Source: Bacteroidota bacterium (GTDB taxonomy: Bacteria > Bacteroidota > Bacteroidia > CAILMK01). Taken from it: a stretch of 64,000 bases of DNA. The notes beneath the pieces are model-generated. The model searched no databases, was not told where the DNA came from, and saw only the letters and a program-made list of their open reading frames with translations. Location: positions 2,030 through 66,029 of the forward strand of contig JABDBQ010000010.1 in NCBI GenBank assembly GCA_013288555.1, written 5' to 3'. Position 1 is the stretch's first letter; the number at the start of each line of letters is the position of its first letter. The position numbers and the translations under genes are program-made. This document shows positions 1 to 64,000 of the stretch, in pieces.

Positions 1-252
1 TTTTATGTATTATCAGGTGATGTTATTGTAAATGGCAAAGAATCAAGCGGCAGGGCTTTGTATTTATTTGAAAATGATGGCACGGATATTAATATTGAAG
101 CGAAAACGGATACACGGATTATCTTAGGATCAGGTATTCCTTATAAAGAAAAGATCGTAGCCTATGGTCCGTTTGTAATGAACGATACCACACAGATCAT
201 GCAGGCGCAACGCGATTATCAGATGGGGAAAATGGGTATTTTGATTGATTAA
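1..252 (+). CDS. Pirin family protein, C-terminal fragment (5' end outside window)
   Basis: Frame 1 is open from base 1 (FYVLSGDVIVNGKESSGRALYLFEND...). The tail ...AYGPFVMNDTTQIMQAQRDYQMGKMG resembles the pirin C-terminal cupin region. The M at 58 in the ORF track is an internal TTG. Confidence 0.6.
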   Translation, partial: FYVLSGDVIVNGKESSGRALYLFENDGTDINIEAKTDTRIILGSGIPYKEKIVAYGPFVMNDTTQIMQAQRDYQMGKMGILID

Positions 253-270
253 ATTCTTAATCTTGCATCT

Positions 271-855
271 ATGGAACCCGTTTTTATAGAATCGCAACAG
301 GAATGGCATGACTGGCTGCTTGAAAACCATGCTACTGCATCAGAATTTCAAATAGGATTTTATAAAACCAAAACAAAGAAAAAGAGCATCACCAATGAAG
401 AAGCTTTGGATGAAGCCCTTTGTTTTGGTTGGATAGATGGCGTTGTACGCGGCCTTGATGAATGGACATGGACCAAGCGTTGGACCCCCAGAAAACCCAA
501 AAGCATCTGGAGCCTTAAAAACATCAAAAGAGTTGAAGAATTGAAGACATTGGGCCGTATGCATCCAGCTGGAATAAAGGCTTATGAACTCAGAGAAGAA
601 AAACGCAGCGGTATCTACTCTTTTGAAAGTGAGCCAAAGGAATTCAGTGGCATTTATCTTGAAACATTTGTAGCAAATCCGAAAGCCTGGGAGTTCTTTC
701 TTTCCATGCCCAAATCATATCGAACACCAGCCACGCATTTGGTACTATCTGCAAAGCAGGAAGCTACCAGAATGAAACGTCTTGAAGAGCTGATCAGGGC
801 TTCTGAGATGGGTGAAAGAATTGATTCGTTGAAAAACAGGAGCTGGAAGAAATGA
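271..855 (+). CDS. YdeI/OmpD-associated (bacteriocin-protection) family protein
   Basis: 194 aa. The N-terminal pattern WHDWLLENH...ALCFGWIDGV...KRWTPRKPKSIWS is typical of the YdeI/DUF1801-related family. Confidence 0.6.
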   Translation: MEPVFIESQQEWHDWLLENHATASEFQIGFYKTKTKKKSITNEEALDEALCFGWIDGVVRGLDEWTWTKRWTPRKPKSIWSLKNIKRVEELKTLGRMHPAGIKAYELREEKRSGIYSFESEPKEFSGIYLETFVANPKAWEFFLSMPKSYRTPATHLVLSAKQEATRMKRLEELIRASEMGERIDSLKNRSWKK

Positions 856-888
856 TCAATTATCAATGATCAATAACCAATCGCATAA

Positions 889-1401
889 ATGACAATATTC
901 TCCAGAATCTTATTAATAATGGCCATAGCTGGGTGGCTGTTTTGTTTATTTATACATCTAAGCGCTTTTATTGATCCTGACCTGGCTTTTCAATTATCAT
1001 TTGAAAATATTTACATGTTCAGCGCATTAATTATCATTGCGTTGACAGGTGTAACAGGCCTGAAAAAGTTCATGTCAGGCGCTGAATATTCCTTAATGGG
1101 TAAAGGCAAAATGATCCTACAGTCATTCTCACCCTGGTGGATCATTCCATTATGGATTTTGCATCTGGGTTATTTGGGTTTATTAGCCACTATAGTTGAT
1201 AAAAATAATTACCTGGAACATATGGGTTTCAGCATATTCACAGAGAATTCGATCTTAAAAGGAATTCTGCCGGACTTTATGTTTAAAGAATTTCTTAACG
1301 ACGAGTTGAAAATTTCAACAATATTTACGATGTTGCTATACCTGTTTCCGATATTCGCTTTATATCCGGTAAAACAAACTCAAAAAGAATTAATTAACTA
1401 A
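889..1401 (+). CDS. Hypothetical multi-pass membrane protein
   Basis: 170 aa ORF with several long hydrophobic segments. No family recognised. Confidence 0.45.
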   Translation: MTIFSRILLIMAIAGWLFCLFIHLSAFIDPDLAFQLSFENIYMFSALIIIALTGVTGLKKFMSGAEYSLMGKGKMILQSFSPWWIIPLWILHLGYLGLLATIVDKNNYLEHMGFSIFTENSILKGILPDFMFKEFLNDELKISTIFTMLLYLFPIFALYPVKQTQKELIN

Positions 1402-1422
1402 ATAATAATAAGTTTGAACTGT

Positions 1423-2115
1423 TCAAAACTCTTTTTCAAGCAACCTCATATCGTCCATTAATCTCTGAACTTCAAGCAATACCGTCCCATTATAAATACC
1501 CCTGATATGCTGATGGGAATCTACCAGGATAAAATGCTCAGTATGTAGAAATTCAGTTGAATCAGTACTGAAACCCGGCTCTTTATCAGCGAAATAGGAT
1601 TTGCGGGCAAGTTTATATATTTCATTTTTATTCCCTGTTACAAGATGCCACTGACCGGATGGAACGCCGTATTTTCCTGCATAATATTTTAGTCTCGGCA
1701 CACTGTCAATATCTGGTGTTACGGAAAAAGACAGCAACCCTACCCTGCTCTCGTTTTTGAAACTATCGGAGATCATTTTGAAATGTTTTGTAAGCTTAGG
1801 GCAAATGGATGGGCAACTCGTAAAAAAGAAATCCGCTACATATATTTTCCCAGCATAGGTCTGGTTATTTATACGGTTTCCATCCTGATCCATAACTTTA
1901 AAGGGCGCTATAGTATGCAAAGTATCAATCTGCTTTGCATCTGTCAGCCACAGCGGCGTAAAATCAGGTGTATTATAATAAGGCAGTTTTTGAACCTCCT
2001 GATTCTTTATCCTCTTACAGGAAAAAGAAACAAGGCTAATGTACCCGATCAGTCCAAAGAGACTGGCAGCCTTTAACACCTGTAAGCCCATATTTTCTCC
2101 CGTTTTTAGATTCAT
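1423..2115 (-). CDS. SCO1/SenC family thioredoxin-like copper chaperone
   Basis: Has the FFFTSCPSICP (CxxxC) motif and a downstream conserved His (HTEHFILVD) of the SCO family, plus an N-terminal membrane anchor. The start may be the internal M at 2091. It overlaps the upstream ORF either way. Confidence 0.8.
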   Translation of the reverse strand: MNLKTGENMGLQVLKAASLFGLIGYISLVSFSCKRIKNQEVQKLPYYNTPDFTPLWLTDAKQIDTLHTIAPFKVMDQDGNRINNQTYAGKIYVADFFFTSCPSICPKLTKHFKMISDSFKNESRVGLLSFSVTPDIDSVPRLKYYAGKYGVPSGQWHLVTGNKNEIYKLARKSYFADKEPGFSTDSTEFLHTEHFILVDSHQHIRGIYNGTVLLEVQRLMDDMRLLEKEF

Positions 2116-2632
2116 AATTCACCATGACTGTCCCATCCCGTTTCCACATCCGTTCCATGCCCTTTTCCTGACCGTCTTTATAATTGAAATACTGGTATAG
2201 CTGTCCGTTGTCAAACCAGGTTTTCATATATCCTTCGTAATGATCATCAGCCATTTGTGCCTCAAAACGTTTGTGACCATCCGGATACCATTCTTGGTGT
2301 AATCCTGTTTTTTTTCCGTCGTAATACCAGCGCTCTTCTGCAGGTTTTCCGTTTTCAAACCATCTTTCATACCTGCCTTCTGGCTTTCCATTATAATATG
2401 ATGCGTACAGGAGGGTATCTTTTTGATTCTCTAAAATGAATTGAATGCCTGAAAATGGTTTTTGATGGTATAATAAAATATTATTCTTCTGCACAAACCC
2501 GGAATCTTTTGCCTCAATTTTTATATCCGGAACAGCATAAAAATTATGATTACCGCAAGCGCTCCCTAGTCCTGCAGCAACCATAAACAATATGAAAATG
2601 TGATAATGTGATAATATGCTAATTATCTTCAT
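2036..2632 (-). CDS. MORN-variant repeat (YwqK-like) lipoprotein
   Basis: Repeated G-x-x-x-W-(F/Y)-x-N-G / YKDGQ units (WFENGKPAEERWYYDGKKTGLHQEWYPDGH...). The N-terminal signal ends in the lipobox-like LGSAC. Confidence 0.6.
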   Translation of the reverse strand: MKIISILSHYHIFILFMVAAGLGSACGNHNFYAVPDIKIEAKDSGFVQKNNILLYHQKPFSGIQFILENQKDTLLYASYYNGKPEGRYERWFENGKPAEERWYYDGKKTGLHQEWYPDGHKRFEAQMADDHYEGYMKTWFDNGQLYQYFNYKDGQEKGMERMWKRDGTVMVNYESKNGRKYGLTGVKGCQSLWTDRVH

Positions 2633-2682
2633 TGACTTTCATTTTCAAATCTCCAAATTTTCAAATTTTCAAATAGTTTCAC

Positions 2683-3447
2683 TTATTGACTCACCGTTCC
2701 CGCTGTACCATAAAATCCATCGCCATTCAGATACGGCGCATCAGCAGTGATATGATAGTGGTAAATACCGTTTGGATAATCTGCAGTGGCTCCAAAATGC
2801 CCGTGATAGGCATCCAGGTCACTGGAAGATAATGTTTTACCGTTTTCCTGTGGGCCATATACAGGGAACCCGTCAAGCAAAACACCCAGAAAAGCATCTT
2901 CCCCTTTGTTTTGAGTGAGCCAAAGAGGTTCTACATGATAATGATACATTCCCTGTTGTTGCGGATGACCGTCATACTGGTCGAAACTGTTTTTCTCAGG
3001 ACCTAAAGCTGCGCCACCTGCAGCATATTGATTGAAAAAAGGCACACCATTCAAAGATATACCTATCGGTCCCATCGGAGTAGAGCTATGGGCAGAATTC
3101 AAATCAGGGTTCGCAGGGATTCTGAAAGTAATATTTTGCTGCTCAATCGTGTTGGGTGCCGCTGAAAAACTGCTATTGGTTCCATTATACGCTTCATATA
3201 GCGTACTTGCCCATTGTGTCCCCTTATAATAAACACTCTTATGGTCCGGCAGATCAATAGTAGTGATCACAATAAAATCACCATCTCGTGTGATGCTTTT
3301 GGCACCGTAAATCTTTTTGTATATGGCCGGTATGCTATCAGCACTTGTTGAGTTATTGGTACTCGGGGTTGTAGTTTCATTTTTTTTGCAGGACATGAAG
3401 GCGATCATACCCGCCATAGCTGCAATAATTCCGGTTTTCATTTTCAT
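2683..3447 (-). CDS. YHYH domain-containing lipoprotein
   Basis: Two YHYH motifs (GMYHYHVEP, GIYHYHITA). Signal peptide with a Cys (FMSCKK). Confidence 0.7.
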   Translation of the reverse strand: MKMKTGIIAAMAGMIAFMSCKKNETTTPSTNNSTSADSIPAIYKKIYGAKSITRDGDFIVITTIDLPDHKSVYYKGTQWASTLYEAYNGTNSSFSAAPNTIEQQNITFRIPANPDLNSAHSSTPMGPIGISLNGVPFFNQYAAGGAALGPEKNSFDQYDGHPQQQGMYHYHVEPLWLTQNKGEDAFLGVLLDGFPVYGPQENGKTLSSSDLDAYHGHFGATADYPNGIYHYHITADAPYLNGDGFYGTAGTVSQ

Positions 3448-3523
3448 AATCGTCTGTTTTTAGTGAGTTATAAAAGTATAGACGATATTGATTTTGAAAT
3501 CCTTCGTCAATTGTCTCGAAAAT

Positions 3524-3982
3524 TTATCTGTCATGTGGAGGACCGTCCGGTTGATGCATGAGTTGATGGCTGAGTTCCTGGATCAGATCATCAAAAAGAG
3601 GCTTTTGGTCAGGACGAAGGATACCACGAAGCTTTTGAAAATGCTCGAAAGTAACTGTCTCTTTTTTACTTTCATTCTCTTTTATTTTCAACATGAGTGT
3701 GTTTTTCGATGCCGTATCAACCGGTTCAGATTTCAGCAAATCAAACAAATGCCTATGCAGGTTGGCTGATTGCTCATCAATCTGAACGATCTGTTCATGA
3801 TGCTCATGTTTCAAAACGTCAAATTTTGCCTGCTGACCCGGATCCAGTTTAAGCCTTTCAATGATCATTTTATCAGGCGGTCCCGGATGATGGGGATGGT
3901 TGAACCATAAAAATGCAATAATGCCCAGGTTAATAAGTAAAAGTAATAAGATCAGAACTTTGTAAAAGCTTTCCTTTTTCAT
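3524..3982 (-). CDS. Spy/CpxP-like periplasmic protein ('periplasmic heavy metal sensor' type)
   Basis: N-terminal anchor, helical LxxxQ-type body and His-rich stretches (HPHHPGPP, HEHHEQ, HQLMHQPDGPPHD). A 4-nt overlap with the upstream anti-sigma ORF suggests translational coupling. Confidence 0.5.
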   Translation of the reverse strand: MKKESFYKVLILLLLLINLGIIAFLWFNHPHHPGPPDKMIIERLKLDPGQQAKFDVLKHEHHEQIVQIDEQSANLHRHLFDLLKSEPVDTASKNTLMLKIKENESKKETVTFEHFQKLRGILRPDQKPLFDDLIQELSHQLMHQPDGPPHDR

Positions 3983-4299
3983 AAGGCATCAATTATATTA
4001 TTGTCATTACTCAAGCCATAGTAAGAAGTCAGCTGCTCTATATCTGAATGTTGTAGCTTCTGAATCTGGCGCGATAAAAGGAGAACATTCAGGGATATTA
4101 ACAGAAAAACAATAACGGCTGCAATAGAAACGGTACGTATAGGAACGGTTCTCGCTGTGAGCCCAATAACAGGGTTCCCATTCAATTGCCTTTCGATTTT
4201 ACTATAAACCGATGTAGGAGCATCCGGACGTTCCATCCCTTCCAGGCTGTTCATTACCGCCCCGATCCATTTTTCCATGTTTTGATCCTTTGTATCCAT
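3979..4299 (-). CDS. Putative anti-sigma factor (single-pass membrane protein)
   Basis: 106 aa with one TM segment (VSIAAVIVFLLISLNVLLL). It lies immediately downstream (18 nt) of an ECF sigma gene. The call rests on position only. Confidence 0.4.
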   Translation of the reverse strand: MDTKDQNMEKWIGAVMNSLEGMERPDAPTSVYSKIERQLNGNPVIGLTARTVPIRTVSIAAVIVFLLISLNVLLLSRQIQKLQHSDIEQLTSYYGLSNDNNIIDAL

Positions 4300-4317
4300 T
4301 TTGCAATCTATTAGACG

Positions 4318-4923
4318 TTATATATTTGATTTTCCTTCGGTATTGTCATAATAATTTCCCAAAAGTTTACGAAGATTCTGTTTCGCCCGCTGCAATAATG
4401 ATTCCACAGCTTTTTCACCAATATTCATAATGGCCGCTATTTCCTTTTGTGGCAAACCTTCTACCTGTTTCAGTATAAAGGCCGTTTGCTGGTTTTCAGG
4501 CAGTTTATCCATCGCTTTAAAAAGAATCGAGGCCATTTCTTTGTTTTCCATGAGTACACCCGGATGATCAAAATCTGGTTGATCAAACCGGAGCTGCCCG
4601 GTTTCGGGATTGAACAGATCTGTTAAAAATGCAAATCTTTTCTTTCGCTTACGATGCCTGAGCCTGTCAAGGCATTTGTTTATGGCAATCCTGTAAATCC
4701 ATGTTGAAATCGATGCATCACTACGGAAATTTGCAGCGGCTGAGAAAACTTCCATAAATATATCCTGAACGGCTTCTTCAGCTTCTTCATTGTTTTTCAG
4801 GTAAGAAAGGCAGGTATTGTAAACACGGGATTGAAAAAGGGCATAAAAACGCTGAAAGGCATCCCTGTTACCTTTTGCGATTTCTAATATCAGCGCCTCA
4901 TTTTCTGCCATTTTGTTTATCAA
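4318..4923 (-). CDS. ECF-type RNA polymerase sigma-70 family factor
   Basis: Sigma region 2 (EEAVQDIFMEVF...STWIYRIAINKCLD) and region 4 HTH (LPENQQTAFILKQVEGLPQKEIAAIMNIGEKAVESLLQRA). Confidence 0.85.
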   Translation of the reverse strand: MINKMAENEALILEIAKGNRDAFQRFYALFQSRVYNTCLSYLKNNEEAEEAVQDIFMEVFSAAANFRSDASISTWIYRIAINKCLDRLRHRKRKKRFAFLTDLFNPETGQLRFDQPDFDHPGVLMENKEMASILFKAMDKLPENQQTAFILKQVEGLPQKEIAAIMNIGEKAVESLLQRAKQNLRKLLGNYYDNTEGKSNI

Positions 4924-4985
4924 TCTCTCATGTAACTATAAGTCTTTTTTAACCAAAATTCCAGCATTAAAGAAGTTATCCATTT

Positions 4986-5093
4986 TTAAACCGCAAAGAA
5001 CGCAAGGGCTTCGCAGAGGTAGCAAAGATTAACTTTTATATTATTTTGCACCTTAGCGTACTTTGGGACACCTTTATTTTCTTTGCGGTTTAA
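4986..5093. repeat. 15-bp perfect inverted repeat (TTAAACCGCAAAGAA / TTCTTTGCGGTTTAA) around a 78-bp spacer
   Basis: Arms at 4986-5000 and 5079-5093. The interior carries CGCAAAGAACGCAAG words related to the 21-mers at 44067-44108. It lies in the divergent spacer between the ECF sigma gene and tsaB. Confidence 0.7.
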
Positions 5094-5232
5094 TTTTAAT
5101 TTGTCTCTGGTTTTTTGATGCATAAAATATTCATCCGGCACCTTGGGACTTCTTACGGCGCCAAAAATAGAATAAGTTTTACGAACAATGCCATTTCGGG
5201 ATTCAAAGCGATAGAATTACCTTTGAAGCATC

Positions 5233-5916
5233 ATGATCCCAAATATCTTTTGTATTGATACTTCCCTGGAAGTATGTTCTGTAGCTGTCGGCGAATTTTA
5301 TGCGGAAGAAACCGGGCATAATATCCATTCTTCGAGGCTCAATATGGTTATTGATAAGCTCATGAAATCAGCCGGATTAAATCTTGATGAAATTGATGCC
5401 ATTTGTGTTGACAAAGGGCCTGGGTCTTATACGGGACTACGAATTGGGGTATCAACAGCCAAAGGATTGTGTTATGCCCTTGATAAGCCTTTGATCAGCA
5501 CCAACACCCTGCAAACAATGGCCTATTATTATAAAACTCTTTCAAGTTTAGATAAAGATCAGCTTTTATGCCCAATGATTGATGCACGCCGACTGGAAGT
5601 TTATTATGCCTTGTTCGACAATGACTTAAAATTTTTCAGGGAAACCCAGACGGGTATTATTGATGAAAGTTTTTTAGAGGACATTCTATCCGAAAAACAA
5701 TTATTGTTTTTGGGTAATGGCGCTTCAAAATGCAAACCATTTTTATCCTCGCATCCGAATGCCATTTTCCCCGATCTGGAAATATATCCATCTGCAAAAG
5801 CGATGATGTCCTTGGCAATTCAAAAATATGAACAAAAAGATTTTGAAGATATCTTTAGCTTTGAACCGTTTTACCTGAAAGACTTTTATTTTGCAACACC
5901 GTTGAAGAAGGAGTAA
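5233..5916 (+). CDS. tsaB: tRNA threonylcarbamoyladenosine (t6A) biosynthesis protein TsaB
   Basis: YeaZ/TsaB signature GPGSYTGLRIGVSTAKGL. 227 aa. Confidence 0.85.
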   Translation: MIPNIFCIDTSLEVCSVAVGEFYAEETGHNIHSSRLNMVIDKLMKSAGLNLDEIDAICVDKGPGSYTGLRIGVSTAKGLCYALDKPLISTNTLQTMAYYYKTLSSLDKDQLLCPMIDARRLEVYYALFDNDLKFFRETQTGIIDESFLEDILSEKQLLFLGNGASKCKPFLSSHPNAIFPDLEIYPSAKAMMSLAIQKYEQKDFEDIFSFEPFYLKDFYFATPLKKE

Positions 5917-6022
5917 GAAGTGAGAGGTGAGAAGTAAGAAGTAAAACGTTACACCGAATCATAATAACCAAATTTCAAATTTCAAATCACAAATCACCAA
6001 TCACAAATCACAAATTACAATA
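5904..6022. repeat. Two adjacent heptamer-periodic arrays (RAGWRAG-type words, then YWCAAAT x8)
   Basis: 5904-5945: gaagaag gagtaag aagtgag aggtgag aagtaag aagtaaa. 5967-6022: accaaat ttcaaat ttcaaat cacaaat caccaat cacaaat cacaaat tacaata. Together they span the tsaB stop to the next start codon. Confidence 0.85.
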
Positions 6023-6025
6023 CTT

Positions 6026-6631
6026 ATGCCTCGTCCCCTGAATCTCGCTGAATTTGAAAACGAAACCGAAATTGGGGCATTCACCCTCGATTTCAGGCCG
6101 GGAGACCAGTTTATAGATGCATTTATTCCTGGTTCTATTTATCTGTGCCAGGCATTTGTAGCTTCGGGTTTGCTACTGGAGATCGTTGCCCACGTAGAAA
6201 CTGTCATTGCTGTCACTCCTAAAACAAGGGAAGAATCAGCCATGAAATCTCTTGAAAAACTCGGATATGAAAATGTGGATGGCTGGCTGAAAGGCGGTTT
6301 TGAAACCTGGAAAGAGAGCGGGAATAAAATTGACCTCATCATATCTATTGAAGCCGATGAATTGCTGATGGATATGAAATTTGATGATCCACAGGTGATT
6401 GATATAAGACCAACCGAAGCATTTGAAATAGGCCATCTTGAAAATGCCGAAAACATTCCGATGGAAAACATTCTTTATAACCTGGAAGAACTTCCGAGGG
6501 ACCAAATATTTTATCTTTATTGTGATGACGGTGAATTGTCTATATCGGTGATATCCTGCCTTAAAAGCCAGGGATTCCATAATTTTTATCATGTTACCGG
6601 CGGATACCAGGCGCTGCGGAAATTAATCTAA
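6026..6631 (+). CDS. Rhodanese-like (sulfurtransferase) domain protein
   Basis: The C-terminal half has rhodanese features (IDIRPTEAFEIGHLENAENIP ... YLYCDDGELS active-site-like Cys loop). Confidence 0.65.
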   Translation: MPRPLNLAEFENETEIGAFTLDFRPGDQFIDAFIPGSIYLCQAFVASGLLLEIVAHVETVIAVTPKTREESAMKSLEKLGYENVDGWLKGGFETWKESGNKIDLIISIEADELLMDMKFDDPQVIDIRPTEAFEIGHLENAENIPMENILYNLEELPRDQIFYLYCDDGELSISVISCLKSQGFHNFYHVTGGYQALRKLI

Positions 6632-7263
6632 TGATTCAACCTGCTTATATTCATGACTTGCTGGCCTTTGCGCTGGCTGCGTTATTCATCGTACTGGTTC
6701 CGGGGCCCAACATGACTTACCTGATAACCTGTGCGGCCAGCCAGGGTAAAAAGACCGCCATTTTTGCGTTACTGGGTAGCAATTCAGCTTTGATCATTTT
6801 AGGGGTCTTGACAGGCCTGGGATTAAATACGCTATTACAAGCCGTTCCCAATATCTATTACGCCTTGAAAATCATCGGGGCATTCTATTTCTTCTGGCTT
6901 GCCTTCAAAATGATCCGCAATGGTAAAAAGACAGAAAATGAAAAGATTAAAATAAACAGGATCAGTCCGCTGAGAGCTTATCAGACAGGTTTTCTTACTA
7001 ATGTTCTAAATCCCAAAGCAGTAGTATTTTATATTGCTATTTTTCCGCAGTTTCTTATCCCTTCCTTAGGCCACCTGGCTTTACAGGGAACAGGCCTTGC
7101 ATTGGTCCATGCCCTGGTCAGCTTTATAGTGAATTCAACCATCATTTTCTCGGTAAACCGCGTCGCTGTATTCTTTCATAAAAGCGAAAGAATCAAAACC
7201 ATCAGCAGATGGGGAATCGCCACCATTTTCTCTGCTTTTGCAGTGAGGATATTGGTGAAGTGA
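6631..7263 (+). CDS. LysE/RhtB family amino-acid translocator
   Basis: 210 aa, about six hydrophobic helices. N-terminal VPGPNMTYLI and mid-protein NPKAVVFY motifs are typical of LysE/RhtB. Confidence 0.8.
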   Translation: MIQPAYIHDLLAFALAALFIVLVPGPNMTYLITCAASQGKKTAIFALLGSNSALIILGVLTGLGLNTLLQAVPNIYYALKIIGAFYFFWLAFKMIRNGKKTENEKIKINRISPLRAYQTGFLTNVLNPKAVVFYIAIFPQFLIPSLGHLALQGTGLALVHALVSFIVNSTIIFSVNRVAVFFHKSERIKTISRWGIATIFSAFAVRILVK

Positions 7264-7417
7264 GTATCTTGATATCGAATTTTATATTCACATTAGATGT
7301 AATGAGAAGTGAGAAGTGAAAGGTAAAAAGGAAGCGGGAAGCATTCCCTTAACTTACTTTCTCACAATATTTTCACAATATTGAAGTTAGTTATAAGGTT
7401 CAGGAACAAACAAATTT

Positions 7418-8875
7418 ATGAAAAAACAATTATTGCTGCTTTTTTTATGGCTTTTCGTGGGGGTTGTTTCGGTTCACGCATCAGGAAAACCTATTGTCAT
7501 TCAAGGTCATGTATCGGGTTCAAAGATGGATACCATTTTGCTGCGGTCCCCTGTTGGCATTGTAAATTTTGTTGACTATAACCCTACTGTGCAAACCGTT
7601 GGGAAAGCATATCCCGATACCGGCGGAAATTTCAGGATTATGGTTGACGCAGATCTTGACGGTCAGTATTTTTCATTGATAATGGGTGAGATTTACCCCT
7701 TTAACTATGTATATTTATACCCGGGTGACAGTATTTTTGTTGAGGTCAATGATAAGGAGTCGGTCTATACCGGCGGCGCGGCTTCCGCCGCAGAATATGA
7801 GGACAGCTGTCATGAAAGAAGATATGTAATGGATTTCCAGGCTTTCAAGCGGAAACCTGATGATTTTTACCAATATATTGATAGCGCAGCCGAAAACCAA
7901 AACCATTTTATAGAAAGATTTGCCAAAAAAAATAACTGGGGCCTAAAACGCAAAGAACAAGCTCTGGCAGATGCATATTATTTCTGGAAAGCTGACAAGT
8001 ATAATTATATCACCGTGCATGGATATGCACTCAGGACCAATGAAACGGTGAAAGTGGACCCTGCCTGGTTTAATTTTCTGTCACCCAAAGATCTGAATTG
8101 TGCAACCTGCCTCGGGCTGTCAAATTACTATTCCATTTTACGAAACCTGCCGAGCGTTATTTCAAGCGAAAGATTCTCGCAGCTTACAGTTGAACAAAGA
8201 AAAGAATACCTTGACCGCCAAACCCTCTGGCACATGAAATCCGAAATCAGGATAATTGACAGCCTGTTTTCTGGTGTAAATAAGGAAATAGCTATCGGTA
8301 TGTACTTAGAGGGCGCTTTTTATTCCATAGAGCGGTATAAGAAAGATATCAAAACCTTTGCGCTGCATCAGATGGATTCGCTCATCGCCACCATGAAACC
8401 AGATACATACCATACGGGCCTTTATGCCAGGCTCATGGAAAAGCGCTCCAGGATCATTGACCGTACCAATAGGCCTGCCTACGCTTTCAACCTGCCAGAT
8501 ACCGCAGGCAAAATACACTCTCTCAATGATTTCAAAGGCAAGGTTGTATTGCTCGATTTCTGGGAAGTGGGCTGTGTGCCCTGTATCCATGCCGTGCCCT
8601 ATGCAGATAAGATACAGGACTCTCTGAAAGGAACCGATTTTAAGATGGTTTCGGTATGCTGCCACAGCGATGATAAATACTGGAAGATTTTTATAAATAA
8701 ATTCAATTGGCAAGGGTTGCAGTTGTCGAGCCATGATAAAAGCGAAGAACAATACGGGGTCTCCGGCTATCCTCACTATGTACTGGTAGATAAAAAGGGT
8801 ATTATCCGCGACCCGGATGCCTCTCTGGAAAGCGATGCCCTGAAAATAGAAATTTCGGAATTGCTGAAAAAGTAA
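7418..8875 (+). CDS. TlpA-like thiol:disulfide oxidoreductase with a large N-terminal domain of unknown function
   Basis: Signal peptide. The C-terminal thioredoxin fold has LLDFWEVGCVPC (CxxC) and YGVSGYPHYVLVDKKG. Confidence 0.7.
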   Translation: MKKQLLLLFLWLFVGVVSVHASGKPIVIQGHVSGSKMDTILLRSPVGIVNFVDYNPTVQTVGKAYPDTGGNFRIMVDADLDGQYFSLIMGEIYPFNYVYLYPGDSIFVEVNDKESVYTGGAASAAEYEDSCHERRYVMDFQAFKRKPDDFYQYIDSAAENQNHFIERFAKKNNWGLKRKEQALADAYYFWKADKYNYITVHGYALRTNETVKVDPAWFNFLSPKDLNCATCLGLSNYYSILRNLPSVISSERFSQLTVEQRKEYLDRQTLWHMKSEIRIIDSLFSGVNKEIAIGMYLEGAFYSIERYKKDIKTFALHQMDSLIATMKPDTYHTGLYARLMEKRSRIIDRTNRPAYAFNLPDTAGKIHSLNDFKGKVVLLDFWEVGCVPCIHAVPYADKIQDSLKGTDFKMVSVCCHSDDKYWKIFINKFNWQGLQLSSHDKSEEQYGVSGYPHYVLVDKKGIIRDPDASLESDALKIEISELLKK

Positions 8876-8916
8876 GTGGCGGCAGTGGTTTGAGCCATCT
8901 CTGGTTATTCAAGAGT

Positions 8917-9097
8917 TTCCCACCCCCTACCCCCGCCAGCGAGGGACAGCTTTAACTTGCTTTATCAGGTAATTTGATATTAATATTTCATATCATCTTT
9001 TTGATGGACAAAGAGATATTGCACAAAAATTTAAAAAATGGTGGTTAATAGCTGTCCCTCCCGAGTACTCGGGACAGGGGTTGGTGCTTTCACCAAC
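8917..9097. repeat. MITE-like intergenic structure: two copies of the CCCGA-hairpin element around an AT-rich core, plus a 7-bp stem hairpin
   Basis: A 16/17-bp IR with one mismatch, GAGGGACAGCTTTAAC (8941-8956) / GTTAATAGCTGTCCCTC (9044-9060). Perfect 16-bp palindrome TCCCGAGTACTCGGGA at 9059-9074. Hairpin GTTGGTG-cttt-CACCAAC at 9080-9097. It sits between convergent genes. Confidence 0.6.
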
Positions 9098-9109
9098 AAA
9101 TCCCCATTC

Positions 9110-10390
9110 CTACGTCTTTTGCTTTTTCTTCTTAGCAGCGGGGAACAGCACGTTGTTCAGGATCAACCTGTAGCCTGGACTGTTGGGGTGCAGGCTGAGA
9201 TCAGTAGGCGGATTGTTTACAAAATGCTGGTAGTCTTCCGGGTCGTGGCCGCCATAAAAAGTCCACATGCCTTTGCCGAACTCACCATGTATGTACCTGT
9301 CTTCATTTAGTGCCTTGTTCTGTCCCATCACGGTGACGGTAGGCTTTACATACTGGGCACGGAAAGCGGTAGTCTGTCCCATAAATCCTTTCACGATGCG
9401 CACATGGTCCTGGGTAAGCATGGTGGGTACAGGGTCCCATTTCGCTGAAAACTCAAACAATGTAAAATAATCGCTGGATTGCGGAATGGTGCGTGGCTCT
9501 GGTACATCAATATTCGACTTCACATAACTGTACGGATTTTCATCCACGCTGAAATTCTGAAAAGCAAATGTCTTTGTAAAATCAAGTTTTTTATTGGCAT
9601 TCGGGTCTGCCGGGTCGCCGTCAAAAGGCTCAGCACAAATATCAATACCATCTGCTGCCAAGGCAATATCATAAGAATCAGGTGCAGAACACATGGCAAA
9701 CATATAACCGCCTCCAGCAACAAAATCACGAATCTTTTTGGCTACAGCCAGTTTAAGTTGCGATACTTTCTGGTATCCCCATCTCGATGCAGTGGCTTCA
9801 TCTGCTTTTACGGCAGTCTGATACCATTCAAAATTCTGGTACTGACTCCAGAATTTCCCGAACTGTCCGGTAAAGTCCTCGTGGTGCAGGTGCAGCCAGT
9901 CGTACTCAGGTAATTTATTCTGCAGCAGATCATCATCATATACTACTGTATAGGGTATTTCAGCATATTTCAATACAAGGGTCACCGCATCATCCCATGG
10001 CTGAAACAAAGGTTTACCACCTACCATAGGAGAATACACAGCAATCTTAGGTACTTTTTCCAGTTTGATTACATCCTGGTTCGTAGAAGGATTTTCAATC
10101 TGGTCTTTGATATTATTATACTGGGCATCCGGCATGATCTCGTAAGAAACCCCACGGATATTGCATTCGGCTTCAATGGTAGAAGTCCAGGGAATACCAA
10201 AACTCCCGCCACGGTAGTTGAGCAGCCAATCTGCCGTACCGCCCTTAGATAAAACCCAATAAGTTATCCCGTAGGCTTTCAGGTGGTTTTTCTGCTGGTC
10301 ATCCATAGGTATCAATACCTCAACGGCAAATACTTTGCAGCTGAGAGCCAGGAGTGCCACGAACAAAAGCAGAAATTTTCTCATTGTCAA
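9110..10390 (-). CDS. Secreted conserved protein, possibly class-I glutamine-amidotransferase-like fold; function unknown
   Basis: Signal peptide. The central GGGYMFAMCSAPDSYD resembles a nucleophile-elbow Cys. From memory, relatives in Bacteroidota are often auto-annotated 'asparagine synthetase B'; I do not endorse that name. Confidence 0.4.
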   Translation of the reverse strand: MTMRKFLLLFVALLALSCKVFAVEVLIPMDDQQKNHLKAYGITYWVLSKGGTADWLLNYRGGSFGIPWTSTIEAECNIRGVSYEIMPDAQYNNIKDQIENPSTNQDVIKLEKVPKIAVYSPMVGGKPLFQPWDDAVTLVLKYAEIPYTVVYDDDLLQNKLPEYDWLHLHHEDFTGQFGKFWSQYQNFEWYQTAVKADEATASRWGYQKVSQLKLAVAKKIRDFVAGGGYMFAMCSAPDSYDIALAADGIDICAEPFDGDPADPNANKKLDFTKTFAFQNFSVDENPYSYVKSNIDVPEPRTIPQSSDYFTLFEFSAKWDPVPTMLTQDHVRIVKGFMGQTTAFRAQYVKPTVTVMGQNKALNEDRYIHGEFGKGMWTFYGGHDPEDYQHFVNNPPTDLSLHPNSPGYRLILNNVLFPAAKKKKQKT

Positions 10391-10446
10391 ATACTATTAA
10401 CGCGGGATTTAGAAAATATACACAATTGAAACAAAAATTGTTCCAC

Positions 10447-11919
10447 TTATATCTTTCTCAACAGATTATCCATGTTCAATTCTTCGGCCATGATGGCTTT
10501 AAGCTGGCTGGTATGAATCCGCACCTGCTCCATACTGTCACGATACCGAAGGGTTACGGTTTCATCTTCAAGGGTTTGATGGTCTATGGTAATGCAATAA
10601 GGTGTACCAATGGCATCCTGTCTCCTGTATCTCTTGCCAATGGCATCTTTCTCATCATACTGGCACATGTGGCTGTATTTAAGATCTTCAAATATGGCTC
10701 TTGCTTTTTCGGCAAGGCCGTCTTTTTTCATCAAAGGCAATATGGCTACTTTTATGGGAGCCAGAACTGGCGGTATCTTCATTACAACGCGCACACTGTT
10801 GTCTTCCAGGGTTTCTTCGGTATAAGCATTGCACAGGATCAATAAAAACATCCTGTCGGCACCAATCGATGTTTCCACAACGAATGGTATATAGTTCTGA
10901 TTCAATTCAGGATCAAAATACTGGAGTTTTTTGCCTGAAAATTCCTGGTGACGTTTCAGGTCGAAATCAGTCCTGGAATGCACCCCTTCTACTTCTTTAA
11001 ATCCGAATGGAAATTCATATTCAATATCCAGCGCGGCATTGGCATAGTGCGCCAGCTTGGCATGGTCATGAAATTTATATTTTTCAGGAGCAATGCCCAG
11101 TGACAAATGCCATCTCAACCTCTTTTCCTTCCAGTATTCATACCATTGCAGTTCATCGCCCGGACGGACAAAAAACTGCATTTCCATTTGTTCAAACTCA
11201 CGCATCCTGAAGATAAACTGGCGCGCAACGATCTCATTCCGGAAGGCCTTTCCAATCTGAGCGATACCAAAAGGTATTTTCTGGCGACTGGTTTTCTGAA
11301 CGTTCAAAAAATTGACAAATATACCCTGGGCTGTTTCCGGACGCAGATATACTTCCCCTGCATTTTCAGCCACTGACCCCATTTGGGTAGAAAACATCAG
11401 GTTGAATTGCCTGACATCGGTCCAGTTTTTAGATCCGGTTTCATCTGCGATCTCATTTTCTTCAATAAGGGTTTTTAGCCCCGGAAGATCGTTATTTGCC
11501 AGGCATGCCTCCATTTGCAATTGCAACTGTGTGGCTTTATCGGTTTTGCCTTTGCGTTCGTACTGTAATATCTTATCTTCAATCAGGACATCCGCCCTGT
11601 ATCTTTTTTTGGAATCCTTGTTATCTATCAAAGGATCACTGAAACTGTCCACGTGACCGGAAGCCTGCCATATTTTGGGATGCATAAAAATCGCTGAATC
11701 CAGTCCCACGATATTTTCATGAAGCTGTACCATAGATTTCCACCAGTATTCTTTAATATTTTTTTTGAGTTCAACCCCATTCTGACCATAGTCGTATATT
11801 GCTCCCAAGCCCTCATATATTTCACTGGAAGGAAATACATAGCCATATTCTTTGGCATGAGAAATAACGCGCTTGAACAGTTCTTCGCCTGATAATGTAT
11901 TTTTTTGCTGATTTGCCAT
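10447..11919 (-). CDS. glyQS: Glycine--tRNA ligase (homodimeric class II type)
   Basis: 490 aa. N-terminus ...AKEYGYVFPSSEIYEGLGAIYDYGQNGVELKKNI, class II motifs (YLRPETAQGIFVNF; GIAQIGKAFRNEI) and a C-terminal anticodon-binding domain. Confidence 0.9.
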   Translation of the reverse strand: MANQQKNTLSGEELFKRVISHAKEYGYVFPSSEIYEGLGAIYDYGQNGVELKKNIKEYWWKSMVQLHENIVGLDSAIFMHPKIWQASGHVDSFSDPLIDNKDSKKRYRADVLIEDKILQYERKGKTDKATQLQLQMEACLANNDLPGLKTLIEENEIADETGSKNWTDVRQFNLMFSTQMGSVAENAGEVYLRPETAQGIFVNFLNVQKTSRQKIPFGIAQIGKAFRNEIVARQFIFRMREFEQMEMQFFVRPGDELQWYEYWKEKRLRWHLSLGIAPEKYKFHDHAKLAHYANAALDIEYEFPFGFKEVEGVHSRTDFDLKRHQEFSGKKLQYFDPELNQNYIPFVVETSIGADRMFLLILCNAYTEETLEDNSVRVVMKIPPVLAPIKVAILPLMKKDGLAEKARAIFEDLKYSHMCQYDEKDAIGKRYRRQDAIGTPYCITIDHQTLEDETVTLRYRDSMEQVRIHTSQLKAIMAEELNMDNLLRKI

Positions 11920-11933
11920 GGTGCGAAATTAGG

Positions 11934-11975
11934 CAAAGGTGAGAAGTGAGAAGTAAGAAGTGAGAAGAAAATGGT
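11934..11975. repeat. Heptamer array (GAGAAGT-type words) just upstream of glyQS
   Basis: aaaggt gagaagt gagaagt aagaagt gagaaga aaatggt. Same word family as 5911-5945, 7304-7338 and the reverse complement of 31785-31818. Confidence 0.8.
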
Positions 11976-12080
11976 GAATTTATAAATTGGCATTTGAGAA
12001 AATATTACGATTAACATCATATTAACAATTCTATTTAGATATTAATAATACTTTTGCAGCCAATACAATCAAGTTAAAAG

Positions 12081-14288
12081 ATGAAAAAACGCGCAGCAAC
12101 ATTTTTAATCATACTCTTCTCGGCACATTTTATATATGCAGGCCCCCCCTCTACTTCAGCATTTGCTGATGAAGGTATGTGGTTGCCCCTTTATCTGAAA
12201 AAAATGAATGAAAAAGCGATGAAGGCTGATGGTGCCCGTTTTTCAGCAGATGATGTATATGACATTAACCATACCAGTTTTAAAGATGCTGTCGTAAGAC
12301 TCAATGGCGGTATGTGTACTGCTGAACTGGTAAGCGCTGAAGGATTGATGCTTACCAACCACCACTGTGGTTATGAGAAGATTGCAGAACACAGCGATGT
12401 GACCCATGATTATTTGAAAGATGGTTTCTGGGCCATGAAAAAGTCAGATGAACTTCCCAACCCGGGATTTACAGCTGAAATCCTTCAATACATGGAAGAC
12501 GAAACGGATTTTATCAATAATGCCGTTAAAAACATTAGTTCCGATGATGCTAAAGAAGCCCGTATCAAGGCCATTAAAGACTCGATTGGCAATGCCGCTT
12601 CAAAAGATGGGAAATTTAAGGCCCGCGTAGAAAACTTTTTTGCAGGGAACCAGTATTTCCTCGTTGTTTACCAGGAATTTCAGGATGTAAGGCTGGTAGG
12701 CGCTCCACCTTCATCTATCGGGAAATTCGGTGGCGATGTAGACAACTGGATGTGGCCGCGTCACACAGGGGATTTCAGCGTGTTCAGGATATATGTCGGG
12801 CCTGATGGCAACCCGGTACCATACAGTAAAGATAACGTACCTTATAAACCCAAATACTATTTTCCGATTTCATTGAAAGGAGAGAAAAAAGGTGATTTTG
12901 CCATGGTGATGGGATATCCCGGCCATACCAACCGCTATGCTACTGCTTCTGATTTGGCATATAGCCGCGATGTTGAAAACCCGACAATTATTGATGCTTT
13001 TGAAACGAAATTGGCTGTGATGAAAAAAGCTATGGATGCCGATGAAGCTATAAAAATAAAACTTGCTGAAGACTATGCATCAACAAGCAATACTTATAAA
13101 TATTATGTGGGCCAGGAACTGCTACTAAAACATGGCGCAGGTTTCTCAGCTAAAACAGAAGAAGAAAAAGGATTTACCGATTGGGTAAACAGCGATGCAG
13201 ACCGCAAAAAGAAATATGGGAATGTTTTATCTGGCATTAAAGATGCCAATGACAAGCTGGCTACCATAGAACCTGCATTCAGCTATTTCAATTATGGTTT
13301 TGCAAGTTCTCCTTTATTCGGATACTACAGAACATATAGCCCATTCTTTAAATATACCCGCGAAGGGGCTGCAAAACCGGGCAAAGGAGATCTCGACACC
13401 GCTGCAAAAATGATCACTGATAAAGTAAATGCTTATTTCGCAGGTGGAACCGGTGAAATTGATAAAAAAGCTTTTGCAGCCGCTTTACTCGATATGTACA
13501 ATATGATTCCAGCGGCAAGCAGACCAGACGAACTCACAAAAATTGTTTCAGAAGATAAAAAGGCCGCAACTCCCGAAATAGCTGTAAATGATTTTGTTGA
13601 CAAACTTTATAAAAAATCAATGCTGCTGGATAAGGACAAAGCCAGTTCATTTCTTAAACACCCCAATCTCAAGAAACTAAAAAATGACCCCTTCTATGCT
13701 TTTGAAAGAAGCATGTTGAATTACTATATTAAAAATCTTTTGCCCACTTATTATTCTGTGGAACAAGGCATAGCTGATAACCGTAAATTGTACCTGGCCG
13801 GACTGATGGAATGGAAGAAAGACAAAAATTTCTATCCGAATGCGAATTCTACCTTCAGGGTCACTTATGGTAATGTATTGCCATATATCCCACGTGATGG
13901 TGTTACGTATAAATATTATACCACCTATGAGGGTATCGTTGAAAAGAGCAACCCAAAAGACCCGGAATTCATTGTACCACAAAGGGAACTGGATCTTTTT
14001 GCCAAAAAAGATTTCGGCAGGTACGCACAGGATGATACTTTAAGAATTGATTTCCTGGCCAATACGGATATTACAGGCGGCAATTCAGGTAGCCCTGTTG
14101 TTGATGGTAACGGCAACCTGATCGGACTGGCGTTTGACGGCGACTGGGAATCCATGATTGGTGACCTGGTATTCAATCCTGCAACCAACAGAACCATTTG
14201 CGTAGATATACGCTATGTTCTCTGGGTGATGGATAAATATGCCGGCGCTACCAACCTGATCAATGAGATGAAGATTGTGGAGAAATAA
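12081..14288 (+). CDS. S46 family dipeptidyl-peptidase (DPP7/DPP11 type)
   Basis: Signal peptide followed by DEGMWLP. Catalytic His region TNHHCGY and Ser region TGGNSGSPVVDGNGNLIGLAFDG. Confidence 0.9.
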   Translation: MKKRAATFLIILFSAHFIYAGPPSTSAFADEGMWLPLYLKKMNEKAMKADGARFSADDVYDINHTSFKDAVVRLNGGMCTAELVSAEGLMLTNHHCGYEKIAEHSDVTHDYLKDGFWAMKKSDELPNPGFTAEILQYMEDETDFINNAVKNISSDDAKEARIKAIKDSIGNAASKDGKFKARVENFFAGNQYFLVVYQEFQDVRLVGAPPSSIGKFGGDVDNWMWPRHTGDFSVFRIYVGPDGNPVPYSKDNVPYKPKYYFPISLKGEKKGDFAMVMGYPGHTNRYATASDLAYSRDVENPTIIDAFETKLAVMKKAMDADEAIKIKLAEDYASTSNTYKYYVGQELLLKHGAGFSAKTEEEKGFTDWVNSDADRKKKYGNVLSGIKDANDKLATIEPAFSYFNYGFASSPLFGYYRTYSPFFKYTREGAAKPGKGDLDTAAKMITDKVNAYFAGGTGEIDKKAFAAALLDMYNMIPAASRPDELTKIVSEDKKAATPEIAVNDFVDKLYKKSMLLDKDKASSFLKHPNLKKLKNDPFYAFERSMLNYYIKNLLPTYYSVEQGIADNRKLYLAGLMEWKKDKNFYPNANSTFRVTYGNVLPYIPRDGVTYKYYTTYEGIVEKSNPKDPEFIVPQRELDLFAKKDFGRYAQDDTLRIDFLANTDITGGNSGSPVVDGNGNLIGLAFDGDWESMIGDLVFNPATNRTICVDIRYVLWVMDKYAGATNLINEMKIVEK

Positions 14289-14306
14289 TCAATTTGAAAA
14301 TTTGGA

Positions 14307-14343
14307 AATGAGGCAATTTGAAAATGAATTTCATTGCCTCATT
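14307..14343. terminator. Hairpin between convergent genes (11-bp perfect stem AATGAGGCAAT / ATTGCCTCATT, 15-nt loop)
   Basis: Arms at 14307-14317 and 14333-14343. The right arm overlaps the stop codon of the minus-strand ORF ending at 14339. There is no strong U-tract, so terminator function is inferred. Confidence 0.5.
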
Positions 14344-15790
14344 GTCTTATTGGCTCATTTTCAAATAGTTTTTCAATTTCATTTAGTAACCAGATGGCGT
14401 TGACAACGTTTTTGGTTTCGATCACCGTTTGCTTCAAGGCTTTGATTTTATTATTGTTGTGCCTGCGCTCATAAGGCAGCATGATTTTATACACAAAGGC
14501 TTTCCGGGCAAATTTCAGCAGGTTGCTATATGTATCAAAAGTATCGGTTGAAATAAGTTTGTTCCTGCTGAGATAGGCTTTGAATGTGGTAATTAATGCA
14601 AAAAAAGACTCTTCCTCATCCAGTTCAAAATAGATTTTGAGCAGCATGGACTTAGAATCCAGGTTATAGTAAACGTCCTTAAAATCAACAGATTGCAATA
14701 AGCGGGTTGCTTTTTTATATTCCCTGGTTTCGTAATAATAGTTGGCCAGGTTATACGTATAGGCGTTTTCACGAACTTCTCCGGGCAATTCCGGTTTCAG
14801 CTCATTAATGATCTTATAGGTCCACTCATGATCTCCCAAACGCAAAGCAATAGAAACCATGTTTTTCAAATCCCACTGCAGGTTTTTGTTATTTGCCTTC
14901 ATAAGCCCTATCTCATGCATATATTTATATATATCAAGCAATTCATTGTAAAACTTTGACACACCGCTGTTTACTTTCCTTATACAATAGTTTTGAAGGT
15001 ATCCGTATAGAGACCGTTGTTCGTCCTGTTCAAAAAGTTGAATATGCTTAGTAACGTCATCTTTCAAAACATTAAAATGCTCCATATTATTGGGGTCCTT
15101 GAGCATAACCAGAATACGGTAATAAATTGAAATGGAAGGTATTACGGTATACTTTTCAAAATTTAATTTTACGATTTCCAATAACTCATCCAGCATGTTA
15201 AATTCATAATCTATGGCCAGAATGCGTTTCCGGTTCATCATTTCACAACTGTCCCTGAGTTTGGCAGATAAATAAAAGATATCCAGCTGATCCACTTTTT
15301 TCTGAAGGCTTTCATCCCCTTGTATTCTCGCCTGATCAAGGAAAATTTTATCAGCCTCCGCCTGGTACTGGAATTCTTCATAATAATAATTGCTGTCACG
15401 ATATGGCTTTTGACTGCTCATTTCCAGAATATCTTTTTGGACAACAGAATACAACTCTTCCAGTTGATTGACTCTGATATAATTGAGGAGGTTAAGTTTT
15501 TGATTCCATTGCTGTTCTGTATATTGTTCTTCGCTCAGAAACGTCTCCATTAATCGCAGAGATTTATACATCAGATCAGGAATTCTGCGCTCTTCGAAAA
15601 TTTTACCCGGGTAAAGTTTTGAATAGATCTCTTCTTTCGAAACATTGAATTTTCCCGGACAAATCAATTTTACAAAGCCTGTAATCTCCTCATTTTTATT
15701 AAAATATGGCGATTGCAAAAAGTCAAGAAACCTTAATTGCTGCTGCTTATTCAGCTTTTGAAGCGTTTTATAAAATTTGCTCTGTTCCAT
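14339..15790 (-). CDS. Uncharacterised all-alpha TPR-like cytoplasmic protein (partner A of giant T9SS protein)
   Basis: 483 aa with no signal peptide or TM segment, colinear with paralog 20617-22065. Shared blocks include SPYFNKNEE, KLNLLNYIRVN, FYLSAKLRDSCEMMNRKRIL, DEQRSLYGYLQNYCIRKVNSG and FKDVYYNLDSKSMLLKIYFE. TPR-like NLANYYYET...KKAT. Confidence 0.75.
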   Translation of the reverse strand: MEQSKFYKTLQKLNKQQQLRFLDFLQSPYFNKNEEITGFVKLICPGKFNVSKEEIYSKLYPGKIFEERRIPDLMYKSLRLMETFLSEEQYTEQQWNQKLNLLNYIRVNQLEELYSVVQKDILEMSSQKPYRDSNYYYEEFQYQAEADKIFLDQARIQGDESLQKKVDQLDIFYLSAKLRDSCEMMNRKRILAIDYEFNMLDELLEIVKLNFEKYTVIPSISIYYRILVMLKDPNNMEHFNVLKDDVTKHIQLFEQDEQRSLYGYLQNYCIRKVNSGVSKFYNELLDIYKYMHEIGLMKANNKNLQWDLKNMVSIALRLGDHEWTYKIINELKPELPGEVRENAYTYNLANYYYETREYKKATRLLQSVDFKDVYYNLDSKSMLLKIYFELDEEESFFALITTFKAYLSRNKLISTDTFDTYSNLLKFARKAFVYKIMLPYERRHNNNKIKALKQTVIETKNVVNAIWLLNEIEKLFENEPIRQ

Positions 15791-15952
15791 AAAACAAATA
15801 TAACAATTTTGTGTAATTTTTCAAAATATCATACTTTTTGTAACTTTCATATTATTCATTTTCAATATTTTAATCTTTTTAATCTTTTAATTTTTTAATA
15901 ATGTATTTGTAAACATGAAAATAATGTGTTTTTTCTTCGCTTTCACATTGCA

Positions 15953-15960
15953 AATCTTTG
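15953..15960 (+). promoter_or_regulatory. Candidate Bacteroidota -7 box (AATCTTTG, 7/8 to TAnnTTTG), 26 nt before the ATG
   Basis: Identical octamer at identical spacing upstream of the paralogous gene (22223-22230). It is part of a conserved block, AATCTTTGTATCATGAATTAWTCTAAATG. Confidence 0.3.
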
Positions 15961-15978
15961 TATCATGAATTAATCTAA

Positions 15979-18900
15979 ATGAAAACAACTAACTTTTCAC
16001 TCAATATGAAAGCACAAATCAACCCCACCCGGGCTCGCAGGTTTCAATTAAATCTAGCAGCCATCCTGCTTTTAATTATTCTCTTTAATGGCTTCAAAAC
16101 CCATGGCCAAAAAGTCAAAAACTTTGCCGCCAATCAGCCCTTCCTTTTTGAAGAAAACAAAGGACAGCTAATGGATGAATCCGGGAATACACTTTCAGAC
16201 ATTAAATACTATGGAAAACAGGGAGATGTATACGTATACTGCAAACCCGGCATGTTGAGTTTTGTTTTCACAAAGATTGAAAAGCAAGCAAATGATGTTT
16301 CCGAGGCAACAGGTATGGAAACGGGATCCCCCTTTGGAAAGCATGTCCCGACTTATTCGGGAGGGGCAGGGGGATTTAAGCGCTCTTCCCACGCCGCACT
16401 CCACGCTTCTGTTTCCACTTCACGAATGGACCTCGTTCTCCTTGGCTCCAATCCCACCCCGTTAATCTCCGCCACAGACCAACAGGAATATTATGAAAAT
16501 TTCTATATCAGTGGGGATGCCAATCGCGAAATCACGAATGTACACACCTATAAAAAAGTTATTTATAAAAACATATATCCGAATATCGACATGCTGCTCA
16601 ATATTGCCAATAAAGGCATGGAATATTCCTTTTTGGTACACCCAGGCGGAAAGGTGAATAATATAAAATTGAGATGGGATGGAGCTGAGAAAGAAGAAGC
16701 TCTAAAAAATGGCGGTATCAAATATGCCAATATTTCGGGAAGCATGGAAGAGAGTGCACCGAAGAGTTTTGTGGATGGGAAAACAATTCAGAGCAGGTTT
16801 TTTAAGGACGGAACTCAGTTCAGTTTTAGAGTAGAAAATTATGATAAGAAAAAAGATTTATTAATTGATCCAACATTAGAATGGGCGACGTATTATGGGG
16901 GGAGTAATATTGATGGATCAAATTGCGTATCAGTTGATAAATTAGGGAATATTGCCATTTGTGGTACTACGGTATCAACATCCGGTATTGCTACTACTGG
17001 ATCATTTCAGTCAACATATTTATATTATTCAGGAGGGTCTGCATATGACGCATTTATTGCCACATTCAGTAACGATGGAAAAAGGCGCTGGGCAACATAT
17101 TATGGATCCTATTTTTCGACTTATGGTCTAATGGGACTAGCATTTGACGGATCCGGAAATGTATATCTTGGAGGAAGTACCGATCAACAAAGCAATATTG
17201 CAACTTCTGGCGCTTACCAAACAACAACAAATTATCAGGATGCGTATCTGGTTAAGTTTGATACTAGTGGTTACAGGCTGTGGGGAACATATTTCGGCGG
17301 AAATTATATTACAAATCTTACAGGAGTTGCTACGGATTCCTCAAATAATGTGTATATAACCGGATTAACCAGAAGTACTACTAATATAGCTACAAATGGG
17401 GCCTATCAAACTTCCATGGCAGGAGGGACAAGTTATGGTGATGCTTTTTTGGCAAAATTCAGCTCAAGCGGTTCAATAATCTGGTCGACCTATTTTGGCG
17501 GTTCCAGCGATGACCTGCCATTTTCAGTGTCAGTTGACAGACTTCAGAATATTTATATAACAGGTCAAACTTCCAGTACAAATGGTATTGCTACATCGGG
17601 GGCTTATAGAACTTATTACAATGGAGGTAATCAATGCGATGGCTTTTTAACAAAATTTAATACAAATGGAGGATTGACCTGGTCTACTTATTTTGGTGGA
17701 CTCGGCTCTGAAGGGGCCGGATTTAAAACTGCAATTGATCGCATTGGCAATATTTATTTAACAGGAATTGCAACAAATTCAGGTTTAGCTACTAGCGGCG
17801 CTTTCAAAACTAATTTCAGCGGCAATGGTGAAGGATTTTTAGCAAAATTTAATACTTCAGGTTACCCCAAATGGGTAACCTATTATGATGGAGGGATTGA
17901 AGGCGTGGTAGTAGATGACACAGGAAACATCTTTATAACAGGCGGAACCCAGAGCACAACCGGAATGACTACGAAATATGCATATCAATCCACACCAACC
18001 AACTTATATCTTGCGCAATTTGACAGCTCGGGCTCGCGACTTTGGGGAACTTATTATGGTTGGGTTGGCACTCCAAATTATGATGAAGTTTTTGGAATTG
18101 CCTGTGACAAATGGAACCATATTTATATTACTGGATTTACAACCAATTCATCAGGGATTTCAACTAAGTATAGTTATCAGCCGTCATATGGAGGGGGCGA
18201 GGATGCATTCTTAGCCAGATTCAAGCTTTGGGCTCATAATGATGCTGGGATAGATTCAATTCAAATCCCAAATGTTAACTGTGCTGATAGCTATCAGGTA
18301 AAAGTAGTATTAAAAAATTACGGATTAAATCCCCTGAAAAAGGTTAACATTCGATTGGATATTAATAGCGATTCATCAAAAACATACCCATGGACCGGAA
18401 ATTTGCAAATGGATAGTTCCGCTTTTGTCAACATGGGATATTTCAATTTTAAACCAGGTAAAGATTCAGTTCGTGTATGGACATCAATGCCCAATGGAGT
18501 TATTGATTCTATTCCACAAAATGATTCTGCGATGGTTATTGCTACTGTTAATTCTTTACCGAATGCTTACACCAGAGGCAATCTTACAATTTGTCAGGGG
18601 CCAGACAGTATTCCCATAGGAACAACATCAATTACCGGCCATACTTATTTGTGGACTTCCAAACCTTCGGGCTTTACCTCAAATATTGATGATCCATTTG
18701 TTAAACCAACAAAAACAACTACATATTACTTAACAGAAACGATTACTGCGACGGGATGTTCTGCTACAGATTCCTCAGTAATATCCGTTAATCCTATACC
18801 AACTGCAAATGCTGGAAAAAGCCGATCAATTTGCTATGGTTATGTTGATACCCTTGGCTCATCCGATGTACCGGGTGATACTTACGCATGGTTCGAATAT

Positions 18901-20535
18901 AATAAAGGGAATATATCTTCTTTAAGCAATCCTATAGTTAAACCAACTAAGACAACGAGGTATTACTTATTTGTAACTAATACCTATTCATGTGCTGATT
19001 CAGACTCAGTGACAATTACTGTCAACCCATTACCAACAGCAAATGCCGGTAAAGACACTTTGATATGTGCAGGAGATTCAGTTCAGTTAGGCGCCGAAAG
19101 TATAACAGGAGATAGTTATTCCTGGTCGGTGGGTCCGGATTCCGAATATAGCTCAACTCTTTCAAATCCTGTTGTTTATCCATTAAAACCCACAACCTAT
19201 TATCTCAGCGTAACAAATGTAAATACGGGCTGTAAAGGAAAAGCGACCGTTTCAGTGAAAGTTAACCCGATACCTTATGCAGATATTTATACTACTGATA
19301 GTGTTTTTTGCCTGTCAGATTCACTTACAGTTTATGACTCTGATACACAGTCAGTTTCTCATAAGTGGTACTTTGGAGATGGTGTTTCTGACACTGGTAA
19401 ATATCCGGCAAAGCATCATTACAAATCAGGAGGTGTATACCATATCTGGCTAAAAGTCACAAATACAACAGGTTGTTCTGATTCATCAGAAAAGACTATC
19501 TATGTTGATGGCTCCTGCGTCTGGCCAGGTGATGCCAACTACGATAAAGTGGATAACATCTATGATCTCCTTGCTATAGGTATTGCCTACAACGATACAG
19601 GAAGCAAAAGAACTGATACGACTACCCAATGGTATGCACATCCCTGCGTAGACTGGACTAAAAGTTTTAAATCGGGGGCAAACCACAAACATGCAGACTG
19701 CAACGGTGATGGAAAAGTAGACAGCCTGGACATGGCTGCCATTGTTAGGAATTACAGCAAATCACATTCAAAATCAGGTGGTTCCATCACCAGTGGCAAC
19801 CCTAATGATCCAGAACTGTCTTTATCGATTTCAAAAGACAGTGTGGGCACTTCGGATACTATATCTATAGAGATGAATCTCGGTACAGCCTCAAAATCCC
19901 TTAGCAACATATACGGTATCGCCTTAACAGTCACTTATGATCCGGTAAATACAGGCCGTGCCAAAAGTTTTTCAGCTGATTTTTCAAATTGCTGGATGGG
20001 AACAGTTGGTAAAAACCTGGTCTATCTTATTCATAATGATTCGATAAATGGTGTTATGGATATTGGTATTACCAGGACAGATCATAAGAACATATCAGGT
20101 TATGGTGAAATTGGTAAACTCACGATCATTATGCCGGATAATGTAGGTGGCAAAAGATTAATCAGGAAAGAATTACGATTTGGTTTGGAGAATATCAAGG
20201 CTATTGATAATGTGGAAGATGATATATCATTGTATACAGTTGGGGATTCCGTATTATTTTATGGCTATTCGAGTGGGATAGCGCCTCTAACCAATACTGA
20301 TAATAATATACGTCTCTATCCCAACCCTGCCCAGTCCACGCTGCACTTAGATGCTGGAAAAGAATTAATTTCTGAAATCGGTATATCAGATATGCTGGGC
20401 AGAAATGTAATGACACTCAAATACAACCAGGTAGGGCAAACAGATATGAATATCGGCCGCCTTATTCCGGGTACTTATTTTATATATATTCTTACAGATC
20501 ATGGTTTTGCACGTTCGAGGTTTGTAAAAGAATAA
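15979..20535 (+). CDS. Giant secreted surface protein 1: N-terminal domain + SBBP beta-propeller repeats + CARDB-like + 3 Ig-like modules + PKD + dockerin-like + cohesin-like + T9SS C-terminal sorting domain
   Basis: 1518 aa. Signal anchor LAAILLLIILF. QPFLFEENKGQ N-domain. About 10 repeats of the type GIATSGAYQT...GG.DAFLAKF..SG...W(S/A)TY(F/Y)GG. NDAGI...KNYG (CARDB-like). PTANAGKD..IC.GDS...Y.W modules. YFGDG...GVYHIWLKVTNTTGCSDS (PKD). GDANYDKVDNIYD and DCNGDGKVDSLD loops. C-terminal LYPNPAQSTLHLD...GTYFIYILTD (T9SS type A CTD). Confidence 0.85.
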   Translation: MKTTNFSLNMKAQINPTRARRFQLNLAAILLLIILFNGFKTHGQKVKNFAANQPFLFEENKGQLMDESGNTLSDIKYYGKQGDVYVYCKPGMLSFVFTKIEKQANDVSEATGMETGSPFGKHVPTYSGGAGGFKRSSHAALHASVSTSRMDLVLLGSNPTPLISATDQQEYYENFYISGDANREITNVHTYKKVIYKNIYPNIDMLLNIANKGMEYSFLVHPGGKVNNIKLRWDGAEKEEALKNGGIKYANISGSMEESAPKSFVDGKTIQSRFFKDGTQFSFRVENYDKKKDLLIDPTLEWATYYGGSNIDGSNCVSVDKLGNIAICGTTVSTSGIATTGSFQSTYLYYSGGSAYDAFIATFSNDGKRRWATYYGSYFSTYGLMGLAFDGSGNVYLGGSTDQQSNIATSGAYQTTTNYQDAYLVKFDTSGYRLWGTYFGGNYITNLTGVATDSSNNVYITGLTRSTTNIATNGAYQTSMAGGTSYGDAFLAKFSSSGSIIWSTYFGGSSDDLPFSVSVDRLQNIYITGQTSSTNGIATSGAYRTYYNGGNQCDGFLTKFNTNGGLTWSTYFGGLGSEGAGFKTAIDRIGNIYLTGIATNSGLATSGAFKTNFSGNGEGFLAKFNTSGYPKWVTYYDGGIEGVVVDDTGNIFITGGTQSTTGMTTKYAYQSTPTNLYLAQFDSSGSRLWGTYYGWVGTPNYDEVFGIACDKWNHIYITGFTTNSSGISTKYSYQPSYGGGEDAFLARFKLWAHNDAGIDSIQIPNVNCADSYQVKVVLKNYGLNPLKKVNIRLDINSDSSKTYPWTGNLQMDSSAFVNMGYFNFKPGKDSVRVWTSMPNGVIDSIPQNDSAMVIATVNSLPNAYTRGNLTICQGPDSIPIGTTSITGHTYLWTSKPSGFTSNIDDPFVKPTKTTTYYLTETITATGCSATDSSVISVNPIPTANAGKSRSICYGYVDTLGSSDVPGDTYAWFEYNKGNISSLSNPIVKPTKTTRYYLFVTNTYSCADSDSVTITVNPLPTANAGKDTLICAGDSVQLGAESITGDSYSWSVGPDSEYSSTLSNPVVYPLKPTTYYLSVTNVNTGCKGKATVSVKVNPIPYADIYTTDSVFCLSDSLTVYDSDTQSVSHKWYFGDGVSDTGKYPAKHHYKSGGVYHIWLKVTNTTGCSDSSEKTIYVDGSCVWPGDANYDKVDNIYDLLAIGIAYNDTGSKRTDTTTQWYAHPCVDWTKSFKSGANHKHADCNGDGKVDSLDMAAIVRNYSKSHSKSGGSITSGNPNDPELSLSISKDSVGTSDTISIEMNLGTASKSLSNIYGIALTVTYDPVNTGRAKSFSADFSNCWMGTVGKNLVYLIHNDSINGVMDIGITRTDHKNISGYGEIGKLTIIMPDNVGGKRLIRKELRFGLENIKAIDNVEDDISLYTVGDSVLFYGYSSGIAPLTNTDNNIRLYPNPAQSTLHLDAGKELISEIGISDMLGRNVMTLKYNQVGQTDMNIGRLIPGTYFIYILTDHGFARSRFVKE
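16324..16377 (+). repeat. Nested palindromic element embedded in-frame in giant gene 1
   Basis: GGATCCCCCTTTGGAAAG-CATGTCCCGACTTATTCGGGA-GGGGCAGGGGGATTT. The same element occurs intergenically at 31662-31716 (opposite orientation) and, without the inner 21-nt hairpin, at 58566-58601. Here it encodes ...GSPFGKHVPTYSGGAGGFK... Confidence 0.8.
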
Positions 20536-20567
20536 TTCCTTCCTCCTTTCTTTCATTCTTTCTTTTT

Positions 20568-20601
20568 AAAGGGAATGCCTCCCCCGGCATTCCCTTTTTT
20601 C
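20568..20601. terminator. Rho-independent-type terminator hairpin
   Basis: AAAGGGAATGCC-tccccc-GGCATTCCCTTT followed by a T run. It sits between convergent genes (giant gene 1 and ORF 20617-22065). Confidence 0.8.
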
Positions 20602-20616
20602 TGCAATTGACCCAAT

Positions 20617-22065
20617 TTATTGGGCATCTTCCATCAATTTATCCGTTTCTTTTAAAAGCCAGGCAAGATTGATTACATTTTTCGAACGGGTCAGTTTGTC
20701 ATTCAATGTCCTGATTTTATGAGAACTATGCCTGCGTTGATAGGGAAGCATCGTCTTGAATACAAATGCTTTCCTGGCAAATTTTAAAAGATTGCTGTAA
20801 GCCAGATGGGTATCTGTTGAAATCAACCTGTTTCTGGTGAGAAAAACCTGAAAAGTATTGACAAGGGCAAAAAATGCTTCTTCTTCATCCTGCTCAAAGT
20901 ATATTTTCAGTAGCATCGATTTGGAATCCAGGTTATAATACACGTCTTTAAAATCGACAGAATGAAGAAGAAGGGTCGCTTTTCTGAAATTTTTGGTTTC
21001 GTAATAATAATTGGCAAGATTATATGCGTATGCATTTTCAGACACCTCTTCGGGCAGCCTTGTTTTCAAAGTTTCGACAATGTCTAACGCCCTCTCGTAT
21101 TTGCCAAGTCGCAAAGCCACCGAAACCATGTTCTTAAGTTCCCATTGCAGATTTTTATTATCAGGGTCCATAAGCCCGATAAGCAGCATATGCTCATAGA
21201 TATCAAACAATTCACTATAAAATGCCGCAGCACCGCTGTTTACTTTTCGTATGCAGTAATTTTGAAGATAGCCGTACAGCGAACGTTGTTCGTCCTGGGG
21301 AAATAACCCGATGTTTTGCTGAAATTCTTCCTGCAGCTTTCTGAAATGCCCGGTATCTTCCGGTTCCCTGAGCATGAGCAGGATTCTGAAATATACTGAG
21401 ATGGCAGGATAATCTTTATATCTCTCAAAATCAGCCTTAATGGCTTCAATAAGGTTATTGAGCAGGTGAAATTCATAGTCAATGCTAAGAATCCTTTTTC
21501 GGTTCATCATTTCACAACTGTCTCTCAGCTTTGCCGAGAGATAAAAAAGATCAAGCCTGTCCACTTTTTTCTGGAGGTTTTCATCTCCTTTGATCTGTGC
21601 CTGGTCGAGAAAAATTTTATAGGCCTCCGACTGGTACATGAATTCCTCATAAAAATAATTACTATCCCTGAACTGCTTTTTAGAACTTAACTCCTGTATC
21701 TCCCGCTGCACCACGCTGTTAAGATCTTCCAGTTCATTTACTCTTATGTAATTAAGCAGATTCAATTTGCGATCCCATGTTTGTGTAGCGTATTGTTCTT
21801 CAGTCAAAAATTCTTCGAGCAGCTTGAGTGATTTGTACAAAAGATCATGCAACCTTCTCGCATCAAATGGCTTACCGGGATATAAAAATTCATAGATTTT
21901 TTTTGGATCATGACTTGCTTTGCCTTGCCGGATCAATGCAACAAATTGCCGAACCTCCTCATTTTTATTAAAATATGGAGAATTTAGAAACTCGATATAC
22001 CGCCTTTGACTGACTTTATCCAGTTTGTCATACGTTTTAATAAATTTACTCTGGTCCATATCCAA
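20617..22065 (-). CDS. Uncharacterised all-alpha TPR-like cytoplasmic protein (partner B, paralog of 14339-15790)
   Basis: 482 aa. Colinear with 14339-15790 and roughly two-thirds identical by eye. Same divergent arrangement with a giant T9SS gene. Confidence 0.75.
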   Translation of the reverse strand: MDMDQSKFIKTYDKLDKVSQRRYIEFLNSPYFNKNEEVRQFVALIRQGKASHDPKKIYEFLYPGKPFDARRLHDLLYKSLKLLEEFLTEEQYATQTWDRKLNLLNYIRVNELEDLNSVVQREIQELSSKKQFRDSNYFYEEFMYQSEAYKIFLDQAQIKGDENLQKKVDRLDLFYLSAKLRDSCEMMNRKRILSIDYEFHLLNNLIEAIKADFERYKDYPAISVYFRILLMLREPEDTGHFRKLQEEFQQNIGLFPQDEQRSLYGYLQNYCIRKVNSGAAAFYSELFDIYEHMLLIGLMDPDNKNLQWELKNMVSVALRLGKYERALDIVETLKTRLPEEVSENAYAYNLANYYYETKNFRKATLLLHSVDFKDVYYNLDSKSMLLKIYFEQDEEEAFFALVNTFQVFLTRNRLISTDTHLAYSNLLKFARKAFVFKTMLPYQRRHSSHKIRTLNDKLTRSKNVINLAWLLKETDKLMEDAQ

Positions 22066-22222
22066 AGATATAAAATATTTGTAAACTAACTCACTAAATG
22101 TACAAAATATTTTTGTATTATATTTATTTTCAATGTTATAATATTTACATTCCCTTAAAAATAGTAAAATTTATAATTGTATATGCTATTAAATTGTGTT
22201 TTTATTTCGGATTCATAGTCCC

Positions 22223-22230
22223 AATCTTTG
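22223..22230 (+). promoter_or_regulatory. Candidate -7 box (AATCTTTG), 26 nt before the ATG of giant gene 2
   Basis: Same octamer and spacing as 15953-15960. Confidence 0.3.
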
Positions 22231-22248
22231 TATCATGAATTATTCTAA

Positions 22249-25200
22249 ATGAAAACAACTAACTTTTCACTCAATATGAAAGCGCATATCAAAATCAACC
22301 CTGCCGACAGATTTCATTCAATTCTGAAGGTAGTCCTGTTTCTGATTCTTTTACTTAAAGGATTACAAACCGAGGCTCAATCCGTTAAAAACTTTGCTAC
22401 TACCCAGCCCTTCTTATTCGAAGAAAACAAAGGACAGCTTAGGGATGAAAACGGGAATGCGCTTTCAGATATCAAATATTATGGAAAACAGGGAGGTGTA
22501 TATATATACTGCAAACCTGGCATGCTGAGTTTCGTATTCACCAAGTCAGAAAAAGAGCCAAATGATATTTCAGAGGCAACTGGGATGCCTGTTTCAGACC
22601 TAGGGGTTCACAATCCTGAATCCATACACGGAAATCAGCGCTCTCCGCTCTCCGCTCTTCGCACTTCTATCACCGCCTCCCGTATGGACCTCGTTCTCCT
22701 CAACTCCAACCCCAATCCTTTAATCACCGCCTCAGACCAACAGGAATATTTTGAAAACTTCTATACCATCGGAGATGCAGATCATGGCATCACCAATGTA
22801 CACACCTATAAAACCCTTATATACAAAAATATATACCCGAATATTGACATGCTGCTCAATGTTGCTGAAAAGGGAATGGAATATTCTTTTTTAGTACACC
22901 CCGGCGGAAATGTGAGCGATATTAAACTGAGATGGAATGGCGCAGAGAAAGAAGAAGCATTGAAAAATGGCGGAATAAAATATGCTAATATGTTGGGGAG
23001 CATGGAAGAAAGTGCACCAAAGAGTTTTGCGGATGGGAAAATGATACAAACAAGTATTTTCAAGGAAGCAAAACAATTCAGTTTTAAAGTAGGACGATAT
23101 AATAAGGGAAAAAAACTATTAATTGACCCCACATTGGTCTGGGCTACGTATATCGGTGGACCCAATTCAAATGCTGGTGGAATAAAGTTAGATGCCGCAG
23201 GAAATTTATACATTGCAGGCACTACAACCCTCGACAACTATTTAACTACCTCTGGTGCATACCAAACATCTTATGGTGGGAATAATGATATTTTCCTTGC
23301 AAAGTTTAGCAACGACGGAAAGCGTCTATGGGCTAGTTATTATGGCGGTTCTGATCAGGATCTTGGTGCTGATTTGAATCTGGATATTCATGGAAATATT
23401 TATATTACTGGAAATACTAAAAGCAGTAATGGTATTGCTACTTCTGGCGCATTTAAAACTTCGTATCCCGGAGGATGGTACGATCCGTTTCTTGCAAAAT
23501 TTAGCAATTCGGGCAATCTGATCTGGGCAACTTATTTTGGAGGCTCCAACTATGATGAATCTGCAAGCGTTGGAACCGACTCTTCTGGGAATGTATATAT
23601 TGGAGGCTGGGCAAGCAGCACTAGTGGGATAGCAACATCTGGTGCACAGCAGACTTATCCTCAAGGAGGGGCAGACGCTTTTCTCGCAAAATTTAATAGT
23701 TCTGGCAGTTTAACATGGGCCACGTATTATGGAGGTTCTGGGCAGGATTATTTATATGGAATGAGCACAGATGCTAAAGGCAATTGTTATTTGACAGGCA
23801 CCACAACTAGTAGTAGTGGAATTGCATTTTCGGGATTTCAAAGCAATTATTATGGCGATACTGATTTTAATGGTACTGTTACTTATGGTGGTGATGCCTT
23901 TCTGGCAAAATTTAATAGCTCTGGACGTCTCCAATGGGGAACATATTACGGTGGGAGCGGTGGCGATGATGCTTCAGGTGTGACGACTGACACTAAAGGA
24001 AACGTTTATATAACAGGCTCAACCACCAGTTTAGGCCGAATTGCAACTACAGGTGCTTTTCAAACTTCGCGAAGTGGGGATGCAGATGGTTTTCTAGTTA
24101 AATTTAACAGCTCCGGGTCACGAATTTGGGGAACATATTATGGAGGTAACTGGAATGCTAACTTAGGCGGAATATCTTTGGACTCAAAGGGTAATATTTA
24201 TTGCACAGGATCAACAAATAGTGATAGTGGAATCGCGACAGTAGGAGCATATGAGACTTCAAATAAATCAGGTCACCAAGATATAATTCTTGCGAAATTC
24301 AACAATACCGGGAACCGCATCTGGGCGACTTATTTAGGAGGAAATGGTACTGATGATGCAGGTGAATCGGTAATCGATTCATCAGGTAATCTTTATTTTA
24401 CAGGTTCTAGTCAAAGTACTGACTTAGCAACTTATAATGCATATCAATCCAATATTGAAACTTTTGGTAATTATTTCGGCATAATAGCAAAATTTACACT
24501 TAATACATATCAAAATGACGCAGGCATTTTGCCAACTCTTGATTCTGTTTCATTTTGTAAAACGCAAAATATATTTGTCCGCCTGAAAAATTTCGGCGGT
24601 AAAGACCTTGATTCAGTCAAAGTTGGTTTATCTATTAATCATAAATTTCAAACTAAATATAATTGGACGGGGAAATTGAAACCTGATAGTACAGTTATTG
24701 TTGATATCGGGAGTTTTTCATTCAATACCGGTCATGATACTGTAATTGCCTGGACTTTGAAACCCAATGGATTATTAGATTCACTTCAGGGTAATGATAC
24801 AGCAATTATCAGTCTTACTCAGAAAGCAAATGCTGGCGGCAACTTTACAATTTGTAGTGGTGGTTCTATTAGAATAGGTTCAAATCCTATAAGCGGCCGT
24901 TCATATTCATGGACTTCAATTCCTGCCGGTTTTACGTCTACAATAAGTGATCCCTATGTAAACCCTCATAAGAATACAACTTATTATCTAATTGAGACGA
25001 TTAATGCCACAGGATGTTCCGATACAGATTCATCGTCAGTTGTTTTATTACCGAATGCAAGAGCAAGTTTTTCCTACAAAACCGGATGTGTTGGAGAAAC
25101 TACAATTTTTATAGATTCGAGCTCATTAGCAAAATCCTATTTTTGGTATTTTGGTGATCATTCTGGTTCCTCTGATTCAAGTATGCATCTTTTACATTTG

Positions 25201-26550
25201 TACAATGATACAGGAACTTATTCTGTTTTTTTGAAGGTGACTAATTCTGACGGTTGTTCTGATTCAATTTCAAAAAATATTACACCCAGACCAAAACCTA
25301 AAGCAGAATATTCTTTTAATAATGTTTGTCCGGGTGATAGTATATCTTTTGTAAATAAAAGCTCAAAATCAAATTCCTATTATTGGGATTTTGGAGACGG
25401 AACATCTTCAACCGATTCAACTCCACCAAAACACTTATATTCGAAATTGGGATCTTATGATGTAAGTTTGGTAGTTATTAATTCAGCTAATTGTGCGGAT
25501 TCAATTTCAAAAACGGTTATGATTTCTCCCTGCGTCTGGCCGGGGGATGCCAACTATGATAAAGTTGATAATATCTATGACCTCCTTGCTATTGGAATCG
25601 CTTATAACGATACTGGCTTTAAAAGAACAGATACCACCACGCAATGGTATGCCCATCCCTGTATGGATTGGAGCAAAAATTTTAAATCGGGTGCAAACCA
25701 CAAACATGCTGATTGTAACGGCGATGGAAAAGTGGATAGCCTTGATATGGCTGCCATCGTAAGGAATTACAGCAAATCACATTCAAAGTCTGGTGGTTCG
25801 ATTACAAGCGGCAACCCAAATGATCCTGCTTTATCTTTATCGATTTCCAAAGACAGTGTTGGCACATCTGATACCATCACTGTACAAATGAATCTCGGGA
25901 CGGCCACGAAAAGCATGAGCAATATTTATGGAATCTGCTATACTGTGACGTATGATCCGGTAAATGTCGGCCGTGCCAAAAGCTTTTCAGCAGATTTTTC
26001 AAATTGCTGGATGGGAACAGTCGGTAAAAACCTGGTCTATCTTGTTCATAACGATTCGGTAAATGGGGTTATGGATATCGGCATAACCAGGACAGATCAT
26101 AAGAATGTATCGGGCTATGGCGAAATTGGTAAACTAACCATTATTACACCCGATAATGTGGGTGGCAAAAGGTTAATCAGGAAAGAACTACGCTTCGGCT
26201 TAGAGAATATCAAAGCCATTGATAATGTGGAAGATGATGTATCATTATATATAGTTGGGGATTCCGTATTATTTTATGGCTATTCAGCTGGTATAGCACC
26301 TCAAACTAATATTGATAATAATATACATCTCTATCCCAACCCTGCACAATCCACAATGCACATAGACGCAGGAAAGGAACTGATTTCTGAAATCGGGATA
26401 TCAGATATCCTGGGTAGAAAAGTAATGACCCTGAAACATGATCAGGTCCGGCAAACAGATATGAACATCAGCAGCCTTATTCCGGGCACTTATTTTATAT
26501 ATATTCTTACAGATCATGGTTTTGCACGTTCGAGATTTGTGAAAGATTAA
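22249..26550 (+). CDS. Giant secreted surface protein 2 (SBBP repeats + CARDB-like + 1 Ig-like module + 3 PKD + dockerin-like + cohesin-like + T9SS CTD)
   Basis: 1433 aa. The N-terminal ~290 aa and C-terminal 339 aa are colinear with gene 1. The centre is divergent, with three PKD-like units (FGDHSG...VFLKVTNSDGCSDS; WDFGDGTSS...VSLVVINSANCADS). Confidence 0.85.
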   Translation: MKTTNFSLNMKAHIKINPADRFHSILKVVLFLILLLKGLQTEAQSVKNFATTQPFLFEENKGQLRDENGNALSDIKYYGKQGGVYIYCKPGMLSFVFTKSEKEPNDISEATGMPVSDLGVHNPESIHGNQRSPLSALRTSITASRMDLVLLNSNPNPLITASDQQEYFENFYTIGDADHGITNVHTYKTLIYKNIYPNIDMLLNVAEKGMEYSFLVHPGGNVSDIKLRWNGAEKEEALKNGGIKYANMLGSMEESAPKSFADGKMIQTSIFKEAKQFSFKVGRYNKGKKLLIDPTLVWATYIGGPNSNAGGIKLDAAGNLYIAGTTTLDNYLTTSGAYQTSYGGNNDIFLAKFSNDGKRLWASYYGGSDQDLGADLNLDIHGNIYITGNTKSSNGIATSGAFKTSYPGGWYDPFLAKFSNSGNLIWATYFGGSNYDESASVGTDSSGNVYIGGWASSTSGIATSGAQQTYPQGGADAFLAKFNSSGSLTWATYYGGSGQDYLYGMSTDAKGNCYLTGTTTSSSGIAFSGFQSNYYGDTDFNGTVTYGGDAFLAKFNSSGRLQWGTYYGGSGGDDASGVTTDTKGNVYITGSTTSLGRIATTGAFQTSRSGDADGFLVKFNSSGSRIWGTYYGGNWNANLGGISLDSKGNIYCTGSTNSDSGIATVGAYETSNKSGHQDIILAKFNNTGNRIWATYLGGNGTDDAGESVIDSSGNLYFTGSSQSTDLATYNAYQSNIETFGNYFGIIAKFTLNTYQNDAGILPTLDSVSFCKTQNIFVRLKNFGGKDLDSVKVGLSINHKFQTKYNWTGKLKPDSTVIVDIGSFSFNTGHDTVIAWTLKPNGLLDSLQGNDTAIISLTQKANAGGNFTICSGGSIRIGSNPISGRSYSWTSIPAGFTSTISDPYVNPHKNTTYYLIETINATGCSDTDSSSVVLLPNARASFSYKTGCVGETTIFIDSSSLAKSYFWYFGDHSGSSDSSMHLLHLYNDTGTYSVFLKVTNSDGCSDSISKNITPRPKPKAEYSFNNVCPGDSISFVNKSSKSNSYYWDFGDGTSSTDSTPPKHLYSKLGSYDVSLVVINSANCADSISKTVMISPCVWPGDANYDKVDNIYDLLAIGIAYNDTGFKRTDTTTQWYAHPCMDWSKNFKSGANHKHADCNGDGKVDSLDMAAIVRNYSKSHSKSGGSITSGNPNDPALSLSISKDSVGTSDTITVQMNLGTATKSMSNIYGICYTVTYDPVNVGRAKSFSADFSNCWMGTVGKNLVYLVHNDSVNGVMDIGITRTDHKNVSGYGEIGKLTIITPDNVGGKRLIRKELRFGLENIKAIDNVEDDVSLYIVGDSVLFYGYSAGIAPQTNIDNNIHLYPNPAQSTMHIDAGKELISEIGISDILGRKVMTLKHDQVRQTDMNISSLIPGTYFIYILTDHGFARSRFVKD

Positions 26551-26629
26551 TTCCGGTTTTTTACACATCAAGACAACAAATTTTTGGACATGAATTATCT
26601 AAACAAAACCATCTAACTTTTCACTCTTT

Positions 26630-29600
26630 ATGAAAGTACAAATCAACCCCACCCTGGCACACAGGTTTCATTTAAATCTAATAGCCATTTTGTTATTAGC
26701 TGTTCTTTTTAATGCCTTCAATTCACAGGCGCAAAAGGTTAAAAACTTCAATACTTCTCAGCCATTCCTCTTTGAAGAGAACAAGGGACAACTGATGGAT
26801 GAAAGCGGGAATGCGCTTAGTGATATTAAATATTATGGAAAGCAGGGAGGTGTATATGTGTATTGCAAGTCCGGCATGTTGAGTTTTGTTTTCACAAAGA
26901 TTGAAAAGGGACAAGATGATGTTTCCGAGGCAACAGGTATGGAAACGGAATCCCCCTTTGGAAAGCATGTCCCGACTTATTCGGGAGGGGCAGGGGGATT
27001 TAAGCGCTCTTCGCTCTCCGCTCTTCACACTTCTATCACTGCCTCCCGCATGGACCTCGTTCTCCTTGGCTCCAACCCCACCCCTTCAATCACCGCCACT
27101 GACCAGCAGGAATACTATGAAAACTTCTACACCGGCGGAGATGCGAACCATGGCATCACCAATGTACACACCTATAAAACCCTTACCTATAAAAACATAT
27201 ACCCGAATATTGATATGAATCTGAATGTTGCCAAAAATGGTATTGAATATTCCTTTTTAGTCCATCCCGGAGGCAATGTAAGCGATATAAAATTGCGATG
27301 GAATGGGGCTGAGAAAGAAGAAGCACTGAAAAATGGAGGGATTAAATATGCCAATACGTTGGGAACATTGGAAGAGAGTGCGCCAAAGAGTTTTGTGGAA
27401 GGGAAATTGGTGAAAAGCATATCTGTTAAAAAAGGATTGGAATATAGTTTTGAGGTTGGAGGCTATGATAAAAGAAAAGATTTGGTTATAGATCCGAGTT
27501 TAGTTTGGGGGACCTATTTTGGAGGGTCAACTGAAGAACTAATATATGGAATTACAACTGATAACTTAAAAAATATATATATTATCGGTGAATCTACCAG
27601 CAAAACTGGAATTACAACCACTGGCGCATTTGAAACAAGTACTCCGAGTACTAATAATGGTGCAGTGCTTTTGGCAAAATTTAATGAGAACGGAACACCA
27701 GCATGGGTAACATACTATGCCGGCAACTCTCAAGATTGGGGTCTTGCAATAACTACTGATTATTTAGGGAACCTTTATTTTACGGGCTATACGTACAGTA
27801 GTTCTGGAATTGCAACTAATGGCACTTATCAAACTTCAACCGTAGGAAATGGGTACTCGGATGTGTTTATTGCAAAGTTTAGTACAGATGGAATTCGTAA
27901 GTGGGGCACATATTTTGGAGGGGCAGGAGACGAATTTGGATTTGATATAAAGATGGACGGACATTCTAATCTGTACGTTACAGGAAAAACCAATAGTAAA
28001 TCTAACATTGCAACCAAAGGAGCATTTCAAACCAGTTTTTCAGGAAAGATTGACGCTTTTCTAGCGCGGTTCGATTCAAGCGGTAATTTGAATTGGGCGA
28101 CATATTTTGGTGCTGATAGTACAATTGGTGAAAAAATAGTTTCAGACTTATCAGGAAATGTTTTTCTGTCAGGAGTAACGGATAGTAACAGTGTTATTGC
28201 AACAAAAGGCGCATATCAGACTTCATATGGTGGAGGTAGAAATGATGCATTCATAGCTAAATTCAATAAAAACGGAAATAGAATATGGTCAACATATTTT
28301 GGAGGCAATTGCTGGGAGAGTTTTAATTCTTCTCAAGGAATTGTCGCTGATAAAAAGGGACATTTATATCTAAGCGGTGGGACATGCAGTCAGACAGGAA
28401 TTGCAACTGCTGGCGCATACCAAACCTCAATAGGGGGGGAAATGATGTTTATCTGGCTAAATTCGATACTAGTGGGAAAATAATATGGAGCACTTATTTT
28501 GGGGGACCGAACGCAGATGATGGATCCAATATTATTTTAGATTCATTTAATAATATTTATATTTCAGGATACACTCAAAGTACTTCGGGTATAGCAACAA
28601 CCGATGCATTTCAACCAACATATAGCAGTGGCTATAACAACACCTTTATTGCAAAATTTGATAATAATGGCTCAAGATTATGGGCTTCCTATTATGGTTT
28701 TAGCTGGTGTTATGGAATTGTCTGGTTAAATGATTATCAAATTTTAATCGCTGGATATGCGACAAATACCCCAGGAATCGCTACATCAGGTGCATTTCAA
28801 ACAAAATCAAAAGGCACTTGGAATGGTTTTATTGCGGATATAAATTTTAAAGTCAATAATGATGCAGGCATAAGTTCAATACCTTCCTCTAAAGGTGTTT
28901 TTTGTGGGAATTCTCAACAATTGAAGATATCATTAAAAAATTATGGTAATCATGAATTGGATTCCGTAAAAATTGGATGGTCGGTTAACAGCAAAGTTGT
29001 ATCATCGTATGCCTGGACTGGCAAGTTAAAATCAGACAGTTCAATTTCCGTAACTCTCGGCAGTTTTAAATTCCCAAATGGAACTGACACCATAAAAGTC
29101 TGGACCTATAACCCAAATGGCACTACCGATTCGACTCCGCAGAATGATTCCTCCTTTGCAATTATTACAGTCAATCCTACCCCATCCGCCAATGCGGGAA
29201 AAAACAGATCGGTATGCTTTGGAGTTATGGATACTATTGGCTCTTCATCAGTACCTAACGATGCTTATTTCTGGACTTCAAATCCAACAAGTGTAATTGG
29301 TTCGGTTAGCAATCCAGTAGTTAGTCCTGCTGTCACAACAACTTATTATCTCTACGAAACCAATTCATACGCATGTGTTGGTAAAGACTCAGTAACACTA
29401 ACTGTTAACCCATTGCCAACAGCAAATGCCGGAAAAGACACATTGGTTTGCTTTGGTGATTCGGTTTTTCTTGGCACTAAACCAGATACAGGTTATTCAT
29501 ACAGTTGGTCTTCAAGCCCTTCAGGTTTTAGGTCTATCCTTGCAAATCCCCGCCTAGTTCCAAAGTCCAGCGCTGCATATTATCTCTCGATTACTTCCAA

Positions 29601-30915
29601 TAGTACCGGCTGCACCGGGCTTGATACTGCATATGGTTCCGTCAACCCTCTGCCCCATGCCAGATTTTCAGTATCCGATACTCTTTTTTGTACACAGGAT
29701 TCGCTTGGTTTAATAGATTCATCAACCGGTGCGGTTTCTTATGTATGGACATTTGGGGATGGGACTACCGATACCGGCAAAAATATTCATAAACATCATT
29801 TTACAAAGACGGGCCCTTATCATATCCGGCTTATTGTTACCAATTCATCAGGGTGTTCAGATTCCACGAAAACCTGGGTGTATCCTGATGGTGACTGCGT
29901 CTGGCCCGGTGATGCCAACTATGATAAGGTTGACAATATTTACGATCTCCTTGCAATTGGTATTGGCTATAATAATAGTGAATATAATAGATTGGATACC
30001 ACCACCCAATGGTATGCGCATCCCTGCGAAGACTGGCATAAAAGCTTCAAATCCGGAACAAATTATAAACATGCGGATTGCAATGGCGATGGAATAATTG
30101 ACAGCCTGGATATAGCCGCCATCATACGGAATTACAGCAAATCACATTCAAAGTCCGGTGGTTCTATTACAAGCGGCAACCCGAATGACCCGGCTCTGTC
30201 TTTATCCATATCCAAAGATAGTGTTGGCACTTCAGATACCATATCTGTACAGATGAATCTCGGGACAGCCTCAAAATCCCTCAGCAATATTTATGGCATC
30301 TGTTATACTGTTACGTATGATCCGGTAAATGTAGGCCGCGCCAAAAGCTTTTCAGCAGATTTTTCGAATTGCTGGATGGGAACAGTTGGTAAAAACCTGG
30401 TCTATCTTGTTCATAACGATTCGGTAAACGGGGTTATGGATATCGGCATAACCAGGACAGATCATAAGAATGTATCAGGGTATGGCGAAATTGGTAAACT
30501 CACCATTATTACACCTGATAATGTGGGCGGCAAAAGGTTAATCAGGAAAGAACTTCGGTTTGGTTTTGAGAACATAAAAGCCATTGATAATGTGGAAGAT
30601 GATGTATCATTATATACAGTGGGAGATTCTGTATTATTTTATGGCTATTCAGCTGGTATAGCACCCCAAACTAATACTGATAGTAATATACATCTCTATC
30701 CCAACCCTGCACAATCCATATTGCACATAGACGCAGGAAAGGAACTGATTTCTGAAATCGGGATATCGGATATCCTGGGTAGAAAAGTGATGACTATGAA
30801 ATATGCTCAGGTCCGGCAAACAGATATGAACATCAATAGCCTTATTCCGGGTACTTATTTTATATATATTTTTACAGATCATGGTTTTGCACGTTCGAGA
30901 TTTGTGAAAGATTAA
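26630..30915 (+). pseudogene. Giant secreted surface protein 3, interrupted by a frameshift in a G7 tract (ORFs 26630-28483 and 28384-30915)
   Basis: The two ORFs are contiguous parts of one paralog. At 28433-28439 (GGGGGGG) the frame changes. With 8 G the reading is ...AYQTSIGGGNDVYLAKFDTSGKIIWSTYFGG, a canonical SBBP repeat, giving one 1428-aa ORF. Confidence 0.8.
26956..27010 (+). repeat. Nested palindromic element embedded in-frame in giant gene 3
   Basis: GGAATCCCCCTTTGGAAAGCATGTCCCGACTTATTCGGGAGGGGCAGGGGGATTT, near-identical to 16324-16377. Gene 2 has unrelated sequence at this position. Confidence 0.8.
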
Positions 30916-30944
30916 TTCCTCCCTTCTTTTCCTCCTTTCTTCTT

Positions 30945-30980
30945 AAAGGGAATGCCTGATTGACGGGTATTCCCTTTTTT
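30945..30980 (+). terminator. Rho-independent-type terminator hairpin after giant gene 3
   Basis: AAAGGGAATGCC...GGGTATTCCCTTT followed by TTTTT. Homologous to the hairpin at 20568-20601. Confidence 0.7.
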
Positions 30981-31360
30981 GTGAAACATTTTTAAAAATA
31001 TTTTTGCTTATAACTAAATGAATATAAATAAGATAAAAAATATTTTTGGAAATCACCCACCCAGTTTGGTACTTCACTATATATGTATATAAAAGGCGTT
31101 AGGCATCAGGAGTTAGGAGTTAGAGGCTGGCGCAAACAAATTGAACAAAATCCTCTTAATTCTAAAATCCTGTAAATCCTGATTCAGAAAAATATGAAAA
31201 AGATAAACCTTTGCTTTTTGGCATTCTCGATTGATCCCGAGTGCTCGGGACTGTTATTGTCTGATATTTGTCAATGAATTACGTGTAAATAACTAAATTT
31301 CAATAAGCTAAAAAATGAAAAAATGAATTTCCCTGTTAAAACAGTGAGAACACGTGTGCC

Positions 31361-31447
31361 GCCTGTCCCGCCTGTCCCGCCTGTCCCGACCTCTTCGGGG
31401 ACCTCTTCGGGGACTTATTCTGGGACTTCTTCGGGGACTTATCCGGG
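31361..31447. repeat. Tandem repeats: 9-mer GCCTGTCCC x3, then 12-mer GACYTNTTCGGG x5
   Basis: 9-mers at 31361-31387 and 12-mers at 31388-31447. The units are the two arms of the CCTGTCCCGA-loop-TCGGGA hairpin element amplified separately. ORF 31323-31517 is just their translation. Confidence 0.85.
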
Positions 31448-31661
31448 AAGCCAGAATGCTCAGAATGGCTTTTCCAAAAAAAACAAAACCGGCATAACAC
31501 TATTTGGCAAAGTGTAACCCCGGTTTAAAACTTAAATATTTCATTATCAATATAATATAAAAAATATTATCAGGCCAAAAACAAGAAAAAATGTTACCCT
31601 TAATGCTTGTTTTAAACAGGATGAAACGGTACGCAGGAAGGGTGCTGTGCTAAAACAAAAA

Positions 31662-31716
31662 TCCCCCTACCCTCCCGAGTAATCGGGACAGGCACTTTGG
31701 AAAGGGGGAATCCCTA
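31662..31716. repeat. Nested palindromic element, intergenic copy (opposite orientation to the copies in the giant genes)
   Basis: TCCCCCTACCCTCCCGAGTAATCGGGACAGGCACTTTGGAAAGGGGGAATCCC. The inner hairpin is TCCCGA-GTAA-TCGGGA at 31673-31688. Confidence 0.8.
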
Positions 31717-31830
31717 CTTTCTCCTCATTTGATAATTTCAACATTGTCTCATTGTTTAATTCCCAATTTCAAGTTTCAAATTACATCTCACTTCTTACTT
31801 CTCACCTCTTACTATTACCTTTGCCCTAAG

Positions 31831-33210
31831 ATGAGCGATATACAAAAACCCGGCCTGGCCCGGGGCATGAGAGATTTTGGTGCGGATGAATTGTATGCCC
31901 GTGAGCATATCTTCAGTACCATACGGCAGGTTTATCAGAAATACGGCTTTGGCCCTCTGGAAACCCCTGCCATTGAAAACCTGAGCGTACTTACAGGAAA
32001 ATATGGTGAAGAAGGCGATAAACTGCTTTTTAAAGTGCTGAATTCAGGCCCTTACCTGGATGACATTGATGCCGCTGCCCTGAGCAGTAAAGATTATAAA
32101 AAAATCACCCCGGGCATTACGGAGAAAGGCCTTCGCTATGACCTGACGGTTCCGCTGGCACGCTATGTGGCCATGAATGCACATCAACTGACCTTTCCTT
32201 TCAAAAGATACCAGATCGATAAGGTATGGCGCGCCGATCGTCCCCAGAAAGGGCGCTACCGTGAATTTTATCAGTGCGACGGCGACGTGATCGGCAGCTA
32301 TTCCATGATGTATGATGCGGAGTGCATTCTTATTTTTGATGAGGTGCTGGGAGCATTGGGATTGCCTGATTTTACCATAAAAATAAATAACCGGAAAATC
32401 CTGAGTGGTCTTGCTGAAGCCTGGGGATTTACAGATAAATTCGGTCAGTTTGCCATCGCAATAGATAAATGGGATAAGATCGGCGAAAATGGTGTCGTCC
32501 AGGAACTGGGTTCACGTGGTTTTAGCGAAACCCAGATCCACCAGGTGCAACATCTGTTCAGACTTGCAGGAACCATTGAAGATAAACTTAAAACCCTTGA
32601 TACCTGGTTTGTAAACAGCAAAACAGGTAAAAAAGGAATTGCAGAATTACGCGAATTGCTTTCTTTCCTCGAAACAGTTGCTCCAAAGAAAGCGATATTA
32701 GAACTGGACCTGAAACTGGCCCGTGGACTTGATTATTATACTTCTACCATTTTTGAAGTGGTGCTGAACGAAGTGCAGATCGGCAGTATTGCCAGCGGCG
32801 GGCGCTATGATGAACTCACCGCAGGGTTTGGCTTGCCGAACATGCCAGGCGTTGGGATTTCATTTGGTGCAGAGCGTATCTATGATGTTCTAAAACAGAT
32901 GAACAGGCTACCGCAAAATCATAAAAACAAAGTCAAGGCATTGATCCTGAATGAAGGAAGCGAAAAAGAAAAATCAGGATTTGCACTTCTGGCATATTTA
33001 AGGGGTGAAAATATAGCCGTTGAAATGTACCCTTCAGTAGAGAAATCCGGCAAGCAATATGGCTATGCGGAGAAAAAAGGAATTAATTACGTGATATCGT
33101 TGGCTTCAGGTGAAAACGGTGGCGAAATATCAGTCAAAAACATCATATCCGGGGAAAAACAGAATACAAACTGGGCTGCACTTGCGAGCCTTTTGAATAA
33201 AGAACAATAA
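31831..33210 (+). CDS. hisS: Histidine--tRNA ligase
   Basis: MSDIQKPGLARGMRDF..., class II motifs (KRYQIDKVWRADRPQKGRYREFYQCD; GGGRYDEL; GISFGAERI). I place the start at ATG 31831. The track's upstream extension (31729) runs through heptamer repeat DNA. Confidence 0.9.
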   Translation: MSDIQKPGLARGMRDFGADELYAREHIFSTIRQVYQKYGFGPLETPAIENLSVLTGKYGEEGDKLLFKVLNSGPYLDDIDAAALSSKDYKKITPGITEKGLRYDLTVPLARYVAMNAHQLTFPFKRYQIDKVWRADRPQKGRYREFYQCDGDVIGSYSMMYDAECILIFDEVLGALGLPDFTIKINNRKILSGLAEAWGFTDKFGQFAIAIDKWDKIGENGVVQELGSRGFSETQIHQVQHLFRLAGTIEDKLKTLDTWFVNSKTGKKGIAELRELLSFLETVAPKKAILELDLKLARGLDYYTSTIFEVVLNEVQIGSIASGGRYDELTAGFGLPNMPGVGISFGAERIYDVLKQMNRLPQNHKNKVKALILNEGSEKEKSGFALLAYLRGENIAVEMYPSVEKSGKQYGYAEKKGINYVISLASGENGGEISVKNIISGEKQNTNWAALASLLNKEQ

Positions 33211-33212
33211 TA

Positions 33213-34700
33213 TTGGAAACGATACATTATATCAGTCCTGATCATCTAAGCCTGAAACAATTGGGCGATATCATCTCTCAGAAAAAGAAAATTGCTTTAT
33301 CCCCCGAAAGTATCACACGCATAAATACCTGCAGAACTTATCTCGAAAACAGACTGGCAAATTCTGACGAATCCATTTATGGGATCAATACCGGATTTGG
33401 TGCCATGTGTAATATCAAAATACCCGCTGACGAGCTAAGACAACTCCAGAAAAACCTGGTTATATCACATGCCTGTGGTGTCGGAGAACGTGTTCCTGAT
33501 GATATTGTGAGATTGATGCTGATCCTTAAAGTACAATCGCTTGCCTATGGGCATTCGGGAGTCAGGCTTGAAACAGTACAAAGACTGGTTGATTTTTATA
33601 ACTACAACTGGCTGCCGGTTGTATATCAAAAAGGCTCGCTTGGCGCTTCAGGAGACCTTGTTCCATTGGCTCATCTGAGCTTACCTATTATTGGCAAGGG
33701 CGAATTATCCATTAAAGGAGAGATCAAAAGCACATCTGAACTTTATCATAAAAATGGAATAATACCCATCGAACTGGGTGCAAAAGAAGGGCTTGCCTTG
33801 CTGAACGGCACTCAGTTTATGAGCGCATATGGATGCTGGAACCTGATTCAGGCCTTGAAATATAGTCATCTTGCAGATAGGGCAGCTGCCTTATCCATCG
33901 ATGCGTTTTCATGCAAATTAGATCCTTTTCTTCCATTTATTCATAAAATCAGGCCATTCAGGGGCCAATCAAAAACCGCAGCTGAGATCCTGGAAATCCT
34001 AAAAGGAAGCCAGATAGCGGAAATGCCCAAGCCTCAAGTTCAGGATCCCTACTCATTCAGATGTGTTCCACAGGTACACGGCGCAAGTAAAGATGCTATA
34101 GCACATGTTGTTGATATCTTTGAAACTGAAATCAATTCTGTAACCGACAATCCCAATATTTTCCCTGATGAAGACCTGATATTGTCCGGAGGCAATTTTC
34201 ATGGGCAGCCACTGGCTTTAGGACTTGATTACCTTGCAATGGCATTGGCAGAATTAGGAAATATATCAGAGCGGCGCACCTACCAGTTACTGAGCGGTCA
34301 GCGGGGATTGCCTGAATTTTTAGTTGCAAATCCGGGATTAAACAATGGATTAATGATTCCACAATATGCGGCGGCGGCCCTGGTAAGTGAAAACAAACAA
34401 CTTTGCACACCTGCCTCGGTGGATTCTATCCCTTCAAGTAATGGACAGGAAGACCATGTGAGTATGGGTGCCAATGCGGCAACCAAATGCTATAGAATCG
34501 TTGAAAATGTTAAAAACATCCTGGCCATAGAATGGATGACAGCAGCCCAGGCGGTACATTTCAGAAAGCCAATAACCACTTCTCCCCTGCTTGAAAAAAT
34601 GATTGTGGAGTACCGGGAATCAGTTTCGTTTTTGGAAACAGATCGATATTTGCACCTGGACATTAAAAAGTCAGTAGCTTTTCTGGAAGCTATTGAATGA
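33213..34700 (+). CDS. hutH: Histidine ammonia-lyase
   Basis: MIO-forming GSLGASGDLVPLAHL motif and overall HAL architecture. TTG start 3 nt after the hisS stop. Confidence 0.9.
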   Translation: METIHYISPDHLSLKQLGDIISQKKKIALSPESITRINTCRTYLENRLANSDESIYGINTGFGAMCNIKIPADELRQLQKNLVISHACGVGERVPDDIVRLMLILKVQSLAYGHSGVRLETVQRLVDFYNYNWLPVVYQKGSLGASGDLVPLAHLSLPIIGKGELSIKGEIKSTSELYHKNGIIPIELGAKEGLALLNGTQFMSAYGCWNLIQALKYSHLADRAAALSIDAFSCKLDPFLPFIHKIRPFRGQSKTAAEILEILKGSQIAEMPKPQVQDPYSFRCVPQVHGASKDAIAHVVDIFETEINSVTDNPNIFPDEDLILSGGNFHGQPLALGLDYLAMALAELGNISERRTYQLLSGQRGLPEFLVANPGLNNGLMIPQYAAAALVSENKQLCTPASVDSIPSSNGQEDHVSMGANAATKCYRIVENVKNILAIEWMTAAQAVHFRKPITTSPLLEKMIVEYRESVSFLETDRYLHLDIKKSVAFLEAIE

Positions 34701-34721
34701 AACCCATAAAAAACAAAACTT

Positions 34722-35090
34722 ATGCTCTTAGCTATCAAATGCCTTGTCATTCTTATTATTATCCTGCATACCTACTTCCTTTACCTTGAGATGTTTGCCT
34801 GGAAAACCAGGGGTCCTAAAGTGTTTAAAAATTATTCCAAAGAGTCATTTGAAACCACTAAAACCCTCGCAGGAAACCAGGGATTGTATAACGGTTTCCT
34901 TGCTGCCGGACTGTTATGGTCTTTATGGATACAAGATACAACCTGGGCAAATAATGTAGGGATATTCTTCCTCGTTTGTGTTTTGATCGCCGGTATTTAC
35001 GGGGCAATTACCGTGACGCCGAAGATATTTTTAATACAGGCTTTACCGGCATTAATCGCGCTGATACTGATTTTGATAAGTACAAGATAG
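34722..35090 (+). CDS. DUF1304-like small membrane protein
   Basis: 122 aa, four hydrophobic helices. LEMFAW...GLYNGFLAAGL pattern. Confidence 0.55.
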   Translation: MLLAIKCLVILIIILHTYFLYLEMFAWKTRGPKVFKNYSKESFETTKTLAGNQGLYNGFLAAGLLWSLWIQDTTWANNVGIFFLVCVLIAGIYGAITVTPKIFLIQALPALIALILILISTR

Positions 35091-35102
35091 ATTTCATCCA
35101 TT

Positions 35103-35996
35103 CTACAAATCCTGTTGCTCCGCCGGCTTAACAGTTTGGTTCAGCTTTTTAGGATCGGGATCTGATACACCATTTCCTTTTAAAGAACGAACCAGGATAA
35201 TAATACCGGCTAGAATGAAAGGAATGCTAAGCACTTGTCCCATATTTAGACCGTATTTTGCAACCATATCCACTTCAAACGGCACCTGAACTTCTTTAAA
35301 AAACTCAACAAAAAACCGGATGCTAAAAAGCAAAATCAGGAAAGTGCCGAACAAGATGCCTGGCTTTAAGGTCGCATGTTTGCGATTATATAATATGATA
35401 AGGAAAATAAAAAGGGCAAGGTATAGCAAACCTTCATATATCTGGGTAGGATGATGCGGTTGCAAGAGTTGCAATGGCATCCCTGCATTCTGTGAATCAT
35501 TTGGAAATTTAAATCCCCATGGCAGATTGGTAACGTGTCCATAGATTTCTGAGTTCATCAGGTTACCCATCCTGACAAAAAATCCGCCAATGGGTACCGT
35601 GAGAATGATCCTGTCCAGTATCCAGGAATAAGACCGCACGGGACCTTTTCGACTATAAATATACATAGCAATCAATATGCCCACCGACGCTCCATGTGAA
35701 GCAAGGCCTCCTTCCCATATCTTCAAAATATCTAATGGATGTGCAAAATACCAATCCGGCTGATAAAAAAGAACATGTCCGAGCCTTGCCCCTATGACCA
35801 CGCCAAAAATCATATGCAATGATAGTCGGTCAACATCTTTCACGGGAATATTTTCAGTTTTATAAACATGCTCCATGATCTTGTATCCTACGAGGAAAGC
35901 CATGGCAAAGAGAAGCCCATACCATCTGACGGTAAGAAATCCAAGGTGGAAAATATCAGGGCTCACATTCCAGGTTACAAAGCCAAAATTTGTCAT
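35103..35996 (-). CDS. lgt: Prolipoprotein diacylglyceryl transferase
   Basis: VRWYGLLFAMAF, GARLGHVLFY, GGLASHGA and GRMGNLMNSE(I)YG motifs typical of Lgt. Confidence 0.9.
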   Translation of the reverse strand: MTNFGFVTWNVSPDIFHLGFLTVRWYGLLFAMAFLVGYKIMEHVYKTENIPVKDVDRLSLHMIFGVVIGARLGHVLFYQPDWYFAHPLDILKIWEGGLASHGASVGILIAMYIYSRKGPVRSYSWILDRIILTVPIGGFFVRMGNLMNSEIYGHVTNLPWGFKFPNDSQNAGMPLQLLQPHHPTQIYEGLLYLALFIFLIILYNRKHATLKPGILFGTFLILLFSIRFFVEFFKEVQVPFEVDMVAKYGLNMGQVLSIPFILAGIIILVRSLKGNGVSDPDPKKLNQTVKPAEQQDL

Positions 35997-36111
35997 AATT
36001 GATTTTTATATCGCCCCAAAGATAGGGACAATGATTGATGCTCAATATTCAATAACCAAGGAAAAATATAACTTACCCTTAGAAATGAAATAACAGATTA
36101 AGAATCAATAA

Positions 36112-37200
36112 CTACGAATTGTAGTTCCTTCCCAGCTTTCTCAATACCCTAACATGAGAACCAACAGCCGACCTGAAACTACTATGGCTGTGATAAGGAA
36201 CCCCATATTCTTTGGCGACACTTTCCACGATCGGGCTTATCTCCGGATAATGAATACTACAGATATTCGGAAAAAGATGATGTTCTACCTGGAAATTAAG
36301 TCCGCCTACAAACCAGGTGAGGAGTTTGTTTTTAGGACCAAAATTGGCCGTTGTACGCATCTGGTGAATGATCCAGGCATTTTCCATTTGCCCCACTTCA
36401 TCAGGGATAAGATGCTCGGTTTCTTCCACAACGTGCGCCAACTGAAAAACAATGCCGAGTATAGCTCCCGCTACAAGATGCATCGTCATAAAACCAATAA
36501 TAAACTGCCACCATGTAACATGAACAACCAGCAATGGTATCACAATAAGATAACTATAATAGATAACTTTTCCGATGAGCGTAGTAAACAATTCTTTAGC
36601 CGGATGTTTTCCGCTTTTAGTCCCTACCATCCCTTTGCGTGCAAAACGAACATAATCTTTTAAGAACACCCAGAAAAAACTGGCCAGACTGTATACAGCC
36701 ATAAAATAATACTGCTGGAAACGATGTATTTTCTTATAATCCTGTCTTGGCGAAAGACGCATCATGCTAGTAACTTCAAGATCTTCATCTACTTCGTGGA
36801 TATTTGTATAAGTGTGATGGATTCCGTTATGCGTTATTTTCCACATATAGCCACTACCGCCTATAAGGTCCATCGAGAGGCCGAGCAATTTATTGACCCA
36901 TTTGTGACTTGAATATGCACCATGGAGCGCGTCATGAGCAATAGAAAAACCTATACCGGCTGTGGCTACGCCCATCACTGCACAAAAAAACCACATACCC
37001 CAGATTGGGAGCAAATTAGAAAGGATAAGCGCATATGACCCGAAATAGACCGTAAATATCGTTACGGTTTTCAAAACCATATTGAAATTTGAATTTGTTG
37101 ATTCATTATTGCTTTTAAAATATTGATCAACCCTGGATCTGAGTTCGCTCAGGAAATCCTTACCCTCTTTATTATAGAACTTTATCGCTATTTGCGCCAT
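36112..37200 (-). CDS. Membrane fatty-acid desaturase family protein
   Basis: Three His boxes (HDALHG; HNGIHHTY; QVEHHLFP) and TM helices. Confidence 0.8.
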   Translation of the reverse strand: MAQIAIKFYNKEGKDFLSELRSRVDQYFKSNNESTNSNFNMVLKTVTIFTVYFGSYALILSNLLPIWGMWFFCAVMGVATAGIGFSIAHDALHGAYSSHKWVNKLLGLSMDLIGGSGYMWKITHNGIHHTYTNIHEVDEDLEVTSMMRLSPRQDYKKIHRFQQYYFMAVYSLASFFWVFLKDYVRFARKGMVGTKSGKHPAKELFTTLIGKVIYYSYLIVIPLLVVHVTWWQFIIGFMTMHLVAGAILGIVFQLAHVVEETEHLIPDEVGQMENAWIIHQMRTTANFGPKNKLLTWFVGGLNFQVEHHLFPNICSIHYPEISPIVESVAKEYGVPYHSHSSFRSAVGSHVRVLRKLGRNYNS

Positions 37201-37284
37201 AAGACAATTTTCTCCCCAATTTGTTTACAAAATTATACAATCTTTCTATAACATTCCAAATTTAAACGCCTCTAAATTTAGGTG

Positions 37285-37605
37285 TTATAACTTTGAATTT
37301 TCTTTGTGCCTGTTTTGATCTCTTATTGTTTTCTTCTTCATATTATCAGAAAAAGCTTTTTCAAGGTCAACTCCAGTCTGATTTGCCAGGCAAATAAGCA
37401 CCCAAAGCACATCAGCCATTTCATCTTCCATATTATCAATTTCTCCCTCTTTAAAACTCTGATCTCCAAATTTTCTTGACATAATCCGGGCCAACTCACC
37501 CACTTCTTCCATTAGAATTGCGGTATTGGTAAGTTCAGAAAAATATCTTACCCCAATAGTTTTTATCCAGGAATCAACTTCCTGTTGTGCTTCTTTAATA
37601 GTCAT
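37285..37605 (-). CDS. MazG-like nucleotide pyrophosphohydrolase
   Basis: 106 aa. EEVGELARI...EDEMADVLWVLICLAN is the EExxE/D all-alpha NTP-PPase pattern. Confidence 0.75.
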   Translation of the reverse strand: MTIKEAQQEVDSWIKTIGVRYFSELTNTAILMEEVGELARIMSRKFGDQSFKEGEIDNMEDEMADVLWVLICLANQTGVDLEKAFSDNMKKKTIRDQNRHKENSKL

Positions 37606-37738
37606 AAATGGTATTGCTAAACTCTTCCCGTCGCATTAATATACGTTAAAATCAACTTTTTAGTTTACAAAATCAAAGATAAATAACTCTGTTTTTTCCT
37701 TCCATCCCATAATCGACTTACCCCTTATGACTTATCCC

Positions 37739-38191
37739 TTACTCCTTATTTTTCGAATCAATCTGAATGGTAACCGGTCCGTCATTTTCAAGGCTTATTT
37801 TCATATCCGCTCCGAATATTCCTTTTTTTATAGGCTTACCCACATCTTTTTCAAGGCATAGAATAAATTTTTCATAGAGTGGTATAGCAATATCGGGTTT
37901 GGCAGAACGGATAAATGAAGGACGATTTCCTTTTTTGGTAGAAGCAAACAATGTGAACTGGCTCACAAGTAAAATATCTCCTGACGATTCCTGAATAGAT
38001 AAATTCATTAAGTCATTTTCATCATTAAAAATACGCAGCCTGGCAATTTTTCCGCTTATCCACTCCAGGTCTTCTGTGGTATCCATTTCTTCCCATCCTG
38101 CAAAAACCAGAAAACCTTTTGCTATTGATGATATCTCTTTTCCATCTGCCTTAACACTCGCATAATTAACCCGCTGAATAATAGCTCGCAT
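37739..38191 (-). CDS. dtd: D-aminoacyl-tRNA deacylase
   Basis: MRAIIQRV... start, SQFTL(F)A motif and a C-terminal GPVT(I) motif. 150 aa. Confidence 0.9.
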   Translation of the reverse strand: MRAIIQRVNYASVKADGKEISSIAKGFLVFAGWEEMDTTEDLEWISGKIARLRIFNDENDLMNLSIQESSGDILLVSQFTLFASTKKGNRPSFIRSAKPDIAIPLYEKFILCLEKDVGKPIKKGIFGADMKISLENDGPVTIQIDSKNKE

Positions 38192-38271
38192 GGCTGCAAT
38201 TTATACAATGATCAATTATCAGTGATCAATAATCTTAAAAATCCCTATGTTTACACCTTAATATAAACAGT

Positions 38272-39156
38272 ATGACAAAAAACTTTGTGCCGCTACTTAT
38301 TTTTAATATTTTCATATTCAAATGCTTTGCCCAGGTTCCAACAACTGATATTTACCTACTGGATATGAATACCAAGCATGGAAACTTTGCCTTTACCAAC
38401 GCCCAAAAAATATCTGACTGGAAAGGATATAATAACCAGCCCTATTTTACCCCTGATGGGAAATTTATCTATTATGTTTCCTATCGGAACAAACAGGCAG
38501 ATATATATAAGTATGATATTGGTTCAAAAATGACTGTACAGTTTACCGATACTCCTGAGGATGAATATTCTCCAAAACTGACCCCGGACGGTAATTATAT
38601 AAGTGTGGTGAGAGTGATGAAAGATTCTTCGCAGCAACTATGGGGATTCCCTCTTGAAGGAAGGGCATCAAAACATTTATTGAAAGGGCATGATTCTATC
38701 GGATATTATTGCTGGATGAAAAACAAGATTATTACTGCAAATGTGCCTGAACCAATGAAACTTGAAATAACCGACACAACCCCTGGTTCACCCAACCTTA
38801 CCATGATAAAAAATGTTGGTCGCTCTCTCCAGATTATTCAAAACAAGTTTGTGCTCTTTATCCAGAAACCCGCCAACAAAAAAGACAGTATCAATTCAAT
38901 TTGCCTGTTATTTAAAAATCAGGTTATCCCTTTGGTAGCAACGCTCCCCAATTGTGAGGATTTTGCGCTTGGTGCTAAGAACACCTTATTTATGGGCAAA
39001 AATGGAAAACTTTATAAATACCGGATCGGTAAAGACAAAGAATGGATTGAGGTTGCAGACTTTACAAATACAGAATTCAAGAATTTCTATAGGATTGTAA
39101 TCAACAAAAAAGGCAACAAAATAGCATTTGTAAGCTACCAGGGTAAAAAACCTTAG
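38272..39156 (+). CDS. Secreted hypothetical protein with TolB/PD40-like beta-propeller repeats
   Basis: Signal peptide. Repeated P.(F/L)(T/S)PDG..I.(Y/V)V units (QPYFTPDGKFIYYVS, YSPKLTPDGNYISVV). Confidence 0.45.
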   Translation: MTKNFVPLLIFNIFIFKCFAQVPTTDIYLLDMNTKHGNFAFTNAQKISDWKGYNNQPYFTPDGKFIYYVSYRNKQADIYKYDIGSKMTVQFTDTPEDEYSPKLTPDGNYISVVRVMKDSSQQLWGFPLEGRASKHLLKGHDSIGYYCWMKNKIITANVPEPMKLEITDTTPGSPNLTMIKNVGRSLQIIQNKFVLFIQKPANKKDSINSICLLFKNQVIPLVATLPNCEDFALGAKNTLFMGKNGKLYKYRIGKDKEWIEVADFTNTEFKNFYRIVINKKGNKIAFVSYQGKKP

Positions 39157-39173
39157 CAGCCCGCAACTAGCTG

Positions 39174-40745
39174 TTAATCATCATCACTGTCGTCGTTTGA
39201 ATTCGTTTTGCTGCCAGGTGCAGAAGCAGATTTGTTCATGTTAATAAACTGGTTTGCCTGGTCAAATTGTGGTGCAACAACCATTTTCCCGGTTTTGTCA
39301 ATAAATCCCCATTTTGAATTTTTACTTACCGGAGCCAGGCCGGCATAGAAATCAGCAACTTCATCAAACTGAGGTTTAATAACCATAGTTCCGGTCGTAT
39401 TAATAAAACCCCATTTATCTGAAACACTAACTGCTGCAAGTCCATCATCACTAAAATCACGTGCTTCATCATATTTGGGAGGGATAACTTCTTTACCTGT
39501 TGCATCAATAAAACCATATGATCCATCTTTAACAACCATAGTCAATCCTTTGGTACTGCCCGGGCTTATCTGGTCATATATATTATCGACGATTTTGTTT
39601 CCTGTTTTATCTATTATCCCCCATTTGCGTTCAGGCTGTGCCGGTTGTCCACCTTGTGGTGCTGTAGCTGCTTTCTGGCCAATGCTTACCGCCGCTAATC
39701 CTTTGTCATTAAATGGAGTAGCTTCCATGTAAACCGGTTGAATAACCATTTTTCCGGTTTTGTCGATATAGCCGGTTCTACCACCCTTGCGTACCATAGC
39801 CAGCCCATTACTAAAATGCGATACTTCATCATAAGCAGCAGCAATAACAAGCTTTCCGGTTTTGTCTATAAAACCCCATTTTTTCCCAAACTGGGCATTC
39901 ATCATATCATCATAAAAGTTATCACCAAGGGTGGTGAATGCCTGTGTGGTTAATAATTTTCCAGCCCTATTGATCAAACCAAAACCGCCTTCCTTTTGCA
40001 CGGCGGCAAAATCGCCATTAAAACTGGCGCATGCTAAATAGGTTGCAGGAATAACCATTTTCCCCGCTTTATTGATATAACCCCACTTGCCTTGTTTTTT
40101 TACAATAGCAAAACCATCTGAACTAAAAGGCCAGGCATCATCAAATTGTTCAGGGATCACCATCTTGCCGGAATTATCAATATATCCCCATTTGCCACCC
40201 TGAACTGTATTTTCACCAATAATCTTTCCCCCGTTATTCACCGCGGAAAGACCTTCAGTATAGCTTTTTACAAACTCATATTTAGCAGGAACAACCATTT
40301 CGCCAGACTTATCTGCAAAACCCCATTTGGTGCCTACTTCAACTGTTTTTAGTGGATTACTGAAATTATCTACCTTGTCAAACTGAGCAGGAACAACAAG
40401 CGTTCCTGATTTATCAATAAAACCATATTTACCATCCTTCCTAACGCAGGCTATGCCTTCGTAAAAATTATAAGCCTCTTCGTATTGTGTAGGAATAACT
40501 AGCTGCCCTCCCTGATTTACAAAGCCATACATGTTGTCTTTTTGCACCATGGCCATACCTTCCGTATAGACATCAATATTATCATACTGAACCGGTACAA
40601 ATATTTTTCCATCAATACCAACCAATCCGTATTTTCCGTCTTTCGTTACTTTGGCGGCATAGAATGGTGAGTTATTCTGAGCCGAAACAAGCACAAAATA
40701 AAAAAAACCTGCGGCAAATAAACATAATCGCTTCATAATCAGCAT
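39174..40745 (-). CDS. WG (KWG) repeat-containing secreted protein
   Basis: About 14 tandem ~35-aa units of the type GKWG(F/Y)IDK(S/T)GK.VI...YD. Confidence 0.8.
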   Translation of the reverse strand: MLIMKRLCLFAAGFFYFVLVSAQNNSPFYAAKVTKDGKYGLVGIDGKIFVPVQYDNIDVYTEGMAMVQKDNMYGFVNQGGQLVIPTQYEEAYNFYEGIACVRKDGKYGFIDKSGTLVVPAQFDKVDNFSNPLKTVEVGTKWGFADKSGEMVVPAKYEFVKSYTEGLSAVNNGGKIIGENTVQGGKWGYIDNSGKMVIPEQFDDAWPFSSDGFAIVKKQGKWGYINKAGKMVIPATYLACASFNGDFAAVQKEGGFGLINRAGKLLTTQAFTTLGDNFYDDMMNAQFGKKWGFIDKTGKLVIAAAYDEVSHFSNGLAMVRKGGRTGYIDKTGKMVIQPVYMEATPFNDKGLAAVSIGQKAATAPQGGQPAQPERKWGIIDKTGNKIVDNIYDQISPGSTKGLTMVVKDGSYGFIDATGKEVIPPKYDEARDFSDDGLAAVSVSDKWGFINTTGTMVIKPQFDEVADFYAGLAPVSKNSKWGFIDKTGKMVVAPQFDQANQFINMNKSASAPGSKTNSNDDSDDD

Positions 40746-40904
40746 ACTTTTTTTAGTGTATTACGGAATAAAATTACAACAAACTTTTTGAACAGCAACA
40801 ATGAAATTTTCATAAATTTTTTTTCCGCTCTCTTGCCGGCATCCTTATTTCATATATTACCTCGTAATTTTATAACTTTGAACCGCAACTAAAAATACCA
40901 AGAA

Positions 40905-41393
40905 ATGCCATCATTTGATATTGTAAACAAAATTGATGATCAGACACTTGATAATGCTATCAATAATGCCCGCAAGGAAATTGTGAACCGATATGATTTC
41001 AGGGATTCCAAAACTTCGATTGATCTTGATAAAAAAGGAAAAAGCCTTCACATCATTACTGAAAACGACATGAAGATCAAGGCTATTGAAGATGTACTGA
41101 TGCAACGCCTGGCCAAACAAGGCATTGATCCAAAATCTCTTGACCTGGGAAAAGAACAATATGCCGCAGGCAGTATGGTGAAAAAAGACATCAAACTCAT
41201 AGAAGGCATTGATAAAGAAGTAGCCAAAAAAATCGTTAAGTCAATCAAAGACCTGAAACTAAAAGTGGATCCTTCCATTATGGAAGACCAGGTAAGGGTA
41301 AGTGCCAAAAAAATTGATGATCTGCAAGCTGTGATTTCAGAAATGAGAAAAAGCGATTTTGGAATCCCACTTCAGTTTGTTAATATGAAATAA
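40905..41393 (+). CDS. yajQ: YajQ family (UPF0234) nucleotide/c-di-GMP-binding protein
   Basis: MPSFDIVNKID.Q.LDNAIN...RYDF(R)DS start and 162 aa size are characteristic. Confidence 0.85.
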   Translation: MPSFDIVNKIDDQTLDNAINNARKEIVNRYDFRDSKTSIDLDKKGKSLHIITENDMKIKAIEDVLMQRLAKQGIDPKSLDLGKEQYAAGSMVKKDIKLIEGIDKEVAKKIVKSIKDLKLKVDPSIMEDQVRVSAKKIDDLQAVISEMRKSDFGIPLQFVNMK

Positions 41394-41480
41394 CACTTTT
41401 TTTCCAGGAACTTATTGGTGACAAATCCAAAAAAAGGCATCTTGCTTACGCCTCACCACTTATCACTTACGCCAGATATC

Positions 41481-42488
41481 CTATTTCACCGGGTAATACA
41501 CTTCAGTTATAAGCTTTGTACTGTCTTTTTCGGTCATTGGATCATTAATATAAACTTCCCAGGTAGGACCGTTCATCTGCATATTATGGTCTTTAACATA
41601 TTGATCTAAAACTGCATATACGCTCTTCAATTTTGGATATGGGCCGGTATATTTCACTTTAATCGCTTTTTGGGCTTTCATTTCTACGGCTTTGATTTCA
41701 CCTTCTGATTTTCCTAATTTATCTGTCGGAATTCCGGGATCCATATCCACATTGGCAGGAGAAAATGAATTATAAATTGCAAATGCTGAACCTGCCATAT
41801 TCAACCCTGATTTTTTTACATAATCCATTAGCCTGCCATAGGTTTCCCCATATTTTTTGCTGATTTCAGCGGCAGTGCATTTCACATTTATGGTCAATGC
41901 ATTCATTGGAGTAGTTGTCAATTCTTCAACTTTGATATCGTTCATATTTGTTTGTGGCATTTTTTCAACTATATCTTTCATATTATTTAATCCTTTTTCA
42001 AATTCAGAACCAATCATTTTATCCATCATCATTCCAAAATAATGTGCTATTGGGTTCATACCCATATCTGAGTTCATTGCCCAGGTAACTTTAGTTCCAT
42101 CCGGAGTTTTCAAAAATGTAAAACCTGCTGTTCCTTTTCCATGTTCTTTAAAATCCATATCTGTATTCACAAAACTATCGGGCATGTTATCTGTAATAGT
42201 AAGCGTTCCATTTCCAACACTTCCATTGGTACTGGTCCATGAGTAACTGGCACCTTTACCTGAAGCAGGCCCAGCGTATGTTAATCCCATTTTTGGATCA
42301 ATTTTGTGCCATGGGCTCCAGTTTTCCCAGTTTTTTAACGTATTTACCTGTTCATAAGCCATGTTCACAGGAGCCTTTATGATTATAGATCGCTCAACAT
42401 GTACTTTGGATGGCAGGCAAAAACCGACTATAACAATTAGCAAAATAAGAATGCCCAATATCAGAAGTACTTTTTTCAAGGTTTTCAT
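41481..42488 (-). CDS. SRPBCC (START-like) domain protein with C-terminal GyrI-like ligand-binding domain
   Basis: N-terminal anchor. START/polyketide-cyclase-like first half (NWENWSPW...). The second half ends ...WEVYINDP...TEVYYPVK, typical of GyrI-like/AraC-effector-binding domains. Confidence 0.5.
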   Translation of the reverse strand: MKTLKKVLLILGILILLIVIVGFCLPSKVHVERSIIIKAPVNMAYEQVNTLKNWENWSPWHKIDPKMGLTYAGPASGKGASYSWTSTNGSVGNGTLTITDNMPDSFVNTDMDFKEHGKGTAGFTFLKTPDGTKVTWAMNSDMGMNPIAHYFGMMMDKMIGSEFEKGLNNMKDIVEKMPQTNMNDIKVEELTTTPMNALTINVKCTAAEISKKYGETYGRLMDYVKKSGLNMAGSAFAIYNSFSPANVDMDPGIPTDKLGKSEGEIKAVEMKAQKAIKVKYTGPYPKLKSVYAVLDQYVKDHNMQMNGPTWEVYINDPMTEKDSTKLITEVYYPVK

Positions 42489-42595
42489 AATACGCTTATT
42501 AGATTTTTGCCAAAATTATTAAAAATATGAAATCTGCAAAATGATTTTTAGCAGTCTATTCATATTTTATAATTATTCCGGCACTCACTTATATT

Positions 42596-43996
42596 TCAAT
42601 AATTCTCAGCCTCCCAAGCCGCACTTGGTTCTTTTCTGATGCGCCATTCGGCAGGGTAATGATTGTTGATCCGGCTTCCCAGGTTTTTGGCAAGTCCGAT
42701 ATCGATACCGCTATAAGTTAATATAAACCAGCCATTTGGAATATTTTCCGGAACATCAATATTTTTGCGTTGCATATAATCCAGGGCCTGTTCCAGGTTG
42801 AGCGTAACCCTTTGCATTTTTCCGGAAGCCATCCCGCTCATCACAAGCTCATGATCAGGTATCAGGCTGTTTCGTATAAGTTTCCCCACCAAAGTGCCTG
42901 CTTTTTTTATGTTAAACCTGTCAATAAAATCACAAATATCATGTGCCAGCGCTTCGGGCACAGCGAAAACAAGGTCTCCATCCCGCATCAGGTAAGCATA
43001 GTCATCCTTTTTTTCTGAATATCCTGAAATCGCTTCCAGTTCTGTTTTGTTCAATGCCCTTACCGACTTTCCAAGGCCGCGTCCATTATTTTTATAGGTA
43101 GGGTTTTGCGTGATGCGCATAACTGCCACAAATTGTCCTTCCCCTTTCAGTTTATGGGGATAGCAGTAATATCCTGGTTGTTTTTGTTTACTACCTGTAT
43201 CAATTTCCACGGTTTCGATACCCCATTCTGGATTAACTGCAAGTTCAGCAGGTTCTAATTTTTGCCCGTAATTATTATACAACCAGCTGATATTCTCTTC
43301 GTTTTCTTTCGATTCATAGGTACAGGTAGAATAGATCAATAATCCCCCTGTTTTAATGAGTTCAACAGCATTGGTAAGAATTTCCTTTTGAACCATACTG
43401 CATTGGTTTACAAGACCTTCACTCCATTGCTCCACAGCTTCACGGTCCTTGCGGAACATGCCTTCTCCAGAACAGGGCGCATCAATCATGACCACATCAA
43501 AATATCCTTTATAACCTTCAAAATCCTTTACCCTGTTGTTGGTAATCACATTATTGGCGCCACCCCATTTCACGAGATTTTCATATAATATGGCTGCACG
43601 CTTACCTACAAGTTCATTGCTCACGAGCAGACTGTTTTCAGACATATAAGAAAGGAGTAATGAGCTTTTACCACCCGGAGCCGCACATAGATCCAGTATC
43701 TTCAGGTCGTTGGAAAAGTCGATTGCCTTGGCAAAAAACATCGAAGATGCATCCTGGGCATAATAAGCACCGGCATGATAAAGTGGATCCCATACAAATG
43801 CAGGTCGTTTTTTAAGATAGCGTCCGTAACTGCACCAGGGGATAATTTCTTCTTCATTAAAAAGTTCAGCTCCTTTTTGTGGGTGAATCCTGATCGAAAC
43901 AGGAGCAGGCAATGCCAATTCCTGTTCATAGGAATCAAAATCGGTCTGTCCTATTTTTTCAATTAATCCGGCTGAGAAACGTTTGGGTAAATTCAT
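42596..43996 (-). CDS. RsmB/RsmF (NOP2/Sun) family RNA cytosine-C5 methyltransferase
   Basis: SAM pocket DLCAAPGGKS and catalytic Cys motifs DAPCSGEGMFRK and YSTCT. I place the start at ATG 43996 (MNLPKRF...). The track's extension to 44101 reads through the 21-mer tandem repeat. Confidence 0.85.
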   Translation of the reverse strand: MNLPKRFSAGLIEKIGQTDFDSYEQELALPAPVSIRIHPQKGAELFNEEEIIPWCSYGRYLKKRPAFVWDPLYHAGAYYAQDASSMFFAKAIDFSNDLKILDLCAAPGGKSSLLLSYMSENSLLVSNELVGKRAAILYENLVKWGGANNVITNNRVKDFEGYKGYFDVVMIDAPCSGEGMFRKDREAVEQWSEGLVNQCSMVQKEILTNAVELIKTGGLLIYSTCTYESKENEENISWLYNNYGQKLEPAELAVNPEWGIETVEIDTGSKQKQPGYYCYPHKLKGEGQFVAVMRITQNPTYKNNGRGLGKSVRALNKTELEAISGYSEKKDDYAYLMRDGDLVFAVPEALAHDICDFIDRFNIKKAGTLVGKLIRNSLIPDHELVMSGMASGKMQRVTLNLEQALDYMQRKNIDVPENIPNGWFILTYSGIDIGLAKNLGSRINNHYPAEWRIRKEPSAAWEAENY

Positions 43997-44066
43997 TGGA
44001 GTGTTGTCTGCGCACTTTGCGGTTCTGCTCATTGCCCCGAACCTTAGAGTATGAAAAGAAATCTCA

Positions 44067-44108
44067 CGCAAAGAACGCAAAGATTTTCGCAAAGAACGCA
44101 AAGATGTA
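44067..44108. repeat. Tandem 21-mer x2 (CGCAAAGAACGCAAAGATTTT / CGCAAAGAACGCAAAGATGTA)
   Basis: Read directly from the sequence. Related to the CGCAAAGAACGCAAG... block inside the inverted repeat at 4986-5093. Confidence 0.85.
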
Positions 44109-44142
44109 ACCTGAGTAAAATGATTTCTATCAAATAGACTTC

Positions 44143-45132
44143 TTATTCATACATCAGACTGCATCCCCGGATATCTGCATTGTCAAACCTGCCCAGAATC
44201 TCAGTTTTGCCATCACCCATAATTCTGCCAAGATCCTGTGTTGCAATAAAGCTGCAGGAGTTGACATTGGCAAGGTCAATAATATTCAAACCTCCTGTTT
44301 GCCCGTCCTCAAGATATGCAAAAGGATCGTTGATATCCCGAACCATAAAACGCATCCAGGGAGGTGTTTCAAAGATGCCATCTTTTTTTGAATAAGCCTG
44401 CGATAAAAGCTCTGCCATTCCATATTCTGACATAATTGATTGTGAATGAAATGCTTTATTTAAAGTTTCATGCAATTCCGGCCGGGTTAATTCTTTTCTT
44501 TGCCCCTTCATACCGCCCGTTTCCATGATAATTGCATTCGAAAGATCGGGATGGTATTTCTCTGCAAAATCGAGCAAGGCAAAACTTACTCCAATGAAAA
44601 ATATTTTTTTTCTGCTCTTGAGTAATTGATCCATTTTAGCTAAAAGATCAGCATGATCATAAAGATAAAATCCATTTTCACTTTGCCCGCTCAAGTCCAT
44701 TAGATATTTCGCCATATATACCAGCGATGAATTTTTTCTTTCAAGGTACGATGGCAATAAAGCCAGGAAAATGTAATCAGAAGGATCTCCAAAAAAATGC
44801 CTGAATCCTTTATCTATGCTTGTGTGATACAATTTAATTTCTGTAATAAAGTGCCTTGAAGGTATAGTTGCGGTTGTTCCACTGCTTTCAAATATCATTT
44901 CCGGCTCAGAAGATCCGCATATGATTTTGTGATTTTTAAATAGTTCAATAGGCAGGAAAGGAATTTGTGCAACTTTTTTTACTTCCGGGATATTAATATC
45001 CAAATACTCCAGGTATTGTTTGTAAACAGGATTGAATGTTGCCTGAAATTGAAAAATTTCAATCGTAAGCGAATCAAAACTATCTTTGTTGACAGAAAAT
45101 ATTTTATTGTTCAAAGGCGTTAATAAAGTCAT
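44143..45132 (-). CDS. LuxE/PaaK-like acyl-adenylate-forming (acyl-protein synthetase family) protein
   Basis: 329 aa. SSGTT...HF, ETGGMKG and FDNADIRGCS patterns resemble the LuxE-type acyl-protein synthetase family commonly annotated 'acyl transferase' in Bacteroidota. Confidence 0.5.
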   Translation of the reverse strand: MTLLTPLNNKIFSVNKDSFDSLTIEIFQFQATFNPVYKQYLEYLDINIPEVKKVAQIPFLPIELFKNHKIICGSSEPEMIFESSGTTATIPSRHFITEIKLYHTSIDKGFRHFFGDPSDYIFLALLPSYLERKNSSLVYMAKYLMDLSGQSENGFYLYDHADLLAKMDQLLKSRKKIFFIGVSFALLDFAEKYHPDLSNAIIMETGGMKGQRKELTRPELHETLNKAFHSQSIMSEYGMAELLSQAYSKKDGIFETPPWMRFMVRDINDPFAYLEDGQTGGLNIIDLANVNSCSFIATQDLGRIMGDGKTEILGRFDNADIRGCSLMYE

Positions 45133-45144
45133 TCGGAACCGGGT

Positions 45145-45702
45145 ATGAAAACAGGGTCAAAATTACCTTACTTTTTAAGTATTTCGTTGATTTCAGTCAT
45201 TTCCCTGTTTTTTTCAGGATGCACAAAGATTGAAGTGAACTTCCCAAATACTCCGGTTATTACCTTTAGTTCAGCCACAATTGCCAAAACAATTGATTCA
45301 ACGGGTTTGGTCGATTACAAATTGAAACTTATTATTTCATTCACTGACGGCAACGGGAACATTGGGCTGGGTCCTAGTGATACGACAGGGAGCTATAGAC
45401 CGGCATCTCCTTATTACTATAATCTCTGGGTCGGATATTATGAAGATATAAAAGACAGCTTCATTCATGTCGGGCATAGTTATCCGTTTGGCACCGACAC
45501 TATTAATTATAATGGTCGTATTCCGATCATAACTCCTACCGGAAAAATCAAAGCCATAACAGGTACTATTGAATATGATATTGACCTGGGCTCGGGAACC
45601 AAATCGGGTGTAAATACCATCAGGTTTGATTTTATTTTACTGGACAGAGACCTGAACAAAAGTAATAAAGTAACAAGTATTCCTATTATTCTGCCACCCT
45701 GA
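45145..45702 (+). CDS. Hypothetical lipoprotein
   Basis: Signal peptide with the lipobox-like FFSGC. No family recognised. Confidence 0.45.
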   Translation: MKTGSKLPYFLSISLISVISLFFSGCTKIEVNFPNTPVITFSSATIAKTIDSTGLVDYKLKLIISFTDGNGNIGLGPSDTTGSYRPASPYYYNLWVGYYEDIKDSFIHVGHSYPFGTDTINYNGRIPIITPTGKIKAITGTIEYDIDLGSGTKSGVNTIRFDFILLDRDLNKSNKVTSIPIILPP

Positions 45703-45706
45703 CATT

Positions 45707-46513
45707 ATGAAAAAAAAAGAAATAGTTTCAGAAATATTTAAAAAACGCTCCTTTCTCTGCGTAGGGCTCGACAGCGATATTAATAAGATTCCCAAGCATT
45801 TATTGGATGTAAATGACCCGGTTTTTGAATTTAACCGTAAGATAATTGAAGCCACTCATTCCCACTGTGTAGCCTATAAAATCAATACTGCTTTCTATGA
45901 ATCGAGAGGAGTTAAAGGTTGGGAAAGCATGGAAAAAACCTTACACGCGATACCAAAAGGGGTTTTTACTATTGCTGATGCCAAGAGAGGCGATATCGGG
46001 AATACAGCAAATCATTATGCCAGAACTTTTTTTGAAACACTGCCATTTGATGCAGTAACACTTTCGCCTTATATGGGTGAAGACACTATAAGGCCGTTTT
46101 TAGAATATGAGCATAAATGGGCCATATTATTGGGGCTTACATCAAACCCCGGAGCTATGGATTTCCAGTTTATTAATACAGCAAATGGGAAAAAAGTATA
46201 TGAAGAAGTAATCCGCAAATGTGCGAGCTGGGGCAATCCTGATAATATGATGTTTGTAACCGGAGCCACAAGGGCTGAAATGCTTGAAGAAATCAGGCAA
46301 ATTATTCCTGATCATTTTCTATTGGTCCCCGGTATCGGCGCACAGGGTGGCAGCCTTGAATTGACGTATAAATATGGTGCAAATCAGGAAATTGGAATGC
46401 TTGTAAATTCATCCCGCGATATTATTTTTTCAGATACAACTGAAAATTTTGCTGAAGCCGCTGGAAGGAAAGCGGCTGATATGCAGAGACAGATGAGCGC
46501 TTTGATGGTGTAA
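45707..46513 (+). CDS. pyrF: Orotidine-5'-phosphate decarboxylase (long/type 2)
   Basis: LCVGLDSD, ADAKRGDIGNTA and VPGIGAQGG motifs. Confidence 0.9.
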   Translation: MKKKEIVSEIFKKRSFLCVGLDSDINKIPKHLLDVNDPVFEFNRKIIEATHSHCVAYKINTAFYESRGVKGWESMEKTLHAIPKGVFTIADAKRGDIGNTANHYARTFFETLPFDAVTLSPYMGEDTIRPFLEYEHKWAILLGLTSNPGAMDFQFINTANGKKVYEEVIRKCASWGNPDNMMFVTGATRAEMLEEIRQIIPDHFLLVPGIGAQGGSLELTYKYGANQEIGMLVNSSRDIIFSDTTENFAEAAGRKAADMQRQMSALMV

Positions 46514-46629
46514 AATTGGGAGATGAATTTGTTCAGAACTGGTGCGTTTTTACATTTATTGATACTATAAGACTTTAAATTCCAGCTTCAATTTTATATC
46601 TTCGCAATCTTCATTTTAAAATCCTCGAA

Positions 46630-47949
46630 ATGACTGAAGATTTTCTACACTTCATCTGGAAATATAAAAATTTCGATGCCAGGTACCTGGAAACAATTGA
46701 TGGAAAGGAAATTAAAATCATTAATTCCGGGGAATACAATACCCATTCAGGGCCAGATTTTTTAAATGCCCAGGTCATTATCGGTGGTACCCACTGGGCG
46801 GGTAATATTGAATTGCATCTGAAAACATCAGACTGGACAGCGCACAATCATTCCAGTGATCCGGCCTATGAAAATGTGATTCTTCATGTTGTATTTGATC
46901 ATGATACCCCTACCGCCATACCTGAAAACAGGCCTTTACTGGCTCTCAAACACCGGATTCACTCAAATACACATGCGAAATTCGAAATCCTGAAAAAACA
47001 GCATAATATCATTCCTTGTGAGCCATTCATTAAAGGTGTAAATGATATTATTGTAACAGGATGGCTTGACAGGATGCTCGCCGAACGGCTCGAATACAAA
47101 ACGGATTATATTAAAAAGCTACTGCATCAAAACAAGAATGACTGGGCAGAAACTGCATACCAACTCACAGGAAGAAATTTCGGTTTCAAAGTAAATGCAG
47201 AACCCTTTGAAAAACTGACCCGAATTATTCCTCACAAGATATTAGCCAGGCACAAAAACAATTTCCCGCAAATTGAAGCCATGCTTTTTGGGCAGGCAGG
47301 CTTTTTACAGGAAGTATACACTGATCCTTATCCTGAAGCCCTTAGAAAGGAATACCGGTTCCTGGCAGGAAAGTATAATTTTACTCCAAACCGAAAATCA
47401 GAATGGAAATTTTTAAGATTAAGACCTGGCAATTTCCCTACGATCAGGATTTCGCAATTTGCCGCCTTAATTCATAAATCAGAACATTTGTTTTCTAAAA
47501 TACTGGAAGTGAATGATATCAAAAAAGCCATTTCATTCTTTGATGTTAAAGCCAGCGATTACTGGAAAACGCATTATACTTTTGATACGCCCGCAGCATC
47601 AAAATCTTCAGGCGCGTTAGGGAAAGACAGCATTTATAACCTGCTAATCAATACGGTAGCACCTTTACTATTCAGCTATGGCCATATAAAAAACGAGCCA
47701 AAATATAAAGATGTAGCCATGAATCTCCTCGAAAACTGCCCGAAGGAATTGAATACTATCACCAAATCTAGTGTTAACCTGGGTTTTCAAAATAAAAATG
47801 CTTATGATTCGCAGGCGCTCATTCATCTCAGGAATGAACACTGCAGCAAACAATTATGTTTAACTTGTGGTATCGGGGCAGCGATACTAAAAACAGAAGA
47901 CTCTGGTTTAACCAAAAACAATATTCAATTAACGGGCTTTTTGGCCTGA
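46630..47949 (+). CDS. DUF2851 family protein
   Basis: MTEDFLHFIWKYK...SG.YN.HSGPDF.NA...I.G..W.GN(I/V)E.H.K.SDW..H.H is the characteristic N-terminus. C-terminal C..CLTCGIG. Confidence 0.7.
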   Translation: MTEDFLHFIWKYKNFDARYLETIDGKEIKIINSGEYNTHSGPDFLNAQVIIGGTHWAGNIELHLKTSDWTAHNHSSDPAYENVILHVVFDHDTPTAIPENRPLLALKHRIHSNTHAKFEILKKQHNIIPCEPFIKGVNDIIVTGWLDRMLAERLEYKTDYIKKLLHQNKNDWAETAYQLTGRNFGFKVNAEPFEKLTRIIPHKILARHKNNFPQIEAMLFGQAGFLQEVYTDPYPEALRKEYRFLAGKYNFTPNRKSEWKFLRLRPGNFPTIRISQFAALIHKSEHLFSKILEVNDIKKAISFFDVKASDYWKTHYTFDTPAASKSSGALGKDSIYNLLINTVAPLLFSYGHIKNEPKYKDVAMNLLENCPKELNTITKSSVNLGFQNKNAYDSQALIHLRNEHCSKQLCLTCGIGAAILKTEDSGLTKNNIQLTGFLA

Positions 47950-47994
47950 AACTTGCCTTTTGCTGGTAAATTATTATATATTTGTAACTGATTT

Positions 47995-48225
47995 ATGTTA
48001 GTAATCGATAAAATTAAAGGCTTCTGCGAACTGAGAATGTTCGGCGTTTTATCGCTCATTGGTGAGCGTATGGGTATTGCGACTTCTAAAATCAGGATGT
48101 TTTTTATTTATATTACTTTCCTCGGTTTTGGCTCACCCATATTTATTTACCTTATTGTGGCCTTTGTCATCAACATTGGCAAATATGTCCGCGCACGCAA
48201 AAGAAACCCGGTCTGGGATTTTTAA
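47995..48225 (+). CDS. PspC domain-containing small membrane protein
   Basis: 76 aa. GV...IGERMGI..SKIRMFFI followed by a TM helix. Confidence 0.55.
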   Translation: MLVIDKIKGFCELRMFGVLSLIGERMGIATSKIRMFFIYITFLGFGSPIFIYLIVAFVINIGKYVRARKRNPVWDF

Positions 48226-48265
48226 GTTAATTAGTTGTAAGTAGTTAGTAATTAGTGGTCAGTTA
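48224..48265. repeat. Heptamer array (TNAGTNR x6), left flank of the four-helix-bundle gene
   Basis: aagttaa ttagttg taagtag ttagtaa ttagtgg tcagtta. Reverse complement of the word family at 48650-48698. Confidence 0.85.
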
Positions 48266-48285
48266 AAATCCAAATGAATTAGCAC

Positions 48286-48636
48286 ATGGTAATTCAAAAA
48301 TTTGAAGATATAATTGCCTAGCAAAAAGCAAAGGATTTGGCTAAGGAAATTTATTTAACATTTGGACCTTTAAAAGACTTCGGATTCAGAGACCAGATAA
48401 CAAGGGCCGCAATTTCCATATCAAATAATATTGCGGAAGGGTTTGATAGAGGTAGTAATGCAGATTTTCGCCGATTTTTATATTTTTCACTTGGCTCCTG
48501 TAGTGAAGTTAGATCAATGTTATATGTTGCAGAAGAGTTGAACTATATTAGTTTAGAAAAACGTAATTTATTAATTGAACAAAGCTCAGAAATTTCCAAA
48601 GTTATTAGTGGATTTATCAAATCAATTTCCAAGTAG
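48286..48636 (+). pseudogene. Four-helix-bundle protein (23S rRNA intervening-sequence protein family) with an in-frame TAG at 48319-48321
   Basis: From ATG 48286 it reads MVIQKFEDIIA*QKAKDLAKEIYLTF.... The family N-terminus is normally ...(V/A)WQKA..L...IY, so TGG(Trp)->TAG. The downstream part (track ORF from TTG 48337) has RDQITRAAISISNNIAEGFDRGSNADFRRFLYFSLGSCSEV, the family core. Confidence 0.7.
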
Positions 48637-48649
48637 TCATAACAAATGA

Positions 48650-48698
48650 TTACTAACTACTAACTACTATTTACTGATTACTAACTACTGACTACAAT
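48650..48698. repeat. Heptamer array (YTACTRA x7), right flank of the four-helix-bundle gene
   Basis: ttactaa ctactaa ctactat ttactga ttactaa ctactga ctacaat. Inverted relative to 48224-48265. Confidence 0.85.
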
Positions 48699-50206
48699 TA
48701 AATAATCCTGAACATCCTATCCCACCTGATGGTCTTGTACCATGGCACATCATGATCGAGTGATAACCAGATAATAAGTGGTTTGCCAACGATATGATCT
48801 TCAGGAACAAAACCCCAGTATCGACTATCTAAAGAATTATCCCGGTTATCGCCCATCATGAAATAATAATCCATTTTCATGACATATTCTTTAATGGGTT
48901 TGCCATTCAGCAATACCTGATTTCCAACAAGAGTCAGTGATGGATTTTGTTCATATTCCCTGATGGCTTTTTGATATGTATAATAATTTCTGACTGTCAT
49001 ACGAATATGATCACCTTTGCGGGGAATATAAATCGGGCCATAAAAATCTTTGCTCCAGTCTATTCCCGGATATCCCGGAAATAAACCTGCAGTAGGTGTT
49101 ATGGTCTTTGGGTCAGTAATAATCTGAACATCCTTAATACCCGGCCATGTTTTTAATTCTTTGGCCGCATTGGCTGTCATCAGAATTCTAATGGCATCCA
49201 CTTCACCGGTTGCAGGGTCTGAATCAATACTTCTGAAATCAAGGACAGAATCATTCGCATCAATGCCCAGCTTCCTGAACTTTGCCAGCAGGCCATTTCT
49301 CCTCATATGTTTGGAATGCTGATATTCAGCAATTTCATCACACAGATCATTGTATTCTTCTTTATTAGACCATATTACGCGGTATAATTGTTGCCCATTT
49401 GGAGGATTGCCCAATATCTTTCCATTTATAAATGTTTCCCGGTTCACAATCTGCAAACTATCACCCGGAATGGCAATACATCTTTTAATCAGGTTTTCTT
49501 TTTTATCGACCGGATATCCGGGATTTTCGGCAGGAGCGTTGAATACTACTATATCTCCATTTTTGATTTTTTCCAATCCAGGCAATCGGTAATAGGGTAA
49601 TGATGGCCAGTCTAAAAATGATTGTCCGCCTATAAGCGGCATTGTGTTATGAACCAATGGCAAAGCCAATGGGGTCATTGGAATCCTGGCTCCAAAATTG
49701 ATTTTAGAAACCATTAAATAATCATCCACCTTTAAAGTTTCCTCCATGGATGGAGTTGGTATCGTATAAGCTTCAATGCAGCCAGATCTAATGACCGTTG
49801 CCGCAATCATTGCAAATATTACTGCATCAACCCACTCACGACCCAATGTTCTTACATAGGCCGTCCGAGCATAATCTGGACCATAAAATTTCTCGTTCTT
49901 TGAAAAGCCTAAATAAGGAAAGTATAAAAACCCACCGATTACTGCAAGTCCCTGCTCTGCCAGGCTGAACTTACCAAAGCATTTGGCCATTTCTACAAGA
50001 ATCACAAAGGCAAAAAGAAGGTTAAGCCCCGGCAGGAAAATAAAAATAATCCACCAAAGAGGTTTTTCTATTATCCTGAGGATGGTAATTTCATTATAAA
50101 CAGGGACAAAAGCTTCCCATCCTTTTTTACCTGCTTTCTGGAAAACCTTGTAAAATGCGAGGCCATTCACAATATAGAATAAGGCCAGATAGATGATAAA
50201 TACCAT
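48698..50206 (-). CDS. lepB: Signal peptidase I, long Bacteroidota form with N-terminal multi-pass membrane (DUF5684-like) region, copy 1
   Basis: Catalytic Ser box TIPTPSMEETL, Lys box LIKRCIAIPGD and C-terminal GDNRDNSLDSRYWGFVPEDHIVGKP. Confidence 0.9.
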   Translation of the reverse strand: MVFIIYLALFYIVNGLAFYKVFQKAGKKGWEAFVPVYNEITILRIIEKPLWWIIFIFLPGLNLLFAFVILVEMAKCFGKFSLAEQGLAVIGGFLYFPYLGFSKNEKFYGPDYARTAYVRTLGREWVDAVIFAMIAATVIRSGCIEAYTIPTPSMEETLKVDDYLMVSKINFGARIPMTPLALPLVHNTMPLIGGQSFLDWPSLPYYRLPGLEKIKNGDIVVFNAPAENPGYPVDKKENLIKRCIAIPGDSLQIVNRETFINGKILGNPPNGQQLYRVIWSNKEEYNDLCDEIAEYQHSKHMRRNGLLAKFRKLGIDANDSVLDFRSIDSDPATGEVDAIRILMTANAAKELKTWPGIKDVQIITDPKTITPTAGLFPGYPGIDWSKDFYGPIYIPRKGDHIRMTVRNYYTYQKAIREYEQNPSLTLVGNQVLLNGKPIKEYVMKMDYYFMMGDNRDNSLDSRYWGFVPEDHIVGKPLIIWLSLDHDVPWYKTIRWDRMFRII

Positions 50207-50262
50207 ACGACTTGATTTTAGTTCTTGCCGTTTTCAACGGAAAAAATAAAACAATATTGTAT

Positions 50263-50332
50263 GTCAGGGATCAGGAGTAAGTGATAAGGGGTAAGTCCAA
50301 TACTAATGCCTTTCGCCTTAAGCCTTACGACT
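50263..50332. repeat. Heptamer array (~10 units) between lepB copies 1 and 2
   Basis: gtcaggg atcagga gtaagtg ataaggg gtaagtc caatact aatgcct ttcgcct taagcct tacgact. The first half is the reverse-complement 'sentence' of 37714-37746 minus one unit. Confidence 0.8.
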
Positions 50333-50335
50333 AAA

Positions 50336-51844
50336 TTAAATAACCTTAAACATCCTGTTCCAGCGAACCAGTTTATACCAGGGAACATCATGATCCAATG
50401 ATAGCCAGATAATAAGCGGCTTACCCACAACATGGTCCTCTGGAACAAATCCCCAGTAGCGACTGTCTTCAGAATTGTCACGGTTATCGCCCATCATGAA
50501 ATAATAATCCATTTTCATAACGTATTCTTTAATCGGCTGCCCGTCAAGCATTACCTGGTTGCCAACCAATGTCAGAGAAGGATTGTTTTCATAATCCCTT
50601 ATGGCTTTTTGATAAACATAATAATTGCTTACAGTCATTGGGATATGATCGCCTTTTTTTGGAATATATAAAGGGCCGTAATTGTCTTTGCTCCATTGCA
50701 TTCCAGGAAAATCAGGAAATACCTTTCCGTCCACACTATCTTCTTTAGGTTCTGTCATGACTTGAACATCTTTAATTTCCGACCATGTTTTTAGTTGTTT
50801 GGCGGCATTGGGAGTCATCAGAATTTTCATACCAATCCTTGCTCCCGTCTTAGGATCTATTTCTGGACCACGTATATCCTGTATCCTTTCGCTGGCATCA
50901 ATCCCCAAATCTTTAAATTTCATAAGTTGTCCGCCAATCAGGTATTTGTGTGAAACTTGAAAAGATTCAAGTTCATTATAAAGATCATTATATAGAGTTG
51001 TATCTGACCACAATACTCGATACCCTTCTTCAATATTAGCTGGGTCGGGCAAAATTTTACCATTGACAAATATTGATCTTTCTATAATTTGAATTGAATC
51101 TCCAGGGGCGGCAACACATCTCTTGATATAATAATCCTTTCGGTCTACTGGTCTGCCAAGATTTTCAGCAGGGAAATTAAATACTACCAGGTCATTGTTA
51201 TGTATTTTTTGAAATCCCGGAAACCTGAAATATGGGAGTTGCAACCATGTTACATAAGATGGCCCGCCAAAATATGGCATCATGTTATGGGTAAATGGAA
51301 AACCAATTGGGGTCATCGGAATTCTAGGCCCATATGATAGTTTCGAGACCATAACGTAGTCATCAACCATTAATGTTTCTTCACTTGATGGAGTCGGAAT
51401 AGTAAAGAATTCAAACACAAAAGACCTAATAAATACAATGATCAATACCACACTTAAAAAAGTACCAATCCAATCCAAAGCAGGTGACCGATTATTATTA
51501 ATTTTTGCATATTCAGATCCATAAAAATTTTCATTTGTTGAGAATCCTAAGTAAGGGATATAAATAAATGAAAATAGAACGCCTAAAACATGCTGACCGA
51601 ATTTTAACCTCCCAAAACATTTCAGAAGTTCAACGGCAACCACGACACCAAAAAAATAATTTAGTCCAGGGATAAATAAGAATATTATCCACCAGGCAGG
51701 TTTGCCAACTATCTTTAGCAGAGTAATTTCCCCATAGATTGGAATAAAAGCCTTCCAAGTATTTTCCGACGCCTTTTGATAAATTCTAAAGAGAAGTACA
51801 CCTCTTACGAAATAAATACCAACCAGAAAAATTAGAAATAGCAT
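50336..51844 (-). CDS. lepB: Signal peptidase I, long form, copy 2
   Basis: TIPTPSSEETL, YIKRCVAAPGD, GDNRDNSEDSRYWGFVPEDHVVGKP. Confidence 0.9.
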   Translation of the reverse strand: MLFLIFLVGIYFVRGVLLFRIYQKASENTWKAFIPIYGEITLLKIVGKPAWWIIFLFIPGLNYFFGVVVAVELLKCFGRLKFGQHVLGVLFSFIYIPYLGFSTNENFYGSEYAKINNNRSPALDWIGTFLSVVLIIVFIRSFVFEFFTIPTPSSEETLMVDDYVMVSKLSYGPRIPMTPIGFPFTHNMMPYFGGPSYVTWLQLPYFRFPGFQKIHNNDLVVFNFPAENLGRPVDRKDYYIKRCVAAPGDSIQIIERSIFVNGKILPDPANIEEGYRVLWSDTTLYNDLYNELESFQVSHKYLIGGQLMKFKDLGIDASERIQDIRGPEIDPKTGARIGMKILMTPNAAKQLKTWSEIKDVQVMTEPKEDSVDGKVFPDFPGMQWSKDNYGPLYIPKKGDHIPMTVSNYYVYQKAIRDYENNPSLTLVGNQVMLDGQPIKEYVMKMDYYFMMGDNRDNSEDSRYWGFVPEDHVVGKPLIIWLSLDHDVPWYKLVRWNRMFKVI

Positions 51845-51891
51845 ATTGTTTCCTAATTGTCATTCATAGCCAATCCTGGCAATTTATGTTT

Positions 51892-53412
51892 TTATATAGT
51901 CTTAAACATCCTGTTCCAGCGAACCAGTTTATACCATGGAACATCATGGTCCAGTGATAACCAGATAATGAGCGGTTTACCTACGACATGATCTTCAGGA
52001 ACAAATCCCCAGTAGCGACTGTCTTCAGAATTGTCGCGGTTATCGCCCATCATGAAATAATAGTCCATTTTCATGACGTATTCTTTAATCGGCTGCCCGT
52101 CAAGCATTACCTGGTTGCCAACCAACGTCAGAGAAGGGTTGTCTTCATAATCCCTTATGGCCTTTTGATAAACATAATAATTCCTTACCGTCATCGGGAT
52201 ATGATCACCTTTTTTGGGTAAATATAAAGGGCCGTAATTGTCTTTGCTCCATTGCATTCCAGGAAAATCAGGGAATAACTTGTTGGGATCAGAATTGCTT
52301 CCCATAGGATCTGTCATGATTTTTACATCCTTAATCCCTGACCATGTTCTTAATTCTGTGGCTGTTTTGGAAGTCATCAAAATCTTTAGTGCATTCGGTG
52401 TTCTTACAGTATTGGTCATCGGATCAATATCTCTTCCCCTGATGTCTTGTATCGCCTGGCTGGCATCTATTCCTATGGTCTTGAATTCCGCAAGTTGACC
52501 ATTTTTCGGCATTTTCAGGGTGCGCTCATATTCATCCAATTCGTTTAACAGATCATCAAACTTTTCTTTATCAGACCAAATTACGAGGTATTGTTCTTGT
52601 GCTGTTATAGGTTTTGGCAATTCTTTACCGTTTATTAGTGTCCTGCGGTCTACAATTCTCAATGTATCACCCGGTATGGCAATGCAGCGCTTGATATAAT
52701 TGTCTTTTTTATCAACTGGTCTTCCCAGGTTTTCTGCGGGATAATTAAAAACCACAATATCTCCATTTTTGATTTTCTGGAAACCCGGAAGCCTATAATA
52801 AGGTATATGCGGCCACTCTATATACGATTGTCCGCCTATGATTGGCATCACATTATGAGCCAATGGAAATGCAAGTGGGGTCATCGGTATGCGAGCGCCA
52901 TAATTAATTTTGGAAACAAAAAGATAATCATCCACCATCAGTGTTTCTTCTAATGAAGGAGTCGGTATAGTGTATGCCTCGATATAAAAAGAGCGGATTA
53001 CTGTAGCAGCTATAAGGGCAAAGATGATCGCATCCGTCCATTCGCGGCCAACAGTACGTTTAAAAGCTGTGCGACCATATTCTGCACCAAAAAACTTTTC
53101 GTTTTCAGAAAAACCTAAATATGGAAAATAGATAAAGCCAACGAGTACGGCACAGGCCTGTTCCCATAGTTTGAATTTGCCGAAACATTTGGCCAGTTCT
53201 ACCAATACCACAAAAGCGAAAAGAAGATTGAGTCCGGGGAAAAAAATAAAAATCACCCACCAGATGGGCCTTTCTATGATTTTGAGAATGGTAATCTCAT
53301 TATAAACAGGAATGAAAGCTTCCCAGCCTTTTTTGCCGGCTTTTTGAAATGCCTTGAAAAAAGCAAGGCCATTGACGATATAAAACAGAACCAGGTAAAT
53401 TAGAAAATGCAT
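51892..53412 (-). CDS. lepB: Signal peptidase I, long form, copy 3
   Basis: TIPTPSLEETL, YIKRCIAIPGD, GDNRDNSEDSRYWGFVPEDHVVGKP. Confidence 0.9.
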   Translation of the reverse strand: MHFLIYLVLFYIVNGLAFFKAFQKAGKKGWEAFIPVYNEITILKIIERPIWWVIFIFFPGLNLLFAFVVLVELAKCFGKFKLWEQACAVLVGFIYFPYLGFSENEKFFGAEYGRTAFKRTVGREWTDAIIFALIAATVIRSFYIEAYTIPTPSLEETLMVDDYLFVSKINYGARIPMTPLAFPLAHNVMPIIGGQSYIEWPHIPYYRLPGFQKIKNGDIVVFNYPAENLGRPVDKKDNYIKRCIAIPGDTLRIVDRRTLINGKELPKPITAQEQYLVIWSDKEKFDDLLNELDEYERTLKMPKNGQLAEFKTIGIDASQAIQDIRGRDIDPMTNTVRTPNALKILMTSKTATELRTWSGIKDVKIMTDPMGSNSDPNKLFPDFPGMQWSKDNYGPLYLPKKGDHIPMTVRNYYVYQKAIRDYEDNPSLTLVGNQVMLDGQPIKEYVMKMDYYFMMGDNRDNSEDSRYWGFVPEDHVVGKPLIIWLSLDHDVPWYKLVRWNRMFKTI

Positions 53413-53430
53413 TAAGTTTTTATGTTTAGT

Positions 53431-54162
53431 TTAAAATCCAAATATGTCACTGGCAGTATAAACGCCTTTTTTATCTTTGATGAACTCGCTGGCAATAACT
53501 GCACCAAAAGCAAAACCCTTGCGATTGAAGGCTTCATGAGAGATCTGAATCTCATCAATTTCAGAAGTATATTTCACTTTATGTATTCCCGGGACCCCGT
53601 CTTTGCGGTCGAATACAATTTTTAATAGTTCATTATCTATTGCTTTTGGCAGGTTGATGTCCTGTTTTTGCCACCCTTTTTTCCTATCAATATTCTCAAT
53701 AATTCCATCAGCAAGCGTTATGGCCGTTCCGCTGGGAGAATCAAGCTTCTGTGTATGGTGTACTTCTTCTACTTCCACATTATAATCAGGATAAGAATTC
53801 ATCCATTTTGCAAGGATTTTGTTCATGGCAAAAAGCATATTCACACCCACACTATAGTTGCTGGCATAAACAAGGCTTCCATCTTTTTCGTCGGCCAGCT
53901 GTTTCACGGAATCGAGTTGTTCATACCAACCCGTAGTACCCACTACAACGGGTACTCCTGCCTCAAGGCAAAGACTGATATTTGCAATGGCAGATGCAGG
54001 AGCGGTAAATTCAATGGCAACATCCCCGGTTTTCAGGTCGCCGGGTTTGATGGTATCACGATTTTCCACATCAATTTTCATGACGATCTCATGTCCTCTT
54101 GAAAGGGCTACTTCTTCTATGATATGGCCCATTTTGCCATATCCAAACAATATAATTTTCAA
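53431..54162 (-). CDS. dapB: 4-hydroxy-tetrahydrodipicolinate reductase
   Basis: MKIILFGYGKMG (NAD(P) fold), VVGTTGW and EVHHTQKLDSPSGTA motifs. Confidence 0.9.
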   Translation of the reverse strand: MKIILFGYGKMGHIIEEVALSRGHEIVMKIDVENRDTIKPGDLKTGDVAIEFTAPASAIANISLCLEAGVPVVVGTTGWYEQLDSVKQLADEKDGSLVYASNYSVGVNMLFAMNKILAKWMNSYPDYNVEVEEVHHTQKLDSPSGTAITLADGIIENIDRKKGWQKQDINLPKAIDNELLKIVFDRKDGVPGIHKVKYTSEIDEIQISHEAFNRKGFAFGAVIASEFIKDKKGVYTASDIFGF

Positions 54163-54163
54163 G

Positions 54164-54862
54164 CTACCTGATATTAAATTTAAGCCCGCAAGTTACAACA
54201 GGCTGGTTTCCTAACATAGACAAATTTATAGGCTCTATCCGCATCGACAAATCATTGCTGATATCAAATTCCCTGAGATGTGTGAACACATAGGCATCCA
54301 GGATATTCGCTACATACCATACGGAAGCAATAATGATGGTTAGATCCCTGTTTCGGCGGTAATATTCACGGTTAGCAACAATATCATTGGGGTCTAAAAT
54401 TTTGTTTACTCCCTTGTAGGGATTTCGTGGATCATAAACATCGTAATGATGGTTGTTGGTATCCAGTATGGTAGCAAACCTCAATCTGGCGGCATTTCTA
54501 TAATTAATATAATTGGTATCGTTCCACCAGATAATATAGCCCATAACAGCGAATCCTGCGTATATAATCGGCACATGCCACCATGTATCATGATGCGTTG
54601 CTTGTCCCCAACCTGGTATAATTGCAGATTTTAGGGCAGCTTTATCAGGTTCAGAAAGATGTTTGTGTTTTGGAGCGGCGGTATCCGTTTTAGAAGAATC
54701 TCTGGCAGATGCTGTGGCTACAGAATCTTTTTTTGGATTTTTAAACTGGGCGTTTGCAATAGGTGACGAAACCAATATTAAAAACAAAACTGCGCCACAG
54801 ATTATTATCTTTCTTACATATAGGTTAAAATTCAAACGCCTTTTTATTTTCCTCGTGAACAT
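54164..54862 (-). CDS. DUF5683 domain-containing membrane protein
   Basis: Central AALKSAIIPGWGQ...WW(H)VPIIY core and position immediately upstream of dapB, as in many Bacteroidota. I prefer ATG 54862 (MFTRKIKRR...) to the TTG at 54889 used by the track. Confidence 0.7.
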   Translation of the reverse strand: MFTRKIKRRLNFNLYVRKIIICGAVLFLILVSSPIANAQFKNPKKDSVATASARDSSKTDTAAPKHKHLSEPDKAALKSAIIPGWGQATHHDTWWHVPIIYAGFAVMGYIIWWNDTNYINYRNAARLRFATILDTNNHHYDVYDPRNPYKGVNKILDPNDIVANREYYRRNRDLTIIIASVWYVANILDAYVFTHLREFDISNDLSMRIEPINLSMLGNQPVVTCGLKFNIR

Positions 54863-55064
54863 AATAATGTTTCGGACTATATATTTCAAGCCCGCAAGTT
54901 ACAAACGCTAGGTTTCTCAACATAGGGATATTTACCTGATAATTTTTCTAAGTAAAAAAAACAGAAATAAATCCATGAATAATTTCCTCTCTCACAATCC
55001 TTCATATTTTGTTAACATATTAACTTAATTCTTAGCATTTTTGCTATGAAATAAAATTGAAGTC

Positions 55065-58000
55065 ATGTTCAATAAAATCCTGGTCGCCAACCGTGGTGAA
55101 ATCGCCATAAGAATTTTTCGTGCAGCAACGGAGCTAAACATCAGAACTGTTGCTATTTATACATACGAAGACCGGTATTCACTGCATCGGTATAAAGCAG
55201 ATGAATCATACCAGATCGGATCAGAATCTGAACCGCTGAAGCCTTATCTCGATATGAACGAGATCATCAATGTCGCCCTGCGCGAACATGTTGACGCCAT
55301 TCATCCGGGCTACGGCCTATTGAGTGAAAACGATGATTTTGCCGAGAAATGCCGTGATGCCGGATTGGTCTTTATTGGTCCTACGCCTGAAGCCATGCGC
55401 ATGCTTGGGGATAAGATCCGTGCAAAAAAGGTAGCCAAAAAAGTAAATGTTCCCTGTATTGAAGATAGCAAAGTTTCTCTTACAACCACTGATATTGCGG
55501 TTAAGGAAGCTGATGCAATTGGCTACCCTGTCATTATAAAAGCAGCAGCCGGCGGCGGCGGAAGGGGAATGCGGGTGGTTCATGACGCTGATTCGCTTAA
55601 AAAATTAATCGGGGAGGCCAAAGTGGAAGCCAAGGTTGCTTTTGGCAATGAAGAAGTCTTTCTCGAAAAATACATTCAGTCTCCAAAGCATGTCGAAGTA
55701 CAGATATTGGGAGATAATTATGGCAACCTGGTTCATTTGTTTGAAAGAGATTGTTCGGTACAGCGTCGTTTTCAGAAAGTTGTGGAGGTAGCCCCTGCAG
55801 TTGATCTGAAGCAGGAAACGAAAGACAAACTGTATGAATATGCATTGACTATCTGCAAAGAGGTGAATATGAACAATGCCTGTACGGTAGAGTTCCTCAT
55901 TGACCAGCAAGGCGCCATTTATTTTATTGAAGTAAATCCCAGGATCCAGGTAGAACATACCGTTACAGAAGCCGTTACCGGATTTGATATTGTCAAATGC
56001 CAGATCCTTATAGCACAGGGTTCCAGGCTCGATTCTGAAGAAATAAAAATTAAATCACAGGCAGACATAACATGCCAGGGTGTTGCTATTCAGTGCCGTA
56101 TCACAACCGAAGATGCTGCGAATGGGTTTAAACCGGACTTTGGGACCATCATCGCTTATCGTAATGCCGGTGGACCGGGTATCAGGCTTGATGAAGGAAA
56201 CGCCTATCCCAGTGCTGTGATCTCACCTTTTTTTGATTCGCTGCTTGTCAAAATTACTTCCCTTGGGCGCAGCATGGATGAATCTGCAGAGCGACTGATT
56301 CGCGTTCTGAAAGAATTCAGGATCAGGGGCGTAAAAACGAATGTCAATTTTCTTGAAAATGTATTATCAAATCCTGTTTTCCTTAAGGGCAAAGCCACTG
56401 TAGATTTCATCGATAATCATCCTAACCTCTTCAATTTTGAAAAAAGATTTGACAGGGGTACCAGCGCTTTAAAATATCTTGGCGAGATCATTGTGAATGG
56501 CAACCCTGATGTGAAGAAAGAAATTGAGGATAAAAAATTCAGGAACCCGGTAGTGCCTGATTTTAATCCCTATGCAGTGTTCCCGGAAGGATCAAAAGAC
56601 CGGTTAAACCAGATGGGACGTGAGAAATTCGTTTCATGGATCAAAGATCAGAAACCAGTACTTATTACAGATTGCACCATGCGTGACGCCCACCAGAGCC
56701 TTCTGGCCACTCGTGTAAGAACTATTGACATCCTGAGGGCGGCAGAAGCTTATGCCAAGCGCAATCCAAACGTATTTTCTCTTGAATTGTGGGGAGGCGC
56801 TACTTTTGATGTGGCCCTGCGATTCCTTAAAGAAAGTCCCTGGTTGCGACTAAAGCTGCTTCGGGAAAGGATACCGAATATCCTTTTCCAGATGCTCATC
56901 AGGGGTGCCAATGCGGTAGGATACAAAGCCTACCCGGATAACCTGATCGAAAAATTTATTGAGGAATCCTGGAAAAGCGGCATTGACATATTCCGGATTT
57001 TTGACTCGCTCAACTGGATTGAAGGGATGCGGGTGAGCATAAAAGCCGTTAATGAACGTACTGAAGCCTTATCTGAAGCCTGTATCTGCTATACCGGTGA
57101 TTTTCTGGACCCGGAAAGAAACAAGAAATTTAACCTGAATTATTACCTTGATCTTGCCCGAAACCTTGAAGATGCCGGTACACATATCCTGGGAATCAAA
57201 GATATGTCGGGCCTATTAAAACCCTACCAGGCTGAAATACTGGTTTCAGAATTGAAAAAAGTGATTGATATCCCTATTCATCTGCATACGCATGATACGG
57301 CAGGCATTCAATCTGCAACCTACCTGAAAGCAATAGATGCAGGGGTTGATATTGTGGATGTGGCATTGGCCTCTATGTCGGGACTTACCTCACAGCCCAA
57401 TTTCAATTCCATGGCTGCGATATTAAAAGGCCAGGAACGCGATCCGCGGATGGATATCCATGCCTTAAATGAATTTTCCAACTACTGGGAAATCATCCGG
57501 GAGTATTATTATCCTTTTGAATCAGAACTCAAAGCAGGTACAGCCGAAGTATATGACCATGAAATACCGGGAGGTCAATATTCCAACCTCCTTCCACAGG
57601 CGCGTTCTCTCGGACTGGATGACAAATTTGAAACCATTAAAGAAAACTATGTGGTGGTGAATGAGATGTTTGGTGATATCGTTAAGGTGACGCCTTCATC
57701 AAAAGTGGTGGGCGACATGGCGCTTTTTATGACAGCCAATGGATATACCCGTGATGATATCATGCAGAAGGGCAATGAAATATCGTTCCCGGATTCAGTT
57801 ATTGAGCTTTTCAGGGGAGATCTTGGTCAAAACCCGGGTGGATTTCCACCCGAACTTTCTAAAATGATCCTCAAAAATCAGCAACCCTTTACCGATAGGC
57901 CGAACGCCCACCTGGCACCGGTGGATTTTGAAACAGAATTTGCAGAATTTCAGAAAAAATTTGATGGCGCTCATGATTTCCAGGACTTCCTGTCATATAA

Positions 58001-58499
58001 ATTTTACCCCAAAGTTTTTGAAGAATATGCCGCCCATCTTAAAGAGTATGGCGACGTGCATTACCTGCCTACTCCTGCATTTTTTTATAAATTAAAGCAT
58101 AATGAGGAGATCATTATAGAACTGGCGCCCGGTAAAAATATTCTTGTATACCTGATGCATGAAATAGACGAAATAGAAGGAACAAGAACGGTTTATTTCA
58201 GGTTGAATGGTCAAACCAGACCGGTAGTGGTAAAAGATAAAAACTACAAGTTCCTGAAACCCCAGCGAAAAAAAGCAAGCCTCGAAAATGAAATAGGCTC
58301 ACCACTGCAAGGCAGGATATCCAAAATACTTGTAAAAGAAGGTGATAAGGTGAAGAAAAACACACAGCTCTTTGCCATAGAAGCCATGAAAATGGAAAAC
58401 ACAGTGCTAGCCCTTAAAGATTGTACTATCAAAAAAATATACCTTAAAGACGGAGATCTCCTGGAGCAGGATGATCTTGTGATGGAGGTAGAAGGATGA
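55065..58499 (+). CDS. pyc: Pyruvate carboxylase (single-chain)
   Basis: 1144 aa with three parts. Biotin carboxylase N-terminus (KILVANRGEIAIRIFRA, GGGGRGMR). Carboxyltransferase HxH TIM barrel (DCTMRDAHQS, HLHTHDTAG). C-terminal biotinyl domain (EAMKME). Confidence 0.95.
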   Translation: MFNKILVANRGEIAIRIFRAATELNIRTVAIYTYEDRYSLHRYKADESYQIGSESEPLKPYLDMNEIINVALREHVDAIHPGYGLLSENDDFAEKCRDAGLVFIGPTPEAMRMLGDKIRAKKVAKKVNVPCIEDSKVSLTTTDIAVKEADAIGYPVIIKAAAGGGGRGMRVVHDADSLKKLIGEAKVEAKVAFGNEEVFLEKYIQSPKHVEVQILGDNYGNLVHLFERDCSVQRRFQKVVEVAPAVDLKQETKDKLYEYALTICKEVNMNNACTVEFLIDQQGAIYFIEVNPRIQVEHTVTEAVTGFDIVKCQILIAQGSRLDSEEIKIKSQADITCQGVAIQCRITTEDAANGFKPDFGTIIAYRNAGGPGIRLDEGNAYPSAVISPFFDSLLVKITSLGRSMDESAERLIRVLKEFRIRGVKTNVNFLENVLSNPVFLKGKATVDFIDNHPNLFNFEKRFDRGTSALKYLGEIIVNGNPDVKKEIEDKKFRNPVVPDFNPYAVFPEGSKDRLNQMGREKFVSWIKDQKPVLITDCTMRDAHQSLLATRVRTIDILRAAEAYAKRNPNVFSLELWGGATFDVALRFLKESPWLRLKLLRERIPNILFQMLIRGANAVGYKAYPDNLIEKFIEESWKSGIDIFRIFDSLNWIEGMRVSIKAVNERTEALSEACICYTGDFLDPERNKKFNLNYYLDLARNLEDAGTHILGIKDMSGLLKPYQAEILVSELKKVIDIPIHLHTHDTAGIQSATYLKAIDAGVDIVDVALASMSGLTSQPNFNSMAAILKGQERDPRMDIHALNEFSNYWEIIREYYYPFESELKAGTAEVYDHEIPGGQYSNLLPQARSLGLDDKFETIKENYVVVNEMFGDIVKVTPSSKVVGDMALFMTANGYTRDDIMQKGNEISFPDSVIELFRGDLGQNPGGFPPELSKMILKNQQPFTDRPNAHLAPVDFETEFAEFQKKFDGAHDFQDFLSYKFYPKVFEEYAAHLKEYGDVHYLPTPAFFYKLKHNEEIIIELAPGKNILVYLMHEIDEIEGTRTVYFRLNGQTRPVVVKDKNYKFLKPQRKKASLENEIGSPLQGRISKILVKEGDKVKKNTQLFAIEAMKMENTVLALKDCTIKKIYLKDGDLLEQDDLVMEVEG

Positions 58500-58540
58500 A
58501 TGAATTACCGTTATTTTCAAAGTCGATAAACGCCCACTGG

Positions 58541-58601
58541 AATTAATTGTTCCACTTTCGATTTTCGGGAATCCCCCTTTAGAAAGGGGGCAGGGGGATT
58601 C
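58541..58601 (+). repeat. Repeat unit AATTAAT-N4-CCACTTTCGA-N-GGAATCCCCCTTT-NN-AAAGGGGG(CAGGGGGATT), copy L (downstream of pyc)
   Basis: Contains the hairpin CCCCCTTT-ag-AAAGGGGG and an alternative pairing GAATCCCCC/GGGGGATTC. It may serve as the pyc terminator but has no clear U-tract. Confidence 0.7.
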
Positions 58602-58672
58602 AAGTTGTTATTGAACATTATACTTGTACAAAACCCTATCTTCAATAAAATTATTTATATTTGATTTGAGTT

Positions 58673-59347
58673 ATGAAAAAGGTCCTCATATTATCAACCC
58701 TGTTATTCCTTTCACTCCAAATGAAAGCCCAGAAAAACCAATGGGAACTGGGCATAGAAGGCGGACCAAATTGCGATCTTCTGTTCTCGTTGGTTGAGCA
58801 AAACCCAATTCCTGATTTTAACTATATCTGTGCCATCACCACTGAATATAAAATTGACAGTATTTTTTCGATAAAAACAGGGTTATCGTTTGAAAAAATG
58901 AATTTTTCCGGTTTTGGTGGTTATGAAGTGCCTCCTGTGCTTGACCAGCCAACCTGGAACAGTTTTTCTTATCCTGTTGGCATAGACCTGAATTATCTTG
59001 TAGTGCCTGTGCTTACTAAATTTGAATGGGGAGACAATGCCAAATTCTTTGTAAACGGAGGGCCGTATTTTGCATACTTGGCTGAAGCGCATTATCTTGT
59101 TGCAGACCCGGTCGGCAGCGGAGGAATGCATTATTTTAATTCCAGAATCAGTAATTTTAAACCATACGATATGGGTGCCTCTGCGGGATTTGGTTTTGAT
59201 ATTCCCCTTTTAAAAAAGCTGATATTAGACTGGGAACTGAGGTTCAATTTTGGATTGACCAGGATTATTTATCCGGCTGATAACGCACCATATAACAACC
59301 AATCCGCTAATTTTATTTTGGGATTAAAGTATGCTTTGATAAAATGA
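58673..59347 (+). CDS. Outer-membrane beta-barrel (porin/OmpA-like barrel family) protein
   Basis: Signal peptide and alternating-hydrophobic beta-strand pattern. 224 aa. Confidence 0.55.
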   Translation: MKKVLILSTLLFLSLQMKAQKNQWELGIEGGPNCDLLFSLVEQNPIPDFNYICAITTEYKIDSIFSIKTGLSFEKMNFSGFGGYEVPPVLDQPTWNSFSYPVGIDLNYLVVPVLTKFEWGDNAKFFVNGGPYFAYLAEAHYLVADPVGSGGMHYFNSRISNFKPYDMGASAGFGFDIPLLKKLILDWELRFNFGLTRIIYPADNAPYNNQSANFILGLKYALIK

Positions 59348-59390
59348 TCAATGTAAGGCATCAATGATAAACTTGATGAAACCAAACTTT

Positions 59391-59445
59391 AATTAATAGC
59401 ACCACTTTCGAATACAGGAATCCCCCTTTCCAAAGGGGGAATTCG
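59391..59445 (+). repeat. Same repeat unit, copy R (downstream of the OMP gene)
   Basis: AATTAATAGCACCACTTTCGAATACAGGAATCCCCCTTTCCAAAGGGGGAATTC, about 80% identical by eye to 58541-58601, same orientation. Confidence 0.7.
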
Positions 59446-59479
59446 TAAAGGATCTTTTTAGCTTTTTATCAACTTTATC

Positions 59480-61090
59480 CTATTCCTTAACAATTTTCTC
59501 ACATGCGGTATTGATGCCGCTATGGATTTTCAACATATAAATACCAGCCCTTAAATTACTTAAGTCAAGTCTGCCATTTTCAGAACCAATAACCTGTCTT
59601 TCAATCGTTTTGCCCACTATATCAGCTAACTCAATAAGATCTATTTTTTCAGAACCATTAACTACCAGGAAGTTTTTTGCAGGATTTGGGAAAATATTGA
59701 ATTTAAGATTTAAACCATAAGCAGGATCTATTCCCGATCTGTGCGTAAAATCGTTTTCGCTACGCGGCCGGAGTACATAATCATAAAAATAAGGTAAAGT
59801 ATGATCCTGTTGGTCTTCAATGCCGGTAATATCATAATAGCCTGGTTCTAAAGTTGTCGTACTATGATAAAAAGAAGAATTAAGCAATTCCACCGCGAAA
59901 GAATCCTTACCTCTGAAAGCATAAAATTTATAAGCAAATTCCAGTTCACCCCCATTGTCCCGTTGAATAAAATTATAATGAATTTTATTAAAGGTTATCG
60001 TATCTGGTACATAACAATAAGGCATTGTCACGAGCTCAGATTCATCATTTTCATTGAGGTCATTCACAATCCTGGGAGAAACCGGATGAACCCCACTGGA
60101 CAAAAGATGCGCTTCATAGCCCGCCAAATAGGTCAACCCTCCGCTTTGCTCAATAATCCCCTGTACTTCTACACTATCTCCAACACCGGTAGAAATCGAA
60201 TTCTCGCCGCCTGATATTATAATAGAGCCGGTGGAATCCTGTATGGCAAAATCAATAAATGAATATCCGTTCGTATTCATGTTAGCGGAGGTAGCAACTC
60301 CTTTTAAAATACATGGTGCATTTACAGAATCAGCAACGCCGGTTATGAGATCGAATTTCTTCATATCCCGAATTTTATATGATTTAATATACTGCATCTG
60401 CAGGTCATTTGAATCCCTGACAATTAGTGAATAGCCCCCAATATAAGGCTGGAATTCCTTATTCTGAAATTCGATACCTGTGACGTTAAACCAGCTTGTG
60501 GGTGGTACGTTTCGATAAGTCCCTTTCGCAAGGTATATTTTAAATGTATCTATACCGCTTGAATCAACAGCTTGTAGGATGGGGTATACATTATATGCAG
60601 ACCCATCGCGCCATTGGTAAATATTTATCAATCTAACATGATTAATTTTCAACAGATGGGCCTCGAGGGATTCGGACAATGCTTTTACTGTTTTGGGAAC
60701 CAAAGTAATATTCTGGTGCGAAAAAAAACTGATCGAATCCGTTTCAATGATATCAGCACCAAATTGCTGGATTAATATGCCCTTAACAAAAACACTATCT
60801 CCGGGGACAGGATATGATGAATTGACAGGAAGACTTGAAGAAAAGACAAAAATTGAACCGGTTGTATCCATAACCGAGAAAATACCATAGAAAAAATAAT
60901 AAAAAGAAGGGCTTGTTACAAGTCCTTTCATATAAAACACATGGTTAGTCCCTGCAGAATCGGCAATACCTGTTACAGGGTCCTGCACTCTTATTTGTTT
61001 TATCGTCGATAGCTTTGGCTGCTGAGCGAAAAGAAAATAAGGAGTGGCTGAGATGACTAAGAAAATGAATATCTTAAATGCTGGTTTCAC
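59480..61090 (-). CDS. T9SS type A sorting domain-containing secreted protein, function unknown
   Basis: Signal peptide. C-terminal FPNPAKNFLVV...LDLSNLRAGIYMLKI (Por secretion tail). Two internally similar N-terminal modules (...TGSI(F/I)(V/I)...GDSV.V.G...Q). Confidence 0.7.
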   Translation of the reverse strand: MKPAFKIFIFLVISATPYFLFAQQPKLSTIKQIRVQDPVTGIADSAGTNHVFYMKGLVTSPSFYYFFYGIFSVMDTTGSIFVFSSSLPVNSSYPVPGDSVFVKGILIQQFGADIIETDSISFFSHQNITLVPKTVKALSESLEAHLLKINHVRLINIYQWRDGSAYNVYPILQAVDSSGIDTFKIYLAKGTYRNVPPTSWFNVTGIEFQNKEFQPYIGGYSLIVRDSNDLQMQYIKSYKIRDMKKFDLITGVADSVNAPCILKGVATSANMNTNGYSFIDFAIQDSTGSIIISGGENSISTGVGDSVEVQGIIEQSGGLTYLAGYEAHLLSSGVHPVSPRIVNDLNENDESELVTMPYCYVPDTITFNKIHYNFIQRDNGGELEFAYKFYAFRGKDSFAVELLNSSFYHSTTTLEPGYYDITGIEDQQDHTLPYFYDYVLRPRSENDFTHRSGIDPAYGLNLKFNIFPNPAKNFLVVNGSEKIDLIELADIVGKTIERQVIGSENGRLDLSNLRAGIYMLKIHSGINTACEKIVKE

Positions 61091-61264
61091 TATTGATTTG
61101 ATTCTATTGCAAATGCAAGTTATTGAATTTTTATTCTAATCTGCAAATAGGATTACAGATCGTGATACAAGATAGTTCGGGATTACAAATACGAAGAGTG
61201 GAAGGATATCAAGCATTTAATATTAATTCAAAACATCTACATTTGTTCGCTTTATAGTATTAAA

Positions 61265-62260
61265 ATGAAAAAACTAACTATTATTATCCTGATATCACTA
61301 TTTTGTTTCAAGAGTAAGTTATACGCTCAATTTAAGAATTCTATTAATTCCGAAGGTAGCAATAAAATTCAATATACTGTAGACAGAAATGATCCAGAAA
61401 GTGTTCGTAAATTGAATTTTGAGATATTCCCTGCTTCATTGTATATCGGGCCATGGGCAGGATTATCTTTTAACATTTGCGCTGCAGTAGCTTATGATTT
61501 GGCTCCCCGCCTTTCTTTATTCTGCAATGGCGCTGTAGGTTATAGCAATACATTTCTAAATCAGCATTATGACTTAACGATTCCCCTTAAACCATATGAA
61601 GAAGGCAATGCTGCCGCCGCCTTTTACTTCATTAATAAATCACTTACAGGCCCACAAGCCATCCCTGTTGCGTCGCTTTCTAACGGTAATTATACAACGA
61701 CATACTTTTTCAGAGTTCCCATTAAGCATATCATAAAACTTGGTATTGAAGGAGGCCTTAATTATACAAATTCGATAATCGGCGGATACGGGCCTTCATT
61801 TGGTGGCTACAATATAAATGATCCGAGTCAGAAAAAATACAACTTTCAAACACTTTCATCAGATATTAATTTTTCGGCTTTCGCTACCTTTATTGGACTA
61901 GATTTAACATTAATTCAAGATTACCTTGTTTCTTATAAAGACCCTGACTATCCGATGCCCGAACATAAAGATAGGTCAAATAAATTTAAAGTTTATTTTG
62001 ATTTTCTATTGCCCACAAACGGAACATACTCAAATACTACTTATGTTTCATCCTACTCCAGTATTCCCAATGGTGTCTATAATTTGAATAAATATACAAA
62101 TAATAATTCAAGTGGTCTACGTTTGGGGGTAAACTTTAATTCCTTGAGAACTTTTGGCTTTAGTTTCGGTTCAGAAGTTGGAATCACTCCTGGAGTAGTA
62201 GGCGGCCCAATATATGTGAGATTTAATGTTGGAATGGCTTTAAATTCAGCACCTAGATAA
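61265..62260 (+). CDS. Hypothetical secreted/outer-membrane protein
   Basis: Signal peptide. Gly/Asn/Tyr-rich, beta-strand-like. No family recognised. Confidence 0.4.
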   Translation: MKKLTIIILISLFCFKSKLYAQFKNSINSEGSNKIQYTVDRNDPESVRKLNFEIFPASLYIGPWAGLSFNICAAVAYDLAPRLSLFCNGAVGYSNTFLNQHYDLTIPLKPYEEGNAAAAFYFINKSLTGPQAIPVASLSNGNYTTTYFFRVPIKHIIKLGIEGGLNYTNSIIGGYGPSFGGYNINDPSQKKYNFQTLSSDINFSAFATFIGLDLTLIQDYLVSYKDPDYPMPEHKDRSNKFKVYFDFLLPTNGTYSNTTYVSSYSSIPNGVYNLNKYTNNNSSGLRLGVNFNSLRTFGFSFGSEVGITPGVVGGPIYVRFNVGMALNSAPR

Positions 62261-62339
62261 CCCTATGTTGTTCGTGTCTCCATCCGCTTTCTATTTACTA
62301 CAAGGTATATAGATTAAATCATCAATTAACTATGACTTC

Positions 62340-63635
62340 TTATTTAATATTAAAGATATCTTTTTTATAATTTTTCTCATTCAATACTCCTATGGCCTTA
62401 CTTTTCATTATTATATTTTCGATGATAGAATCTACATTACATTTATTAATGATTGTGCTTAACTTTTGAATATCTTGATTATCAGCTGATACAATTATAC
62501 TTCCAGGTCTTAACCCTATCTTGTATAATTTTGAAGTGAGTTTAACATAAGCAACATACATCTGCTTTTTTTCAAAATTATAATATATGCCAAAATCATT
62601 AAAAGATTGATTTGCTGAATCATTCAATTTATATTTTTCATTTTTCTTAAGGTAAATAATACTCTCTTTCCAATTTATATACATATTAAATTGTTTCATA
62701 AAATCAATGCCGATCAATCCGTCATTAAATATAAATTTTGGACTATACCTATAATTAACATCTGCACCTGTACAATGAATTGCCTCCTGGTCGTAAAATA
62801 TTGAATCTGTTTTTAGATAATATAAAAAGCTATCCTGAAGGGCTGGAGCTCCTTGAAAATCAATAAAAACATTCTTCGCTGTTATATAGGATACTATTTC
62901 GGAATGTGATTTTCGGAATTTATCAAATGCATTCTTATCATTTTTTCCATATTCCACCATTATATCTTCAGAAGCGCCTAAATCCCAAAGGAAATAATTT
63001 TTAACTCCGTTTATTTTAAGAAATACCTCTGGACATTTTTGATTTGGCGTAGATTCAAAAAATAACTGATAGTCGAAATTATCAATTGAATCTCGATTCC
63101 AATGATTATCATATAAGATAATTTTCTGCTTTTGGAAATCAACATAAAAACCGAATTTAGAAAGGAAATCGCTTCCTATTAAACCGCATATTGGTATACA
63201 TGAATAAATAGAATCAGCTTTTAAATCCATTACCATCATATTGGGCTTAGTTATCTTTAAACCATCCAAATTAAAATTAATATTATTTGCAATGTATTGT
63301 CTGGTTTCAGATTCAGAGTATTTCCCAAATCCAGTACTGAAGCCTTTATTGTAAAAATTCTGCGTGTATGGAATATGATTTTCGTCACAAAACTCCTTGG
63401 ATAAAATAGTCATCCCTCCTGTGTCAAAAATAAAATTTGCATCTCTATTAATAGGTGAACCCAATCTTAATGTAACGATCATCTGATCATTTTCCCACCT
63501 GAAATACAAGATTTTTGGATTGAAATTCGAATTGTTTACTACGGTATCACATTCCTTCCTAAACATTATATCCCGCTTAGAACAAGCTAATAAAGATACA
63601 ATTGCAAATATAACAATGAAAAATCTAAGTTGCAT
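62340..63635 (-). CDS. Retropepsin-like aspartic protease family protein (two lobes) with C-terminal PDZ-like domain
   Basis: First lobe FIFDTGGMTIL (DTG), second lobe FLWDLGASEDIMV (DLGA). C-terminal GLRPGSIIVSADNQDI is PDZ-like. Lipoprotein-type signal (LLACS). Confidence 0.55.
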   Translation of the reverse strand: MQLRFFIVIFAIVSLLACSKRDIMFRKECDTVVNNSNFNPKILYFRWENDQMIVTLRLGSPINRDANFIFDTGGMTILSKEFCDENHIPYTQNFYNKGFSTGFGKYSESETRQYIANNINFNLDGLKITKPNMMVMDLKADSIYSCIPICGLIGSDFLSKFGFYVDFQKQKIILYDNHWNRDSIDNFDYQLFFESTPNQKCPEVFLKINGVKNYFLWDLGASEDIMVEYGKNDKNAFDKFRKSHSEIVSYITAKNVFIDFQGAPALQDSFLYYLKTDSIFYDQEAIHCTGADVNYRYSPKFIFNDGLIGIDFMKQFNMYINWKESIIYLKKNEKYKLNDSANQSFNDFGIYYNFEKKQMYVAYVKLTSKLYKIGLRPGSIIVSADNQDIQKLSTIINKCNVDSIIENIIMKSKAIGVLNEKNYKKDIFNIK

Positions 63636-63774
63636 TATTTCTTGTTAAAACCTTTGCACAAAACTAACTATTGAATGAATACACTGACTTACCCCGAGCT
63701 TTTTCTATGACTACTTCTTCCTATTCCTCCAGTCTACAAATCCCCAAGCCCACAGCCTTTAGCCCTCCCAAACC

Positions 63775-64000
63775 TTAATTCTTCTCCAACATGCTCGCCA
63801 GCTTCGATAATTCTTCTTCGTTTTTGAAAGGAATGATGAGTTCGCCGTTGCCTTTGTTCTTTTGACGGATCTTGATCGCACGCTCAATGAGTCCTGAAAA
63901 ACGCTTTTCCCATTCTTTAACGGATTCTGGAATGGCTACGGGTTCTGTTTTTTTACGCGTGGTGACCTGTGATGAGGTTCTGGCTTTTACCAACTGCTCT
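63775..64000 (-). CDS. parB: ParB/Spo0J family partition protein, C-terminal fragment (5' end outside window)
   Basis: The frame is open to the window edge (...EQLVKARTSS...). The tail KNKGNGELIIPFKNEEELSKL resembles the ParB C-terminal dimerisation region (...KGKG.I.I.F....E...I). Confidence 0.55.
   Translation of the reverse strand, partial: EQLVKARTSSQVTTRKKTEPVAIPESVKEWEKRFSGLIERAIKIRQKNKGNGELIIPFKNEEELSKLASMLEKN

Follow-up and report, generated by a model that had tools for sequence, protein, structure and literature searches.

Contingency loci built on poly-G or poly-C are well known in Neisseria, Haemophilus and Campylobacter, where tens of tracts, usually of at least 8-13 nt, are over-represented, lie in surface or modification genes and are heterogeneous in sequencing reads; in Bacteroidota, the known mode of variation is that of invertible promoters. 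Coding homopolymers can also inactivate single genes, as in the 7C/7G tract of M. tuberculosis glpK, for which frameshift variants were described and reversion was measured (PMC10334774), and in the poly(A) tract of L. monocytogenes inlA, where a change in the length of a coding homopolymer truncates the protein (PMC2831843). The locus described here, referred to as gene 3, resembles these two alleles in that the protein is truncated by the gain or loss of one base in a homopolymer of about 7 coding nt, in a way that is reversible in principle, in a gene of dispensable or surface function. However, while length variation in glpK and inlA is documented in many isolates and reversion has been measured, gene 3 is represented by one length in one sample, with no demonstrable recurrence of its tract in strains or paralogs; furthermore, the inlA tract lies at the extreme 5' end, whereas that of gene 3 lies 42% into the gene. 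With the loci of Neisseria, Haemophilus and Campylobacter, gene 3 has in common that its G tract is intragenic and that the surface protein concerned is a member of a multigene family.

Gene 3 is located in a window of 64,000 nt (the whole stretch of DNA that was analysed) on contig JABDBQ010000010.1 of a soil Bacteroidota genome bin. It is the third of three tandem paralogs, all on the + strand, of which gene 1 (15979-20535, 1518 aa) and gene 2 (22249-26550, 1433 aa) are intact and served as yardsticks, while gene 3 (26630-30915) carries one frameshift. The first-pass annotation of this DNA had claimed that a G7 homopolymer at 28433-28439 splits the third giant paralog and that 8 G would restore an ORF of 1428 aa, and both statements hold: the tract, in the context ...CCTCAATA GGGGGGG AAATGATG..., counts exactly seven G and is the site of the frame switch, at codon 602 of 1428. 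The ORF at 26630-28483 (617 aa) ends with ...YQTSIGGEMMFIWLNSILVGK and a stop codon, its last 15 codons (28439-28483) being out-of-frame junk, and the ORF at 28384-30915 (843 aa) begins with MQSDRNCNCWRIPNLNRGGNDVYLAKFDTSGKIIWSTYFGG, its listed start at 28384 being junk from another frame of the fifth propeller blade. Since the former is in frame 2 and the latter in frame 1, a -1 shift joins both, and the fusion requires one additional G (8 G) or the removal of two (5 G). The 8-G version encodes 1428 aa and reads ...YQTSIGGGNDVYLAKFDTSG..., and the 5-G version encodes 1427 aa and reads ...YQTSIGGNDVYLAKF... Both halves align collinearly and over their full length with genes 1 and 2. In gene 2, the motif put forward for comparison, YQTSYGGNNDIFLAKF, is indeed present. 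In a sequence of the same composition, an open frame of 824 codons has a probability of ~3e-24, and therefore chance is no explanation for the split-gene pattern. These results show that the two ORFs are halves of one frameshifted gene.

The family to which gene 3 belongs has a layout of signal peptide, DUF7948, seven-blade SBBP propeller, Ig_7/PKD, dockerin-like module and T9SS C-terminal sorting domain. The upstream half of gene 3 (26630-28483) holds the signal peptide, DUF7948 (residues 48-289; E=6.6e-46) and SBBP blades 1-5 (E=3.6e-18); the downstream half, read in its true frame (28438-30915, + strand, 825 codons plus the stop), holds blades 6-7, Ig_7, PKD, the dockerin-like module and a type A sorting domain. 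This last domain was found in the downstream half only (TIGR04183, 38.7 bits for a cut-off of 23; PF18962, 38.9 bits for a cut-off of 27), and this half lacks a signal peptide. The SBBP profile PF06739 scored 65.7 bits on P0001 and 34.2 bits on P0002, for a Pfam gathering threshold of 20.5, and residues 293-685 of the read-through protein comprise seven W-x-[TS]-Y blades. The tract codes for Gly-Gly(-Gly) in the blade strand YQTS-x-GG(G)-x-D-x-[FY]-L-A-K-F, and the frame break separates blade 5 from blade 6, an SBBP strand being completed at the junction. Like the T9SS type A cargo of Bacteroidota (TIGR04183/PF18962), the read-through has both an N-terminal signal peptide and a C-terminal sorting domain on one polypeptide; however, with 7 G these signals are on different polypeptides, and thus neither fragment would be a competent T9SS cargo. 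The T9SS component SprA is encoded in the bin.

Approximately 25 paralogs were found in the bin, at least 20 of them full-length family loci and two directly upstream of gene 3, and the family has conserved ends and hypervariable cores. Gene 2 matches the SBBP family PF06739 at E=1e-37, with seven blades and repeats of the form W-x-T-Y-[FY]-G-G ... Y-Q-T-S-x-G-G-x-D-x-F-L-A-K-F; the repeat region also matches the CylK propeller (PDB 7fh6/7ron) at E=9e-34, and the score with the Leptospira LipL53-type lipoproteins (NF047494) is 152, far below the 400-bit equivalog cut-off. Unlike LipL53 and CylK, the proteins described here carry DUF7948 in front of the propeller and Ig_7/PKD, the dockerin-like module and the T9SS sorting domain behind it. 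No function is transferable from SBBP, LipL53 or CylK; a literature search on DUF7948 found no papers, and one on SBBP together with T9SS found nothing relevant.

No second stop or indel was found in the 825 downstream codons of gene 3, and this lesion-free stretch bounds the age of the break to ~0.006-0.027 substitutions per site. The dN/dS ratio is 0.10-0.28 in the downstream half and 0.10-0.33 over all segments, values like those of the intact pair formed by genes 1 and 2. In an old, decayed pseudogene several lesions and a dN/dS moving towards 1 are expected, and gene 3 shows a single lesion and a low dN/dS. An artefact, too, would appear in exactly this form, as one isolated lesion. Alignment of the 79-nt spacer ahead of gene 3 (26551-26629, + strand) with the corresponding sequences of genes 1 and 2 revealed a leader block common to the three genes, CAAAT[C/T]TTTG..CATGAATTA..TCTAAA..CTAACTTTTCACTC..ATGAAAG, in which gene 3 differs by two single-base gaps and by the loss of the more upstream ATG of the other two. 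Taken together, the absence of a second lesion, a dN/dS as in intact paralogs and the kept leader indicate that the break is young.

Taking into consideration these observations, we hypothesize that gene 3 is a young null allele that arose by replication slippage in a redundant copy, a reading to which we assign about an even chance of being right. The four options raised in the first-pass annotation are thereby reordered: the split-gene structure stands, the emphasis on phase variation is poorly supported, and the pseudogene option gives the best fit if taken as a simple null allele of very recent origin. The product of gene 3 would be a T9SS-secreted, cell-surface SBBP beta-propeller protein in which Gly-Gly-Gly happened to be spelled GGG GGG GGA, creating a run of 8 G. 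We infer that one G was then removed in vivo by replication slippage, from 8 to 7, after which translation would halt 15 codons on, within a propeller of five out of seven blades, and 825 downstream codons would be left without a signal peptide. The 7-G locus would yield no surface protein, as the N-terminal fragment, possibly able to cross the inner membrane, would be without the T9SS sorting domain, and the C-terminal part, which has this domain, would be unable to reach the periplasm. The loss is presumably tolerated because of the many paralogs in the bin, two of them immediately upstream. With the rest of gene 3 undecayed, the event would be very recent, and a +1 slip could in principle reverse it; such reversibility would be a by-product of the chemistry of the tract and not an evolved switch.

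The distribution of homopolymers in the bin bears on the origin of the run. For lengths 4 to 9, G runs number 3640, 622, 75, 14, 1 and 1, and C runs 3324, 557, 82, 7, 1 and 1, which corresponds to a geometric decay with no excess at 7 or above. Among the 25 G/C tracts of at least 7 nt, 23 are in-frame, including G8, C8, G9 and C9; about 5 lie in T9SS cargo genes, and the rest are in housekeeping genes, those for NuoF, NuoL, Ppk, LeuRS, FtsX and SprA among them. The bin thus differs from Neisseria, Haemophilus and Campylobacter, and no heterogeneity was seen at the level of contigs. Together with the facts that GGG is the rarest Gly codon in the bin (15.5%) and that the equivalent GG(G) motifs of the ~25 paralogs have G runs of at most 5, G7 being unique to gene 3, this distribution supports an incidental rather than a designed origin of the G run. 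The only other broken G/C tract is a C7 (bin contig C78, 4799-4805) that splits a COX1-family haem-copper oxidase gene (Pfam profile positions 1-120 and 123-436), which points to a general slippage process. At frame breaks, G/C runs of at least 7 are enriched (2/25, P=0.018) but A/T runs of this length (n=2186) are not (P=0.26), a pattern unlike a platform-wide homopolymer error; the 411 junctions of frame-switch type found genome-wide are mostly ordinary gene boundaries and were used statistically only.

The split could instead have been introduced between the cell and the deposited sequence. Gene 3 is held by a single public run (run X1), which was inspected as assembler contigs, a form of data that drops rare variants; a second run that was searched (run X2) does not contain it. 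A Logan contig of run X1, 3241 nt long and spanning 27156-30396, has 0 differences from the bin sequence and the same G7 at a depth of ~523x. No second tract length was seen among the contigs of this run, with no bubble, no branch and a uniform depth, while a minor indel contig of only 25x was retained 3 kb away, at 31396. In addition, the sequence flanking the tract contains no repeat of at least 20 nt with another copy in the bin. Unique flanks and the presence of G7 in an independent reassembly largely exclude the assembler as the source of an error, and thus this part of the assembly-error option of the earlier annotation falls, and the lack of a flanking repeat excludes a chimeric join at the tract. 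Halves of different paralogs do appear to have been joined at a repeated palindromic element in bin contig C83; at gene 3, however, the Logan contig continues unbranched for 1.3 kb before the tract and for 2 kb after it, so that a mis-assembly of this kind is effectively refuted. G7 could still stem from an error already present in the template that was sequenced: the gene of the organism would then contain 8 G and encode all 1428 aa, the G having been lost in whole-genome amplification, in library preparation from few cells or by a homopolymer undercall, and the assemblers would repeat the error. We regard this as possible, although less probable than slippage in vivo. The site is a homopolymer in a gene with no other fault, and the depth of the bin contigs in run X1 is very uneven, from ~12x to ~980x and from 347 to 984 within 20 kb (2.8-fold). 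Such unevenness would be compatible with amplified low-input DNA, and the total of just 13.4 Mb to which the whole run assembles, with DNA that was amplified, sorted or of low input; the record of the run gives no library type, so amplification is a conjecture. If the DNA was amplified, a depth of 523x may go back to a handful of template molecules, among which a slip early in amplification could prevail. A further paralog (C21) has an A7 in the bin and one base fewer in the Logan contig, and the oxidase gene, of a respiratory type, is also split, which would be odd for a living cell. Against this reading, the two assemblies agree at a site where a rarer variant nearby survived, and the longest G/C tracts are all in-frame. 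In-vitro polymerase slippage and flow-type sequencers affect G/C runs no more than A/T runs, and yet the 2186 A/T runs show no excess of frame breaks.

Phase variation had been the emphasis of the first-pass annotation, according to which the G tract would be kept as a slipped-strand ON/OFF switch of one variable member of the surface family, the sequenced population being OFF. Several features agree with this: a one-base change toggles a full-length T9SS surface protein, conserved ends with hypervariable cores are expected under diversifying pressure, gene 3 is otherwise fully maintained with its leader, GGG GGG GG is an unfavoured spelling of Gly-Gly-Gly in the bin, another paralog (C77) carries an in-frame G9, and a G/C tract of 7 nt is a reversible switch in M. 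tuberculosis glpK (PMC10334774). However, the signatures expected of a contingency locus are absent, as the tract is not shared by the other paralogs, lies mid-gene and not near the 5' end, has a single length in the contigs, and belongs to a genome with neither over-representation nor surface-gene targeting of such tracts, where the only other OFF tract is in the oxidase gene. The +1 rate of a 7G tract in M. smegmatis, ~3e-8 per generation (PMC10334774), is also far below that of classical contingency loci. Regarding mismatch repair, MutS2 was found in the bin and MutS1 and MutL were not, which would favour a switch; but with a bin completeness of 67.5%, and with MutL present in 17 of 21 relatives, its absence is weak evidence. 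An evolved contingency locus is therefore unlikely, and the fuller proposal of a working switch in a large mosaic T9SS surface family of a free-living soil Bacteroidota, possibly helped by loss of MutS1/MutL, is more doubtful still. Recoding of a 7-G gene, either by ribosomes that slip -1 on G GGG GGG with re-pairing of the P-site tRNA-Gly or by an RNA polymerase that adds a G, would give exactly the 8-G product (IGGGNDVY...; expected junction peptide ...YQTSIGGGNDVYLAK...), and purifying selection acts on the downstream frame, which is open. In the zero frame, though, the sequence is ATA GGG GGG GAA, and the slippery heptamer X XXY YYZ is matched by neither A GGG GGG nor G GGG GAA; GAA, the codon that follows, is not rare, and the 121 nt at 28440-28560 fold with -21.6 kcal/mol (z = -1.07), no better than shuffled sequences. 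The arrangement occurs in no homologue or paralog examined, and transcriptional slippage is known mainly at A/T runs of 9 or more. Lacking both heptamer and downstream structure, the -1 slippage that had been listed as an option is very improbable.

No orthologue of gene 3, and hence no orthologue with an 8-G allele, was found in any collection searched: 41 genomes of GTDB relatives gave short matches only (64-91% nucleotide identity, none longer than ~270 nt), a pattern with tract lengths of 4-12 nt had 0 matches in JGI metagenomes, an exact-protein look-up had nothing on record, and among 5.8 billion proteins the best non-self match had 46% identity. Breaks in other paralogs were also considered as further cases of slippage or decay and rejected: the A7 of C21 is contradicted by the Logan contig, the break in C83 lies at a repeat junction without read support, and the in-frame stops of C2, a candidate proof of family pseudogenes, are upstream of the true start of an intact gene. 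Since its assemblies disagree on at least one homopolymer and one of its contigs is probably chimeric, the bin should be treated with care.

If gene 3 is indeed a young null allele, it would be a small example of a large redundant surface family that sheds copies by slippage at accidental G runs in Gly codons. Were it a switch, homopolymer contingency loci would extend to non-pathogenic, environmental Bacteroidota, and heterogeneity at the level of reads, if shown, would be a first hint of homopolymer phase variation in this group. For annotation, a single frameshifted gene should be entered in place of two separate proteins; in the deposit's own gene call, the downstream part appears as a fragment of 652 aa.

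The first-pass annotation had placed a seven-G tract at the point where gene 3, the third of three tandem giant SBBP/T9SS surface-protein paralogs, is split, and had proposed that eight G would restore a 1428-aa ORF; sequence, ORF frames and read-through bore out every element of this description. Positions 28430-28446 read ATA GGGGGGG AAATGAT, with exactly seven G (28433-28439). The upstream ORF (26630-28483, 617 aa, frame 2) ends in ...AGAYQTSIGGEMMFIWLNSILVGK*, the downstream ORF (28384-30915, 843 aa, frame 1) begins with MQSDRNCNCWRIPNLNRGGNDVYLAKFDTSGKIIWSTYFGG, and the two can be fused by shifting the frame by -1 (8 G) or by +2 (5 G). Local read-through gives 1428 aa with 8 G, containing ...YQTSIGGGNDVYLAKFDTSG..., and 1427 aa with 5 G. 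For the downstream half, the gene call made in the deposit is a 652-aa protein, present in the public protein collection (P0042), with an internal start codon ~190 codons past the tract; since it begins inside that half, what the record describes is a gene fragment rather than a pseudogene. As a type of finding the split is unremarkable, and its practical value is that 26630-30915 should be annotated as a single frameshifted gene.

The gene 3 read-through is collinear end to end with gene 1 (15979-20535) and gene 2 (22249-26550), at identities of 67-81% over the N-terminal ~300 residues, 29-60% in the core and 77-97% over the C-terminal ~350 residues. Pfam matches in the paralogs comprise DUF7948, SBBP repeats, Ig_7, PKD and a T9SS C-terminal sorting domain, confirmed as type A by NCBIfam, together with a weak dockerin-type match; the propeller is similar to that of CylK, whose structure is solved (E=9e-34). 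Seven W-x-[TS]-Y blades occupy residues 293-685 of the read-through, and the tract, at codon 602, lies between blades 5 and 6. In the 7-G state, one polypeptide consists of the signal peptide and five blades, and the other frame, which has no signal peptide, encodes blades 6 and 7, the Ig/PKD region and the sorting domain. The established route for T9SS substrates is Sec plus CTD, from which we infer that neither fragment would be a competent cargo. Upstream of genes 1 and 2 lie two divergent, paralogous minus-strand ORFs of 482-483 aa (14339-15790 and 20617-22065), neither of which matches Pfam at E<=1e-5; the unit of such an ORF and a giant gene is duplicated as a pair, and gene 3 has no such partner.

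The window lies on contig C10 of a bin of 2.84 Mb (102 contigs, 67.5% complete, 39.7% GC), and the locus is found in a single public run, the 2019 soil metagenome X1, which was inspected as the contigs of Logan's independent reassembly. A Logan contig of 3241 nt at depth 523 spans 27156-30396 with zero differences and zero gaps, and no alternative contig maps over this interval down to 90% likeness. No word of at least 20 nt around the tract has a second copy in the bin, which excludes a repeat-mediated chimera there. Taken together, these observations make an assembler error at the G7 very unlikely, and we regard mis-assembly as hardly credible as the source of the split. A minor insertion variant at 25x was kept among the X1 contigs at 31396, 3 kb off. 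Depth in X1 is ~12x on bin contig C78, 18-25x on C21 and C77, 14-78x on C83 and 347-984x on C1, where it changes in 2.8-fold steps inside 20 kb; the whole run assembles to just 13.4 Mb. Uneven depth and a small assembly would fit amplified low-input DNA. The ~80-fold spread between contigs of the same bin (12x to 980x) reflects either uneven DNA amplification or a bin composed of one dominant organism and a rare relative, and genome-wide counts such as '25 paralogs' are subject to this caveat.

The 825 codons 3' of the tract contain zero stops and zero further indels; 4.5% of the possible substitutions in them would make a stop, which caps the neutral divergence since the break at about 0.006 substitutions/site for P=0.5 and 0.027 for P=0.05, lower with indels counted. 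Against genes 1/2, gene 3 has a dN/dS of 0.10-0.15 over the C-terminal block and of 0.16-0.28 over the part of the core that follows the tract; this was judged the same as that of the intact pair, genes 1-2 (0.09 and 0.34, respectively), and the dS of 0.5-3 shows that the likeness of gene 3 to genes 1/2 is not due to fresh gene conversion. The leader block common to genes 1 and 2 is also retained in the 79-nt spacer 5' of gene 3. Given the open downstream frame, the dN/dS values and the retained leader, the lesion is very young, or else not biological.

Across the bin, A/T runs of at least 7 fall in frame-switch-type overlaps of two long ORFs at background frequency (21/2186, 0.96%, against 0.82%; P=0.26), whereas G/C runs of at least 7 are enriched there (2/25, P=0.018). 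Thus there is no platform-wide homopolymer problem, and G/C7 tracts are hot spots of frame breaks in unrelated genes. The second broken tract cuts a COX1-family haem-copper oxidase subunit gene (C78:3829-5182, minus strand; locus L044 830-2156) exactly at a C7 (C78:4799-4805), the upstream ORF aligning to positions 1-120 of the Pfam COX1 profile and the downstream one to 123-436; the split is also present in Logan's contig, at 11.8x. Immediately upstream is a cytochrome c gene. Two further paralogs are broken in the bin, neither solidly, and the bin is not error-free. In the C21 paralog (C21:1370-1400; locus L021 1386-1392) the frameshift lies at an A7/T7 run that is one base shorter, with the frame restored, in Logan's X1 contig at a low depth of 18-25x, as would follow from an assembly error or from a low-depth polymorphism. 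In the C83 paralog (C83:3460-3520; locus L022 about 960-1010) the frame changes within a repeated GC-rich palindromic element, ...CCCCGGTTCATACACGGGGGTAGGGGG..., at which the supporting X1 contig stops, the following 340 nt having no matching X1 contig; this break is probably a chimeric join. Apparent stops in a C2 paralog precede its start and were discarded as a disruption.

We consider a recent slippage deletion the most likely reading, with about an even chance of being correct: a G8 tract would have become G7 very recently, silencing gene 3, a paralog with redundant copies. That the error was already present in the sequenced molecules, as a template-level artefact, is a possible but less probable account. 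An evolved phase-variation switch appears doubtful. In its favour, gene 3 is otherwise perfectly maintained, the C77 paralog carries an in-frame G9, and the bin yielded no MutS1 and no MutL (PF01119) match; its sole MutS_V gene (C4:71631-74033) is MutS2-like, with the domain at residue 346 of 800 and a Smr-like C-terminus. However, with the bin 67.5% complete and MutL present in 17 of 21 relatives, this absence may be only apparent. Against it, the gene 3 tract is a one-off, the longest G run in 25 equivalent YQTS..GG motifs of the paralogs, recovered by pattern search, being 5, and only 15.5% of glycine codons are GGG, the lowest share of the four. Counts of G and C runs in the bin drop 6- to 10-fold per extra base as far as length 8, and length 7 shows no shoulder. 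The tracts of 8 and 9, four in total and all in-frame, make up a small tail. The ORFs with G/C tracts of at least 7 are mainly housekeeping (DAG kinase, S46 and S41 peptidases, 3-HAO, NuoF, NuoL, Ppk, FtsX, LeuRS, an ABC-F protein, UDP-glucose dehydrogenase, TonB, MarC, SprA), only ~5 being T9SS cargo, and the gene 3 tract lies mid-gene. The +1 slippage rate measured for a 7G tract in M. smegmatis is 3.1e-8 per generation (PMC10334774). Classical contingency loci exceed it by orders of magnitude. Recoding during expression is highly improbable, as an X XXY YYZ heptamer is absent from the zero frame (ATA GGG GGG GAA), the 121 nt that follow the tract fold no more stably than shuffled versions (z = -1.07), and the split arrangement was found in no relative.

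The bin's two longest G/C runs, of 9 nt, are the G9 on C77 and an in-frame run of nine C in the LeuRS ORF (C9:53743-57153, minus strand, locus L032; 1137 aa), in which a DUF559 (Vsr-like endonuclease) domain occupies residues 341-445, before the editing domain. A family of small GC-rich hairpins, GTCCCGA…TCGGGAC, whose arms can be amplified (for example CCTGTCCCG in three copies and GACYTCTTCGGGG in four), has a copy adjoining the C77 G9, and Logan contigs end and cross-join at these elements. In the window they fill the 0.8-kb gene-free stretch 3' of gene 3 (31233-31251, 31358-31445 and 31675-31716) and also occur within coding sequence, where they keep the frame of the N-terminal linker, in genes 3 (26956-27010) and 1 (16324-16377).

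Follow-up and report, generated by a model that had tools for sequence, protein, structure and literature searches.

Between nucleotides 48223 and 48698 of the window, which is the whole 64,000-nucleotide stretch of DNA analyzed here, lies a cassette composed of a four-helix-bundle gene enclosed by two inverted arrays of heptamers. Its anatomy and its history can be described with high confidence. The design is probably that of the intervening sequences (IVS) of 23S rRNA, in this case placed between two convergent protein-coding genes, and the arms may form an RNA stem. Such gene-plus-hairpin packages are widespread, and no published description of them was found; indeed, a search of the full-text literature revealed no paper tying PF05635 genes to inverted arrays outside of rRNA. 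The focal copy is a freshly inactivated but otherwise ordinary member of the class. New to this study are an orthologue-based estimate of selection, a count of arm polarity, and a link between the protein subfamily and the repeat unit.

The cassette constitutes the entire 472-nt spacer between its neighbors. On the upstream side, and on the forward strand, is an ORF encoding a 76-residue PspC-domain membrane protein (47995..48225). Its match to PF04024 is weak (E 1.3e-4, under the cut-off), an exact-protein look-up yielded no match, and its orthologues are 84-89% identical. On the downstream side is the convergent gene for a signal peptidase I (lepB) with an N-terminal DUF5684 domain (48698..50206, reverse strand). 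Neighbors within 3 kb are pyrF, DUF2851, the PspC-like gene, and two copies of lepB. The two arms, both read on the forward strand and delineated from the sequence, from TRF, and from inverted-repeat matches, are six TNAGTNR heptamers on the left (48223..48265) and seven YTACTRA heptamers on the right (48650..48698). The TAA stop of the PspC-like gene (48223-48225) is positioned inside the first unit of the left arm, and the lepB stop (48698-48700) in the last unit of the right arm. A forward-strand spacer (48266..48285) leads from the left arm to the ATG of the four-helix-bundle gene, 60 nt past the end of the PspC-like gene and on the same strand. The ancestral frame of 118 codons plus a stop, belonging to PF05635 and TIGR02436, extends from 48286 to 48642 on the forward strand. 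It is interrupted by an amber TAG (48319..48321, forward strand) in place of the nearly invariant Trp 12. There is a residual 99-codon ORF starting with an internal TTG at Leu 18 (48337..48636, forward strand), and comparison with the orthologues revealed a second, lineage-specific TAG (48634..48636, forward strand).

A sequence scan for promoters and terminators that took in the spacer found neither promoter-like nor terminator-like sites between the PspC-like and four-helix-bundle genes, and no intrinsic (rho-independent) terminator, namely a GC-rich hairpin with a T run, was located in 48226-48700. The arms themselves are unlike an intrinsic terminator in being AT-rich, ~380 nt apart, and without a T tail. 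An Rfam search of 47800-48900 matched no family, and no ORF of the size of a reverse transcriptase adjoins the four-helix-bundle gene.

The left arm begins with TAAGTTA (48223-48229), which is followed by one spacer base and the units TTAGTTG, TAAGTAG, TTAGTAA, TTAGTGG, and TCAGTTA (48231-48265). The units of the right arm (48650-48698) are TTACTAA, CTACTAA, CTACTAT, TTACTGA, TTACTAA, CTACTGA, and CTACAAT, the YTACTRA pattern being the reverse complement of the TNAGTNR on the left. Complementarity between the arms amounts to 76-81% across 30-37 nt in several registers, and they are able to form an imperfect stem of ~30-45 bp with the ~380-nt gene in its loop. In both the MFE and the centroid fold of 48215-48705, an outer stem is formed by the pairing of ~48231-48258 with ~48665-48701. 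The inverted heptamer arms flanking the gene, which a first-pass annotation of the window had described, are borne out by the arm sequences and the inverted-repeat matches. So is its description of an IVS-like geometry outside of rRNA, in that the arms pair around the gene and the only 23S gene of the genome, 2874 nt in length and free of inserts, is on another contig (C42:5690-8563). That annotation had also proposed that the stem be compared with shuffled controls. The fold of the whole cassette is more stable than these, but only moderately so (z = -2.7, with 1 of 100 shuffles equally stable).

As a second measure of pairing, the two 110-nt stretches on either side of a gene were scored for duplex energy, for which 600 genes of the same genome, a MAG of 2.84 Mb in 102 contigs that is 67.5% complete, served as controls. 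The flanks of the focal gene gave a value of -49.5 kcal/mol, and seven of the 600 control genes were as low, which places it in the first percentile. Sense and antisense duplex energies, together with G-U counts, were compared at eight loci. Four of these favor one strand and four the other, and thus pairing at the RNA level is not distinguished in this manner from pairing at the DNA level.

When the TAG at 48319-48321 is read as tryptophan, giving a query of 117 residues, the segment from 48286 to 48636 matches PF05635 over its full length (1-106 of 106, E 5e-33, 113.9 bits versus a cut-off of 33.8) and also TIGR02436, 'four helix bundle protein' (110 bits versus a cut-off of 24). The assignment of the gene to the family of 23S rRNA IVS proteins in the first-pass annotation is accordingly sound. 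By sequence, the closest proteins of solved structure are 2GSC (Xanthomonas XCC0516, E 3.5e-11) and 2RLD. Both entries contain five chains, and a homopentameric ring has been reported for the Xanthomonas S23p protein (PMC4990558). The intact reading frame that goes with PF05635 is broken in the focal copy by the TAG at codon 12. This position is a tryptophan in 25 of 26 close homologues, and in the orthologues the codon is TGG (L020) or TGC (L022-L024), so the amber falls exactly upon the conserved residue, as had been noted. It had likewise been noted that TAG is a normal stop here, and indeed it terminates 199 of the 1037 ORFs of at least 300 codons in the genome (19%). None of the 33 tRNAs found in the genome has a CUA anticodon. 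Reassignment of the stop codon was rejected on these two grounds. The second TAG (48634-48636), which corresponds to CAG in L020 and AAA in L022, lies two codons before the old stop TAA (48640-48642) and shortens the focal frame by two codons relative to the ancestral one. It is harmless because the length of the C-terminal tail varies across the family.

It might be supposed that the gene is still functional, with the TAG being an artefact of assembly or consensus, a minor allele, or a codon bypassed either by readthrough or by a restart at TTG 48337. In keeping with this, the focal branch is almost without excess amino acid changes, given that I81V is the one clear change assignable to it besides the two TAG codons, and, among sequencing runs, the sequence was found in no RNA run and in one DNA run, probably the source of the MAG, of which only assembler contigs cover the site. 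Those contigs, of a kind that hides minor alleles, all agree with the TAG and display no variant. The substitution is untypical of an assembly error, and the amber is an ordinary stop for which no suppressor tRNA was found. Moreover, four other copies of the family have been broken independently, one by a TAA and three by frameshifts, in a genome of which 60% lies in ORFs of 300 codons or longer, and that proportion makes assembly error an unlikely cause of the lesions. A start at TTG 48337 would drop the first 17 residues, which form most of helix 1 and include the conserved FEDIxAWQKA with which it begins. A functional gene is thus considered very improbable. Judged from its sequence, the focal gene is inactivated or, at best, expressed from TTG 48337 without those 17 residues, in agreement with the first-pass annotation.

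The read-through product is 95% identical to P0001 and 91% identical to P0002, both of which are intact database proteins. On the contigs of both, the gene order is pyrF, DUF2851, PspC-like gene, four-helix-bundle gene, lepB, lepB, and this identity of order indicates that they are orthologous cassettes in sister lineages. Across the three lineages, the pairwise dN/dS of the four-helix-bundle gene is 0.06-0.08 at dS values of 0.30-1.16. For the flanking genes the corresponding values are 0.04-0.05 (PspC) and 0.06 (LepB) at dS values of 0.41-1.9. By this measure the protein has been under purifying selection as strong as that acting on its housekeeping neighbors, and since its dN/dS and dS resemble theirs, the cassette has long been passed on vertically at this site. 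A role purely at the RNA level leaves selection of this strength on the protein unaccounted for. The finding of only a single clear change on the focal branch points to a recent knock-out, and hence the change from TGG to TAG at Trp 12 in the focal lineage is recent.

The arms, too, are constrained, for they change more slowly than third codon positions. A 22-nt core of the left arm is identical in all three orthologues, and the p-distance of that arm is 0.05 to the nearest sister and 0.23 to the farther one. Both arms considered, the values are 0.05-0.13 and 0.23-0.26, as compared to 0.17 and 0.35 for third codon positions. The fastest-evolving part of the cassette is the spacer at 48266-48285, with p-distances of 0.24 and 0.50. 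Positions ~48665-48678 of the focal right arm represent a 14-nt insertion, equivalent to two units, that is absent in both sister lineages, and the arms thus vary by whole units.

Outside of these three lineages, 10 genomes related at family to order rank have an empty site, as do three metagenome contigs, the latter from relatives with DUF2851 proteins 70-75% identical. The DNA past the PspC gene in these relatives contains neither the gene nor the arrays, and in L019, a family-level relative, the two convergent genes nearly abut. In a closer relative, with a DUF2851 protein that is 88% identical, the locus is rearranged such that two solo arrays, not complementary to one another, come after the PspC gene, and there is no cassette. 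A comparison of empty and filled sites had been suggested in the first-pass annotation with mobility in mind. The cassette is indeed present at the site in three related lineages and missing from it in every deeper relative compared, but no sign of recent movement was seen, and recent mobility is not supported. A single old gain, in an ancestor common to three or more lineages, explains the pattern.

The presence of filled and empty sites at deeper divergence is also in keeping with a mobile element acting at the DNA level, whereby the arrays would be terminal inverted repeats or single-strand hairpin sites used by a trans-acting enzyme, and the gene would be cargo or a cofactor of mobility. 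The termini are inverted, and relatives that are 55-70% identical are scattered among the Bacteroidota, the Patescibacteria (CPR), and the beta- and gammaproteobacteria in a manner suggestive of horizontal transfer. Mobility is, in addition, an old hypothesis for the IVS (PMC4990558). The cassette, however, encodes no transposase or recombinase, although an enzyme acting in trans could take their place, and no target-site duplication was seen at the ends of the arms. The six copies in the genome have six different arm units, protein identities of no more than 69%, and no arms in common. The focal copy has remained at one site through a dS of ~1 under purifying selection, and one gain explains its distribution there. 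For these reasons a mobile element is regarded as quite unlikely, and vertical inheritance following an old gain is the preferred history.

The six copies are the PF05635-family loci of the genome, none of which is located in rRNA; a first look had given 10 family candidates, and no further recognizable cassette remnants were found in the genome. All six are bracketed by inverted tandem arrays, and the unit is different at each. The focal copy, C10, has TNAGTNR units, whereas those of C14 are AGAGCGA and CGCTCTT, those of C17 are GAAATTT and AAATTTC, and those of C4 are CAGGGAT and CCCTGAT. The arms of C9 are built from the 8-mers CAATGAGG and ATTGCCTC, and those of C70 from ATCAATG and CATTGAT, with a GC-rich hairpin in addition. 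The first-pass annotation had named family members without flanking inverted arrays as evidence that would speak against the cassette; none of the six is of that kind. In five of the six copies the flank duplex energy is at or past the first percentile of the controls. The best pair of paralogues shares ~69% amino acid identity over the aligned part.

Of the six copies, five have been broken by independent lesions: C10 has its TAG, C14 a TAA, and C4, C9, and C70 each a frameshift of a single base. The best match to the frameshifted C4 copy is 76% identical, and no orthologue of it by which the lesion might be dated was found in the sister lineages. In samples of relatives, stops occur in only ~3-16% of the copies. 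Given this difference, the lineage seems to be losing the whole family, and such a family-wide loss would fit a function or a partner shared by its members.

Arrays without a gene are far more numerous. The genome contains ~400 arrays with a period of 7 or 8, which fall into at least a dozen unit families, and in 23 cases two inverted arrays are no more than 120 nt apart with no gene between. None of the arm types of the six copies is confined to them, each being present at other places with no gene. A lineage-specific motif, GGCTGACGCA, comes after the 3' end of arrays with many different units. Of 71 CTGACGCA sites, 18 abut an array, as compared to 0.4 expected, and the polarity is always the same. 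The arrays clearly lead an existence independent of the gene. The notion that the other arrays in the window are solo remnants of cassettes, put forward in the first-pass annotation, is not supported by ~400 arrays as against six genes (or the 10 first-look candidates) and was rejected; nor does the sister lineage with solo arrays directly past its PspC gene, and no cassette, lend it support.

These observations raise the question of whether the arrays are general intergenic structures of the host genome, such as 3'-end hairpins, insulators, or substitutes for terminators, with the gene landing in, or being tolerated within, the loops of hairpins that were there before it. Such an explanation would be consistent with the number of arrays, the 23 inverted pairs lacking a gene, and the existence of each of the six arm types in gene-less form. 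It would be consistent as well with the solo arrays that follow PspC in the sister lineage. The combination of an array with GGCTGACGCA is common to the loops of gene-less hairpins and to three cassettes (C17, C70, and C9), and the rRNA copies are also found at the tips of hairpins (PMC4990558). Speaking against it are the sites of family- to order-level relatives, which are empty of the hairpin as well as the gene, and the behavior of the arms across more distant relatives.

For the latter, 79 loci of the focal subfamily (55-70% identity) were examined from Bacteroidota classes, the Patescibacteria, one betaproteobacterium, and one gammaproteobacterium, and 29 loci of the C17 subfamily served as a second set. 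In the focal subfamily, NAGT words are upstream and their complement downstream at 73 loci versus five with the reverse arrangement, and for the words of the C17 subfamily itself the count is 26 versus zero. Random insertion into symmetric hairpins would not give such ratios. The unit, too, is particular to the protein subfamily, and it is so across phyla. The logo for the focal subfamily, built from 308 periodic steps, is AGT[AC][GA]T[AC], which is equivalent to T-M-A-G-T-M-R, whereas the units of the C17 subfamily are of the ATTG/TTGG/TTGT type, and the words differ between the two subfamilies with Mann-Whitney p values of 2e-10 and 3e-12. The fixed polarity and the subfamily-specific unit indicate that the arms are part of the cassette. 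Synonymous sites at these distances are saturated, and pairing alone would not maintain the unit, which implies that something reads the sequence. The arms thus belong to the cassette and are constrained in sequence as well as in pairing.

There is also a hint of an association between subfamily and array type across genomes. Among 400 genomes sampled from the phylum, and with phylogeny ignored, eight of 35 carriers of the focal subfamily are rich in TMAGTNR arrays versus 17 of 365 others (odds ratio 6.1, p 6e-4), while 23 of the 35 carriers are without them. For carriers of the C17 subfamily the corresponding numbers are four of 42 versus 21 of 358 (odds ratio 1.7, p 0.32). The six-fold enrichment would tie the unit to the gene rather than to the host. 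A generic host feature into which the gene happens to fall is, on the whole, unlikely, and the preferred interpretation is that of a cassette that carries its own arms.

How might such a cassette work? Transcription of its gene would probably occur by read-through from the PspC-like gene, for no recognizable promoter is present and that gene ends only 60 nt upstream on the same strand. Within the read-through RNA the arms would pair into an extended but imperfect duplex, the loop of which would hold the gene. An RNase specific for double-stranded RNA, which for the rRNA copies has been shown to be RNase III, could then cut the stem, thereby freeing or destroying the cassette RNA and setting the 3' ends of the neighbors, and in this manner uncoupling the cassette from them. 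A cut RNA stem is favored here because the geometry matches that of the Coxiella IVS. We consider the chances evenly balanced that the RNA stem is the functional form, and processing by RNase III to be somewhat less probable than that.

The conserved sequence of the units suggests a further, sequence-specific partner, and the reader of the units would most simply be the encoded Avd-like ring protein itself. Extending this thought, four-helix-bundle (Avd-like) proteins in general might be sequence-specific partners of tandem heptamer arrays, those of the 23S IVS included, a proposal that we offer tentatively and hold to be rather unlikely. According to it, each paralogue would recognize one family of units. 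Inverted arrays would mark the gene of the paralogue itself, either for autoregulation or for packaging, and its targets in trans would be the many arrays of that unit that stand gene-less at the boundaries of other genes. The IVS of 23S rRNA would be copies of the system that happen to sit in rRNA. The proposal is compatible with subfamily-specific units that are conserved across phyla at saturated divergence, with the fixed polarity of the arms, and with the strong purifying selection on the protein. It is compatible, too, with the pairing of each paralogue with one unit family that also exists as gene-less arrays, and with the six-fold enrichment of TMAGTNR arrays in carriers of the focal subfamily but not of the other.

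Two puzzles have persisted for decades, one being the purpose of the ORF-bearing 23S IVS and the S23p protein, and the other being why some bacteria hold hundreds of tandem heptamer arrays at gene boundaries. At the focal locus and in its relatives, the two puzzles meet outside of rRNA. They also place constraints on any model: long and strong purifying selection means that the protein is more than junk carried by a selfish RNA, the polarity of the arms is fixed, and the repeat unit depends on the protein subfamily.

The closest known system is the ORF-bearing 23S IVS. That of Coxiella burnetii, in helix 45 of the 23S rRNA, contains an S23p/PF05635 gene and a 28-bp terminal stem (PMC4990558). 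Tandem heptamers (GACAGAT repeats) precede its ATG in numbers that vary among strains, RNase III cuts at the first repeat, and the ORF is reported to be decaying and probably untranslated (PMC4990558). ORF-bearing IVS are also known from Leptospira, Xanthomonas, and Brucella (PMC4990558). The focal cassette and these elements have in common the S23p/PF05635 family, a total length of ~430-490 nt, and an ORF in the loop of a long stem derived from terminal inverted repeats. In both, heptamers lie upstream of the ATG and the number of units varies, in the present case by the two units of the right arm that differ between orthologues. Both have a decay-prone ORF that lacks a recognizable promoter of its own, and its expression depends upon the host transcript in the IVS and probably does so in the focal cassette. 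The focal cassette differs in being situated outside of the 23S helices (9, 25, or 45), with the PspC-like gene and lepB flanking it, and in having two arms that are both wholly heptamer arrays. In addition, its protein was long under strong purifying selection (dN/dS ~0.07), and RNase III processing, which has been shown for the IVS, is for the focal cassette a matter of analogy.

Avd, the accessory variability determinant of the diversity-generating retroelement (DGR) of Bordetella phage BPP-1 (PDB 4DWL), is a four-helix bundle that assembles into a pentameric ring and acts in complex with nucleic acid and reverse transcriptase, and among the domains adjacent to DGR reverse transcriptases PF05635 is the most common (PMC10053308). 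The focal protein is a homologous four-helix bundle, but its locus is without a reverse transcriptase, a template repeat, or a variable repeat. Identity with a DGR Avd was rejected for want of a reverse transcriptase or repeats nearby. We know of no Avd genes that are bracketed by inverted heptamer arrays.

REP/REPIN-RAYT systems and MITE-type repeats resemble the present arrays in being dispersed, short, palindromic or inverted intergenic repeats that form families within a genome, and in sometimes having a cognate protein gene that is flanked by its own repeats. The focal protein, in contrast, has no nuclease or transposase fold, its repeats are arranged in tandem and do not constitute a fixed palindrome, and the copies within one genome have no sequence in common. 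A MITE or small transposon was rejected as a candidate given that there are no near-identical copies, no target-site duplication, and no enzyme gene in the cassette.

Finally, intergenic heptamer repeats have been described with the unit TAACTGA in the Beggiatoaceae, Cyanobacteria, and Bacteroidetes (PMC4679880) and with the unit GGGNATC in Xanthomonas and Nostoc (PMC4692102). As in the present genome, these are short arrays of 7-nt units, in 2-10 copies, at gene boundaries, with a variable copy number and a patchy distribution that includes the Bacteroidota, and the TCAGTTA of the focal left arm is the reverse complement of TAACTGA. The described repeats are mostly direct, unpaired arrays for which no associated gene family was named (PMC4679880, PMC4692102). 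The focal arrays, on the other hand, are inverted around a specific gene, and have a fixed polarity and a unit that is tied to the protein subfamily.

Five of the six four-helix-bundle genes in the metagenome-assembled genome, GCA_013288555.1, are broken, and the lesions (a TAG codon, a TAA codon, and three 1-nt frameshifts) are independent. The affected copies are the focal gene at positions 48286-48642 of the window and those located, by contig, at C14:6319-6681 (minus strand), C4:94627-94977 (plus strand), C9:11180-11531 (plus strand), and C70:4188-4554 (minus strand). The only intact copy of the six is that at C17:12820-13185. The fraction of broken copies suggests a relaxation of selection on the whole family in this lineage.

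The tandem arrays are not confined to one arrangement. At 14291-14359 of the window, a gene-less hairpin formed by inverted 8-nt arrays, with AATTTGAAA / GAGGCAAT-type units against CATTGCCTC, lies directly after a stop codon, and at 2589-2674 and 5904-6020 two adjacent arrays are built from unrelated, non-complementary units. There are, therefore, at least three array configurations, namely solo arrays, heterologous pairs, and inverted pairs. Elsewhere in the genome, inverted pairs of AGGCGTA and CTTACGC arrays are found at C1:123881-124033, C29:14638-14793, and C39:4837-5002. The spacing is 94 nt in all three, which suggests that they represent a dispersed repeat element with internal sequence in common.

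A 10-nt motif, (T/G)GGCTGACGCA, was observed genome-wide directly 3' of tandem arrays with many different units, as at C1:6125, C6:82466, C9:11581, C17:12807, C45:11516, and C102:2461. Its polarity relative to the adjoining array is constant in all cases, and 18 of the 71 CTGACGCA sites abut arrays versus 0.4 expected. A variant, GGCTGGCGCA, is positioned at about 31124-31133 of the window. In loops of gene-less array hairpins, as well as of three four-helix-bundle cassettes, the motif is placed at the 5' side. Often TGATTCTCTCG comes next after it, and in some instances the complement of the motif itself, GCGTCAGC, does so. The motif was not seen in the cassettes of relatives.

Next to the focal cassette are two signal peptidase I paralogues in tandem on the minus strand (48698-50206 and 50336-51844 of the window), each 502 residues long with an N-terminal DUF5684 domain. 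The 130-nt spacer between them contains GATAAGG/AGTAAGT-type units and their complement, with arrays at 50269-50296. This duplication is common to the sister lineages (loci L022 and L023). In a close relative, represented by metagenome contig Ga0134126_10000792 (L138; DUF2851 88% identical), the PspC locus is rearranged, with solo arrays (L138:1729-1815) and without the cassette: downstream of the PspC-like gene come, in this order, seven AGGCGTA-type units, five AATTCCT units, and a convergent DUF2851 gene.

Beyond the Bacteroidota, genes 55-61% identical to the focal gene are carried by candidate-phyla-radiation genomes (L078, L096, L097, L088, and L099, from Jorgensenbacteria, Patescibacteria, Berkelbacteria, and Saccharibacteria, all metagenome-assembled). 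The inverted arms of these cassettes consist of 8-9-nt units of the TATAAAGTC type, in which the AAGT core is kept. Other carriers are Azovibrio (L052) and Glaciecola (L092). This distribution points to a transfer of gene and arms together across phyla.
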